Part shown: positions 1-64,000 of the stretch, piece by piece
Numbering within the stretch: position 1 is the stretch's first letter
Layout of the letters: each line of letters opens with the position of its first letter
Notes under the pieces: generated by a model
Database searches by the model: none
What the model saw: the letters and a program-made list of their open reading frames with translations, nothing else
Told to the model about the DNA's origin: nothing
Assembly: GCF_018350175.1 (NCBI RefSeq)
Contig: NC_058368.1
Location: 54,500,001-54,564,000 of the forward strand
DNA length: 64,000 nucleotides
Origin: Felis catus
Lineage: Eukaryota
Direction of reading: 5' to 3'
Made by a program: the position numbers and the translations under genes

Positions 1-987
1 AAAAGTATCTGAAAGAAATATCCAGGGAAGGAGGAAGAAGGAAAAATGAAAAAGGAGAGAAAGTAAAGGAGAATGGAAGGAAATAAAGGAGAGGAGAGGG
101 AAATGGAAATAGCATTAACTTCACTGGTAGCATTGTTAGAGTAAAATATTTGTGGTTTAGTTTGCATGCCAAATGAACTGAAATCCTTATTCGATAGCTG
201 CAGAACTGGAGAAGAGCTTGGATGGAAGGCCCAGAAGATGCATCTTGCTCCCCCTCCTTTCTGGAATCCATATTTTGACAGTGGCTTCCCAGGTACAGCT
301 TTCCTCCCTTTATTTATGTTCCCCAGGACTACTGCCAATATTAACTCATTCTCTTAACTCAGAACTCTTTCTTTTCAACCACAGAGGAAGAGGGCATATC
401 TACATTTATACTAAAAACAAAAAACAGAGAAAAATATTTAGCCACTAATATATAATAAAAAGATATTTTATTGTCATTGAAAAAAATATTGAATTTAACT
501 AGTTTAAGCTAGTTTATTAATTAAAGCATTAATAAAAGGTTATGGTTTTATTTCAGTCTTGTTCTCAGAAGGCAAACAGTAAAATATGACTCTCAAAAGG
601 AAAATACTTAGGTAAAAATAGCCCACTTGCATTATGAACTATTATGCAGACACAAAAAGAATAATTGATCTGATTTATGACTATTTCCATGATTTAATAA
701 TAAGTGAGGAAAGAAAATAAAGAAAAGGTTCACAGTTAGTATCATTTTTATAAATCAGTGACAAAACCTCCCTCATATGTATATGTGTATATATATTTTC
801 TTATATATTCTTATGTAATGTTACGTATGTATAGATAAAAATAGATAATGATATCTACCAAGTTGTTAATACAGATTTCATGGATAGGGGTGGGTGAGAG
901 ATGTGAATGGAAAAGGATAGGAGAAAAAGACTAAGAACCAAGTTGGCAATTGAGTGGAGGTGGTAACTGGACAAAAAAAAAAGTGTG

Positions 988-990
988 TAT

Positions 991-1055
<65 letters not shown>

Positions 1056-1074
1056 AATATACATATACATATAC
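988..1074 (+). repeat. (TATACA)n microsatellite
   Basis: Tandem atatac/tataca units read directly; this is the source of the MYMYMY stretch in the pseudo-ORF 855..1232(-). Confidence 0.95.
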
Positions 1075-2784
1075 TGTATATATAATAAGTGCTTAATTAC
1101 ACTAATATATATATATAATTGTATATACATGAATTCATATGTGTCTATGCACATGTTTTTCAAAAACAACTGGAAAGAAGAGGACTTAGCCTTTTCTCCA
1201 TCCCATCTAACATTCACTAAAACCACATGCATGCATTAAGAGTTGTACAAACGGATGTGCAGAGATGCCTTCCTATAATTCATCTCATCTCCTCTCTCTA
1301 CAACTTACACAGTGGGATGTAAACTTACACTTTAGTTGCAAACCTCCAAGGGCCAGAAATGTCAGAACTCTACAATGGCAATTCAAACTTGTGAGAAATG
1401 CTACAGTAATCACACCACAGGCTTGGTGAAAATAGTAACCCCTGAATGCAAAAATGAGATTAGCAACAGAAAAAGGAAACCAAAGAAAGAAATGTATACC
1501 AGGTTAAGAGTCAAAACTATTTTTGCTGTTTTCAAAAGCCTATGGTAACCATTAACATGGTGATAATTTTGTAAATGAGTGTTTGCTATTTGTTCTTTCA
1601 GCTTTTAATTTTCTTTAGGTTCTCTTCTCTTGTTTTGATGAAAATATGTATATTTCTCTCTTGTATATTATTTTGAAACTGAAATTTTGTTTTTATCTGA
1701 TTGATATGTGCCCAGTTCTAATATATAAAAAATTCAGTAACCCTTAGCATGAACAATAGCGGTCCCTTGCCTTGCCTCTCCATATCATGATTCCAGCCCC
1801 CCTGAAGCCCATTATGTTATTTTAGCTATTTCTTTTAGGATTTACCTCTATACATCTAAATGATATATTAAAATGTCTACATTCTGGATGTTTGGTTGAC
1901 ACATAATCCACTGCATTCCTCTTATGGAAGTTTTATGTTTAGCTCACTTTTGCCTTATATCCCGCCCCCCCCCCCCGAATGTATAACCCAATACCAATTC
2001 TTTCAATATTGTCATGTAACAATTTTAATTGAATCAATATTTATTCACAGATATAACATCAAGTTCTGCACTGGGCGATTATTTAGTTCATATTTTTTCT
2101 TGAGAAAAATATTTAGTTCATCTTTTTTCTTTGTTGAGTTCTCCTGTCTGCTTGTTGGATCTAAACTGGTCTCTCTGAGCATGGCTTTACCACTGTCATC
2201 TTGAAGCTATCCTCACTATAAATCACTCCCTCTTAGATTGGATCTCTTATTTCCTGAAAGCCATGACTTCCTCTTTCTTGGTACACTTCTTGTGGGAGCA
2301 TATCTTCTATTAGCTTTCTTTAAAAGAATACAAGGGAGAGGATTTTTGTGAAGGTGACATGTATGAACTTGATCTATACTTATAACTGATTAATAGCTTG
2401 ATAGAATACTGAAGCTGAGGCTGTAGATGGTTTCTCCTCAGAATGTTGACCACACTGCTTCATTTTCACTTGCCATCTAGTTGATTTGAGAAATCTAACA
2501 TCATGCTCAATCTAGTCTTTCCTATGTAAACTGTTTTGTTTTCTTTTGCCTTTTTGTAAGCCTTTAGGGACTGTTCTTTTTTCTTGAAGTTCTATAATTT
2601 CATGATCATTTGCTTTGATGTAGTTATTCTCAGCATTTAGTTAGGCCTTTAAATTTTAAAATTGATGCTCTTAGTTTTGGAAATTTTCCTTGATAACTTC
2701 TTCAACAATTTCCTTTTTTTCTGTTTCGTAAGTCTTAATTCCCTAGTACTTCAATTTGGGATATCCTGTGTTGAGTCTCTAATT

Positions 2785-2990
2785 TTATTTTTTTTAAGTT
2801 TATTTATTTATTCTGAGGGAGAGAAAGGGAGGAGGGCGAAGCAGAGAGAGAGGGAGAGATAGAAAATCCCAAGAAGGCTCTGCACTGTCATTGCCCCAAT
2901 GCAGGGTTCAAACTCATAAACCCATGAGATCATGACCTGAGCTGAAATCAAGAGTTGGATGCTTGACAGACAGAGCCACCCAGGTACCCC
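2785..2990 (-). mobile_element. Can-SINE (SINEC, feline type)
   Basis: Reverse-strand SINE ending 'gagccacccaggtacccc'; 11-bp TSD agtctctaatt at 2774-2784 and 2992-3002. Confidence 0.95.
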
Positions 2991-3698
2991 TAGTCTCTAA
3001 TTGTCTTATATTTTCTCTCCTATTTTACTTTTTTAAGAAAATCATATTACCTAGTTTATGATAAAATTCTTTGATAATCTTTTACCTATTCTTTTTTTTA
3101 ATTTATTTTTCCTTGTTCTCTGAATTTTTATTGTATATTGTTATTTCTTCACGTAACTCGAAATTTTCCTTATTTTCCTAAGAATGTTAATAGCAGTTTC
3201 TGTTTGCTTCTTTGCAATCTTCTTCTCTCCTAGAATTGCTTCTGTTTCCTCTAATTCCCACTTTGTTTCCGGATCATTAACATCAGTGTCTGTCTTTCAT
3301 GTACTTGCATGTCTTGTGCATCCATTCACTTTTAAGAATGAGGCGCTAAAATGTTCATTAGAAGATTTGTTTGGAGTGGGAAAAGCATTTCAACAGTCTA
3401 TATGCGTATCTAGTAGAACAAGCAAAGGTGGATGTGGCTTTTTTATTTGTAAAATCCACACATATTGTTATCTGTAATTTTTCCTGGGCCAGATTCCTCC
3501 AAAGAATTCTCTCCAATTTCCTATTTGAGGCTTAGAGGAAGGAAAGATAAAGTCTTGGCATATAGTGCTCAGAAATCCCAAAGGGAGCTAGAAACTATAT
3601 ATTAATATAGAGAATTTCCATTTTTCATCACTACCCCTCTCCCCCACTCTCTGCTATAGTTGGTGACTGACTCCTATCCCCTCTCTTTCCATCTTCTT

Positions 3699-3699
3699 T

Positions 3700-3743
<44 letters not shown>

Positions 3744-3938
3744 TGTTTACTTATTTTTGAGAGAGAGACAGAGTATGAGTGGGGACGGGCAGAGAGAGAA
3801 GGAGACACAGAATCCGAGACAGGCTCCAGGCTCCAAGCTGTCAGCACAGAGCCCCACATGGGGCTCAAACTCACAAACCATGAGATCGTGACCTGAGCGA
3901 AGTCGGATGCTCAACTGACTGAGCCATCCAGGTGCCCC
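3699..3938 (-). mobile_element. Can-SINE with (TAAA)n tail
   Basis: Head 'gagccatccaggtgcccc', GA tract and (ttta)n tail; TSD tccatcttctt / tcaatcttctt. Confidence 0.95.
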
Positions 3939-4032
3939 TCAATCTTCTTATGAACGAAAATGCCTTATCATCCCATAGAAATTGAATTAGACAGGTGTTT
4001 ATCTCTACATAGCTTAAGAGGGAACCTGGGGT

Positions 4033-4245
4033 GGGGGCACCTAAGTGGCTCAGTTAGTTAAGCATCAAACTCTTGATTTTGGCTCAGGTCTTGATCTCAT
4101 GGTTTCTGAGAGCCAGCCCTGTGTCAGGCTCCTCATAGAGCTCAACATGGAGCCTGCTTAACATTCTCTCTGTCCTTCTCCCTCTGCCCCTCCCCAACTT
4201 GCTTTCTCTCTCTAAATAAATAAATTAATTAATTAATAAAAATAA
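4033..4245 (+). mobile_element. Can-SINE
   Basis: Head 'ggggcacctaagtggctcagttagttaagc'; 17-bp TSD aagagggaa(c/t)ctggggt at 4016-4032 and 4246-4262. Confidence 0.95.
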
Positions 4246-5194
4246 AAGAGGGAATCTGGGGTCATAACTGTTCTTTATGTAGTCTCCCAATTTTTTTAAA
4301 TTAATTTATGTTAATGTTTTATATAATAAATGTTAAATATTTTTGAAATATGTTACAAATATTTTTCTCAAGGTTTTTGACTTTTAGTTATTTTGGTTCA
4401 AGTAGAACTTCTGAAACTAAAGAAGGTTCTACAACAGCATAGTGAACACCTGCTGTCAGCCAAGTATTCTGTTAACTACTTTCACACAAATTATATCATA
4501 TATCATATTTAGTGCAAGTTGTTAGTCTTCCCATTTTATGTATAATGAAATTGATGTTCTGGAAAGTTAGTAAACCCACTGTCATTGTGCTTGATATGAT
4601 CCATGAAGTGACTAGACATTGAGAATGAGGGCTTCTTTGTTTCTTATCTTTGTTCATATATTTGTCATTATGTCCAATAATTCTAAATGGATACAGGAAC
4701 ACTAGAGTTGTTACCCATAATATATACAGAGGATGTGGACCTAACTTTGTATATACATTAAAACATAAAAGAAAAAGCTGTTTTTACCTTTTTAAGAGTC
4801 TTATCTAATCAGATTGTGTTCTTTAATGCAAATTGGTGGGTATAAATGTACAGTAATCCAAGATGATATGAACTGCCATATTATTGTAAATTTGCATCAT
4901 TAAGAGGCCTTAATTCAAACAAATGCTCATATAGTGTTTTCTTCAGTGCTTTAGTCAGATAAACTTGAGAATTCTATCTTCCTGGAACTCTGCTAATTCT
5001 GGTTTGTCAGGAGTCTATAGGATTCTTGTAGTCTCAGTTTCACTACTGGGATTTACACCAACCTGATTATTTACTTCAATGGCTCTAAGCTACTTGATTC
5101 TGAAATCTGGCTAGCTGAGTGATCCATAAACTGTTTTAGACATGTGAGGATGAATGAACACTTTCTAATTATTTTTATAAAGCAAATATATTAT

Positions 5195-5850
5195 TGATAA
5201 CTAAGTCTGACAATGATATTATAAGCAAGGAATACTACAGAAAAATAGTACTTCTTAATATTGATGCAAAATACCAAGTACAATATTAGCAAACAGAATT
5301 CAAAGTCACATTAAGAAAATCATACACTATGAAAAAGTTGAATATGTTCCAGAAATTCAAGATTGGTTTAATATTAGTATTTCCATTAATATCTCACATA
5401 ATAAAATATATAAAAATTTTCCTTAGTTGCTAAAAATATCTTCAAGAAATTCAACATTTATTTTTCATTTATAGAAAATATTCAAGGAAATAGAACTTTC
5501 TAGAGACGTTCTTATATGCTATGATACATATGCTTTAGTCCTAAAGTCAGTTTCTTACTTAATGGAGAATCTATAGAGACATTTCAACTAAAAAACAAAC
5601 AAACAAACAAACAAACAAACAAACAAACAAACAAAATGGAGAGAATGCCCATAATCTCCAATAAGGTGGCAGGATATAAAATTAACATACACAAATCAAT
5701 GGCCTCCATACATACAAAACATAACCAGTTTGATGACATAACGGTACGAAAAACTTCATTGACATTAGCAAAAAATAAGGTTAACATATTTGGACAAACA
5801 AAATAAGAAATGTAAAATATATATAAGATAAACTCTAAAGTCCTCCTGAA
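5195..5850 (+). mobile_element. Old L1 (L1M) ORF2 fragment, reverse-transcriptase region, decayed
   Basis: Degenerate matches to the L1 ORF2p motifs NIDAKIL..ILANRIQ.HIKKIIH..GWFNI ('aatattgatgcaaaa', 'atattagcaaacagaattcaa', 'cacattaagaaaatcatacac', 'gattggtttaatatt') and KVAGYKINIQKS ('aaggtggcaggatataaaattaacatacacaaatca'). Confidence 0.85.
5593..5635 (+). repeat. (AAAC)n microsatellite
   Basis: About 10 tandem aaac units. Confidence 0.95.
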
Positions 5851-5856
5851 AGGGTG

Positions 5857-7485
5857 GACTTCTGTTCCCATCTGGGAGTACTGAAGCATTCTTCCTTCTA
5901 ACTGCTGGGGTGGTATCAGAGATCAGAGGAGGCCTAGTGGAGAGGCAGGACTTTTACCACCCCCCAGAAGTAAAGAGGCCACGGCCTCTGTGGTGTCACT
6001 GGAAGCCCTGGAGAAAGCAGTAATGAGGAGCTTTTTCACCACTAAGCCTAAGAGGTATCAGTGGAGACCTATTTGAGAACTAGAACTGTCACTGATACCC
6101 CTAGTAACACGGAACCCCTCATCAGCTCAAAAGTCAATGAAGACCTATTGGGGAACTAGGCTTCTAACCCAGTAAAAAGGCTCCCACCCCCCTTCCCCTG
6201 CTAGAGCAGTGTCAAAAGAAAAATCTAAGATAGAAGGTTAAATAATTTCCAGAGACTCATAAAATAATACTCCAAATGTCTGAATTAACTGAAAATCATC
6301 CATGATATTAAGAATCAAAATATCTCAAACAGAATGATAAAAAAATACTTATTGGGTGCCAAATAATTATCATAAAATGCTTCAACAAGCAGTAACAAAC
6401 ACATGAAATAAGTGAAATCATAGAAAGTCTATGCAAAAAAATAGAAGATATAAAGAACAAAATGAAAATTTTATAAAAATACAACAATCAAAATACTAAT
6501 AATAAAAACAAAATCCTCCATAAATGGAATCAATAGTAGAATGGAGGAGACCAGGGTGTAAACAAGTGAACTTGAAGACAGAAAAATAGAAATGACCCAA
6601 TCTGCACAACAGAAAGAAAACAGACTGAAAAAAGTAATTGCCCAGAGCCTCAGTGGCTTGTGGGACTATAACAAAAGATCTAACATTTGTGTCATTGGAG
6701 TCCCACAAGGACAGGAGAACGGGGAAGTAGCAGAAATACTACTCAAAGTAACAATGGGAGAAAACTTTCCAAATTTGCCAAAAGACACAAATGTACATAT
6801 TCAGAAAGCTGAGTGAATTCCAAGCAGGATAAACCCAAACAAACCCCCATCAAGAAACATAATAGTCAAACATCCGAGAACTAAAGACAGGAAAAACAAG
6901 ACAAAACAAAGCAAAACAAACAAACAAAAATACTGAAAGCAGTGAGATAGAAAAGTCACCTTACCTATAAACAAACAAACAAACAAACAAACAAACACCA
7001 TTTAGAATGACAGTGGTCTTCTCATGAGCAACCAAGAAGGGCAGAAAGACAGATTCAACAGTTTTTAAGTGGTGAAAGAAAAGAATGCTTACCTCCACAT
7101 ACTACAGCCAAGGAAAATATTCTTCAGAAACTGAAGAAAAAACAGCGCATTCTTCAGATGCAAAGAAAATTTGTTATCAGCAGATATAAAAGAATGACTA
7201 AAGAAAGTTATGTAAACAGAGGAAAGGGTAAAAGATGGAATCTCATAACATCTAGAGGGAAGTAAGAACAATGCAAAGAACAAAAATGTGTTTAAATACA
7301 TTTTTCTTCTCCTCTCGAGTTTCCTAAATTATATTTCATTGTTGAAGCAAACTTTAAGACACTATTTGATATGGCTCTAAATGAATATAGGGGAAATGTT
7401 AAGACAATTACAAATAGGGAGAGTTAAAGGGATGTTAAAGAAGTTCAGGTTTCTCTACTTCACTCAAACTGGTAAGTATATGGTG
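5857..7485 (+). mobile_element. Old L1 (L1MC/L1MD-like) 5' region, ORF1 remnant and inter-ORF
   Basis: ORF 6592..6816 reads ..LWDYNKRSNICVIGVPQG..GENFPNL..HIQKAE and continues past a stop as IPSRINP..SRNIIVK, matching the L1 ORF1p RRM (WDYVKRPNLRLIGVPE..ENFPNL..TPRHIIV). It carries stops and frameshifts. Confidence 0.85.
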
Positions 7486-8155
7486 GATAATGACAGCCAG
7501 GTTTCTCACTGTCCAGGTCAGGCATTACAAATAAGGAAAAGGATAAGGCCAGGATGAAACTTGTGCTGTTGTACTGGAATAAAAAATATCAATATGAAAT
7601 AATATTTTTAAAATGTTAAATATGCACAGATAGTCGGGTATAGATATAGAAGTATGTGAATATGTGTACATACATACATGTGTGTATTGTATTCTAAAAG
7701 GAATTGCACCCAAATAGCAATGAGCAAATCTAGTGCTCAGAAATTCATTTTTAAATGCCATTTACCAACAAAAGGAAAATTGATGCTCCTAGGTCTGGGT
7801 CAAGGGAAGTACAAGATGAACTTGGAACATCAACCACATAACTGCAGAAAGTAAGAAGATGCTAAAAAAAATAGTGCCATGTCAAAAAAAACTCAGAAGA
7901 CACTCCACAAAGCTACCAGTGCTCAAATCTGGGACATCTTTTGCCAAGAAATAATAACGCTAGTAAGGTATTATAGTCAGAATCTATGAGTTTGCACTAA
8001 CATAATAAACATATAAAGAATACATAAGGTAAGTAGGTAGGTAGGTGGGTAGGTAGATAGATAGATAGATGCATACCTATATAGATAAAAAGACAACTTT
8101 TCCTTATAGTACAATTTGAATATAGAGAGAAAGAGTCATAGAAATAGAAAATCAC

Positions 8156-8240
8156 AGGGTGCCTAGGTGGCTCAGTGAGTTAAGTGTCCTACTTTGGCTC
8201 AGGGCATGATCTCCCGGTTCGTGACTTTGAGCCCCGCATG
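8156..8240 (+). mobile_element. Can-SINE 5' head only (no body or tail)
   Basis: 'agggtgcctaggtggctcagtgagttaagtgtcc..tttgagccccgcat', then an abrupt switch to an opposite-strand SINE. Confidence 0.92.
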
Positions 8241-8381
8241 GGAGGGAGACAGAATCCAAAGCAGGCTCCAGGCTCTGAGCTCTCAGCACAGAGCCCCACG
8301 CGGGACTCGAACTCATGAACCATGGGATCATGACCTGAGCCGAAGTTGGATGCTTAACTGACTGAGCCACCCAGGCGTCCC
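8241..8381 (-). mobile_element. Can-SINE 5' ~140 nt (no tail)
   Basis: 'gagggagacagaatccaaagcaggctcc..gagccacccaggcgtccc'; the CT tract and poly(A) are missing. Confidence 0.92.
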
Positions 8382-10242
8382 AATTCCTTAATTTTTACAA
8401 TTGAACTATGGTTACATAATTTGTTTACATTTGGAAAAGCTGGCAAAGGAGTTTTGGGAACTCTTTGTACTGTATTTGCAACTTTTTGTAAGTCTAAAAT
8501 TATTTTTAAATAAAAAGTTTAAAAAGACAAAAGTAAATAAAATAATTAGTATGACTTCCATCTCCTGATTGCACCTATGGTTTCAAATTTGTTGGTATAA
8601 ATAGACTAAAATATTTGGAGATTTATAAAAAGAATATGGAGTTACACTGTAGAAAATAATTTCAATACCCTAGGCTTGTATTTGGTCCTAAAAGAGTTTA
8701 AGTTAAATGTCTCAATTTATTACTGTAGTTATGTTATTAATCTTTACATTTAGATTTAGATTACTCTGTGGCTTATAATTTTAAAGCATTGTGACTTCTT
8801 CCTGTCTTTTATGTAAACTTTTCATGGTTGAATAAAAATCAAGGACAGATTGGGAAGTACTAAAATAGAACAGGCCTTTATCACCATATTTTTCAAATAA
8901 AGTTATCCCAGTATATAATCTTTATAGGCAAGCCCTATTTGGTAAAGAAACTATGCATAAATGTTTGTGTTTCAGACATAGAATAAATTATAAATAGTGT
9001 AGCAATTTCTTATGATTGGCAGAGAACAGAGCACACTGGGGTTTTGAACATTCCACATAGTTTTATTAACATGTATCCTGATTTAGACATTTGGTACACG
9101 TGCAGGCAATATTGGAGCTGAGATAAAATATTTACACTTAGTGTTTCGTGTAAGGCTAAAAAGAAGATAATGTCTTATTTGATAGTTTGAAATAGTTAGA
9201 ATTTGACCAGTTAATATGAATAACTTTGCTTGAAAATCTTTATCTAGATGGTCAGAATTTAGGTGGGTAAGCTGCCTGATTAATTCCAGATTTCAAATAT
9301 TTTCATTCCAAATTTTCTTCCTGTCAAGATAATTATCAGGAACAATATAGATGAGCACAAATTTGGAAATTTTATGTTGTTTAGGGTTAAAAATAAGTTC
9401 ATCATATTTAAAGTTCAGTTGTACTTGGTAAATGTATCCTTAGTCATATTCTAATTTTTAAAAATTTTTGGAAGTAATTTTTGCATGGTTTTGTCACACT
9501 CAGTGTCATTTGGAAGATGAATTCCAGTTGGCTGTATTTCATAGCACCTGCAACTTTAGGAAATAACTAAGATTTTCAGTTGACATGCCCTAGATATCAA
9601 TTTATGTTACAAGTTAAAATGAATATATCTGTGAGCTTGTGAGGCAAGGTGCCTTTGTTAAGAAGAATATCTAATGATGAAGAGCAAATAAGGTCAAACA
9701 GTGATTTAAATCAGTACTCAAGAGGAAAAAAACATACAAAAGTAATGCTTGGAATTTGACCTCAGCTGTTAAGAAGAAAATTAATTACAAGGATATGTAC
9801 AAGCATAAACCTTAGCTTTTCTCAATGTTGTTGATATTTTATAAGCTAAATAAAAAATTACATTTTGTAGTATTGCATGATATATGTAAATCAAGTATTT
9901 TAATAAATTAATATTCTACACCTGAATTTTGTAACATAATAATCCCTCATTATTTTGAGTTGACATTCTGAGATTTAAAATAAATCATGAAAGACTAAAA
10001 AGGGATGCAGATTTCTTGCAATTGGGCCAAATCTCAAACTTTTAGGGGGAGAAAGTTCTCTTGATATTAGATACAGAAACTATACTGATTTAATTTGTTT
10101 AGAGTCTCTGGAACAAAAATGATCCAGCAAAAAGCATGATAACAAATTAATAAAAGATTGAATAATAGAATTACAAACCAATCAAAAAATTTTATATATA
10201 ACCATATACCCGGGCCCTTTTTGAATTTAGTTATTATTTGGA

Positions 10243-10445
10243 GAGGTGCCTGGGGGGATCAGTCAGTTTAGTGTCTGACTCTTGATTTCAGCATGTCATG
10301 ATCTCATGGCTCATTAGATTGAGCCCCACATCAGGCTCTGTTCTGACAGTGCAGAGCCTGCTTGGCATTCTCTCTCTCCCTCTCTCTCTCTGCCCCACTC
10401 CACACTCTCTCTCTCTCCCTGAAAATAATAAATAAACTTAAAAAC
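10243..10445 (+). mobile_element. Can-SINE (diverged)
   Basis: Head 'gaggtgcctggggggatcagtcagttta', CT tract and 'aataaataaacttaaaaa' tail. Confidence 0.92.
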
Positions 10446-10977
10446 ATTAATTACTTTGGAAACTTGATGATACTGAGGGTGGCTTGGAAATTTAATATGC
10501 ATGTTTAGCATTAAGGGTTATGAATGAATATTAGGATATTAAATAAGAATATTTGAAGAGATATTGGTTATTTTGTCAAGTCGTGAGTTTATTTAACTTT
10601 AAAATACATTTAGGAGATAACAATTGACCATCTACAGTTGGATTTTGGGGAAAAAATTTCTAAAGATGCAGACATCTTTGACCTAGGTCTTTCTTAGAAT
10701 AGAGCAAAGGGGGGAAGAAAAGAATTTGCAAAGGATAGCTACAGGGGCAATTATAGGTGACAAATTCTGGGCTTTATTGACATGTTTCTTTAATACAAAC
10801 CTGGAAAGAAAAAAACAAGTTTTCTGAAAGGGATGTGTAGAAGGAGCACAGATGTCACTGAAGGGCTAGTGTGCCCCTGCAAATAGGAGCTATAGTCTCC
10901 AGAATATTTCAGCGACAATGCTGACCTTTAGAAACACCAAGAAATACTTGAGAAAGACTGACCGAAATATGTCCTTC

Positions 10978-11070
10978 AGGGAGGCAAGGGCTATTTCTAT
11001 CTTGCTCATCCTTATGTTTCCAGGCCATAATGGAGTACTTGACACTTAGATGATACTTAGCAAGACTTTA
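10978..11070 (+). mobile_element. L2 3'-end fragment
   Basis: 'gaggcaagggctatttctatcttgctcatc..tacttgacacttagatgatacttagcaa' resembles the L2 3' terminus. Confidence 0.6.
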
Positions 11071-11089
11071 TTTAAGAGAAAGAAATTTA

Positions 11090-11283
11090 GGGGCACTTGG
11101 GTGGTTTAGTTGGTTAAGCATTCAACTCTTGATTTTGTCTCAGGTCACGATCTCACAGATCAGAGGGCTAGGTGTGGGGCCTGCTTAAGAGTCTCTCTCT
11201 CCCTCTCCCTCTACCCTTCCCCCACTCATGCACACAGGCATGTGTGCACATATGCATGCTCTCTCTCTCTCAAGAAAAAAAAA
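11090..11283 (+). mobile_element. Can-SINE with internal deletion
   Basis: Head 'ggggcacttgggtggtttagttggttaagc'; TSD aagagaaaga(n)ttta on both sides. Confidence 0.9.
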
Positions 11284-11374
11284 AGAGAAAGAAAAAAAAA
11301 TTTAATCACTGCTTTTTTCCTTTATTTTCGAACTTCAACTACAGTATTTATTACAGTCTGTTGAGTTATTATAC

Positions 11375-11565
11375 AGTATGCTGAATATTGAGAACTGAAT
11401 TTCAAGCAGTATAGAAATAGCTTTCAATCAAATTCTATTCACTATTAGTTTGAGAATTTAGGAAATTTACTTACCTCCACTGATTGTCAGTTTCCTTATC
11501 TGTGAATTGAGATTAATACAATGAAAATTATATATAAGAAGTGTAGCACAATGCCTATGTAATGT
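11375..11565 (+). mobile_element. MIR
   Basis: MIR core-like 'ttaggaaatttacttacctccactgattgtcagtttccttatctgtgaattgagattaata'. Confidence 0.7.
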
Positions 11566-11599
11566 GGAGTCAGTGGACTGAATAGAAGATGATAAAATC

Positions 11600-12215
11600 A
11601 GAATAGAGAATTACAAATTTGGGGTAAGACATCTGCTGAAAATCTGGCCTAAATGAAGCGGTTGTGTTAGAAATGTAGCAAATGGCATATTCCCTCATGA
11701 TTTATGCAATAGTACTAGATTTTTCAGTTTACAAGGAGAACAAATTTATGTCCCCTAACAGTGGTGAATATTTAGGAGTTATTTGCCAATGCTCTAGCTC
11801 AAGGGCAAGGAAGATCATTTCGTTCATTGGCTGGTGCTTATTACTCCATTTCTAGAGCAATGCTACTGTTAGAAATGGAAACTAGGTTGTATATGGACCT
11901 ACGCTGATCTCTGTCCTACTGGTTCTCAAGAAGAATAAGGAGAAAAACTGGTAAGATCACCTTTGGAATCCGGTATATTACTGCAGTGAACTGACTCTGA
12001 AGACTAATGGACAGACGGAGACTTAAGAGAGCAGTGTGAGAATCTAGCATTCATTCTGAAGACAACAAAAAGAAGCTAGGGCAAGGTCGTAATTTTTACC
12101 CACAAGTGGAGGACAAGGAGTACAGGAGGTGGGCTAAGGTTGTTGATGTGATTTCTTCCTGGGTCATGTTGGGTTCTCTTTGTCATGGAAGAAAATGAAA
12201 ATAAGCTCGTGGAGA
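11600..12215 (+). mobile_element. Probable ancient L3/CR1 LINE 3' fragment
   Basis: Ordered weak matches to CR1 ORF2 C-terminal motifs: SRARKII (cf. SRSREVI), VLITPFLEQC (cf. ALVRPHLEYC), RRRLKR (cf. KRRLRG). 'gggtcatgttgggttctctttgtcatggaag' resembles the L3 3' end. Very diverged. Confidence 0.4.
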
Positions 12216-12232
12216 CAAAAAGGGGAATTTGA

Positions 12233-12463
12233 GGGGTACTTGGGTGGCTCAGTCGATTAAGCACCCAACTTTGGCTCAGGTCATGATCTTGCAGTTGATG
12301 AGTTCAAGCCTCACATCAGGCTCTGTGCTGACACCTCAGAGTCTTAATCCAGCTTCAAATTCTGTGTCTCCCTCTCTCTCTGCCCCTTCCCCACTCGTGC
12401 TCTGTCCCTCTCTCTCTCTCTCTCAAAAATAAATAAACATTAACCAAAAAAAACCAAAAAACA
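12233..12463 (+). mobile_element. Can-SINE
   Basis: Full length; 16-bp TSD aaaaagg(g/a)gaatttga at 12217-12232 and 12464-12479. Confidence 0.96.
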
Positions 12464-13245
12464 AAAAAGGAGAATTTGACATACTGAAATTCCAATTCCA
12501 GGGGAAACCAGAAAAAAAGCAGATGCATAAACAAATAATGTCTTATAATTTAGCCTCGTGTTTCTGACACATTTGGCGGCAAGTTTCTAAAAGAAAGTTA
12601 AATATTAAAGACACAAAAAATGACAGAAGAAAAGTTAACATTCAAAGAAATACTTTAAATATGGCTGGTCTTAACATGTAACAGGCATACTGAAGTGAAT
12701 TTGACCTTCTTGGCAATTTGTAACAAAAGATGAATACTTTCATAAAAAAAAAAAAAAAACTAAATGATAAACATTATTCTTCCTGGACTCTTCTTTGTCC
12801 TTGATCTATCATTTTCAACAATGAATGATGTATTCATATATTTTTACTGAAAGCCTTTCCTTGATTCTTCTGAAGACCTGGTCTCCTTTGTGTTCAAAGG
12901 AAAACTAATGGAATGGAACTGATTCGCTTTGTAAAATAGCTCAAATATAGTTGGGTAAGTGCATGTGTAATCTCACTTCATTATAACCTTTATGACTTTG
13001 ATTTATCTATCTCATAACCCATGGAAAATATAATTTTTGTTTTCTTGATTAATAATATCTTTTCTGAAAAAAGATATATTCCAAATGATAAAATTAAAGA
13101 TGTGTTTGTTTTTAAAAACTATTTCTGTTCAAAGCTTAGTCTTCCCGTTACCTACCAACACTGTTTATACTAACAACTGATGAGTCTCCTGTTAAAGTCT
13201 CCTTACTAAATCTGGGTTTTAAAACTTCTCCAAAAGACATTTAGT

Positions 13246-13246
<1 letters not shown>

Positions 13247-13292
<46 letters not shown>
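13247..13292 (+). repeat. (TATC)11 tetranucleotide STR
   Basis: Perfect tatc array. Confidence 0.97.
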
Positions 13293-13869
13293 GCACTTGT
13301 AGTAGGCCTGGGAATATAGTCAGTAATTCTGGTATTCCTTAAGAAGCCTCTGTAGTTTGGTGAATCAGCCATTTAGAACACTGTATAAGGAACACAAAAG
13401 TAAACCAAGAATACAGCACTGTGGAATATCACATGATAAAGAATGGTATCTCTGGGACTTTCACAACCTACTACTTGTGATCTAAACTTCAACGCTGAAT
13501 TTTAGAAGAAGCCTAATGGTGAGTTTTAGCTAAAATTTCAAAGAGGGCCGGTGAGCAAAAAATTTTGTTTCGTTGCCAATGAAGTCATAGGCTGTCTGCC
13601 TTCCTTTTTAGTCAGCTTGTCCAACAAGTTGATGTTGTAGGGAATTTGGGGTGCCCTTGATGACACAGGTGCTACCTAAAGTCAAACGGCTCTTAAATTT
13701 AAGAACTAAGGTATGAATCCAGGCCTCCTAACTCCAGTTCTACAGCCAAAATATATACTAAAGGGCTTAAATAACTAATCCTTTTTAAGAGAGTTAAGTA
13801 AATTTGGGTTTGATTTAATAATCAAGAAAGTACCCGAGTGTGGTTCCATCAGAGAAGGAACACTCCTTT

Positions 13870-13877
13870 TGACGTCA
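13870..13877. promoter_or_regulatory. Full palindromic CRE motif TGACGTCA (function unknown)
   Basis: Exact 8-bp CREB/ATF consensus with its CpG intact, in apparently unique sequence. Motif only. Confidence 0.25.
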
Positions 13878-15674
13878 GTGGAAACAGGACTTTATCCTGA
13901 ATTCAGGGTAGGGCTCCAAATGGACATTCCTATTGCTTGATCATATTTCTTAGTAATTTCGTAATATTTACAGATAGAATGCCAAAAAAAGTTAAGTGTG
14001 TGTTAATCAGTTCCTAAAACGATTAGACCTTAACTTTAAGTATTAAGCCTTTGCTTATCTTGTCAAAACCTTCAGTTTTGTTGGAATCCTAATTACTAAC
14101 CTATTCCCCTGTGCAGATGGTCATGGGGAGGAAGTTCTTCCTCCCTTGACCAAAGTAATTTATTAGTTTGTTGACAGATTACACAAGGCTGAGTTCTCTG
14201 CTTATCACAGTTAATGTCTTGAATACGCTTGAAGAGTGTGTATATTGTACTTGTAAGGTCATCGTGTTACCACAAGCTCCAGCCTGTTTGTTTGAACAAG
14301 GGTAAGAACATATACACAGATCATTCAGTAAACTTATTAGTTAGAGGCATGGTGGTTAACAAAGTTAAACATTCTATCTACATAGTACCTGAGGAAAAGA
14401 TCTCAAAATTCCTAGCCTGTCTTCACATTCTAATACCAACACAAATTTTATATAAACTTATTTATCTGCCCTTCATTTTACATACAAGCAAATAGTTTAT
14501 ATACATGCAAATGTCATTATTATCTGTATCACAATAGATTTAATTCATGCAGAATTATTTCTTAGAATTAAGAAGTGAAAAGATATTGGTACCATCACAT
14601 TTATTACTCATGAAATGTCTTTCATTTTTTCACATTATATATAATATTTTAGTTCAAAAGTATGAATTGATGAGTTTCCTAAAGTAACAACCTATTACGA
14701 GTATTTACTTTTATATGTCCTAAATCAGTTAATATTTCTGAGGCCTTTCATATAATTTTAACATTTGAGATTCAATATTCAGTCTAATCATGCCTCTTTT
14801 CATTAAATTTAAGAAAAGCAAAAAGGATAAAAAAAAATCCTTCTGATAGTCACACGGATTCAAATCAAAATTCAATTACTGATTGATGTTGTTCCAAAAA
14901 AAAATTAATTAAGCAGTCTGCCCATAACTCAAGAATAATAGAGTTGTGAAGACATAATGTAACAAATGGAAAAAAAATGAATGATAATTTGTATCGAGGA
15001 AATGTTTCAAGATGAAAAAGTATTAATTTTCCTACTTCCTTATTTTGTTTTCCAAATGCAAAAAATTATAACTCACTGATAGCCAAGGCTCATTGAAAAT
15101 GGCAAGTTATAATTTGCCAGTGACTGAGGTAGCAGAAGCAATTTCTTCTCCCTTTGGTTGAACAATTGCCTACTTTTGAAGGACCATTTGGTCTACAAGA
15201 CATTAAGGGATTGAATCAGTGACAAAAGGTAGAGAGTTTCCTATGCATCTGCCTTAGGATTCTTCATCTAGTGTCAGTACATTCCTGGGACTCTTGTCAC
15301 GTGTTCATCCTTTTTTCACTTTCTATTTTTCTGTATTCACTAAGAACAAGTCTTGCTTTATAGTTCAGTATTTTAAAATTATTTCAATTCATTACCATGA
15401 AGAAAGTTATATATTTTTATATTATTTAAATTTTTTAATATCAAACTTTTGAATTTCTTATTTACTTCTTTTGTATTATACCTTTACTTTAAATCTTCCA
15501 TATGGAAAATTCATATTCTTTTTACTCTTTATAACTTTATCTTGTTATATTTATTCTACATTATTAAATTTATTCAATTACTTCTTTGTCCACTATCTTA
15601 TTATTTACCTTTCTTTTCATATCTTTTTCTTCAAAACATGTAGTATCCTATTTGATTATTTAATTTTCTTTTAA

Positions 15675-15732
15675 TTTCTTAATTTTTCTCTTATTTGAGA
15701 AAAAAAGAGCACAGGAGTAGAGGAGGAGGCAA

Positions 15733-15788
<56 letters not shown>

Positions 15789-15899
15789 CTTAAGCAGGCT
15801 CCATGCTCAGCACGGATCCCAACACAGGGATGGCGAAATCATGACCTGAGCCAAAATCAAGAGTCAGACACTTAACTAACTGAGCCACCCAGGCATGCT
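15675..15899 (-). mobile_element. Can-SINE with expanded (GA)n tract
   Basis: Ends 'tgagccacccaggcatgc'; about 26 GA units at 15735-15786. Confidence 0.92.
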
Positions 15900-17572
15900 T
15901 ACCATTTTGAGAATGGCCATGGCAGTGTTGTAGCAGCAGAAAGTCATATGGAACATTTGTTTATTCGTTCAGAAAAAAAAATCACATGACCACAAGATCC
16001 TAGGTACACTAACCAGGACATATATTGATTATTGAATAATAATTTCCTCAAGCTTTGGAGTTTATATCATCACCATAAAATAATATGGATTTGGCATAGT
16101 TTCTCAGGCATTTCTTGGAGATTGAATGTCCCCATAATACCAAACAAGAGATTGTTCTCTCGGGCCTACCTGAGTGCGGGTGATGCACACAGAGCATCCC
16201 CCTGATTCTCTCCTGACAAGAGAACAGATGTTCAAGGGCACCCTTGCAGGGCCATAGATAAGCCTGCTGATGAATGCACTCTTGCCAACTTGTGTTGCTT
16301 TTCTGAGGACCCTCCACGGTTAATCTCTTAGGGTTTTCTGCTTGGGAGTAGTTGTCTTTCTGAATAATTCTTTTTACTATATGTGCATTTGTGAATGACA
16401 AAGCTGACCATATTTTCTATTTTGCTTTGACTGTTGAAATAGTCACAGTCAGATTTGTGGCTCACTTCTTGCAATTTTGTGGCAGGGGTTTATAGGATAA
16501 ACCTGATGTACTAAAATTCACCTTTGGCTGTCTCTTTCCTTTTCTTATCCTTATATCCAATTTGCCCTGATTTCTTTAGTAATTAGTATCCTTTGTGTTG
16601 TTTTTCCTCTTCTTTGCATTTGGAAAGGTGCTTTAAATTACTTTTAAGAGTGAACACAGCCTTTTTTATACTATAAAAAGTTTTTAACAGATTGTGTATT
16701 TTTTAACAGAAACTATGCTCCATCTGCCTCTGTTGGCACTCAGTAGTATACTACCTGATACAAAAAAAGGTGTGAATTCTAGCTTAATTGATTCCAGAGC
16801 AGTTTTATGTTTTTATCATCATATAGAAACCAAGTGTTTAGAATTCATATACACCATCATTTCTGATTTTAAAAAATCATGCAATGAGCATTGTTTCTAG
16901 AGTTGCCTTCATTGGGCTGGTGTTCTCAGGACAATAGCTTCAACAGCTTCTGGTTCCTATTCCTCTACCCCCTCTAATAGCTCAAGATCCGCTAATCCAA
17001 GGCATTTTCTTTCACCAATTGACATTCACAAACTTTTTGCCCACTTAGTGTCGTGAGGTTTCCCTATAGTTTTCTCTGTTATCTTGGAAAAAATGTTAAG
17101 TATTTTTCCTAAGACTAAACATTTCTTAGGGATATGTATAATGAGGAGCAGACCTCTGTAAAGTTATGGAGAGGAACAAAAAGAGGGAGTTTTTGAGGGA
17201 AATCTACAACAAACTACTTAAGCAGCAATGAATTGGAACTATTCTTATAGAGGAAAATATCTTTATTATCCTGTATATCCTAAATGTAGTGCTGTATCTG
17301 GGGAGAGATTTGATTAGGACTAAAGGCCAAATTCTTCAGGAAATATCTGGAATATAACCTCTTGTTGTCTCTCACCCTGAGGATATAGGGAAATTATTCA
17401 CATATGCTCAGTACGGTAAGAAGATTCCTTTCTTCCTGTGCACAGCAAAACGAGCTGCTGTTGAGGGCACAAACCAGAGAGCTCTTGCGAATGAGCAGAT
17501 TAACACTTGTTTCAAAGGAAGGAGTTAGACATATATCTGTATTCTTTAGAGTGTCTTTTAAATTGAACTTTA

Positions 17573-17647
17573 TTATTTGTTTAAAATTTTTAACGTTTAT
17601 TTACTTCTGAGAGACAGAAAGAGACAGAGCACTATCAGGAGAGGGGC

Positions 17648-17680
<33 letters not shown>

Positions 17681-17687
17681 GAGGGAG
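17573..17687 (-). mobile_element. 5'-truncated Can-SINE (tail plus CT tract only)
   Basis: 'aacgtttatttacttctgagagacagaaagagacagagc..ggggcagagagag' flanked by a 13-bp TSD aaatt(g/t)aacttta at 17560-17572 and 17688-17700. Confidence 0.88.
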
Positions 17688-18572
17688 AAATTTAACTTTA
17701 AATGCAACGCATCCATGTTGACAACAATGTGAAATGTTATGTGAATTTGCCTGAGAGCTCTCAGAACTTCAGATGGAGGGGTATAGAAGGTAAATTACTG
17801 TATTGCGTTTTTTTATATGAAGCTGGATAGTATATTCCAGAAAGAGGAGTTATAGGCCTACAGACATTCCTTTAATTCTGCGAAGAATACAATAGTTGCC
17901 AAGAGGCAACTGCACAACAAAATCATCATTTATCAAAGATTATTTACATAATAATTTGAATGTGTTAGGGAAATTTAAGTAATATTAAAAACAACAATGT
18001 ACAAACTTTTAAACATAGGAAATTCCACTCTGGATTTTAATTCACATCAGTTTAAATATAGTCACCATAAATCATTTTATCCTAAAATTATTTTCTTTCA
18101 GCAATAAACATGATATTCTCCACTGTAAGCAGATATTTCTTTGGGATCCAATTAAATGTCTAAAATGTGACATTACTCTCCTAACTACACAAATTATCTA
18201 TTTTTGAATGTCTGGTCTATTTAGCCACATTTGGCCTTTACTATAGATTACTGATGAAATAATTAATTTAATACCATCATGGAAATATAGCTTGAGTGCT
18301 GTCCATCAGATGCTTGCATTTGTATTTGCTAATGTGAGACACCTATCTCTCCATCCTCTCTGTCATCCTTATATATACTGAAGACCAAACTCTAGAGGTA
18401 TATGGTGGGTGCTGACTAGAGCCCCACTTCTCCCTTCCATGACCACACTGACAGCTTCGACATGACAATCTACAATGCAGTCTGTCAGCGTTGCCCTTTA
18501 TCTTTATGTATGCCAAATACCAAACAGAGCAAATTTTCTTGGTTGCCCTTGTTACCTGGGTTTCATTCACAA

Positions 18573-18698
<126 letters not shown>

Positions 18699-19689
18699 CA
18701 CTTATACATTCACACAAACATATATGATTTTACCTACAACAGGGCTGAAATAGTCACTATGTGGCAATGGCCAACTTTACAGGGATTTTTAATGTTGCCA
18801 AGATAGTGATTCTAAGAATAATATGTTGGGAAAAATTCCAGTTGCCTGTTAACCATTGGTTTGTTGATATTGAGAACAGGTACCACTAAAACCAGTTATT
18901 TTTATACAATCCATTTTTACAGGCTTGCAAAGAACTTCTTGCCCATAGGATGCTTTTCTCAGGGTGAACCTAGGGAACATCACAAATTTGGATATGTATC
19001 ATAGAATCCTGAGTATGAGTTTGAATAATTTTAGAGATAAGTTTTGCTTATCTATAAATTACCAAACTAAATAGAAGAAAAGTTTCTTTTTTTTTTAGCA
19101 GGCCATTTTTGAAATTTATTATAAATTTTCCTCTAGTGAAACTATATTCTTTTTCTCTGAAAGCCTTTAGTTTGTCAGTGGATGATTTTTAGCTGTATGG
19201 AATAAAATAAAAATGATTTTTCCACATATGCATAAGATTGTAACCATATGCACCCAATAGTGCAGTTTCTACTATGGGTTATATTACACCAAAATAAATG
19301 ACAAAATTTCTGCCTGGAAAGCCAATATTACAGGGGAATAAGTGATGTAATAAAAATAACCAGAGTGTTGTCTGTTAACTTTAATTGGAATGTAGTTTCT
19401 TTCACTGCAGTTTCCAGAATAAGATTGTTTAATATATATTAAGCAAAATAAAGGAAATTCATATATTAAACAAGTTCAATAATTTAAAAATGTACTATTT
19501 GCATTTTATAAACTTTGCCTTCCCCCTTTTTTGTGTAAGCATTATTTTAATAGAAATTAAGTAGAAACTATGATTAATTAGCATTGGTTAATGATATTTG
19601 TGACCCAGAGTAAATTTTAAGGCTCTCCTCCTTACTCTTTCACGTAAGCAGTTTTATGTACCAAGATTCACCTTAAAAATTAACTTTTA

Positions 19690-19909
19690 GGGGCGCCTGG
19701 GTGGCGCAGTCGGTTAAGCGTCCGACTTCAGCCAGGTCACGATCTCGCGGTCCGTGAGTTCGAGCCCCGCGTCAGGCTCTGGGCTGATGGCTCGGAGCCT
19801 GGAGCCTGTTTCCGATTCTGTGTCTCCCTCTCTCTCTGCCCCTCGCCCGTTCATGCTCTGTCTCTCTCTGTCCCAAAAATAAATAAACGTTGAAAAAAAA
19901 ATTAAAAAA
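19690..19909 (+). mobile_element. Young feline SINE (SINEC_Fc-like), CpGs intact
   Basis: 'ggggcgcctgggtggcgcagtcggttaagcgtccgacttcagccaggtcacgatctcgcgg..'; Pol III A box at 19702-19713 and B box gttcgagcc at 19758-19766; TT|AAAAA endonuclease site at the outer TSD. Confidence 0.98.
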
Positions 19910-19971
19910 AAAAAGTTTAATCTCAAGGCAAATCTTATACTTGTAACCAGTTTATGTAAAAGTTAATTTTT

Positions 19972-20179
19972 TTTTCCAACGTTTATTTATTTTTGGGACA
20001 GAGAGAGACAGAGCATGAATGGGGGAGGGGCAGAGAGAGAGGGAGACACAGAATTGGAAACAGGCTCCAGGCTCTGAGCCATCAGCCCAGAGCCCGACGC
20101 GGGGCTCGAACTCCCGGACCGCGAGATCGTGACCTGGCTGAAGTCGGACGCTTAACCGACTGCGCCACCCAGGCGCCCC
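19972..20179 (-). mobile_element. Young feline SINE (SINEC_Fc-like), inverted partner of 19690-19909
   Basis: Its reverse complement differs from the + copy at 7 positions over ~203 nt by manual alignment; the first 65 nt are identical. Confidence 0.98.
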
Positions 20180-20780
20180 GAGATTAAACTTTTTAAGAAG
20201 AGCTTTTCTAATACAGTGTTTGAAAACTATTAGTGTTAGAAGAGAATATCCTTTCCTTAACTCTGGTTTTCTTGAGGAAGCATTTTCCCTTAACACGCCG
20301 TTGGCACCTTCCCACCCCTACTACTATCCTGAAGTTCTCTCAGTGATCAGAGTTACGTAGCTGATGGATGCCAAAACTGGTTCACAGCCCTCACTGAGAT
20401 GAGTTAAACTCTCAGAAGTCCAGTGCATGGGACTAGATCATATTACTGCTTCTTCCTCCATTCAGACTATGGACACAAATAAATCCAAAGACTTAAAACT
20501 TTCAGTAGCGGGACGCTCCAAAGTTCAGGCTGGGGACAGTGTTCTCGGTCTATGTTGTTTGGCTCTCATGACAGCTATGCAACAAATGGGATACTGTGGG
20601 CTTCTGTATTTGTTTTGTGTTTTTTTTTCTTAAATTGATCAGCATCTGGACTGAGAAGTAGATTGATGGTTGGTAAAATAATCCCAATTGATTAAATAGC
20701 CATCAAGTGTTTTCTCCACTATATAGAGAAAATAGTTTGCTACTAACTAGTGATTGATTACCAGGAGTCATGCTGTGTTT

Positions 20781-21002
20781 TTTTTTTTAATTTATTTAAT
20801 GTTTATTTATTTTTAAAGGAGAGAGAGACAAAGCACAAGGGGGGGGGGCAGAGAGAGAGACACACACACACAGAATCTGAAGCAGGCGCCAGGCTCTGAG
20901 CTGTCGGCACAGAGCCGGATGTGGGGCTGGAACCCACAAGCTGTGAGATCAGGACTTGAGCTGAAGTCAGATGCTCAATTGACTGAGCCACCAAGGCGCC
21001 CC
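20781..21002 (-). mobile_element. Can-SINE
   Basis: Full length; degraded TSD gagtcatgctgtgtttt / gagtcttgctctatttt. Confidence 0.95.
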
Positions 21003-21024
21003 AGAGTCTTGCTCTATTTTATGT

Positions 21025-21208
21025 GGTTTTCACATACCTTGTCTTTTAAATTCTCTACACTCTAACATAGTTGCTATTCTTATGCTTATTTTATTGATGA
21101 GGAAACTGAGACCTAAAGATGTTAGTTACTTGCCAAAGGGTAAAAAGTAATAACTGGAAGAATCATGACTCAAATTTACAGTTCTGTTTGATTTTAAAGA
21201 CTATCTTT
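21025..21208 (-). mobile_element. MIR
   Basis: 'attttattgatgaggaaactgagacctaaagatgttagttacttgccaaagg' is the reverse MIR core. Confidence 0.85.
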
Positions 21209-21570
21209 TTATTTTTAAATTACAAGACATTTAATGTGGAAAACATAACATAGCATGGCATGATTAAATTAACATTAAAAACCATGAAATTTTTCTGTTT
21301 TGAGAAAAATCCCATATTAAAAAAAGAGAAAGAAAAGAAACAGGTGCCTACAGTTCAACCATCTTCTATCTTATCCTTCCCTTTCAATATCCCACGTTTG
21401 ATCAATCCAGTGCTAAAAAGTTGTTATCTCCTCAGAGCTTTCTTCTTGCTCTTATAGAACTTATATACACACATAGATAATTTGGGTTTTTAATTTATGC
21501 ATTAATAATAATCTACAAATTACTATAAAACTTTTTCATGAACTACTTGCCATGTATCAAATTCTATTTT

Positions 21571-21784
21571 TATTTTAATTTAATTTTAAAAATCTATTTT
21601 TTTAGAAAGAGAGAGAGAGAGCACGCACACACAAGCTGGGTGGGAGGGGCAGACAGAGCGAAATTTCAAGCAGGCTCCAAGCTGAGAGTGCTTGACACAG
21701 AGCTTGATCCCATGATTCTGGGATCATGACACGAGCTGAAATCAAGAGTCAGACACTTATCCAACTAAGCCACCCAGGTGCCCC
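21571..21784 (-). mobile_element. Can-SINE (diverged)
   Basis: Ends 'aagccacccaggtgcccc'; GA tract and T-rich tail. Confidence 0.92.
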
Positions 21785-22494
21785 TTAAATTGGATTTTTA
21801 AGTTAACTTTTTCATATTTATTACTTTACCTAAATTAGATGTCATACATGGTTGACTATGTTTAAAGTTTTATTTTTCTCTTTACTTCCCTCTGTCCCCT
21901 CTTTGTCCTTATGCCATTGCATACAACAACCCCACTACCTACGTAATCCTAACAAAGACTGGCTGTACTTAAGTACTCTTCTACATGCTTATGTATTTAT
22001 ATAAAATATGTAGATTTATAACTTGATTTTAGATAAATCAGGTTATAAGAACTCAACTTTACAAGGAGTTTCATTTACTACCCCTATTTGTCTTGCAAAG
22101 TTTTCTTATGATTTAAAAGGCTTCTTAAGGATTTCCTTTGCTTTAGGAACAGATGGGCACCATCACATGAGAGCCACCCACACAAAGTTTTATAGTTAAT
22201 GCATTTTGTGGCAAGTTTTCCATTTGACGTCTCCCAGTTTATAAACTCGTAGCAGTAACGATATTGTGCAGCATGAATCCCATGATGTCGTTCCTTTTGT
22301 TGATTATGGTATCACAATTTCATGGGTTTCTTTAGTCTTTACTCTTTTACTTTTTTCATAAGTGTAGAATTACATGAACTATTTATAGACACACACATAT
22401 TTTGCTTATAAGTATGGTTGAAAATGCAAAATAGTTACAAAAACTTTAAGGAGAAAAGTTAACAAAATAGTAGAATGATTAACTAAAGGATTTA

Positions 22495-23690
22495 TAGGAT
22501 TATTCAGATTTTCTCTTGGCTTTCAGTTGTGTAAGTTGTATTTTTCCAGTGATTTGTCTATTTCAAATTTAGCATATAATAGTTTATAACATTCTCTCAT
22601 TACCTTTAAGTGTCTGATGTCTTTATATTGGCTAGTTGTGACTTGTCTTTTTTTAAAGTTTTCTCTGTAAGTCTTGCCAGAGATTTAGCACTTTTATTAT
22701 GTTCCACGAAAGAGTTTTTGCTCTCTTGATGCTCTTTATGTTTATTAATATCTGCTCTTATGTTATTACTTTCCTCATTTTTTCATTTTATTTTATTGTT
22801 CATTCTATAGTATATTCAATAGGTGCTCAATACTTTAGTGTTAGCCTTTCTTCTTTCCTAGTGTTTGCATTTAAAAATGTAAGCGTTCCTCTAAGTACTG
22901 CTTCGGCACATCAAAAAAATTTTGGTATATAGTTATTTTATTGTCATTTATTTCAAAACTTTATTGTTTTCTACTATTATTTTTTATAGGTAGATTACTT
23001 AGAAAACTACTTTTATATTCAATAAATATAGGCGATTGCTAATATATTTTTGCTTATGATTTCAAATATAATGAATTATGGTTAGAAAAAATCTATATCA
23101 TTTCAATCTTCTGGCATTTTTGTAAGATTTACTTTATTGTCTACCATATGGTCATTATTTTTAGCCAGTAATTGCAAATGTTTATTGCATGTGTGCCTGA
23201 AAATAATGCTATGCTGTATTTTTGATGGCAAACATTCTGCATATGCCCAGGAGTATGCTTTAAAAATATATTGTTCAAACTTCTATATCTTTATTAGTTG
23301 TTTATGTAATCAAGCAATTATTTAGTAAGATTTTTCTCTGTTATTGTGGATTTGTCTATCTCTCCTTCTAGTTTTATTAAATTAATAATAACTATTAAAT
23401 TAATAAAGCTATTAAATTAACAGCATCTATAGTTTAAATCCATATTATCATTATTTATAGTTATTACACATTCCAGGGAAATTGGAAAAGAATACCATTA
23501 CTAAGTGGCCCTTTTAATTTTAAGTAAAAATGTGCTTTAAAGCCTACTTTGTAAAATTGCAACAAAGCTCTACCAGCTTTCTTATTTGCTACTCTCTGCT
23601 ATAATTTTCTACTTCTTTATATTCAAATTTTCCACATCTTTACATTTTAGAATGTTTCTGGGTAAACAATATAAAGCTGTGGCTCTTCTT
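22495..23690 (-). mobile_element. Old L1 (L1ME-like) ORF2 fragment, highly decayed
   Basis: T-rich antisense L1 motifs: 'tattcagattttct..gtaagttgtatttttccagtgatttgtctatttc', 'ttcctctaagtactgctt', 'ttgtggatttgtctatctctccttctagttttattaa', 'aagctctaccagctttctt'. Confidence 0.75.
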
Positions 23691-24159
23691 TTGCTGCTGC
23701 TGTTGTTTTTTAGTAATATTCAATTGAATAAATGACAAAAATCAATCCGCTGTATGGAAATGGACAAGGTATGTAATAGGTGAGTGTTTGCTGCAGCAAT
23801 GGGTTCTTTGTATGTATCATTGTAGCTGCTTTTTTCTTCTTCTGTAGCTGCTGTGAGGTTTCCCAAACACCACATACTGTAGAGTGTATCTGAATACACT
23901 CAACGCTAATGATGAACAACTAAATGTGAGCACACGGTTTTGAAATCCGTTCGGTGTTCTCTGGGTGAGTATTTTGTTAAGGTGCTTGCTTAAAAAGCTG
24001 AGTTACACGAAGTCTAGACAGATTATGAAGGAATCAAGTAAATGATCATATTTATTCTTAAGGTTTAGAACACATTCTGTGAGCGGCAGTGTTTTCTCAC
24101 ATTTTTCTATACCTCAAAATGCATTTACCAACTACATGTATAAGAAATGCAACTGGGAA

Positions 24160-24379
24160 GGGTGCCTGGGTGGATCAGTTGGTTAAGCGTCCAACTTTGG
24201 CTCAGGTCATGATCTCACCACTCGTGAGTGTGAACCCAGCATCGGGCTCTATGCTGACAGCTCAGAGCCTGGAGCCTGCTTCGGATTCTGTGTCTCCCTC
24301 TCTCTCTGGCCCTCCCCGCTCATGCTCTGCTTCTCTCTGTCTCTCAAAGATGAATAAACGTTAAAAAAATTTTTTAAAA
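24160..24379 (+). mobile_element. Can-SINE
   Basis: Full length; perfect 18-bp TSD aagaaatgcaactgggaa at 24142-24159 and 24380-24397. Confidence 0.97.
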
Positions 24380-25413
24380 AAGAAATGCAACTGGGAAGAT
24401 ATTCAGACATGGAAAGTCTGGAAAAAATAGTAATATAAACAGATCAACTAGATCATTTGATCATTTAGCTTATTTTACTTATTTTCATATTTTAAATACA
24501 TATTCCATATTTGTTCATTTAACTATTCTTAACATGTGGAACAGGAAATTAAACCATTTGTAGAAAACTCCATGTTTGAGGAAGGTAGTGAAGTTTTGAT
24601 GTCCTTCTCCACTTTCTGGAGGAAACCACTCTGAAAGACCTCTGGTTTTAGAAAGAAGTCATATCTGAAAATAAATTATTAGGCTGAGTTTTCTTATGAA
24701 TCTTTCTTTGCTGCTTGGATGACATTTTAACCAGACTATTGATATATTTCATTATAGTAAATTATGTTAAAGATGCAATTAAGCATCCAAGTTATCTGAG
24801 ATTATGGTTAAAAGCAGATTAAACATTCCTCACTCTGAAAAGCACACTAGTTATATGAACATGATAATTTTATGAGGGAATTGTGAATGTGAAGGGAATT
24901 TTTTTTCTCATCATAAGCAGTAGTTACTTCCAGCCTAAATCATAAATGATACTCAGAATGCGATATTTTGAAGAGAAAAGTGTAATTAGAGAATATGCCT
25001 CATGTGATTATTGATCCTCCTTAGAAATGCTGGGTTGAGATGAAAATATAGTAAGTATTAACATGGCCTTTATTATTTCAGGGCATCTAATTATCTGACT
25101 GACCCAGATAGGGCCCCAATATCCTTTTGGAGGAAACATAGTAAGGAGATAGATTTAATGATTCTATAGCTCAATACAAATCTTAACAGATCACATTTAA
25201 TCATTAAAAATAAAATGAATACATTATTTGGATGCAGCTAATGAGGAGACTGGAAAATGCAGAGCAGATAAAAGAGAACAGTCACAACATTCAGGTTGGT
25301 AAAGAGATGGAGACAAAGGGATCAGGAAATTAGCACGAAAACACAATTTGTCGAAAATTCATGGAAACCTTTAGAGGCTATTGGCTATTCCATAAAACTA
25401 GCCTTGGGGGCTT

Positions 25414-25489
25414 GAGCCAGCTTGATCATTTGATCTAAATATCAAAGCACAGAGCCAGCTTGATCATTTGATCTAAATATCAAAGCACA
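25414..25489 (+). repeat. Perfect 38-bp tandem duplication
   Basis: gagccagcttgatcatttgatctaaatatcaaagcaca at 25414-25451 and again at 25452-25489, with no mismatch. Confidence 0.97.
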
Positions 25490-26071
25490 CAGTAACCTCA
25501 GCTGATGCCTTGGCTAAATTTTGACTAGTTAATATTTAAATAGGAATTGTTTTGGTTATTTGACCAAAATTCTCCCAGGAGTTCAGACTGAAAATGCTTA
25601 ATTGTTAAATTTGACAATTTAGAGATTGAACAGGTTTAAAAGTAGGAGAAATATTATATAAAATGTCTTGTGAGCTTTCACCATGTCACTGACCCTTTTA
25701 GAACATGTTTATATTAAAATTCCTTTGTTCTCATTCATAAATACCAAACAACACATCTCACCTAATTTCATTGCAGATAAAGGCTAAAAAGACTATGTTC
25801 CACACCTTATATAAAAGCTGCTGTAATAAAGATTATGAAAAGTTGAAGCCATGTTCTCAGGTACTTGGGGAAAAAAGTATTAATAAAGAAAATTGCAAAT
25901 AAAATAAAATATTTCCTTTTTCAAAAATACATATATTTTAGATTTTAATATACTGATATGTATATATCTATATATCTATCTCTATATACACACACAGACA
26001 CACACACACACAAATTATATTATACGGCTTGATGAATTTTCAGAATGGACACACCAAACTAAATGGTCAGT

Positions 26072-26074
<3 letters not shown>

Positions 26075-26117
<43 letters not shown>
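26075..26117 (+). repeat. (CA)21 microsatellite
   Basis: Perfect ca array. Confidence 0.97.
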
Positions 26118-26119
<2 letters not shown>

Positions 26120-26639
26120 GTTGTGATTATTTGGACTGCAATAACTCCATGAAGCAATGTGGGAAGGGAATAATTATCATTTTTACATCACTGAGTCCTC
26201 AGTGATGCAGTGATGAAATCCTCAGTGAGAAGTTCTAGCTCTTCTAATTCATCCATCCATTTTAATTTTTTTAAAACCCCCTAGATATTCAGTTATTTAT
26301 CTATTCATCAACACATACATTTGGAGATACAATTATGGATGAACCTATCTTTTGTTCTTTGAGTAGTTTTAAGCTAATGGGGTAAATGGGATATGCACAT
26401 GAATGACAATAACGCAAGTTGAGCCATTTTAAATTCTTGGAAATGGTACACATAAAATGAAAACGAATTTCGAAAAAAATAATGAATACAAAACACAATC
26501 AAGAATGACTTCATGGAAGAGAAAGCTTTTGAATTAGTCCTTGAAGGAAGGAGCAAATTAAAACATACAGCAAGAGGGTGACGACATTGTAAGCACAGCA
26601 AACCCACTACATAAAGTTGGGCTGGCAAAGATGTAAACA

Positions 26640-26783
26640 GCACGGGTAGATTGTTAAATCTTACACCCAGAGTTTTTGTTTCAATATTTCTGGGATGATG
26701 GAGCCTGAGAATTTGCGTATCTTACAATTATTCATCTGATTAGGACACTATTGGTTCAAAGACTACAGTTAGAGAACCACTGT
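26640..26783 (+). mobile_element. MER5A-like hAT-Charlie MITE remnant
   Basis: 'acccagagtttttgtttcaatatttctgggatgatggagcctgagaatttgcgtat..gagaaccactg' follows the MER5A pattern, including the terminal 'gaaccactg'. Confidence 0.75.
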
Positions 26784-28746
26784 CCCATTATAAAGCAGAA
26801 TCTCCCTTGGTGCAGGCAGAAGGCTCCCTTCGATCTTCTGATTCCTCTAATCCATGTCATCTGCATCGCATACCCAGCCTGAGCAATACTTGTAGCCTGG
26901 ATGCTCTTGTTGGACAGGCCCTGATCCTAGTCCCACCTTTGTATCTTGGAGCAAGGTCATATAGACTCATGGAAGAAAAAGGGAAGTAAGAATCTAAAAA
27001 GGACAGAAGGGAAGGAGTCCTAGCCAAACACAAATGTTCATCAATGGGCTTTCACTCACAGCTCTCCGAATATATTGAATTATTAATAAAAACAGACATT
27101 GTACTCTCCATTAAAAATAAGTTTAAATGATTGGACAAATTCACTGAAAATGTGGCATTTGGACTTATAATGTAATAATATCAACCATAACGTGGAAGAC
27201 TGGATACATTTTAAAAACATTTCAATATATAACGCATAGTGGTTGAGAAGACCCTGTTATAAATTTATTTGTGAATTATATCCTGAAAATGAGATTAGTT
27301 CAGTATCAACATGTTGCATACCTCAGGGTGGGTAGCATTCACTTTGTATGCTCTGTAAGTGGGAAACCATGCAGTTGTATAACACGGTTGATCCTTCATT
27401 ACTTTCAAAATTTTCCATAAGGTATAGCTCATTAGGTAGATAACCATTTTCTTGGATTTGGCACTTTATTGGTCACTGTTACAATAAAGTTTTTTTTTAA
27501 GGAAAGCATTTTTTACTAATCTAGAAAATATTTCTTCCTTGGCAGGTATGGTTTCTGCCAGTCTAGATGGAGCCTGCTCTAAGAACTCTCACTGTGGATC
27601 TGGATTCTTACATATGCATCCTTTCTCTAAACCTGCTGACTAGAGTCCCAGAATGTCTGCATTCCCACAAATCCATAATCTGCCTATGGGACAGTGATAA
27701 AGTTACTCACTTGATAGTACTAACTTAAAGAGTTATAGCATAGCAAATTTTTTATTTGTTTGCACACACATTTAGCTATGACACATTAGCAACAGATAGA
27801 AAGCCTTCTAGCAAATTTCCCACCAGCGAAAATTGCTCATGGAGAAAAAAACTATTACAGCCCACCTGAAGTTTAAACTTGTGAAAACTCGTGTCCAAAT
27901 ACAGATAAAGTTATTTCCGAATAAAATGGCCATGGGAGGGATGTTTTCACACATTTTAATTTTATGAGAAATAGGTAATTTGAGGATAAATAGCAAAAGC
28001 AAGGGAATCATTCTTTAAGCAGACATGTTATCCTATGAACTTGCCTTTGTGAAAAACTGCCATGAGCATATTTAAGGGCTTATTGTTCTGTTTTCTGTGT
28101 ATATGAGCTATGATCCTACATCTGGGGAATGAGTTATGAAATGGAAAATGTTCCCTGGCCTGAAACAGAGCTGTTCCGGTGTTGCTTTGGCGTGGTGACA
28201 ACACTTAAAAATTCTTCTTAGTCCCCCCAAAAATAAATAAAAGTTGGAAAAAAAATTCTTCTTAGTGCAGCCAGAATTGAGAGTCTCAATTTCTCTCAAA
28301 CAGTAAGGTAAAAACAATCCTAATTTGCATACTTCACTTGTTTGATTTTATAATTTTGACCAAGAAATCACAACAGCAACTTGTGTATTCAATTATATGA
28401 TAATTTTGAAGCATCCTTTCTCATTTTTTAATTTGCTTTCAAATACCATTTAATATCTAACTAAAAAAACAAGTAAAACATGTGTGAATATTTGTATCGC
28501 TGTCCAAAAGACATAGATGAGTAGCAATGAAATAAATATCATGATTTTTTCCTTGGCTCCAGGTTTGTTGGTTATGGACACAACAAGTTAAGAAGTGTGA
28601 TCTTTTTTATAATGCTGTGTCTCTATTATTTGGAGATGATTTGTCCAGTTGTCAACAGAGTTAATCTAATTTCCTAGTAGTTTGTAGCTGGATGGTATGA
28701 AGAGAAGCATGAGGTGATTTCAGCATAAACCTATTAACTTAAAAAA

Positions 28747-28966
28747 TTTTTTTTTCTATGTTTATTCATTTTTGAGAGAGAGAAAGAGAGAGAGACAGAG
28801 CATGAGCAAGGGAGGAGAGAGAGAGAGGGAGACAGAATTTGAAGCAGGCTCCAGGCTCTGAGCTGTCAGCACAGAGCCTGACGCAGAAACTAGAACTCAC
28901 GGACTGAGAGATCATGACCTGAACTGAAATCAGGATGCTTAACCAATTGAGCCACCCAGGCATCCC
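28747..28966 (-). mobile_element. Can-SINE
   Basis: Full length, ending 'gagccacccaggcatccc'. Confidence 0.95.
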
Positions 28967-29175
28967 TTAATTTTTTATTAGTAGTACTTCATTAAGTTTG
29001 TTGGAAGAGAAAAATATGCATGTACTAAAACATTTATGTTATGTTAAAACATAATGTTATTTTGTAATACCTCTTAATATTGAATTATTTTTTCTAAGGG
29101 CTAAAGATTGTAAAATGCTTGAGAGAATCTTTTGTTTTTCAATTTAGACATGCTTTTTAAAAATTTGTTTACACA

Positions 29176-31905
29176 GGACATCAGCAAGATGGCAGAATAA
29201 GAGGTCGCCTGATCATATCCCAAACAATAATTTTGCACCCATCCATGGGCAAAAGTGCTTCTGTGGGAGCTATGAGATCCAGGTAAGGGGTTTGGAAGCA
29301 ATTTTGGACAAGGAAGTGACAAAGGAAGGTCATTTAAGATGGTTGGCTCATGTGCAGATGGCAAGCTTGTAGTCTGTGGTTCTGGTTACAGATCCAGAAA
29401 CAGCCACACCCCCTATGAATTTGGCTACAACCTTACTTGGTCTTGGTCTTGTCATCAGCACCATCTACCAAGGGACCTAGGAGGAGCCATACCTGTTCAT
29501 GCCTTGAGTAACAAGTCTGCCAAATTCAGGTCCCAGCTGTGCATCATGAAGCAGTCCATGGGCCCTCTCTAATCACTGGAGAGTGATGTAAATAGCAACA
29601 CTGACGATGTAAAAAAAAAAATGGTGGGGGAGAATAAAAGTGTAAAGTTTTTGTGTGCAAAGTTAAGTTGTTATTAGCTTAAAATAAATTGCTAGAAGTA
29701 TAAAGTGTCTTATATAAGCCTCATGATAATCACAAAGAAAAAAATTGTGATAGACATGCAAAGGACAAAGAAAAAAACAGCGTGAAAACTACAAAAAGAA
29801 TCAAATCACAAAGGGAGGTTACAAGAGAAGAAAGGAACAAAGAAACTATGAAACGGAAAACAACAAATGATAAGAGTAAGTCCTTACTTATCAATAATTA
29901 CTTCAAATGTAAATGGATTAAATTCTCCAATCAAAGAGCATGTAGTTACTGAATGAATGAAAAATACAATCAACAATATGTTGCTGCAAGATGCTCACTT
30001 CCTTTAAGGCAATACATAGGCTCAAAGTGAAAAACCCTATTCCATGGAAATGATAAACAAAAAGCACAGGGTGGCTATATTCATTTCAGATGAAACAGAC
30101 TTGTCAAAATCTGTCACAAAAGGCAAAGACGGTCACTATAGAATGACAGATGTGTCAGTTCATCAAGCGTATATAATAATTGTAAATATATATGTATCCA
30201 ACATTGGAGCACCTAAATATATAAATAAAGCAAATATTAACAGGCCTAAGGTAGAGACAGGAATGCAATAATAGTAGGAGACTTCAATATTCCACTAATA
30301 ACAATGGATATATCATTCAGATAGAAAATTAATTAGGACACACTACAGTGTCAATTACACTTCAGACCAACAGACCTAACAGACATACTGGACATTCCAT
30401 CCACAGCAATCCTAAAATTCATATAAAACCACAAAAGACCCTGCCAAAACAATCTTGAGCAAGAACAAAGCTGGAACCATCACACAACCTGATTTCAAAC
30501 TATATTACAAAGCAATGGTCTTCAAAAGATCATGGTATTGGTATAAAAACAGACCAATAAAACAGAATACACAGCCTAATAATAAGCCCATGCATATATG
30601 GTCAACTATCTTCGACAAAGATGCTAAGAATACAAGGTGGGGAAAAGATGGTCTCTTCAGTAAATGGTGCTGAGAAAACTGGATATCCACATGAAAAGGG
30701 ATGAAATTAGACCCTTATCTTACACCATACAGAAAAATCAACTCAAAATGTACTAAAGACTTAAATGTAAAACCTGACACTGTAAAACTCCTAAAATAAA
30801 ATACAGAGAAATCTCTGTACCATTTAGTCTTGACAATGATTTTTGGAGGGGTATGGCACCAAAAACACAGGCACCAAAACCAAAAATAAACAAGTGAAAC
30901 ATCAAACCAAAATACTTCTGCACAGTAAAGAAAACAATAAAATGAAAAGGCAACTTATGGCATGGGAGAAAATATTTGTAAACCATCTCTCTAACAATAG
31001 GTTAGTATCCAAAATATATAAGGACTTCATACAACTCAATAGTAAAATCCCCCCAAATCTGATTAAAAATCAAAGGACTGGAGTAGCCATTTTTCTAAAG
31101 AAGACATACACATGGCCAAAAGGTATATGAAAATATGCTCAATATCACCAATCATCAGGGAAATGCAAGTCAAAACCACAATGAGATATCTAATCTCACT
31201 CCTGTTAGGATGGCTCTGATCAAAACCATGAGAGATAGATAGTGCTGATGAGGCTGTAAATGGCTGTAAATGGAGCCCTTGTGTACTGTTTCGGGGAATG
31301 AAAATTGGCATAGCCAGTATAAAAAATAATACAGAATTTCCTCAAAAAATTTAAAAATATGAATATCATATCATCCAATAATCCCACTTTTGGGTGTATA
31401 TTCAAAGGAAAAGTTCTCAAATAGATTGCTGTTCTCCTATGCTTGTTGCAATATTATTCACAACAGACAAGATATGGAAACAATCTAAATGTCTACCAGC
31501 AGATGGAGGGATAAAGAAAATATGGTGTATATGTATATTTATAATGGGATATAACCCATTCATAAAAAAGAATGAAATCCTGCCATTTGCAACCACATGG
31601 ATGAACCTCAAGGACGTTATGCTAAGTGAAATAAGCTGGACATGGAAAAATAAATGTTCATGATCTCACTTATACATGAAATCTAAAAAAGTCAAACTCA
31701 GAAGCAGAGAGTAAAATGGTGGTTGCTAGATGGGGGGGAATGGGGAGATGTTGGGGAAAGTGTACAAACTTTCTGTTATGAGCCGAATAAGATCTAGGGA
31801 TCTGATATACATCACAGTGACTATAGTTAATAGTACCATTAATTATTGTATTTTAAAACTTGCTAAAGGCGTAGATCTGAAGCGTTCTCACCACACACGC
31901 ACTAG

Positions 31906-31947
<42 letters not shown>

Positions 31948-32150
31948 AATGGTAACTGTGTGAAGTGATGGATGTGTTAATTAGTTTGGCTATAGAAATC
32001 ATTTCACAATGTATATATATTAAATCATGTTGGATGATTTATCCATGATTTATTAAATCATGTTGGATATTAAATCATGTTGGATCATGTTGGATGCCTT
32101 AAATATTTACAGTTTATATTTGTCAATTATACCTCCAGAAAGTTAAAACA
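29176..32150 (+). mobile_element. L1 (L1MA8/9-like 3' end) with both termini but two large internal deletions
   Basis: The 5' end carries a YY1-type 'caagatggc' (29185-29193). The endonuclease reads LSIITSNVNGLNSPIKEH at 29888 and IVNIYVSNIGAPKYI. The ORF2 C-terminal half includes [35 protein letters not shown] and KKNEILPFATTWMNL. The 3' UTR is L1MA-type, ending 'tttgtcaattatacctccagaaagttaaaa'. Confidence 0.92.
31907..31946 (+). repeat. (CA)n microsatellite within the L1 3' UTR
   Basis: About 19 ca units. Confidence 0.95.
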
Positions 32151-33373
32151 TACCTTGAACAAAACATTAAATTTATCAGTTTGGCAAAAATGGCTTATTT
32201 CCTCTTCTACTCTGTTTGATTTCTGGAAAATGATTCTTCATAAATATAAAATATTAAATAAAATATTTAAGTGGAATTAAAAGACAAAAACAAATTTAAT
32301 TATTAAAGATAATAGAACAAAGATGAAAGTAGCTTTATTTTGTAACCTTGTCTTGTATTATATCATTATCAGGCACACCAAATATTGTGATGCTTGAAAA
32401 TTTTCAAGAATAACTTGGAATTACAAAAATTAGGTACTTTGATAGGAAAGTTTATATTTCTATAACACTTATCCAACAATTTCCTAAAATTGAGAGCTAA
32501 TTTGCAAAAAAATAAACATTTTATTCATTGCTACTGTTGTAATAAAATTTAACTGTGGTATGATTAACAGGATTAATGTATTGTTTTATGTGAAATAATT
32601 TTGCATAATCACTTAACCTGCAGTTTTATTGGTTTATCTTACTTACTTACTGTAATAACTAAAGCTGTGATTGACAGAATCTTTTAAGATGTATGTCTTT
32701 TGTTATCCACTATAGAATTGCAATTTTTTTGTTATAACTGCTTCTAGTTTATTAGATTCTTAAATTCGAAATATAGACACTGAATTTCATAAGTTTAAAC
32801 ATTAACAAAATGAAAATTTTCCCTGATAGGCAGATTTTCAAGGTGGGAAATTATGTAAAGATTCTTTCTCTATAGCTGGTTTATTAACAATAAATATTTC
32901 CTCATTAGATATAGAAGTAGGTATTTTCTTAAAATAATATGTACTTAAATGCAGTACATTTTGAATAAACACATGTTCTGATATTACCAATGTGCTAAAT
33001 TGTAAAATTTCTCTCCCACTTCCCTCATTCTTTGTTCTCCTTTTCTTAATTGCATTTACAGTATCAACTATATGGGAGTTTTGCAAACTACAGACAATAG
33101 TGAGCAATTTCATGATTAAAAAACAAGAAAGAAGGAATCCCTGCATGCTTCTCAGTATTTGACATCAGAAAAACTTGAAGTACTTCAGGTTTATAGAGAT
33201 GGAGTCATTACATGTCACCCTGAAGGTACCCATCAGGATAATGCAGGAATGGGTGTTTTCATTAGACAAATGGTCAAGACAGAGAGAGATATTAAGTCAT
33301 GGAAGTCAATGCCTATTTGCATTACTTTTGGGGTAAAATGCTGCTGACACCAATAATGGTACCTAATTTTTTT

Positions 33374-33581
33374 AATTAAAAAAACTTTTTAAACTTTATT
33401 TATTTTGAGAGAGCACAAGCTGGGAAGGGGCAGAGAGAGAGGGTGGGAGGGAGAACCCCAAGCAGGCTCCAAATTGTCAGCGTGGAGCCAGATGTGGGGC
33501 TTCAACTTATGAACCATGAGATCATGACCTGAGTCAAACAAAGAATCCTATGCTTAACCACCTGAGCCACCCAGGCTCCCC
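33374..33581 (-). mobile_element. Can-SINE
   Basis: Ends 'gagccacccaggctcccc'; TSD g(t/c)acctaattttttt on both sides. Confidence 0.94.
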
Positions 33582-34547
33582 AGCACCTAATTTTTTTTTA
33601 ATTGAGCAATTCAATATTTTGATATGTGCTTCATGATGAGTAAGTTGGAGTTCTCTTCACTATCAAATAATAGAAATCCTAACTTAAAAATTTTTAGTAT
33701 ATTGGATAATTGTGGGTTTTGAATTTTTGTTTCTTTTTAGCACACCAGGAATCACTTAGATTTTACTCAGTCATATCTGTGCTTTCCTAGAAGACTTCTA
33801 TATAACATTGTTCATAGTAAAGTATATTTTGCTTGTTTGGCTTTTTCTAGCAGATACTGAGAAATAGCATGTTGGTTTTTTTTGAAGTGTGTTTGCTTTT
33901 CACGTATCAGGGCACAAATATCGTTTTCCAAACTGCCATTATAATTTGTACTCCATCCAAACAAATCTCTTGATTTCATAGTATTATTCCTTTTTGTCCT
34001 GCTCTGTCAGCTCAAACATTTACAAACCAACTCTTCAATTTCAAAATATTAGCCTAAGAAATAGAGATGGGGACATTATTGTGGGGACAGCACCTTCTAT
34101 TGAAGCCAGAGTTGATTCTCATAAGGAATTCAAAATGAGGAAGATTTTAAGTACTGAACAATGACTTTCAAAGTCATCACTTAATTAATCATATTTATCC
34201 TCCCTTGGCAAAATGAAAGCAACAAAGTACCCAGGGCATAGAAATCGCTTTGATACATATTTGTAATAAGAATGATGTTTTTCCTGAGTGAAATACATAA
34301 TGATAATATGTATTTCTGATACATATTATCTGATAATATGTCTAAGCTAAATATTTTCCTTCAGAAATCAAAGGCAGAGATTTATTGATATGAAATCCGC
34401 TCCTTCTCCTGTTCATTCCCCTGTCCTCATGTTTAGTCTCAGACAATTGGTAGAAGCTGGGGAGTAACTGAAGCTGCTATGGAATGAACGTGTATCATCA
34501 ATTCTTTCTCTCAAGTCAGTGAAAAAAACAAACCAAAGAAGGTCATT

Positions 34548-34695
34548 ACCTCCTTCCTTCCTTCCTTCCTTCCTTCCTTCCTTCCTTCCTTCCCTTCCCT
34601 TCCCTTCCCTTCCCTTCCCTTCCCTTCCCTTCCCTTCCCTTCCCTTCCCTTCTTTCCTTCTCTTCCTTCTTTCCTTTCTTTTCTTTCTTTTCCTT
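34548..34695 (+). repeat. Polypyrimidine (CCTT)n(CCCTT)n tract
   Basis: Read directly; source of the PSFL/PFPSL pseudo-ORF 34519..34815. Confidence 0.96.
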
Positions 34696-36964
34696 CTTTG
34701 TTTCCTTTATTCCTCCTTCATCCCATTTTTTTTAATAAGCCTTATGTCTCAGAGAAAACCCTGTAACCAAAAGGTCATTAATGAATTTCTGTTTGATATG
34801 ACTTCCGAATCATGAATTGGCTTTGAAAGCCAACCCAGGAATGTAATTCTTCTAGTGGTAAATAGTCGCCAGTTTCCCAAGAGTTTGGGGCATTTATAGT
34901 TAAAATTTCCTCTTTAGCCTTCTTCTTCGAGCATATCTATAAGAGAAATCTAGCAAGGGAAATTTACTGATGATCTTTTCTAGGGTCTATTCATATTAAT
35001 AAGCCTATAGCAGCATATAGCTTTGATGTTCCTAATTAGTCAACATTTCTGCATATCACCTGGAAAGAGAAAAGCAGTAATTCAGGTACAGGGGCTAAAT
35101 TATAATCATAAGTGATATATTTCTGATATGCTTAAGTGGGCATTAAAGACATATCATTTAAAATTCAAATATAGGTAATGGATAGATATTTGAAAATATT
35201 TTTGAAAACACCCATTGAAAATTGAAGTTAAATAATTTGGCTTATTTAAGGGGTCATTTTAATAAATATTAATACATTATAAATTACACATGCACACTTC
35301 TTATTTCAGTAAAGATATAAAGACTAAACAACAGAAAGCTTTAGAGTATAAAAATTCTAGTGCATAGGAAATAGTCAGAAAGCTTTATAAACACGGAAGT
35401 TAAAGCCCAAATGACTCTGGAGAGTAGTGTAGGTCATTTATCAATTATACATGCAAACAGATTTTTTTTTCTCAAGTAGAACTTCTAAATGAGCTTGTTT
35501 TCTGGTTGAAAACTAAATCTGTGAATCATTCAATACTGCAAAATCAAAAATTAAAACAGTACTATCTTAAATTAGCCTCTGTGTTAAAAATGCCTTTAAC
35601 TTTTGTTAATCTAATTTTCTACTTTGTCAAAATATGTGGTGGTCAGTGTGCTTGTTTTGTGTAGTTTTTGGTGATATGCACTTCCTACCTCCCTCAACGT
35701 GTTTAGAATGAATGCACTGTTTGTATACAGCAAAAGACCATCAGAACCTCTCTACTTAATGGAGTTTAGTCTAGAATTGCTTGCCATAAACAAAGATGAG
35801 AAAAACGTCACTTGCTTTCCCCAGGAATGTGCTCTAGTGTCTGAAGTTTTCGTTTTATGAGCTTAGCATGTTGCTTCAAATGAATTTCAATTTTGTAAAA
35901 CAAGCTGTAGATATTCTTAGGCTTGATTTTTTTAAATGTGTGATAGCTAATTAGCTAAGATAGAAACTTAAGTTTGATTCATCAGAAATAAATTTTTTTT
36001 TTCAGTAGTATTGGGGAAGCTGGAAAATGCATATTGCTTCTTTTATTGAGAAGTTGAATTCCATTCAATTATTTATATATGATAAGCTTATTATGGGCCA
36101 ACCATTGTCATAAGTGATGTAGGAACTGCTCAGTGGCCTAGGCTTGTCACCAAGAAAATAGCAATTTGAAAGCCCCTTATGGCCAGAGTCACAGAACTAG
36201 AAAGTGACTGATGTTTACTGCTTCCTTCCCAAAGTAATCTGTAACTGTGTGTGTTGGTTCAGTGTCCGTGGATGACTGACAGTGAGGTGAAAGTAAGTAT
36301 GCAAGATATCTCACTGCTTTCCTGATGCTACCGTGTGGGTCCTTGCATTTTTCTGGGCTTTCCATGTTACTTGGAACAGAGAAATAAATGAAGCTTGAAA
36401 AACCTCACAAGCTAAATAAAAAGCATCACTGTTTCTGTTTCTAACTTCCCTTATGTATTAAAAATATTTAGCTTAACTTTAGCTATACAGATAGCTCATT
36501 CAGGTAACACTTCTACTAGAAGCTATTAAGATAGAAGATGGTTGGAAAAATAATTAGAAAAATAAAACCACGCATTTGAAGAAAGGCTTTATTTTTGTCT
36601 ATTAGCATAAAGTGTGGCATTTCAACTACCTCTTCACTAAGTCATACAAAGCTTATTTTTTTAGTCTATTTTATCAATAACTAAATTTTTGATTTTCGGC
36701 CACCATGAGGAATGCATATTCGAAATAAATAAGTTACCTGGCTTAAATATTCGAAGAGAATTTTGAGTAGTAAAATTGACTCAGAGGGAGAAATTACGAA
36801 TGGCTGCATTTTACCTCAGGGAATATCTAATAATTGTAGGATCTAACATTCTGGTGCCCCTTTTGAGGTCCAGGGTTAAGAGAGGATCACTGAATTTCTA
36901 CGTCTTGAGCAATTGAATATAAAGTAGAGGTGGTTTATGAGTTGAATAGGAAGTAAACACATAT

Positions 36965-37183
36965 GTTTTAAGGCTCAAGCAACATCCTGGGTATGTTATC
37001 TGGGGAAAGTCAGTTAACCTCTTAGTTTTCCTGCTTGTTAAAAAAAAAGTATGAAAATACATGTCTTATTTACCGTATTGGGTTGGTATGAGCTTACACG
37101 AAACTGTTAGGGAAATGTCTGACAATTTTAACACTTACTACAAATAAACAGGGTCCTTACATTTTATCAATCATTATTATTAT
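36965..37183 (+). mobile_element. MIR (diverged)
   Basis: 'tatctggggaaagtcagttaacctcttagttttcctgcttgttaaaa' core and an (att)n end. Confidence 0.6.
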
Positions 37184-37206
37184 CAACATCACTTCATGTC
37201 CTCAGC

Positions 37207-37411
37207 TTTTCTTAAATGTTAACTTATTTTTGAGAGCGAGAGAGGGAACATGTGAGCGGGGGAGGGGCAGAGAGAGAGAGGAAGATAGAGGATCCCAGGC
37301 CGGCTCTGCGCGGACTGCAGAAAGCCCACATGGGGCTCGAACTCCCAGACAGTGAGTTGGTGACCTGAGCTGAAGTTGGGTGCTTAACGGACTGAGTCAC
37401 CCAGGCACCCC
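37207..37411 (-). mobile_element. Can-SINE
   Basis: Ends 'gagtcacccaggcacccc'. Confidence 0.93.
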
Positions 37412-38139
37412 GCCCCCAATTTTTATATTATTCTACAGAATATAATGCTTCAAATCTGAGCCTCCTAAGTGAAAATGTGGAACGGAAATTTGTCTGAAAA
37501 ACTGAATATGTGCTATCACTGAGCGCTAAGCGCTCAGTGCCAGTTAGGGGGCACATGGTTCCTGGGGGAGGGCTGGCAGAGAGCCCCGCATCCCACATCC
37601 ACACTGCCCTAGGGCAGAAGAGCTGTGGTCTAGTCACAGCGTGCCCGCCCCCCAAAGGGCTCACCAATTCTCTCTGGAAGGCTCAACTAGCTCATCTATG
37701 AACCTATCTCAATTGCCAAATTCCATGCTAGTATAAACCACCATTAGAGATGAACTAGTGATGTTAAGTAAAGTATTTTGAAACATAAGTAAAACAGTCA
37801 GGAGTGGAAGTTTTGAAACCAAAAATTGAAGCAAGGGACTCATTACTTTATGCTGAGATTTTCAATTTACAAAATTGTTTTTATTAAATTAAATGAATTA
37901 ATGTGAAGGATACTTTAAGACGACCAGGTATGTAGAAAGCCATATCAAGGGAGCTTTTTGTTCTTAACACACACAAGAAAAAACTTATTTTAAAAGATCA
38001 TATATATTTTAGAATTTTCTCAGAGCATTTAATCTATCATCTATATGTGTATATATATATATACACACATAATATGTATATATACATATATATGTATATA
38101 TATGCATATTTTTTCTATTAATACTTGGGAAAATAAAGA

Positions 38140-38382
38140 CTAGTGATTGAGAGGTTAAATCTGGAATCAGAAAATTCTGAGTTAAATCTTGACTCCTCCT
38201 AGTTCCACCACTTAGAGCTATATGAGTTTGGTCAATATTCCCACTTCTTTAATCCTTAGTTTCTCATATATGAAGGAAAGCTAGAAAATAACTAGTAGGG
38301 TAGTTATCAAGATTAAATGAGAATATGTATAAAGAACATAGTAGAGGAACACAGAACATTGTGAATAAAATGTAACTATTAG
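38140..38382 (+). mobile_element. MIR, near full length
   Basis: 'ctggaatcagaaaattctgagttaaatcttgactc..ccttagtttctcatatatgaa..gttatcaagattaaatgagaatatgtataaag'. Confidence 0.8.
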
Positions 38383-39374
38383 TCTGATGAATGATCATTC
38401 GACTGGCATTTAATATTAACACTATTCAAAGGCAGGAGATTTGGAGATTTATTCCCCTCAACATTCTAAACTTAAACAGCATATTGATGAAGAATATGAT
38501 CATCTCTTTTTTATCGATTCAATACCAATCTTTTATATTGTTATGCAAACTTTCATTGACTACTTTTCTAGAGTGTTTTCATCACTTAATGTTCTTGGTA
38601 AAATCTGAAAAAATCCTGAGTAATGTACTAAAGTAGAAGGTGAAGTGTTGTTTTTCAAAAGGGGGGAAAAAGAAAAAAGTCTTTTCCCTTTAGTTCCAGT
38701 ATTATTTTTGTTTGTTTTAATAGGTGAAATGGAAATGTAATTGTGATTAAGTGAAATGAAGATTGATAAAAGGGAACTGAGGTCAAGTTATATTGTAAGG
38801 AAGAAGAGATACAAACATGTTGTTGGATTCTCAACAATGTTTGCTTTAGGTACCTTGTTCCACAAAGTTTTATGTTAAAACACAGGATAACAAGATAAAA
38901 AAGTCACTAGGAATCTCCCAGTTTAAGGAGATGCATTTATAAATAAATAATGAAATAAATTCCTAAATAGGGGACCAGATAATGTCCTGTTGGACTACAG
39001 TGATAGAAACTGTGTATTTTCTTCCAGAAAGTCGAGAGGGGGATGTCACAAAAAAGCTTTTAACGAGCTTTTCAGATGTTACACAGTAGAAAAGAGAAAA
39101 ACATGTACAATTGTATAGTTATATATATGGGCACAGCATCTTGGAGAATGTGGTTGTGAATTAAGAAAGCCTAATATTTTCAATACATCTTCACAGATTA
39201 AAATTGCATTCACATACATTACACTGTTTAATTCTCAATGATCTTTATAAATTACTATATTTTTAGTAGATAATGCAACTCAGACTGAAAGCAGTTCAGT
39301 GACTGATAGAAGCAAATACATCTAACACGGCTTTCTTATTACTCTGAGAAAATATTTTAAAGATATATGGTTTT

Positions 39375-39612
39375 TTGGCTGTGTTTTTTTAGGTTTATTT
39401 ATTTATTTTGAGAGAGAGAGAGAGAGAGAAAGTGAGCACGAGTAGGGGAGGAGAGGGAAAGAGAGAGAGAGAGAGAGAGAGAGACTCCCAAGCAGGATCC
39501 TCACTGTCAGCACAGAGCCTGACACGGGACTTGAAAACAGGAACTGAGAGATCAGGACCTGAGTCAAAATCAAGAGTCTGATGCTTAACCAACTGAGCCA
39601 CCCATGCGCCCC
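39375..39612 (-). mobile_element. Can-SINE
   Basis: 16-bp TSD aaagata(t/c)atggtttt at 39359-39374 and 39613-39628. Confidence 0.96.
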
Positions 39613-40102
39613 AAAGATACATGGTTTTAAGAGTAAAACTGAGAGTAAATTATAGTAAATTTAGACACATTAATATAAAAAGAAAAAAATTACTCAAAGG
39701 AGATGAGAATATGGTTTATGGATTTTAACATAGTCTATGAAATGTGTAACATATGTACAGCTCCTCGAAGCTTTGTAAGTGAGGTCCTAAATATCAAAAA
39801 ATGCATCAAAAGCATTTATTTAAGCTCAGTGTTGTTTAAAATGTTATCATAAATGGCAGAGTGGTTATTTATTCTCTTACTTTTCATCCCATGTTTGGTT
39901 GACTGGATCTTCTCCAAAGAGAACTTAGAGCAGAGGCAGGAGTATTACATTCTAAAATACTGTCAGTGAGATAGAAATCTAATGACTCTGCATAAGAACT
40001 CCTCGTCTTTCCCTTCATTTTGCATGTGAGAGAGAAGATCCAATAATGAGTAGGCAGGTGGAACCATGAATGTTATGCTATATAAGGAAATTCAGAAGTC
40101 AT

Positions 40103-40240
40103 CTCCAGTCCTAGTGCTGCCATGAAAAAGCTCTGTAAACTTGAATAAATTATTTTCTATCTCAACAACACTGTTCTCAACTACAAAATAAAATCATGAA
40201 ACTACATAGGTTTTAAGATCCCTATTACCTTTAACTCTAC
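40103..40240 (+). mobile_element. MIR3-like fragment
   Basis: 'tccagtcctagtgctgccatg..ctctgtaaacttgaataaattattt' and an L3-like 3' end 'actacataggttttaagatccctattacctttaactct'. Confidence 0.55.
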
Positions 40241-42589
40241 CTTTACAGAAAGCTGCAGAGGGCTTTGACATCTATTTAGAAGTAATAGGGTGACTTCTAA
40301 ATATAACTTTTTTAACACCAGAAGAAAATGTTGGAGAGAGGAAGAAAAAAATGTACTAGCAAGTTAACTGAAAAACATTTCCATTGTAAGCAATTTCCAA
40401 GGATGTACTGAAAAGCACATAGGAGTCATTTATTATATTGAACTTTAAAGAAAAAATATTTTATATTTATATTTAAAAAGCTAAGAGTAGATAAAGAAAC
40501 AGAAGCTAGAATAAAAAAGAAATGTCTTTTGGACAGTTAAACCGTTTTATCAAAATCTACTTAAAATTTGAGCAAAATAATTATTAGAAAGAAAATCAGA
40601 AGAGGGTAAAAAGAAATGATGTATTGGTGTCCCAAGGGAGATTGTCGCAAACAGTGTCTTCATCTAGGGTAACAGGGGAAAAACACTTAGGTGATGAAAT
40701 ATGTCTCCAAAACTAATTTTCAGCAAATGCACAAATAATTGACACAGAACTAAAATATTTATATTTAACTCTATTATTTTGGTGATATTGCATATGTAAA
40801 TATGGGACCTGAGTCATCTGATAGTCATAAAACATGTTTCAGTAGTGAAAAAAAAATGATTTGGCTAATAATTTAGACTTCAAAATGTCTACATGGAGCT
40901 AGAAAACAGAATGTTGAACCTGTTTGGGAGGATATGGATGAGTGTTTAGGAGAGGAGAGGGAAAGAAGTCAGGAAGCGACTTACGGAATTGGATCACAAT
41001 TGTCTTTATACTTGTCTGCTTCCTCTACTAAGGTAAACTCTGAGCCCTGGCAGTTTTCAGCCTGATCATTGTTTTCCATTGATCTTAACACCATTTTGCT
41101 ATAAAGTATGCCAAAACAATGAACTAAGGTCTGTGGTAGCATCAATTAAGCTAGTTGGTAGAGAAACAAAATAAAACAAAACAAAAAATACGGTAAAAAT
41201 TAGGTGTGAGAACAGAAGTGAGATGTTCAAGAGCTAGGGTTCTAATAAGAATGGGGTGTTTGTTTTTAAATCCAAGATGTGTCACCTAATCTGTGATTAA
41301 GGACCACTATTTTCATTTTTCTAAGAGTTTCCAAATTTATAAATGGACACAATAATGTCTATCTATAGGGTTGGTGGGAAGTTGAAATGAAGTAATACAA
41401 ATGCTGCTATAGAATAAATTCTCACAAAGTATTAAGTGTTATTTTTGTCAGCTGTAATTTCTACTATAAATGTCACTAGGAACACAAAAAATACTGAAGG
41501 GTTTTCTCCAAAAATTAAGTATATTAAAAATAATATGAAATGTTTTATGTCATGAAAAAATGTGTTTGGGATAACAAAAACCTGTCAATACCCATTTGGA
41601 AAAGCATGATATCTTAGGAATTGTATAACTTCAATACTGTAACAAGACTACTATGTCTATAGTGTCTGACATATAATAAGTATTCAATAAGTATTCTGTC
41701 GCATATGTGATGCCCCTTCAATGCCATCCTAAAGCTCAGAATATCATGGCCCTATATGTTGCAAAGATTTCTATTCTTTTCCTTTTTCTTTACTAGATAA
41801 ACTTCCTATCTTCTATGAGAAGCAGGTTATTTGATGAATATTGGTAAGAAGAAAATATACTAAAAAACCCACAATATTCTCTTTTTTGGTCCATCATGCA
41901 AGTTTCTACAAGGTGCATTTCCCTTTAGGATTATGATAATCCTTCTCTTTGGAATCGAAAGGATAGTTCAAGCTTGCATGTGCATTTTTCCATATGCGTG
42001 TGAGTGTTGTAGGAAGCAAATTCAGTAAGATTATGTAATTTGAAAGAAGAATAGATGCTTTGATTTTTTTTTTCTTTTCTAAGAACCAGGGTGTTGCCTT
42101 TTCTAATACTAGGTTGAGTAATCTTCCTGCAGCTGTATGGGATATACATCATATAATCACAGAGCACATAATGACAATGTGAAAATGTGCTTCCAGCAAG
42201 AACATCAGAGATGGAGCACAAGACATGTTTAACAACAGGTAGAAATTGGCTCTTTGGGGGCATTTATTACACTGAAAGTGTCTAAAACACAATTTATTTG
42301 CTCTATCTCATACAGTAAGTATTCTTTTTTTTTTGAGTCTGTACTATCCTAAACTTTTTGAAAGCATCTATTTTAATGGTTCTTAATATATCTGATGCCT
42401 CCATATGCTTGAGGAATGAATATGTTTCAAAAAAGAATGCCATCTACAACAATAACTCTCAATATCATTGCATGTGTGAACTTAATGCACTTACTACGCA
42501 ATGAAAAAAACTATTCCAGATGAATTTGATTCTTATTCCTAGGAAATCATGACTCCCTCTCACTCACCATTAAATTCACAACTGTTGCT

Positions 42590-43044
42590 TGTGGTGATAT
42601 TGCTAGTTGTTCATTCAACATCTACCCACCTTCCCCTTTCCTCCATATGAACCTCTGCTAAACTACTATATTTTCTAGTTTCTCTTATAAATACAGGTGG
42701 CCAAATCACATAGTTTTGTTGATAACATTTATTGCAGTCTGGTGGATATTTCTGAAAAAAAATGCTGCTTTTTTTTTTAATTTGGCTCTAAACTTCTCTT
42801 GACTGGAATTCAACATTAGTTTGGAATGGAAGTGAATGTCTAATAATTGCGAGGGCAATGTTACATGATGAGGATAACTTTTTGTGAGTCAATAAGTAGT
42901 CTGAGTCATTGAGATTTTCACAAGCAGCCAAATCTGTGTTGGCATGCCTTAACTGATACTTCCTATTATTTTAAGTAAATAAATTGGTTTCTGACTTCAG
43001 CAGAAGGTTTTCTACATCATGCCCATGAAAACACTTCTGGTACA
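42590..43044 (+). mobile_element. MaLR solo LTR (MLT1I/J-like)
   Basis: TG...CA bounded segment of ~455 bp with MLT1-like blocks 'acaggtggccaaatcacatagttttg', 'tttctgaaaaaaaatgctgcttt', 'gactggaatt', 'ctgagtcattgagat' and an aataaa near the 3' end. Confidence 0.6.
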
Positions 43045-43139
43045 TAATTAACTATTGTGTGTTTATAGATGTGGAGACTGAGTTCCAAAGTATTTCATCA
43101 CTTGTATCAAATGGTGTATATACTAATAACTCTTATATT

Positions 43140-43770
43140 TTTATCTCCATCTTGAAACTTTTCATTGAATTCCCAGCTCTCATATCCAACCGCCTACTTG
43201 CCATGGTCATGTGATTGTCTAGGAGCATTACGAAATTAACAAGCCCAACACGAAACCTCATAGTTCTACTTATGCACTAGCAGAAGCTGTTCACCCACTA
43301 CAGTTCCCCATTTCTAGTTACTGACTTGTGCTAGTTACTGATCTGGGCTCTTGTGCATGCCAAAAATGTTGAGATCACTCTTCTTACCTTCACTCAAAAC
43401 TCACATGTATCAACTCACCTGTTCACCTTTCCTATAAAATATATTCTTATACTCTGATACAACCATTTTTCATGACTTCCATTGCCATCACCATAATTCA
43501 ACCCACTGTTACCTCTCTTATGAATTATTAAAAAGTCTCCTAAATGGTATTCTTACTTCCAGCATATCCTTCCAATGTTTGAAACAAGAGGGATAGTACC
43601 ATAGAGTAAATAAGTAATGTCATTTCTCTGCTCACAATCATATTATTCAGAGTAAAAATCAAATTATTTGCAATTACTCACAAAGCCTACAAGGTATTGT
43701 CCTCCTCTTATCTCCGCCACATCATTCCCTAACATTCTTCACCTCTCTCACTCCATTCCTAGGCTGAAAA
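43140..43770 (+). mobile_element. L2 fragment
   Basis: 'catatccaaccgcctacttgccat..gattgtctaggagcattacgaaattaacaagcccaacacgaaacctca' and 'gtcatttctctgctcacaa..cagagtaaaaatcaaatt' match the L2 3' half. Confidence 0.8.
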
Positions 43771-44444
43771 TTTAACTAGGTACTATATAATATGTCAACT
43801 CATGTGATAATAATCAATTGGATTTCCTTTTGTTTTCATCAATCCCAGCTCTGTATCACAAAGCTTGAGACCTTTTTAGCATGTTCACAGAAATTACCTA
43901 TTTGTCTTTGCCCTTAGCGACTTGTCTACATCTGTTTTAGGTTATTTACCACTGGCTATGATCAGTAGCTACCTCATCTTGTGGCTCTCTGATCCCCAAT
44001 ATTCTTTGTAACTTTCTATGGTGGAAGCAACCTGGGTCTCTAGTAAATAACAGAGTATTTATTTCATTATTGCACTTTATGCTGTCACTTTCCATTCTAG
44101 AAAATGAATAAAACATGTTCCTTTCATCCATTCTTGAAGAGATAATTCCAAATACTGTATATTCTCTGAGGATCTGTGGCTAATATTCCATTCTCTCACA
44201 CTCATTTCTGATTCATTTAGGATTCTGTGGTTGCAAGTTTAAGCTGATGCTGACTAACTTCTTGGGAAAAAACAAAAACAAAAAAAAAAGAGATTACCAG
44301 AGGTCTAAAAACCTCAGTCAAAGACCTTAAGAGCAGGTTTGGAAATCAGCAAAAAAAAAAAAAAAAAAAAGGACTAAGTGAAGAGAATTATGGAGTATTC
44401 AGCATGGTTTCATAGTATGAACAATCTTGTTGAGGCTCCATTAT

Positions 44445-44446
44445 GA

Positions 44447-44509
<63 letters not shown>

Positions 44510-44531
44510 GAAGGAAGAAAGAAAGAAAGAA

Positions 44532-44599
<68 letters not shown>

Positions 44600-44645
44600 A
44601 AAAAAGAAAGAAAGAAAGAAAGAGGCAGGAGGGAGGAAGGAAGGA
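44445..44645 (+). repeat. Complex (GAAA)n tetranucleotide STR, ~200 bp polypurine
   Basis: Read directly; source of the KERK and FFLS pseudo-ORFs. Confidence 0.97.
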
Positions 44646-44853
44646 AAATCTTAACATTACTCGAGTCACTTGCTCAAAATTCAAAGATCCAAAAGAATGC
44701 ATTCTGTTGGCTGACCCTAGCTATGGATCAACCTGTGGCTGTGTCCCTAGTGGAAGAAAGCATCTATCTGGCCCTGTGGCATTCATAATAGAGGGATTTA
44801 CCATCCCATCCAAATGGAGGAGACAATTACCAAAGGAAATATGCCTGCTATTT

Positions 44854-45002
44854 GTTTTCAATATATTAAATTTATTGTCAAATTGGTTTCCATACAACAC
44901 CCAGTGCTCATCCCAAAAGGTGCCCTCCTCAATACCCATCACCCACCCTCCCCTCCCTCCCACCCCCCATCAACCCTCAGTTTGTTCTCAGTTTTTAACA
45001 GT
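44854..45002 (-). mobile_element. Young feline L1, 5'-truncated to 149 bp of 3' UTR
   Basis: The reverse strand reads '..aaaaactgagaacaaactgagggttgatggggggtgggaggg..gatgagcactgggtgttgtatggaaaccaatttgacaataaattt..', the cat L1 3' end. Perfect 14-bp TSD tatgcctgctattt at 44840-44853 and 45003-45016. Confidence 0.92.
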
Positions 45003-45114
45003 TATGCCTGCTATTTTAGAGGGGATCAAATGAAATATGGGTGATCTACTATTAAACTTATTATTTTAATCTTGTTAGTTGAGAGTCTCCTCATCAATGT
45101 TATAGCTACTTCTT

Positions 45115-45314
45115 TTTTTTTAATTATTTATTTTGAGAGAGAGAAAAAGAGCATGAGTCAGAGAGGGGAAGAGAGAGAGGGAGAGAGAGAGAGAAATCCA
45201 AAGCAGGCTCCACACTGACAGCATTGAGCCTGACGTGGGGCTCGAACCCACGAACTTTGAGATAATGACCAGAGCTGATGTCGGTCACTCAACTGAGAGC
45301 CACCCAGGAGCCCC
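45115..45314 (-). mobile_element. Can-SINE
   Basis: 19-bp TSD aatgttata(gc/tt)tacttctt at 45096-45114 and 45315-45333. Confidence 0.95.
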
Positions 45315-45801
45315 AATGTTATATTTACTTCTTAATACTTGAAATTTTACCTATGGGAGAATAAACAGATATAAATTTTTTATGGAGACCAAAAGAAGAG
45401 ATGATAAAAACAAAATGTGGTTTAAAAGACCTGCAAGAATTTAAGAAAATCTTTTTTCATAGCAAAGCATACAATGTGAGTAAAATGCCATCTTGAGATG
45501 TGTCAGCATATTATGGTCTGTTATGATTTCCAAGTAGGAAAAGAACTAATGTAAAACAAGTAGCTGATAAAACTGTTCCATATATTAATTAATAGAACTA
45601 TTACTATATATTTTTAGATTTATCGATTTCATTCTGTCATAATTACTTTCACCTTTTCCTTTTTTTTCTTAATCCGTGTAATCTACTTAATCCACATACA
45701 TTTAAAATAAATAAATGAACTTGTTTACTCTTTAAGCTTTGAAAAGCCAATTAAAACCACTCATAGCAAATTTTTAATATTAATTTTGAAGTAAGGATTG
45801 A

Positions 45802-46025
45802 GGGGAGCCTGGTTGGCTCAGTAGGTTGAGCCTCAGACTTCAGCTCAGGTCATGATCTCACGGTTTGTGAGTTTGAGCCCTGCGTCAGGCGCGGTGCTAA
45901 CAGCTCAGAGCCAGGAGCCTGTTTCCGATCCTGTGTCTCCCTCTCTCTCCCATCTCCCACTCATGCTCTGTCTCTCTTCTCTCAAAAATAAACATTAATT
46001 TTTTTTAAAAAGATGCATAAAAAAT
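45802..46025 (+). mobile_element. Can-SINE
   Basis: Head 'ggggagcctggttggctcagtaggttgagc', CT tract and A-rich tail. Confidence 0.94.
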
Positions 46026-46826
46026 AAAGGATTGGACTAACCTAGATAAAAGTATCAAACTAGTAAAAAGAGAAGAGGCATTAAGAGGTTTAAATACGAA
46101 CAGCACTCATAATCATATTTAATTTTGGATGTCGTTACTCTTGAGAAATCTGGGGAGAGATTTCGAAGGACAGTCAAGGTTATGATACCTATAGCCAGAC
46201 CCGTTGAACTTTTCCTTAAAGAACACCCCCACATTAGTAAAGACAAATATCAGGAGTAAAGAATGATGTTATACAAGGAAGCAAAATATTTCTTCTGTTG
46301 TCAAGTTTTACCTAAAGGAACAAGTAGAAAACATTATCTTTTCCAGAAAATATTTGCTAAAATTATAAGATTTTAAACTACCATATTGTTCCTTCTTGTT
46401 CTCTTATGTATTTTTCGCCTTTTCAGACTCACAGATCTTCTTCTCTTAATTTTTCTATAAAAATGTTGTTTATTTTTTATCCTAATTCTATAAGGAAGCA
46501 TAGGATTCCAAAATGAAGCAAAACCAATGATTCTTCATTGTTTCATAAATATAATCATAGAAAACTTATCTACCTTTACAATATAAAGAACTGACACAAG
46601 TTTTTTCACTAACCTAATGTATTTTAATAAATATACTCTTTTTTTTAAAGAGGCTAAATAGCTAAAAATACTTGAAAACATGGGAAATTTGATTCTGATC
46701 ATTATATTCTGTTTAGTAAGTTCAGATAAGGAAGAACCTCAGTTGATAGGTGTATAGTCCATCAAAGTTATCTGTTTAAGGTTAACAAAGGAAAAATAAA
46801 AGTCTATTAAAAAAAGGCAAAATCAG

Positions 46827-47065
46827 GGGGCACCTGGGTGGCTCAGTTGGTTAAGTCTCTGACTCTTGGTTTTGGCTCAAGTCATGATCTCACGGTTTGT
46901 GGAATTGAGCCCCATGTAAGGCTCTGCACTGAGAGCACAGAGGAGCCTGCTTGGGATTCTCTTCCTCCTTCTTTATCTGTCCCTGCCATGCTAGCATGCT
47001 CTCTTGTGCGCTCTCTCTCTGTCTCTTTCTCTCAAAATAAATAAATAAACTGTTAAAAAATAATA
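46827..47065 (+). mobile_element. Can-SINE
   Basis: Head 'ggggcacctgggtggctcagttggttaag'; TSD-like aaaaaaaggcaaaatcagg / aaaaaaaggaaagtcagg. Confidence 0.95.
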
Positions 47066-50000
47066 AAAAAAGGAAAGTCAGGTGGAGGTAAAATTAGACA
47101 GTGTCAGTGAAATTATAGAGGTTTGGTTGTATTCAAATTATTTAACCTCTTGAGTTTTATTTTCCTTATGGACAAAATGGAGTAATTTACTCATCATATG
47201 TTTATGTGGATGTAAGATAAATATATTTAAATATCTGTGATCAATAGAGGAGATGGGTTCCCTACTTCCTTCTAATGTATGTTGTTTTTCCAAAGCTGAA
47301 AAGTCAAAATTACATTGCACAGTCACCCCTGGAATTCTGGATATGATACATATTTGGCTAACTCATGCACCTGATCAATACTGATGGCAGTAAGGCAGAG
47401 GTCGCCTTTCTGCTGCTGGTGAAACGTTGTCTATTCACTACCTTGGATATACTTGAATTTTCTGTGGCATTATAAGCAGAAGTGCAACATAAAGTCACTG
47501 GCTTTCTGTACAAGCAGAAATAGAGCTGGAGCTGGTGACAAAGGTATTTAGAGGTGTGGCATGGTCTGGAGATGGGGACAATAGCTGATCATGGTGACTC
47601 TCAGCTTTGATGGGGTTCTTGTTTCCGGCAAGAACATTATAGCTGCAACAAAACACAGGTGTATACAAAAGGTGCATTCAAAATTTTAAGTGCAACTAAA
47701 AGGCTAAATTCTTCAGTAAATTCTGAATGAACTCATCATGCTTAAAAATCTCCAACTATTCTGTTTCCTTCTATCAAATCAAACATTATATACTAAAATA
47801 TAATTGAAGAGGGGATACAGTACAAATTAATTTTTCTCTGAATATAAAATTGGGCTCTAATCATTATACATTTATAATCTTTTTAGCAAATCCAGATAAA
47901 GAAGTTATCTATACACTATGTGTATAGGCTGTTGAAAGTTCTCTGAAGAATGGTTTTTGCATAGTTGATATAAATATTTAAGTAACATGCTCTGAAACAT
48001 ATATAGAGTGCCATAAATTGTATCAAATCCAAATGCAATGTGGAAATATAACCTTAATAAATTAAATCTGAGAAACTTCTACATTGAAACCAACTATATC
48101 CCTTTTCTCTAAAGAAGTTTATGTTAACTTATGGCTACATGTGTGTAGTCTAAATTTGATTGCTCCCAAGTTATTTGAAAGTCACAAAACAACATTGAAT
48201 GTGCTTAAAAACACATGTTGCTGCTAAAGTCCTTTGAGAAAACAACTATAGTAAGTCACCTTGTGGTCGTCAAGAACCAAGTCAGCTTAAACAGCAATAA
48301 GTAGCATATGTATAATAAAGACAGGAAAACTGAAGGTTTTTGGCTTCTGCCTCCAGCAAAGTAACAGGAAATGAACAGTTCAGGACATATGGGCAGACTA
48401 AATATTCCACTATAATCTTTGCCTAAATCAAGAATTATTGCACAGGATACACTTCATGCTGTTCATTTAAAACAGCCATAATCACCAATATTGCAATGTG
48501 TTGTTTCTGTAAGTGATGTTTTTGTATAAAGTTATTAAAGACAAATGGCTTCTATTGTTTTATATATTTTCAGACTGCTACTCAAGTTTTATACATTCTA
48601 AGATTATTTAAAATAAAGCAGACATACACTATTGGTTTATTAAATTTATATGATGAAAATATAAATTAAAATCTTATAAATTCCCATTAAAGCCTGCATC
48701 CTGATCCACTGATGGAAAATTTTAAATTGAATAGAATCTTGCAGCTTATAATGCCCCTCCCCCTTCACCGAAAACCTCAACATTTTCAAAATAAGGAATT
48801 AGTTAAGAGATCTAAGTAAGGTCAAACTTACTGCGTGTTAATCAGCAATTTTCTTAAGTATGACATAATTATGGGTATTTATCTAGAAATACACACATTT
48901 TCTTTATCTCTCTCTCCTAGCTCCACCTAGTATCTCACATGTAAGTACTTAGGAGATACTTTTGCATAGCAAAACTCTGAGCAACAATGCATAGGCATTT
49001 TTGTTTTACTTTAACCTCTATAGTCATAACTTGTGAACTCAAAGCTAAGTAATGAGAGAGAAAATCTTACACATTTGAAACCTGAATGGATTTCCTGTCT
49101 TATCCAAGGGCTAGTGCTGGTCTTCCCTTCATCCCCACTTGGACCAGTAGGGTGGACAAGAACTCTGTCTTGTTTTTGCATCTTCTGCCCTGAACCAGAG
49201 CAAGGATAATCAAGGGAAAGACATGAGAGTCCATGTGAGGTATTTAGAAAGGGTTTGGGAGAATGCTGGAGAAAAGCCAAGTTCTTGCTGGACAGTTTAG
49301 GTACAATATGGAAGGTTCTGAATGGACAAAAAGAAGGCAACTAACAGGCTTCTGAGTTCATCAACACTGGATGAGAAAAGATGGTCTACAGTCTTTGTTC
49401 TGCTTCTTTCAGACTTCCTTGTTCTGGATGGGCAGAGAAGGTGCTCAGCAGTTCTTAATTCCGACCCCTCTACTTTCTCCAGGACTCACTGGGGCCAGAC
49501 ATTTAATTTGATGACCTTTGGACACCTTTGAAAGGTCTCCTCTGGGTGACTTTCACCTCTTCACCCCAAGGAGCAGATATAGATGATTTTGCTCTCCCAG
49601 TTCTCTTTTTAGGCTATTATAAAACTCTATTCCCAGCTTTCCTCCAGCATTTCCCTTTTGATTCTAAAATGCATAACTATGAAATATAAAGGCATTTGTT
49701 TATTTGTTTGTTTGTGGAACTTTTTTTCATGCCTATGCTAATCTTACTGATTTTTCTTCAGATAGTGTTGATGGGGCTGAATGACTATAAAAGCAAAAAC
49801 AAAAAACAAACAAGAAACAAAGCATAGTGATTAATATTTCAAAACACATTTTTCTGCCTGTGTAAGTAGAAAGTTTCTTTTTGCCAGCCTAAAGCCACTG
49901 ACGATTATAAAATTCCCACTTCAGCCACAGAAGGCATTAACTTTTATTTATAGACATTCTACAGCAGCGAATTTGGTGGAAGTCATCAACAGGATGTTCA

Positions 50001-50574
50001 TCGTGAAGAAGATGGCATCTTCATGTTTTCACAGATTTATGAGTCAGCTCATAGAAATAGAAATAGCCTGAGGTCTTGGAACGCATTTTTAGGAAACTGT
50101 GACTCTAATCACTATGTTTACAGTGATTTCTGACAAAGAGATTAAAACTTTTTCGTGACTGTTGCACCAATATAGACAGGAGCAGTGTTAAGCTTGACAA
50201 GGGTTGGCATGAGTAATGGAAATAGAGCAGAAGACAATGCAGAAATAATTAGTCTCTGTGAAAGATGTAGATGAATATCAAAACCCGCACATAACCATTC
50301 TTCCCTGAACAATTCACCAATATCCTCCTGAGGCAAATGTCAGGATCATGCTGCATCTGCCTACTTTCTTATCTTCCCACCTGTCAGTTGTTAGAGCCTC
50401 TCCCAAGCACTAATTCATCCAGTCCTTATAACAGTATTCTGCATTATGTAAAATTTCCTAGATGTTTGAGATTCTGGTAACACAAGGATCTGTGCCACAC
50501 GATGCCTGAACCTGATGTGAGAGTTGCTTCCAACAATAATAGTAGACATATATCGACCACATACCACAAACTCT

Positions 50575-50750
50575 TACAAGCACTTTGCAGGCATTATTTT
50601 TATTTAATCCTTTGAGTAATCTAAAGAGACAGTCACTGCTATCTGCTGAAGGAAAGTGAAGCTAAGAATGGGTCAGTTATTTCCTAAAGTCACATACTCA
50701 TGCCTAAGGTAGTGTAAGACAGAGGTAGTCTGCCTCCAGGACACTTACTG
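50575..50750 (-). mobile_element. MIR
   Basis: 'cactttgcaggcattatttttatttaatcc..gaaggaaagtgaagctaagaatgggtcagttatttcctaaagtcacatac'. Confidence 0.75.
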
Positions 50751-51134
50751 TTGAAAATTAAGTAATAAATCAAATGAGAATGTCAAAAATGCCCACTGTC
50801 TTCCTTTCTAGTCTTTCAGGAAGCATTTGTGTCAATATGTGCAAGGTAATATGTATTCTATCTACAAACTTTTTTTCCTTTACCAAACTCAAGAATGAAG
50901 TAATCATCAATTTCACTAGCACAAGATGAGAGTTAATTAATTTAAAAATATATGTATTAGATATTGCACTAAATTCAATTATAAGTTGAACTATAAGTCT
51001 GTAAGTGTCTGAACTCCAGAAGTGATTATACTAAATCCAGACAATGTATTTTAGATTTTGTAGCTTTGCTTGTATAGGTATTTATTCTTATTCCACTTTT
51101 ATATTTCCTTAATACTGTGAGATATAATGATTAT

Positions 51135-51334
51135 TTTTTACGCTTAGTAGTTTATTTTGAGAGCAAGGGGGAGCACAAGCAGGGGAGGGGCAGAGGGAGA
51201 GGGAAAGAGAATCCCAAGCAGACTCCTTGCTGCATGGAGCCCAAGGTGGGGCTTGATTTCACTAACTGGGAAATGGTGACCTGAGCTGAAATTGAGAGTT
51301 GGATGCTTAACTGACTGAGCCACCCAGGCACCCC
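51135..51334 (-). mobile_element. Can-SINE
   Basis: Ends 'gagccacccaggcacccc'; TSD agatata(a/g)tgatta. Confidence 0.94.
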
Positions 51335-51371
51335 TAAGATATAGTGATTAATTATTGAAATGCAAGCATAT

Positions 51372-51769
51372 TTTGTTGCAGATTGGAAAGCCTGGAAAGC
51401 ATGCTCTGAGTCAGAGATTATCCTGCAGGAAGGAAGTTTATGAGGGAGTGCTTTTGGTATCAACACCTGTGGAGACAGTTGGTGAGGGAGAATTTGACTC
51501 TGATGCAGCCACAGCAAAGATCTCAGTCTACCTCAAGAGGGTCACTGAAGCCATTTGGCTCTTCAGATGTGGCAGGGAAGGTGGACTTTTATACTATACG
51601 AAGCAGTCATTAGATACAGGCTGCCCCTAGAAAAAGGCATGGCTGTGGATGAGGCAGCAATCTGTAGGAGAGAAAAATTTCCAAGAGGACTGAGAATTGA
51701 GGGTCAGAGGTACTCACCAACCTGGAACAGTAAGGCTAGGTTTCTCATTATTTGAAGGTGAGAGCTACA
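51372..51769 (-). mobile_element. ERVL solo LTR (LTR33-like)
   Basis: 'ctctgagtcagagattatcctgcagga..gtttatgagggagtgcttttggtatcaacacctgtg..agggagaatttgactctgatgcagcc..cagtcattagatacaggctgcccc..tgaggcagc..ctaca' is collinear with a recalled ERVL LTR33-type consensus in reverse. Subfamily not certain. Confidence 0.7.
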
Positions 51770-51879
51770 AATAGGTAAAGGGTCAAATCTAGAACAAATT
51801 AATAAATGTGATGGGAAATGCCTTCCTAAAAGAATAGAAAAGAAAAGAACAGAAAAGAAAAGAAAGGGGCGGAGAAAGA

Positions 51880-52570
51880 AATGCTTTCCTTAAAATAAAT
51901 GTCAACTAACAAATTTAGAAAGGATGATATTGGAAAATCAACATGTGGCAACCATCATATTAATAACTGATTCAAATAACAACCATCAAGGGACTCTAAA
52001 ACTAGGGAATATGGTTTTCATAAGAACTGCATTATTTACATAGCCTCAAATTAGATCTTCCAAAATACTTAAAAATTACAAAGATGTAAAGAGTTAATTC
52101 CCACTGGAGAAGACTGGCACCATTATTCAAGTGATAAGAAATAAAATAACTTTGATGGGCAATTGATAGCATGTACTGCCTCACAGGAGTAAGAATATGG
52201 CATAACTTCTATAAAATTTCTACCAGAAAACGCATAACCTGAAATTATACTTGAGGAAACATCAGATTAATCCAAATTGAGAGAAATTCTACAAAGTAAT
52301 AGGCCTGTAATTTTCAAAGTTATTAAATTTATGAAGATCAAGGAAGGTCAGAACCATCCCAAATGAGGGATACTGAACAGAAATGACAGCTAAGTGCAAT
52401 AATTGAGAATTGGATCCTTTTGCTATAAAATACATAATTGGAAAATTGGTAAAATTTCAGTGAGTCCTCCTGGTGAGGAATATATGAGAATTCTTTGTAC
52501 TACTCTTGCACTTTGTCAGTAAGTTTGAAATATGTCAAATAAAACATAAAAATTTAAATAAAAGAAAAAA
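51880..52570 (+). mobile_element. L1MC-like 3' UTR end
   Basis: 'gcataacctgaaattatacttgaggaaacatcagattaatccaaattgagagaaattctacaaagtaataggcctgtaattttcaaa' and the terminal 'gaattctttgtactactcttgca..taagtttgaaa' plus an A tail. Confidence 0.85.
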
Positions 52571-53354
52571 AATACAGATTTAGTGTTTTGAGTTCCTAGT
52601 ATAAAATAAATGATAATTACAAAACAAACCAAAAATACTTTTGACTTGCAAAATTCTTTGAAAATTGTTGATTACTTGCAGTTTACCACATCAATGGAGT
52701 CCAGTCTCGTTTATGCCTGATTCTAAAAGGAAATAATTCATAATTCATAAGAAGCAGATAAGCACTTTCGATTCCATTTTCAGATTCATTCTGCTTTCTT
52801 TCCCAATCCCATGGTGTCTTAAAATACAAAATGTATATGGAGAAAGGTTTTGTTGCTAACTTGTTCATAGAGCGTTATTTCCTTTGATATTTTATGACCT
52901 ACTACATTGTTAATATAATCAGCACAGAGCTTTCAGTATTTGATGTTATTTAAAAATTTATATAAGTTGAAATAGCTTCCTATTAGAATAATGCAGGAAA
53001 TAGGAGGCATTATAAAGCAAATGGTTGAAGCACCAGAGAAATAAGGAATACAAAGCAAAACAAGAAAGCCACTATGTAAGTATATGAACATATTAAGTAT
53101 ATTCATAACCACCCAACCTATGGGGGGAAATATCATCTTTAACAGAAAGTGAGAGAAGTTAGAAAATAATATTTTTTGCTAAGTATAATTTTATTAGTGT
53201 ACTAACCTTCATATTGTTACTATGAGTCCTTCCTAGCACTAGGCTTTTGCAAAAACAAAAATATTCTTCAACTGTTAGTAAAATTGGGTAGAATCAAAAC
53301 AATTTATTCATAACCTTCACTTGTATCGCCCTTTGATGAGATTCCTTACAAGGT

Positions 53355-53500
53355 TTTGATTGAGCATATTGCATGCATTATTACACTTAATTCTCAAACA
53401 TTTTAGAGAGTATGTACCTTATTACCTCTATTTTATTGAGGATTAGAGATAATAGTAGTTATGTAGTCTGATCAAGGCCACACAGTAGTAGAGTAAATAA
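53355..53500 (-). mobile_element. MIR fragment
   Basis: 'gcatgcattattacacttaattctcaaaca..ttattacctctatttt..tatgtagtctgatcaaggccacacagtagta'. Confidence 0.6.
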
Positions 53501-54670
53501 CTGCACATGGGCAGAATTATTTCTGAAGAGTTTTCTTAACTCCTCATGGGGAAATATATGTTTACGCTAATTTGAAATTTAAAAAAATGATTTCACATTT
53601 TTCCTACTTTTGCATGAATTTTTGTGAGTTTTTGTTTCATTATCTCAATATTCTATATTTTCTCAAACATTATAAATATGCATTATACTCCTAGTACAAA
53701 TAATAATTTCAAGAAATAAAAGGTGATACAATTTGAATAAGATAGAAATTTATTGACAGCATAGTAAATATGGGAATCTTACAAAGTTAGATATATAAAT
53801 ATTTTAATATATTATATATATACTGTTATATCATGTTATTTAAAATGTATAATATTTTATATATCATTATATATACACATTATGTGCTGTCTGATTTTAT
53901 ATGATATTTGTATATACTATACAGATAGGTAGATATTTTAATATATAGAACTAGGTATGTTCTGGTACATGTGCATGCTTTTTAAGATAACTATAGCATC
54001 AACAGTTCTCCTACACAAATTTAGAGTGATGGAGTTATGGAGAGAATTAAAGTGCATAGAGCAGAAACTAGGTCACCACTTTGTGACTTATCAAGGTTTG
54101 GTGGTAGAGTTTTGTTCTCTCTCTAATGGATAATATAATAAACATGTTTCTAGAGGGAATTTAACATTTAATGATGGGGAGTTTGTTCTTTTCCTAAGTA
54201 AATTGAGAACCTCTCAGCCCTCCTTCAGATTCATAACTACCATTCTATATGTGGTGTCCTACAATTCAATAGACATTTGCTAGAGAGAATGCAGTCACAT
54301 ACACTTTCCCACTTAGAGTCAATCTATTGAAATAAGGTAGAGGTATGAGGCAGGTAAATTCTAATCATAATTTCATAAGACTTAAGTCTTATTTCAAGTT
54401 CAAAAAATACAAGGAACTATGCAAAAATCCGGTCATCCTCTTATAGTTAGGTCTGTTGATTCCTGAAAAACGATTGTGGCTAAGCTTCATAAAGTAAAGC
54501 GGACATTGAACACTAGCAGAGAAAAAAATTACTCTTTGTGTGTATCATCTTCACTGAACTGAATTCTCATTTCTCCATATTGTCTACAAACAGTGTTCAT
54601 TTAATGTTGGAATTCCCAAGATGAATTTACCAGACACTGTGGAATCCTACTGCTTAAACATCCACCTAAG

Positions 54671-54682
54671 CAGCTGACGTCA
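54671..54682. promoter_or_regulatory. Overlapping E-box CAGCTG and full CRE TGACGTCA (candidate enhancer core)
   Basis: 'cagctgacgtca' read directly, in apparently unique sequence with several retained CpGs nearby. Motif evidence only. Confidence 0.35.
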
Positions 54683-57197
54683 CCTTTCGCGGTCTATGGA
54701 AGATGAACTGCATTTGTGAAAGAGCTGTTCTTCAGTACTGAAAAGAGACTGAGGAATCAATTGTGAATGGACTTGGGCAGCTTTGTTTGTTCAGTTTATA
54801 AACAGTTTGAAAGTTCTGAAACTTGCCCGGAACACTTTGGCTTAGAGACAGCTGTGTAAGATTCGTAAAAACAAGCTTCGTTTTCACATTGTCCCTCACT
54901 ATTTTATTGCACTATAACAAATATTTTCCGTTTGATAGTTAAAAATATTTGTTTGGCTGTGTCATACAGATATGCCACAAAATAACTCCATTTGACTTCA
55001 GTGATCAAAAAATCATTCATATGATATAAAATGTTTTCCTAATTAGTATAAAAAGTATCAAAGAACAAAACCATTTATGTTCATTTGTCAGTACCTTTTT
55101 ATTTTATTTTATTTGTTTAGGATTTACTTTCTAGAACAGTTTTAGAGTTACAGAAAAATTGAGAAGATAGTATAGAGAATCCCCATGCAATCCCCTGTTA
55201 TTACAAGAAGACTCCTGCACAGTTTCCCATATTATTAACATTGCACATTAGTATGGTAAACTTGCCACAACTAATAAACCAATATTGATTCCTTACTACT
55301 AATTAAAGTCCACAGTTCTTCCAGTTTCCTTAGTTTTTGCCTCATGCCTCTTTATGTTCCAGGACCCTGTCCAAGATATATTACATTCAGTCTTCATGTG
55401 TTCTTAGGCTTCTTTTGGTTGTGTTGCTTTGTCAGACTTCCCTTGTTTCTGACAACTAGGAGAATCTTGAGGAGTACTGCTCTACTATTTTGTAAAATGT
55501 CCCTCAAATAGAATTGTCTGATATTTCTCTCATTATTAGACCGGATGTATGGATTTTAGGGATGAAAAAGCACTGAGGAATTACCATTTTCAACACATTA
55601 TGCCAAGAAACATAGTACCACTACTTTATCAAATGTTAATATTCACTTTGATCACTTGGCCAAGGTAGTGTCTGTCAAGTTCCTCCACAAGATTATTCTC
55701 GCTTTTTTCCATTTCCAAATTGAAATCTTTAGAAGGAAGTCACTACCTACAGCTTACCCTTAAGGAGTGGGGATTTACTCCTGGAGGACAGAATACTTCC
55801 ATGATTTATTAGGACTTTTTCTGTAAGGGAGATCTGTCTCTTCTCTACCATTTATTTATTTATTCAATAATGTCTTTATATCAGTGTGAACTCATGAATG
55901 TCTATTTACTACATTTGGTTTCAGTCTAATGTTTTTGGTGTTTTGTTTTCTCAAAGTTTTTGTTGCTCAAATTCTACCCGCTTTGGACATTTGGAGCTCT
56001 TCCCGTTGGCTCCAATGTCCTTATGCCAGGTCCCCAACAATACAGAGGTGGGCTTTGTTGCTATCGTAGCACTGACTTCCTTCCTTTTATTACAAAAAGA
56101 TCCAGATTCATCTTGAATCTTTTTGCCCCACCTTAGAATCATTTATTTCTTCAAAGAGCCCTGGAGTCTTTTATTGAGAATGTGTAAGAAATCAAGATCT
56201 GGGGGCTAGGTGTGTTTGTTGCTAAAGGACTGAAATTGCTTCTAGGCCCTTTTAGCTGATAGAGAAAATAAATTTGTCTCTATAAAAACCTGTATATATA
56301 CACATATATAGAGATATTTCTATACATAGCCATCTCTACGCATATTGAACTACACATGAATTCATACTATGTCTCCAACTTTAAAACATTGCCACATGGA
56401 TCATTTTAGCATCCTTGCCTTGATTTGCTGTGAATTCTCACTAAAATGCTAAGAAATCTGGATCCCGCTTTTTGCTATCTGTTTACTTAATTATTTAGTT
56501 CCAGTCTTCATGTATAACAGTAGCAGAAGAGAAACAACTTTATCAGCTAGAGTACAGTGAAAATGTCTTGTTTGCCTCTAGTCTTAGAGGCTTCACTCAT
56601 TTCCAAAGCTACTTAGGTCATCACCTTTGCCCACACTTCCACCTACATTCAGTGATTTTGTTTCAAGTATTTGTAATAACATTAGATTCTCTTATCAAAG
56701 TCTGGGTTCCTTCCATGAATTTCCCCAACCTCCTAAACAGTTTTTTATTTGCATACATTAAGGTTGACTTTTGTGCATGAAATTATATGGGTTTTGACAT
56801 ATGCTCAGTAACATATTTCCATGACAGGATTACACAGAATGGTGTCACCCATAAACAAACAAAAAACAAAATAAACAAAATACACAAATACTGTATTCTA
56901 ATTTCACCCTCTCTGCCTCCCCCTAGAATTTCTGATCTTTTGTCTTTTCTAGAATGTTATATAGTTGGAATCAAACAATATGTAGCCTTTTCTGACTGGA
57001 TTCATTCACTTAGCATTATGTCTTTTAGTTACTTCTATATTTTCATAGCTTAACGAAGCACTTATTTTATCACTGAATATGATTCCATTGTATGGTTCTA
57101 CCACAGACTATTTATCCATTCGTCTAGTGAAGGGCATACTGGTTGCTTGCAGTTTTTAGCAGTTGTGAATAAAACTGCTACCGATATTTACATGCCA

Positions 57198-57198
<1 letters not shown>

Positions 57199-57233
<35 letters not shown>
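57199..57233 (+). repeat. (TG)n(CG)n microsatellite
   Basis: Read directly. Confidence 0.93.
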
Positions 57234-57235
<2 letters not shown>

Positions 57236-57464
57236 CTAAGTTTTCAAATAAGTTGCGTAAATATCTGGGAGTGTGACTGATACATCATAGGACAAGATGT
57301 TCATTTTTTAAGAAATGGACAAACTATGATCATCTTCTAAATCATAGGAGAGTCTGTCACCAAAAATTATGATAACAATAGGTTTTTTGTAGATGTACTT
57401 TATCAAATTGAAGATATCCCCTATTCCTAGTTTGTTGAATTTTTAAAAAAAAATCATTAAGGCA

Positions 57465-57672
57465 GGGGCACTTGGGTGGCTCAGTTGGTTAAGCGTCCAA
57501 CACTTGGTTTCAGCTCAGGTCATGATCTCACTGTTCAGGAGATTCAGCCCCGTGTCTGGCTCTGTGCTCACGGCTCAGGGCCTGCTTGGGATTCTTTCTC
57601 TCTCTGCCTTTCCCTGACTTGCACCCTTTCTCTCCAACTAACTGACTAACTAACTAAATAAACAAACCTTTT
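57465..57672 (+). mobile_element. Can-SINE nested in L1
   Basis: Head 'ggggcacttgggtggctcagttggttaagcgtcc'; TSD core aaaaatcattaa on both sides. Confidence 0.95.
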
Positions 57673-60600
57673 AAAAAATCATTAATGGGTATTGGATTAT
57701 GTCAAATATTTTTTTCTTCATCTATTGACATGATCATATGATGTTTCTTCCTTGTTTTTTTTTTTTTTTTTTTTTTTTTTGATGTAGAGGATTATATTAA
57801 CTGAATTTCTGATGTTGAACCAGTCTTTCCTACCTGGTTGCAGTGTGTGATTCTTCTTACACATTGTTGGAATCAATTAGTTAATACTTAGTTGAGGATT
57901 TTTGCATCTTTAGAGAGACTGATCTTAGTTTTCCTTTCTTATAATGATTTTATCTTTTTTTTTTTTGTATTAGAGTAATGACTTAAATTATGACTCCTCC
58001 CACCCAGAAGCTACCTTCCTTGAGAGGAAAACCAATCACCCCAGGAAGAAGAAGACAAATGACTTTTTGCCCACTGGATAATTTTTATTGTTTTGATTTA
58101 GTCCTTATCTTTTTACTAACAATCAATCCAGCAACCTTATTAAGACAGGCAAGATAAAATGTTAAATTTGACTCCTTGACTTGACTCTTTCTTATCAAGA
58201 GGTTTATCACCTTATTATATCACAGTTAGGTGTTGTTTGTTATTTATTGTTATTAATTATTATTATTATTGATATGCTTTATATGAAATGTTTCACAAAA
58301 TAGGAGGAAAGGTAAATTTGATTTATGTGTGTTTCTTTCAACTTGTCTATGTTCCCGAGGGACTTAATCAGCATTCGTGTTCTATAAACCAATAAGACAC
58401 TTATTAACACGTAATCGGAGACAACATGATCTATCAAAAATACACTTTCTCACTGTACCACACACTTCTCATCTTAAAGAATATACTCTTTAGTGGTACA
58501 CTGAAACGTTGCTTTTTTCAAAAAAAAATTGTTTGCCACTAGTATGCTTAATATTCCATTTTAGAGGTCACAGCCTGTTTTAATAATGAATACAGCACAC
58601 TAGCATGTAACAAACATTAAAAGTGTCTTAAGGCTTTAAACGGAGCAACTTTACTCCAGAAAATTTACTTTTGCTCCCAGCACTGAGATGAAGAGAAAGG
58701 TCAAGTAGCAAGCACAGTTATTTCTGGTCAATAACAGTAAAGACATCTGGAGAATTGTATTAGCATAATTTCTTTAAAAATGCTTCTCTGACTTACTTTC
58801 ACGCAGTAATTTTCATTTTTCACTGTGGAAAACTGAAAGATTTTTCCATATTAATTACATTTTAACAATTTTTTCAAAAGCACTGATGTTTCTTTCACTG
58901 TTCCTAGTTTTAAAAGTACATTGGAAGTTACCATTTGTCAATGAATGATTCTTTTAATTTGATCTCTATGCTTGTCTGTATCATTAACAAGAAACCTTTT
59001 CCATACTCTTAAAAACAAACGAATTTGTGCTTTTACACCAATTCTCCCAACTGTTTTGTTTTTTAAATTAGATTTTAAATATCCTCAGAGTCCAGAAGGG
59101 GGACAGTCAAAATAACAAAGAACATTTCACTGAATGTTGCTGAATATTTGTATAGTTGGATTAGGTCAGAAGAAAGGAGCATTTTTAAAGTATTTGTATT
59201 TTGCTTAAAAACATAGTCATTTGTAATTTCTGATGACTCTTGAGAAGTGGGTCAGATAGAGTATCTTTGGTACTGATTTGCTAATCTTGTATGCAATAAA
59301 CTAATTACCCTGCAGGACTGAGGGCATTCAGTGCTGGGACCTTTCCCAGGCTCTGAGCCTCACTCTTTCAATGTGTTCTGCCAGTCTATCAGCCATTAGC
59401 AGTGTCTTAAACAACTGCCAGCAACTGCAAACATCCGGCCTCTAGTGAGAGGTATAAAGGGCCAATTGATAGGAAAAAACTTCAAGATGCCTAGAATTGC
59501 CAGAACAATGGCAATTTCATTCTTTGAGTTTAGGAAGATTTAATAGAGAACATAAAGGAAGAAAAAAAAATAAATGTGGCCCTTATGTAATATTCCATGT
59601 CAGTTTGATATCATTGCACAGATCATTTTTAATGTGCCCCCCCCTTTTTTTTAAATGACAGGGCAATAGCAACTTCACTCTTCGAGTTAAAAAAATAATG
59701 TAAACCACAAGTATGAAAAAATTTTAAAAAATGCATTGTCGAATTTATTGATCATTCCCTTTCGGTCTGACACAATTACACAGATATTTGAAAGGTGACT
59801 TTCTAAATTTATAATTACTTCCTTATTCATCTGCCATTGAAGAAAATCTTGAAAAATCTGACATGTTGATTAATAAGTAACAAGTAGACTTTAAAGAAGA
59901 CTGGAGATTTTTAGGTTTGTTTGATTTTTCCTGGTTAGAGAGTAGCTAAAGGGTTAGGCAGCTTCACAGTCAATCAGGTGACTTAATGGATAAGTGTATT
60001 TGTTTTTCACAACTATGGGTTAATGTCCTTTTTATAAATTACCTACTTGTTCTCCCACTGCTTCCTAATCAGTTACCGACTTCTACTATCCCTTGATGAA
60101 TCTCCTTCTATCACTACTTCTATCAATCCCTAATTAAAAATAATAAGGGAAGATAAATAATTTTTTGATTATATCATAATCTTTGATAACATATCAAATA
60201 ATATAGTGGGACACATTAGAATTCTTATAAACTATAAAAATATTAGAAAGGAACACTTTATTTGCTAAAATGAATATAGCTTTCAAAATGTACATTTTTA
60301 AAGTTAATACTCTTTTTCTATTAAGCAAATGAAAGAATGAATTTCAGTTTACATTGCTGTCTTAATCTAGCTGTTATTTAAGTAAATACCATATTACTCA
60401 ACAATGAAATGCAATACGTAACTATAAAGTTGCTGAAAATTGCTCTTAGAGTTTGTGTCCCATTTAGGGGAAGTCTAACCTAACACTGGTATGTTAACAT
60501 ATGGGATGCTCAGCCCCTTGGATATGCATGTGAAAATTGAAAAAAACTACACTCATCAGAAAAAGTGTCTTGCTAACAATTAACTTCTAGTTATTTGAAG

Positions 60601-61477
60601 TGAAATGTTGGTTTAAATGGTATGCTTCTTTTTCAAGCAGGTCCTGAGTTTAATCTTCTTGCTACATTGTTAACAAGTATAAGCAGACCAAAAAACGCCA
60701 AAACAAAACAGAAAAAGCCACAGGAATGCTGTAATCATTACATTTCTTTAGGTATACATCTAGCACTTAGTCTGAGATTCTACTGGACTGTTCTGAGATT
60801 TTGTTTGTTTAATTTAATGAAGATAGAGAATAAACTGAACAATTACCAAGATGTTTTCAAACATAATACTTTTTCAAAATAGTAACTCCAAAAGGCAGAT
60901 ATGCAATAATTGCTAAAGAGATAAGGTCTATCATTAGACTAAATGACAATCTGTCTTTCTCAAATCAAGATAGTTAGAAAATAGGAGGAAAACTTGGAAG
61001 AGTGGAACGTGGAAATAGAACAAAGGAACATGGGGAACATGTTGATAGAAGTTATCTCTCAAAGCATTTTGAGTCCTTACTGTTCAGGACTTTGGAAATT
61101 TTGGTGTGTGTGTTGGGGGTACTTTATGTAAGAATTCCACTATGATAGGAGTTGACTACAATTCAAATTTAGAGAAATGTGATTGTATCTTTTTATTTTA
61201 TCCAAAGAACATATCAAATATTCTGTACTCCAAATTATCTATAAAGAATATCCTCTTAATGAGTGCCCCATAAATCTTCTTTCACAAAGGAAACCAAGAG
61301 TGTCTCTTGCTAATTCTATTTCCTTCTCTATATAGCTCCACATGACAACAATGTCTCCTACTGTTCATAAATGGAAGTTGTCTATGTTCATTTTAAACAA
61401 GCAGCAGAAAATGTGCTCGTTTCAACAAGCAAATCATCTCATATCTTGAATTTTTATATTTGGTTAATGTCTAGATA

Positions 61478-61590
61478 AAGGGTCAGCAAAATATGGCTCA
61501 TGGACCATATTTAATCTGCCATCTTTTTTTATGATATGTAAGTTAAAAATGTTTTTCCCCCACTTTTAAATAAGTAAAAAACAAAAAACA
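61478..61590 (+). mobile_element. MER58B-like hAT MITE, 5' part
   Basis: 'agggtcagcaaaatatggctcatggaccatatttaatctgcca..agttaaaaatgttttt..acttttaaa' resembles the MER58 left end. Confidence 0.6.
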
Positions 61591-61619
61591 AAAAAGAGCA
61601 CTTGAATATTTAGATGTAA

Positions 61620-62200
61620 ATCTAATAAAACCTATGTTAAAACTACAAAATGCTGATAAAAGAAATCAGACAAGATCCAAACAAATGGAGAGACATATTG
61701 TATTCATGGAGTGGAAGACTCAAGAGAGAAAAGATATCAATGCTCTCCCAAATTGATATTTATATAGGTTGAAGATGATTCTTATCGAAACCAGCAAGGC
61801 TTTTTTTTTCCAGACAAGATTATTCTAAAATAAATATGGAGATGCAAAGGAACCAGAATAGTTAAAACAACTTTGAAAATAGAAAATAGAGCGAGAGAAC
61901 TCTGTTACTTAATTTCAAGACATTAAATATCAAAAGAAATCAAGTATATATAGTATTGGTGGAGGGACAGAAATATAGATCAATAGAATAGAAGAGAGAA
62001 TCTAGAAATACCCATGCAAATATGCCCAACTAATTTTGACAAAAGTTCAAAATCAACTGGATGGAGGCAAAATGGCCTTAGGCAAGATGTATTGGAGCCA
62101 CTGGACAATCTAAACCTAAATAAACGTAAACGTAAACCTAAACCTAAACCTAAACCAGATACCTTATTTGGTTAAATATCATATTCTTAGAGGACAGTTA
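61620..62200 (+). mobile_element. Old L1 ORF2 fragment (post-RT region)
   Basis: 'aactacaaaatgctgataaaagaaatcagacaagatccaaacaaatggagagacatattgtattcatggagtggaagactcaa' translates to NYKMLIKEIRQDPNKWRDILYSWSGRL (cf. [27 protein letters not shown]). Confidence 0.88.
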
Positions 62201-63179
62201 ATACAAGCTTCAGTGAAAGATAGTTACCATGTAAGACTTAAGCTTCCTTAGATTGACACTGTATAAGATCATTTTAATATTTTTGAAGCGGTGCGTAGTG
62301 TAATTACTAAAAAGTTGTAATATTACCAACTCTTCCCCAGGTTTTTCCAGATATGTGAAGAGTTCCAGATCTCTGCTGGATGCAATTGATTTCATTTTAC
62401 CTAATGAGTTCAGACTCATAAGTCATCAAGAAAACTGCAGGCCATTGCCAATGGCTGTTTATAGTGCACTGTGTCTTTAAAAACCTATTCTATGGAATTT
62501 CACAACATTGGAAATAGAATAAGCAGGAAAATATTTATATTACTTTTGTTGCTCTCCCTTATTTTTTCCTTAACAGCTAAAAATAACAGCTCAGATTCCC
62601 AGTGGTTGGCTATTTCTTTATTGCTTTTGTTTAGCCTGAATAAACTGTAATAACTTCAACTATCCAAGGAAAATATATTTTAACTGTAATGTATAAATTT
62701 ATCATTTTTTAAGAATGTGATATTCATTGCAGGTAATAAAAGGTTAAAATAATAGTAAAATTTGTGTATAGTAATTACCTATTTATTGGAAAATTAAGAG
62801 TGATTACTAGTAATATGAACCTCTGCCACATTTACTTATGTTTAACAGAGAGTTCAAATTTCTTAACGCTCTCTTAGTTCAGTTTTAGTGATTTTATTAT
62901 CTTGTAAAACAGTGATGAGGCTCAAATTTTAAACTAACTTGACTAGCACTGTAATTAATATTGCTTTGTATTTATTTTTTCAGAATTTATAGTTATATAC
63001 CTTTTACATATAAATGTTTTGTTTTCTTTTTTTTCTAATTTGACCAACTTCTTTTTTTTCTTTTGCAAAAAAAAAAAAAAACAACTGTTATTGCATTTAT
63101 GATTTTTACTTTTCCATTATTTTTTTTTCATTAATGTTTATTTGGTCCTTATGCTATCACCATTAGGATTGCTTTTTTG

Positions 63180-63368
63180 GGGGGCACCTGGGTGGCTCAG
63201 TCAGTTGAGCATCTGACTTCGGCTCAGGTCATGATCTCGAGGTTCATGGGTTCAAGCCCTGCATCAGGCTTGCTGCTGTCAACACAGAGCCCACTTCAGA
63301 TCCTCTGTCCCCTCTCTCTGTTCCTCCCCCACTTGCACTCTCTTAAAAATAAATAAACATTAAAAAAC
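63180..63368 (+). mobile_element. Can-SINE
   Basis: 15-bp TSD aggattgcttt(t/a)ttg at 63165-63179 and 63369-63383. Confidence 0.96.
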
Positions 63369-63538
63369 AGGATTGCTTTATTGTTCTTTTGTGTCATCCC
63401 TAATGAATACTTAGCTATATAATTTCAATGCATCTTGTTTACTCTGGGAGCATTTATGGCTTCGGGTAGAGATATGACAGCATTCTGATAGCCTTGCAAT
63501 ATATTATATAAATGTAAGATTGTTCTCTATTATATCTT

Positions 63539-63745
63539 TTTAAAAATTTTTTTAATGTTTATTTTTGAGAGACACAGAGCATGAGCGGGGGAGAGGCAGA
63601 GAGACACAGAGACACAGAATCCAAGCAGGCTGGAGGTTCTGAGCTGTCAACACAGAGCCTGACACGGGGCTCAAACTGACTGACCACGAGATCATGACCT
63701 GAGCCGAAGTTGGACACTCAACCAAGTGAGCCACCCAGGCACCCC
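63539..63745 (-). mobile_element. Can-SINE
   Basis: Perfect TSD tctattatatctt at 63526-63538 and 63746-63758. Confidence 0.96.
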
Positions 63746-64000
63746 TCTATTATATCTTACATGTCTCTTCCTATATGTATCATATATATTATACATTTTA
63801 TAAGTACATATGCTGGTTAATAATGATGTATACATGTATTTATTTTCTACATATTCTAACCATACTCCTGATTTTCTCTTTTCTCCAAGAATTATTTGAG
63901 GATGGGTTAATGTTTATAACTGACTTAGCTTTGTTAATATATAATTTTATATTATATATAGAAAATATGTTTGCATTATGAATTTATCACAGCGTATTTT

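What the first reader, a model, noticed from the sequence alone, without database searches (positions are those of the whole stretch)
19675..20194. Swapped TSDs reveal a micro-inversion between two young inverted SINEs
Seen: the + SINE is preceded by aaaaattaactttta (19675-19689) but followed by aaaaagtttaatctc (19910-19924). The - SINE has taaaagttaattttt on its tail side (19957-19971) and gagattaaacttttt on its head side (20180-20194). 19957-19971 is the exact reverse complement of 19675-19689, and 19910-19924 is the exact reverse complement of 20180-20194. So each SINE's inner TSD copy sits next to the other SINE, inverted, around a 32-bp spacer (19925-19956). Both outer TSDs have TT|AAAAA L1-endonuclease sites. 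Known: TPRT produces direct TSDs, and recombination or template switching between inverted repeats flips the intervening DNA. Inference: two independent insertions ~60 bp apart were followed by inversion of the spacer plus tails, and the segment could still flip or be polymorphic. An assembly mis-orientation across a ~97% identical hairpin would look the same.
Basis: partly seen in the sequence, partly recalled or inferred. Interest (0 to 1): 0.8.

Follow-up and report, generated by a model that had tools for sequence, protein, structure and literature searches.

The report
Flipped spacer between two inverted SINEs
Two young carnivore SINE repeats inserted tail to tail about 60 bases apart, and the short stretch between them was later turned around, which is a clean, very small example of a well-known kind of repeat-driven inversion.

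Summary
The 15-mer before the + SINE head (19675-19689) is the exact reverse complement of the 15-mer beside the - SINE tail (19957-19971). The 15-mer after the + SINE tail (19910-19924) is the exact reverse complement of the one beside the - SINE head (20180-20194). Both outer sites read TT|AAAAA. Chance does not explain this.

Two independent L1-type insertions were followed by an inversion of tails, inner TSD copies and the 32-bp spacer, driven by the inverted 203-nt arms. No outgroup or raw-read test was possible: no run was listed.

I added three points.
- The 9 bases 'aaaaattaa' of TSD A match a conserved SINE tail motif, so that copy was probably primed internally.
- The arms differ at sites that vary commonly among copies, so they are independent insertions rather than twin copies.
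- The pattern recurs. Of 99 close inverted pairs in this genome, 7 have swapped TSDs. Flipping goes with near-identical arms: 6 of 14 classifiable pairs against 1 of 79, and this locus is that one.

This is a known mechanism, retrotransposon recombination-mediated inversion, at unusually small scale. Interest is modest.

The parts
19673..19679 (+). L1-endonuclease-type target TT|AAAAA of the left insertion
   Evidence: Read directly.
19675..19689 (+). Outer copy of TSD A (AAAAATTAACTTTTA), abutting the head of the + SINE
   Evidence: It is the exact reverse complement of 19957-19971.
19690..19909 (+). + SINE: 203-nt body (19690-19892) plus the canonical tail, A9 TTAA and an A run. It is now probably a chimera of the two original copies.
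   Evidence: It has 3 differences from the 98-arm majority sequence. ARAGORN calls a tRNA-like fold at 19695-19779.
19910..19924 (+). Inner copy of TSD B, inverted (AAAAAGTTTAATCTC). It now lies next to the + SINE tail.
   Evidence: It is the exact reverse complement of 20180-20194.
19925..19956 (.). 32-bp unique spacer, inferred to be inverted relative to the pre-insertion site
   Evidence: The orientation is inferred from TSD logic only. No outgroup sequence was available.
19957..19971 (-). Inner copy of TSD A, inverted. It now lies next to the - SINE tail. Bases 19963-19971 overlap the SINE's own A9TTAA tail motif.
19972..20179 (-). - SINE: body 19976-20179 with a tail truncated at TTAA and no terminal A run. 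It is probably a chimera.
   Evidence: It has 3 private differences from the majority sequence and shares none with the + copy.
20180..20194 (-). Outer copy of TSD B (AAAAAGTTTAATCTC on the - strand), abutting the head of the - SINE
20190..20196 (-). L1-endonuclease-type target TT|AAAAA of the right insertion, read on the - strand
   Evidence: Read directly.

Best explanation
Two copies of a young tRNA-derived carnivore SINE inserted independently, by L1-type target-primed reverse transcription, at two TT|AAAAA sites facing outward and 62 bp apart. This gave a tail-to-tail inverted pair, each copy with its own 15-nt direct TSD.

The left insertion was probably primed internally. The nicked target end ...TTAATTTTT-3' can pair with the SINE's conserved tail motif AAAAAUUAA, which would explain why that tail lacks a terminal A run. 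This step is inferred.

Later, one exchange between the two inverted 203-nt arms turned around everything between the exchange points: the distal parts of the bodies, both tails, both inner TSD copies and the 32-bp spacer. The exchange could have been replication template switching, break-induced intramolecular repair or crossing-over. Which one is unresolved. Both SINEs would now be chimeric and the TSDs are swapped.

The exchange points lie between the SINE heads and the tails, because each tail type still sits beside the TSD that fits it.

No function is implied. This is a neutral-looking structural mutation that leaves a hairpin-prone palindrome of about 520 nt.
For: Shown directly:
- Two exact 15-nt reverse-complement matches sit at the four SINE junctions. 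They are absent elsewhere in the window, with 0.11 matches expected by chance.
- TT|AAAAA lies at both outer sites.
- Both heads start at the SINE's first base.
- Ordinary copies carry direct TSDs after an 'A9-10 TTAA A-run' tail: 11 of 12 by eye. The motif occurs 19,126 times in the genome and 0 times in the control.
- The arms share no non-consensus variant. They differ at consensus positions 66, 85, 105, 125, 156 and 160. Of these, 66, 85 and 105 are common polymorphisms among 96 other arms: 27, 36 and 32 carry the minor state. This points to different source variants and so to independent insertions.

Recurrence in this genome:
- Swapped TSDs occur in 6 of 49 tail-to-tail pairs.
- Swapped TSDs occur in 1 of 50 head-to-head pairs.
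- Flipping is strongly tied to arm identity: 6 flipped of 14 classifiable pairs with 2 or fewer arm differences, against 1 of 79 with 3 or more (Fisher p = 2.5e-5).

Other support:
- The single-stranded DNA fold is -294 kcal/mol against -74 +/- 5 for shuffles.
- The same signature defines retrotransposon recombination-mediated inversions in primates (PMC2603318, passages read).
- Inverted repeats flank all definite human-chimpanzee microinversions (PMC8755829, passages read).
Against: - No orthologous empty or single-SINE site was seen, so the ancestral orientation of the spacer rests on TSD logic alone.
- No chimeric junction can be shown inside the SINEs.
- This is the only flipped pair among 79 classifiable pairs with 3 or more arm differences. 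So either the flip happened while the arms were more alike, or it is an atypical event.
- With only 62 bp of unique DNA between the arms, classical synapsis is sterically awkward. PMC8755829 makes this argument for segments under 33 bp.
Confidence: 0.84

Rival explanations
1. One-step paired insertion. Two endonuclease double cuts 62 bp apart released a short fragment. Both of its T-rich 3' ends primed reverse transcription of SINE RNA, and the fragment was rejoined in the flipped orientation. No later inversion is needed.
For: By derivation, this gives exactly the observed sequence.

Elsewhere in the genome, 12 of 49 tail-to-tail partners differ at 1 or fewer positions, against 0.2% of non-partner pairs. 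They share rare variants that exist in only 8 and 5 copies genome-wide.

Those near-identical pairs split 7 direct to 5 swapped. A fragment rejoined at random would give about that split.
Against: - At this locus the arms carry different states at commonly polymorphic sites 66, 85 and 105, so they are not two copies of one source RNA.
- Flipped pairs with identical arms have imperfect TSDs (L019, L060, L062). That fits arm homogenisation better than a brand-new twin insertion, but the test is only suggestive (p 0.003-0.11 depending on how mismatches are counted).
- It needs two complete retrotransposition events at once.
- I know of no described mechanism for this, and I ran no literature search aimed at it.
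Confidence: 0.06
2. Assembly artefact: the 62-bp inner segment was mis-oriented between two 97% identical inverted arms.
For: A mis-orientation would give the same sequence, and no reads could be inspected.
Against: - The genome is 2.43 Gb in 71 contigs and the window has no N. This continuity implies reads much longer than the 520-nt structure, though that is my inference.
- The six arm differences and the two different tails are kept apart rather than collapsed.
- The same pattern occurs at 6 other loci, in a non-random relation to arm identity.
Confidence: 0.03
3. DNA-level rearrangement of a single SINE insertion. Either a fold-back inverted duplication, or an inversion through staggered breaks, copied the SINE in inverted orientation.
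For: One pair in the genome does look like this. L030 carries at least 30 nt of palindromic flank outside both heads.
Against: - Here the outer flanks are not reverse complements of each other beyond the shared ttaaaaa.
- The - SINE ends exactly at the SINE's first base next to TSD B, and B' follows a canonical A tail. Together with its own TT|AAAAA site, these are marks of a true insertion.
- The arms share no private variant.
- A staggered-break model would need a break exactly at the SINE 5' end and leaves four extra A's unexplained.
Confidence: 0.02

Closest known systems
Retrotransposon recombination-mediated inversion (Alu-RMI and L1-RMI; Lee et al. 2008, PMC2603318; passages read)
   Same: There is an inverted pair of same-family non-LTR retroelements. 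The exchange makes both elements chimeric, so their TSDs no longer match. TSD analysis is used to infer the ancestral state.
   Different: The primate events span 166 bp to 81 kb and were checked against outgroups and by PCR. Here the unique inverted DNA is 62 bp, or at most about 490 bp counting the SINE parts. The elements are carnivore tRNA-derived SINEs, and no outgroup check was possible.
Microinversions flanked by inverted repeats (human-chimpanzee; PMC8755829, passages read; PMC3227671, seen in the search listing only)
   Same: A short segment is inverted precisely between flanking inverted repeats. Template switching at the repeats, or break-induced repair, is proposed. That paper notes that template switching turns imperfect repeats into perfect ones, which fits the link between identical arms and flipping seen here.
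   Different: Their inverted segments are 17-33 nt with repeats of 3-75 nt. Here the arms are 203-nt transposon copies, and TSDs give an internal record of the former orientation.
Inversions by ectopic recombination between inverted transposon copies with exchanged TSDs (for example Galileo in Drosophila, PMC2775673; search listing and abstract only)
   Same: Exchanged TSDs between two inverted copies serve as the diagnostic.
   Different: Those are DNA transposons and kilobase-to-megabase inversions, not a micro-inversion.
Large palindromes with arm-to-arm gene conversion and occasional spacer inversion (human Y palindrome P6, PMC3723533; abstract only)
   Same: Inverted arms are kept alike by conversion, and the spacer sometimes inverts. 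This matches the genome-wide pattern found here for close SINE pairs.
   Different: The scale differs: arms of tens of kilobases against 203 nt. At this locus the arms are not homogenised.
L1 twin priming (recalled; no paper read here)
   Same: Both strands of a target prime reverse transcription and give inverted retroelement sequence.
   Different: By derivation, twin priming gives head-to-head segments flanked by one long direct TSD. It does not give two full-length tail-to-tail copies with swapped 15-nt TSDs.

Membership tests
Retrotransposon recombination-mediated inversion (RRMI) | Two elements of the same family in inverted orientation at the inversion boundaries | tested here: met
   The arms are 197 of 203 identical, on opposite strands.
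Retrotransposon recombination-mediated inversion (RRMI) | Neither element has matching direct TSDs, and each TSD finds its partner, inverted, at the other element | tested here: met
   There are two exact 15-nt reverse-complement matches. The only direct match is the 9-nt SINE tail motif.
Retrotransposon recombination-mediated inversion (RRMI) | The breakpoint-spanning elements are chimeric | tested here: inconclusive
   Each tail type stays with its fitting TSD, so the exchange lies within the bodies. No diagnostic haplotype marks a junction, because all combinations at sites 66 and 105 occur among other copies.
Retrotransposon recombination-mediated inversion (RRMI) | An outgroup or other individuals carry the non-inverted arrangement | not testable with these tools
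   No run was listed. There were 0 matches in metagenome and genome contigs. The flanks are single-copy in the own genome.
L1-mediated target-primed reverse transcription insertion (each SINE) | TT|AAAA-type nick site, a TSD of about 7-20 nt, an A-rich 3' tail and a full-length 5' end | tested here: met
   TT|AAAAA lies at both outer sites. The TSDs are 15 nt once the inner segment is un-inverted. The tails are canonical (+ copy) and truncated (- copy). Both heads start at position 1.
Twin priming or single-event inverted insertion | One direct TSD flanks the whole structure, with inverted parts head to head | tested here: not met
   The copies lie tail to tail. The outer 15-mers are unrelated to each other in direct orientation.
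Palindromic inverted duplication including flank (as at L030) | Flanks outside the repeats are reverse complements of each other | tested here: not met
   The outer 30-nt flanks share only ttaaaaa.

The most novel reading that the evidence does not exclude
The pair arose in one event. Two L1 endonuclease double cuts freed a 62-bp fragment, both of its 3' ends primed SINE cDNA, and the fragment was rejoined at random orientation. This would be an undescribed 'paired insertion' mode. It would also explain why near-identical close pairs in this genome share rare source variants and split about evenly between direct and swapped TSDs.
Probability: 0.06. Interest if true: 0.7.

Novelty: new member of a known kind. 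Interest (0 to 1): 0.34.

Why it matters
On its own, the locus is a tidy small-scale case of a known rearrangement, read from one genome without any outgroup.

The wider pattern found on the way is more useful. In this genome, close inverted SINE pairs behave like mini-palindromes. About a quarter of tail-to-tail pairs have arms far more alike than unrelated copies are, and about 40% of those pairs are flipped. That gives a countable class of micro-inversion sites that ordinary alignment pipelines miss. These sites can be tested for polymorphism in cat population long-read data. They also bear on why close inverted SINE or Alu pairs are unstable, and on SINE presence/absence and TSD-based phylogenetic markers, which assume intact TSDs.

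Tried and rejected
- **Sequencing runs.** The search with library word PACBIO listed none. This says nothing about whether such runs exist.
- **Host DNA in other collections.** A 24-mer from the spacer gave 0 matches in metagenome contigs and 0 in genome contigs.
- **Paralogues that might keep the old orientation.** Both flanks are single-copy in the own genome.
- **Earlier notes of this scan.** There were none at this place or by sequence. The word search gave two unrelated textbook transposon-pair inversions.
- **Daughter-copy idea.** I considered that the 'A9TTAA' shared by both tails meant a daughter copy, a 3' transduction or gene conversion into the flank. I rejected this because the motif is part of the SINE tail genome-wide.
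- **Twin priming from two nicks.** By derivation this gives a head-to-head pair with a long direct TSD, not this structure.
- **Staggered-break inversion with inverted duplications.** This needs a break exactly at the SINE 5' end and leaves four A's unexplained.
- **Locating the exchange point from haplotypes.** This was not informative, because all combinations occur.
- **Rfam.** Only sub-threshold matches to long-hairpin plant miRNA families appeared. These are a generic effect of the perfect hairpin.
- **Coding sequence.** No plausible coding ORF lies within 4 kb on either side.
- **Aleshin and Zhi 2010.** The paper on neighbouring-Alu homogenisation is not held. I know it only from the reference list of PMC3670932.

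Full report
**1. What is there**

Window 19675-20194 holds two full-length copies of a young SINE lying tail to tail.
- The + copy has its body at 19690-19892 and its tail running to 19909.
- The - copy has its body at 19976-20179.
- The repeat finder reports the arms as a 235-nt inverted repeat that is 93% complementary with flanks included.
- Over the 203-nt bodies the copies are 197 of 203 identical. One extra G in the - copy lies at the body end.
- The 13 other matches to the + SINE in the window are only 74-86% identical to it (15 matches in all, counting the two arms), so these two copies are much the youngest.
- ARAGORN sees a tRNA-like fold in the + copy head. This fits the tRNA-derived carnivore SINE family, but that family name is recalled and was not tested against a repeat library.

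**2.
- 19675-19689 is the exact reverse complement of 19957-19971, and 19910-19924 is the exact reverse complement of 20180-20194. The spacer is 32 bp.
- With one mismatch allowed, each 15-mer occurs only at its two places in 64 kb. Shuffles give 0.11 expected, and 0 of 100 reach two matches.
- Both outer sites read TT|AAAAA on the strand of their SINE.
- The window has no N. It lies at C1:54,500,001-54,564,000 of a 2.43-Gb assembly in 71 contigs.

**3. A refinement about the tails**

Both tails contain 'A9 TTAA'. At first this looked like shared flank. It is not.
- The motif, with the preceding body end, occurs 9578 + 9548 times in the genome and 0 times in the reversed control.
- In 12 of 12 other copies it is followed by an A run. 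In 11 of those 12 a recognisable direct TSD follows, judged by eye; L006 is unclear.

So the + copy now carries a canonical tail followed by B'. The - copy carries a tail cut off right after TTAA, running straight into 'ctttta'.

Nine of the 15 bases of inner TSD A are therefore ambiguous between TSD and SINE tail. The outer copy of A lies upstream of a SINE head and cannot be SINE DNA, so the target itself read AAAAATTAACTTTTA.

The simplest account is inferred. The nicked bottom strand ended ...TTAATTTTT-3' and annealed to the internal AAAAAUUAA of the SINE RNA rather than to its terminal poly(A). Another locus, L060, shows the same kind of truncation.

**4. Why an inversion**

Turning 19910-19971 around gives: cctt | A | SINE with truncated tail | A | spacer | B | SINE with canonical tail, on the minus strand | B | aagaag. 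That is two ordinary insertions, each with a 15-nt direct TSD and a perfect nick site.

I derived the outcomes of the alternatives by hand.
- Priming from two nicks on opposite strands (twin-priming geometry) gives a head-to-head pair inside one long direct TSD.
- Keeping the present spacer orientation as ancestral gives no source for the outer TSD copies.
- A staggered-break inversion of a single SINE needs a break exactly at the SINE's first base and leaves four A's over.
- Only a one-step 'paired insertion' with a freed and flipped 62-bp fragment gives the same sequence as insertion followed by inversion.

**5. Independent insertions or twins**

I compared the arms with a majority sequence built from 98 arms.
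- Each arm has 3 private differences and the two share none.
- The six differing positions are 66, 85, 105, 125, 156 and 160.
- Positions 66, 85 and 105 are common polymorphisms among the other 96 arms, with minor states in 27, 36 and 32 arms. All combinations at 66 and 105 occur.

So the two copies most likely came from different source variants. That favours independent insertions. It also means the exchange point cannot be placed from haplotypes.

Each tail type still sits beside its fitting TSD, so the exchange lay inside the bodies. The longest uninterrupted identity blocks today are 65, 43 and 30 nt.

**6. Is this a one-off?**

*Tail-to-tail pairs.* A genome-wide pattern search found 49 tail-to-tail pairs of this young subfamily, with 20-140 nt between the body ends. 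I fetched all 49.
- Automatic classification gave 29 with both TSDs direct, 10 with one direct, 3 unresolved, 2 with both swapped, 4 with one swapped, and 1 mixed.
- After reading the sequences the tally is 6 swapped, 1 palindromic duplication, 2 unresolved and 40 with at least one direct TSD and none swapped.
- The swapped loci are this one (L014), L019, L052, L057, L060 and L062. L062 rests on one TSD only. L057 rests on 13 nt plus 8 nt.
- The palindromic duplication is L030, which includes at least 30 nt of flank. The unresolved pairs are L027 and L034.
- L054 and L055 are copies of one another, so they are not independent.

*Head-to-head pairs.* The genome has 866 such pairs within 140 nt. 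I analysed only the first 50, all on contig C1.
- 1 is swapped (L074, with both TSDs exact).
- 46 have at least one direct TSD.
- 3 are unresolved.

**7. Flipping goes with arm identity**
- 12 of 49 tail-to-tail partners differ at 1 or fewer positions, against 0.2% of random non-partner pairs, whose mean is 12.7 differences.
- These partners share non-consensus variants. The variant combinations of L049 and L019 exist in only 8 and 5 copies genome-wide, the two arms included.
- Among tail-to-tail pairs with 2 or fewer differences there are 5 swapped, 7 direct and 1 unresolved.
- Among those with 3 or more there are 1 swapped (this locus), 33 direct, 1 palindromic and 1 unresolved. Fisher p = 0.003.
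- With the head-to-head sample added, the split is 6 of 14 against 1 of 79, p = 2.5e-5.

Flipped pairs with identical arms have imperfect or poor TSDs (L019, L060, L062). This suggests the arms were homogenised after insertion rather than being brand new. The test depends on how boundary mismatches are counted and gives p between 0.003 and 0.11.

This fits what is written about inverted repeats. Template switching both inverts the intervening segment and perfects imperfect repeats (PMC8755829, passages).

The present locus is the exception. It is flipped, yet its arms differ at six sites. So the flip either predates some of the CpG changes, or it was an exchange with little conversion. I see no evidence that it is still flipping.

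**8. Mechanism**

*Shown:* the inverted arms, the swapped TSDs, the nick sites, the tail types and the recurrence.

*Inferred:* the order (insertion, insertion, inversion) and that the arms drove the inversion.

*Unresolved:* whether the exchange was replication template switching, break-induced intramolecular repair or crossing-over.

As single-stranded DNA the region folds into a near-perfect hairpin. Its energy is -294 kcal/mol, against -74 +/- 5 for shuffles. That favours replication- or break-associated routes but does not prove them.

**9. What is known**

Swapped or non-matching TSDs across an inverted pair of Alu or L1 elements define retrotransposon recombination-mediated inversion. 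That was described for 166 bp to 81 kb between human and chimpanzee (PMC2603318, passages). The same logic is used for Galileo in Drosophila (PMC2775673, abstract). Two earlier notes of this scan applied it to a copia pair and an IS pair, and both were judged textbook.

This locus is a new, very small member of that kind. I did not find a paper describing swapped-TSD micro-inversions between carnivore SINEs. The five completed searches used Alu, inversion and microinversion terms. None named felids or carnivore SINEs.

**10. What remains open**

No outgroup sequence and no reads were available.
- No sequencing run was listed.
- The spacer gave no match in metagenome or prokaryote-genome contigs.
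- The flanks are single-copy in the own genome.

The ancestral orientation and the exclusion of an assembly error therefore rest on inference.

Noticed in passing
Genome-wide; sample loci L063-L112 (contig C1): The genome has 866 head-to-head pairs of this SINE within 140 nt. In the first 50, 26 have 41 nt or fewer between the heads. Of those 26, 19 have a central TTT|AAA, meaning two abutting TSDs from insertions on opposite strands of the same palindromic nick site. Their arms differ at 11-81 positions, so the site was reused at different times.
   Followed up: partly
Loci L015, L018, L019, L023, L034, L037, L043, L048, L049, L052, L057, L060, L062: 13 of 49 tail-to-tail pairs have arms differing at 2 or fewer of 203 positions while sharing non-consensus variants, some of them rare. 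This suggests arm-to-arm homogenisation of close inverted SINEs. The few remaining differences cluster at head positions 1-8 in 4 of the 6 pairs that have any.
   Followed up: partly
L030 (G000:C15:20565337-20565451): This tail-to-tail pair has outer flanks that are reverse complements of each other for at least 30 nt. It is a palindromic inverted duplication of SINE plus flank, not a TSD swap.
   Followed up: no
L054 and L055 (G000:C37:41677710 and 41709293): The same SINE pair, with identical inner sequence and flanks, occurs twice 31.6 kb apart. This is presumably a segmental duplication.
   Followed up: no
L060 (G000:C46:61246523-61246619): This is another flipped pair in which one SINE tail stops inside the A10TT motif and runs into a TSD beginning AATT. 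It is the same apparent internal priming as at this locus.
   Followed up: no
window 19810-20059: Rfam gives sub-threshold matches (124 bits against a gathering score of 230, and lower) to long-hairpin plant miRNA precursor families on both strands. This is a generic effect of the near-perfect hairpin and not a gene. If the locus is transcribed, it would form a long double-stranded RNA stem.
   Followed up: no
window about 18500-18720: A compound (CT/GA)n-(GT/CA)n microsatellite is visible through the repetitive ORF translations.
   Followed up: no
L015 (G000:C1:60987204-60987331): The right SINE head is followed by an extra partial copy of the SINE head (about 19 nt) before its TSD.
   Followed up: no
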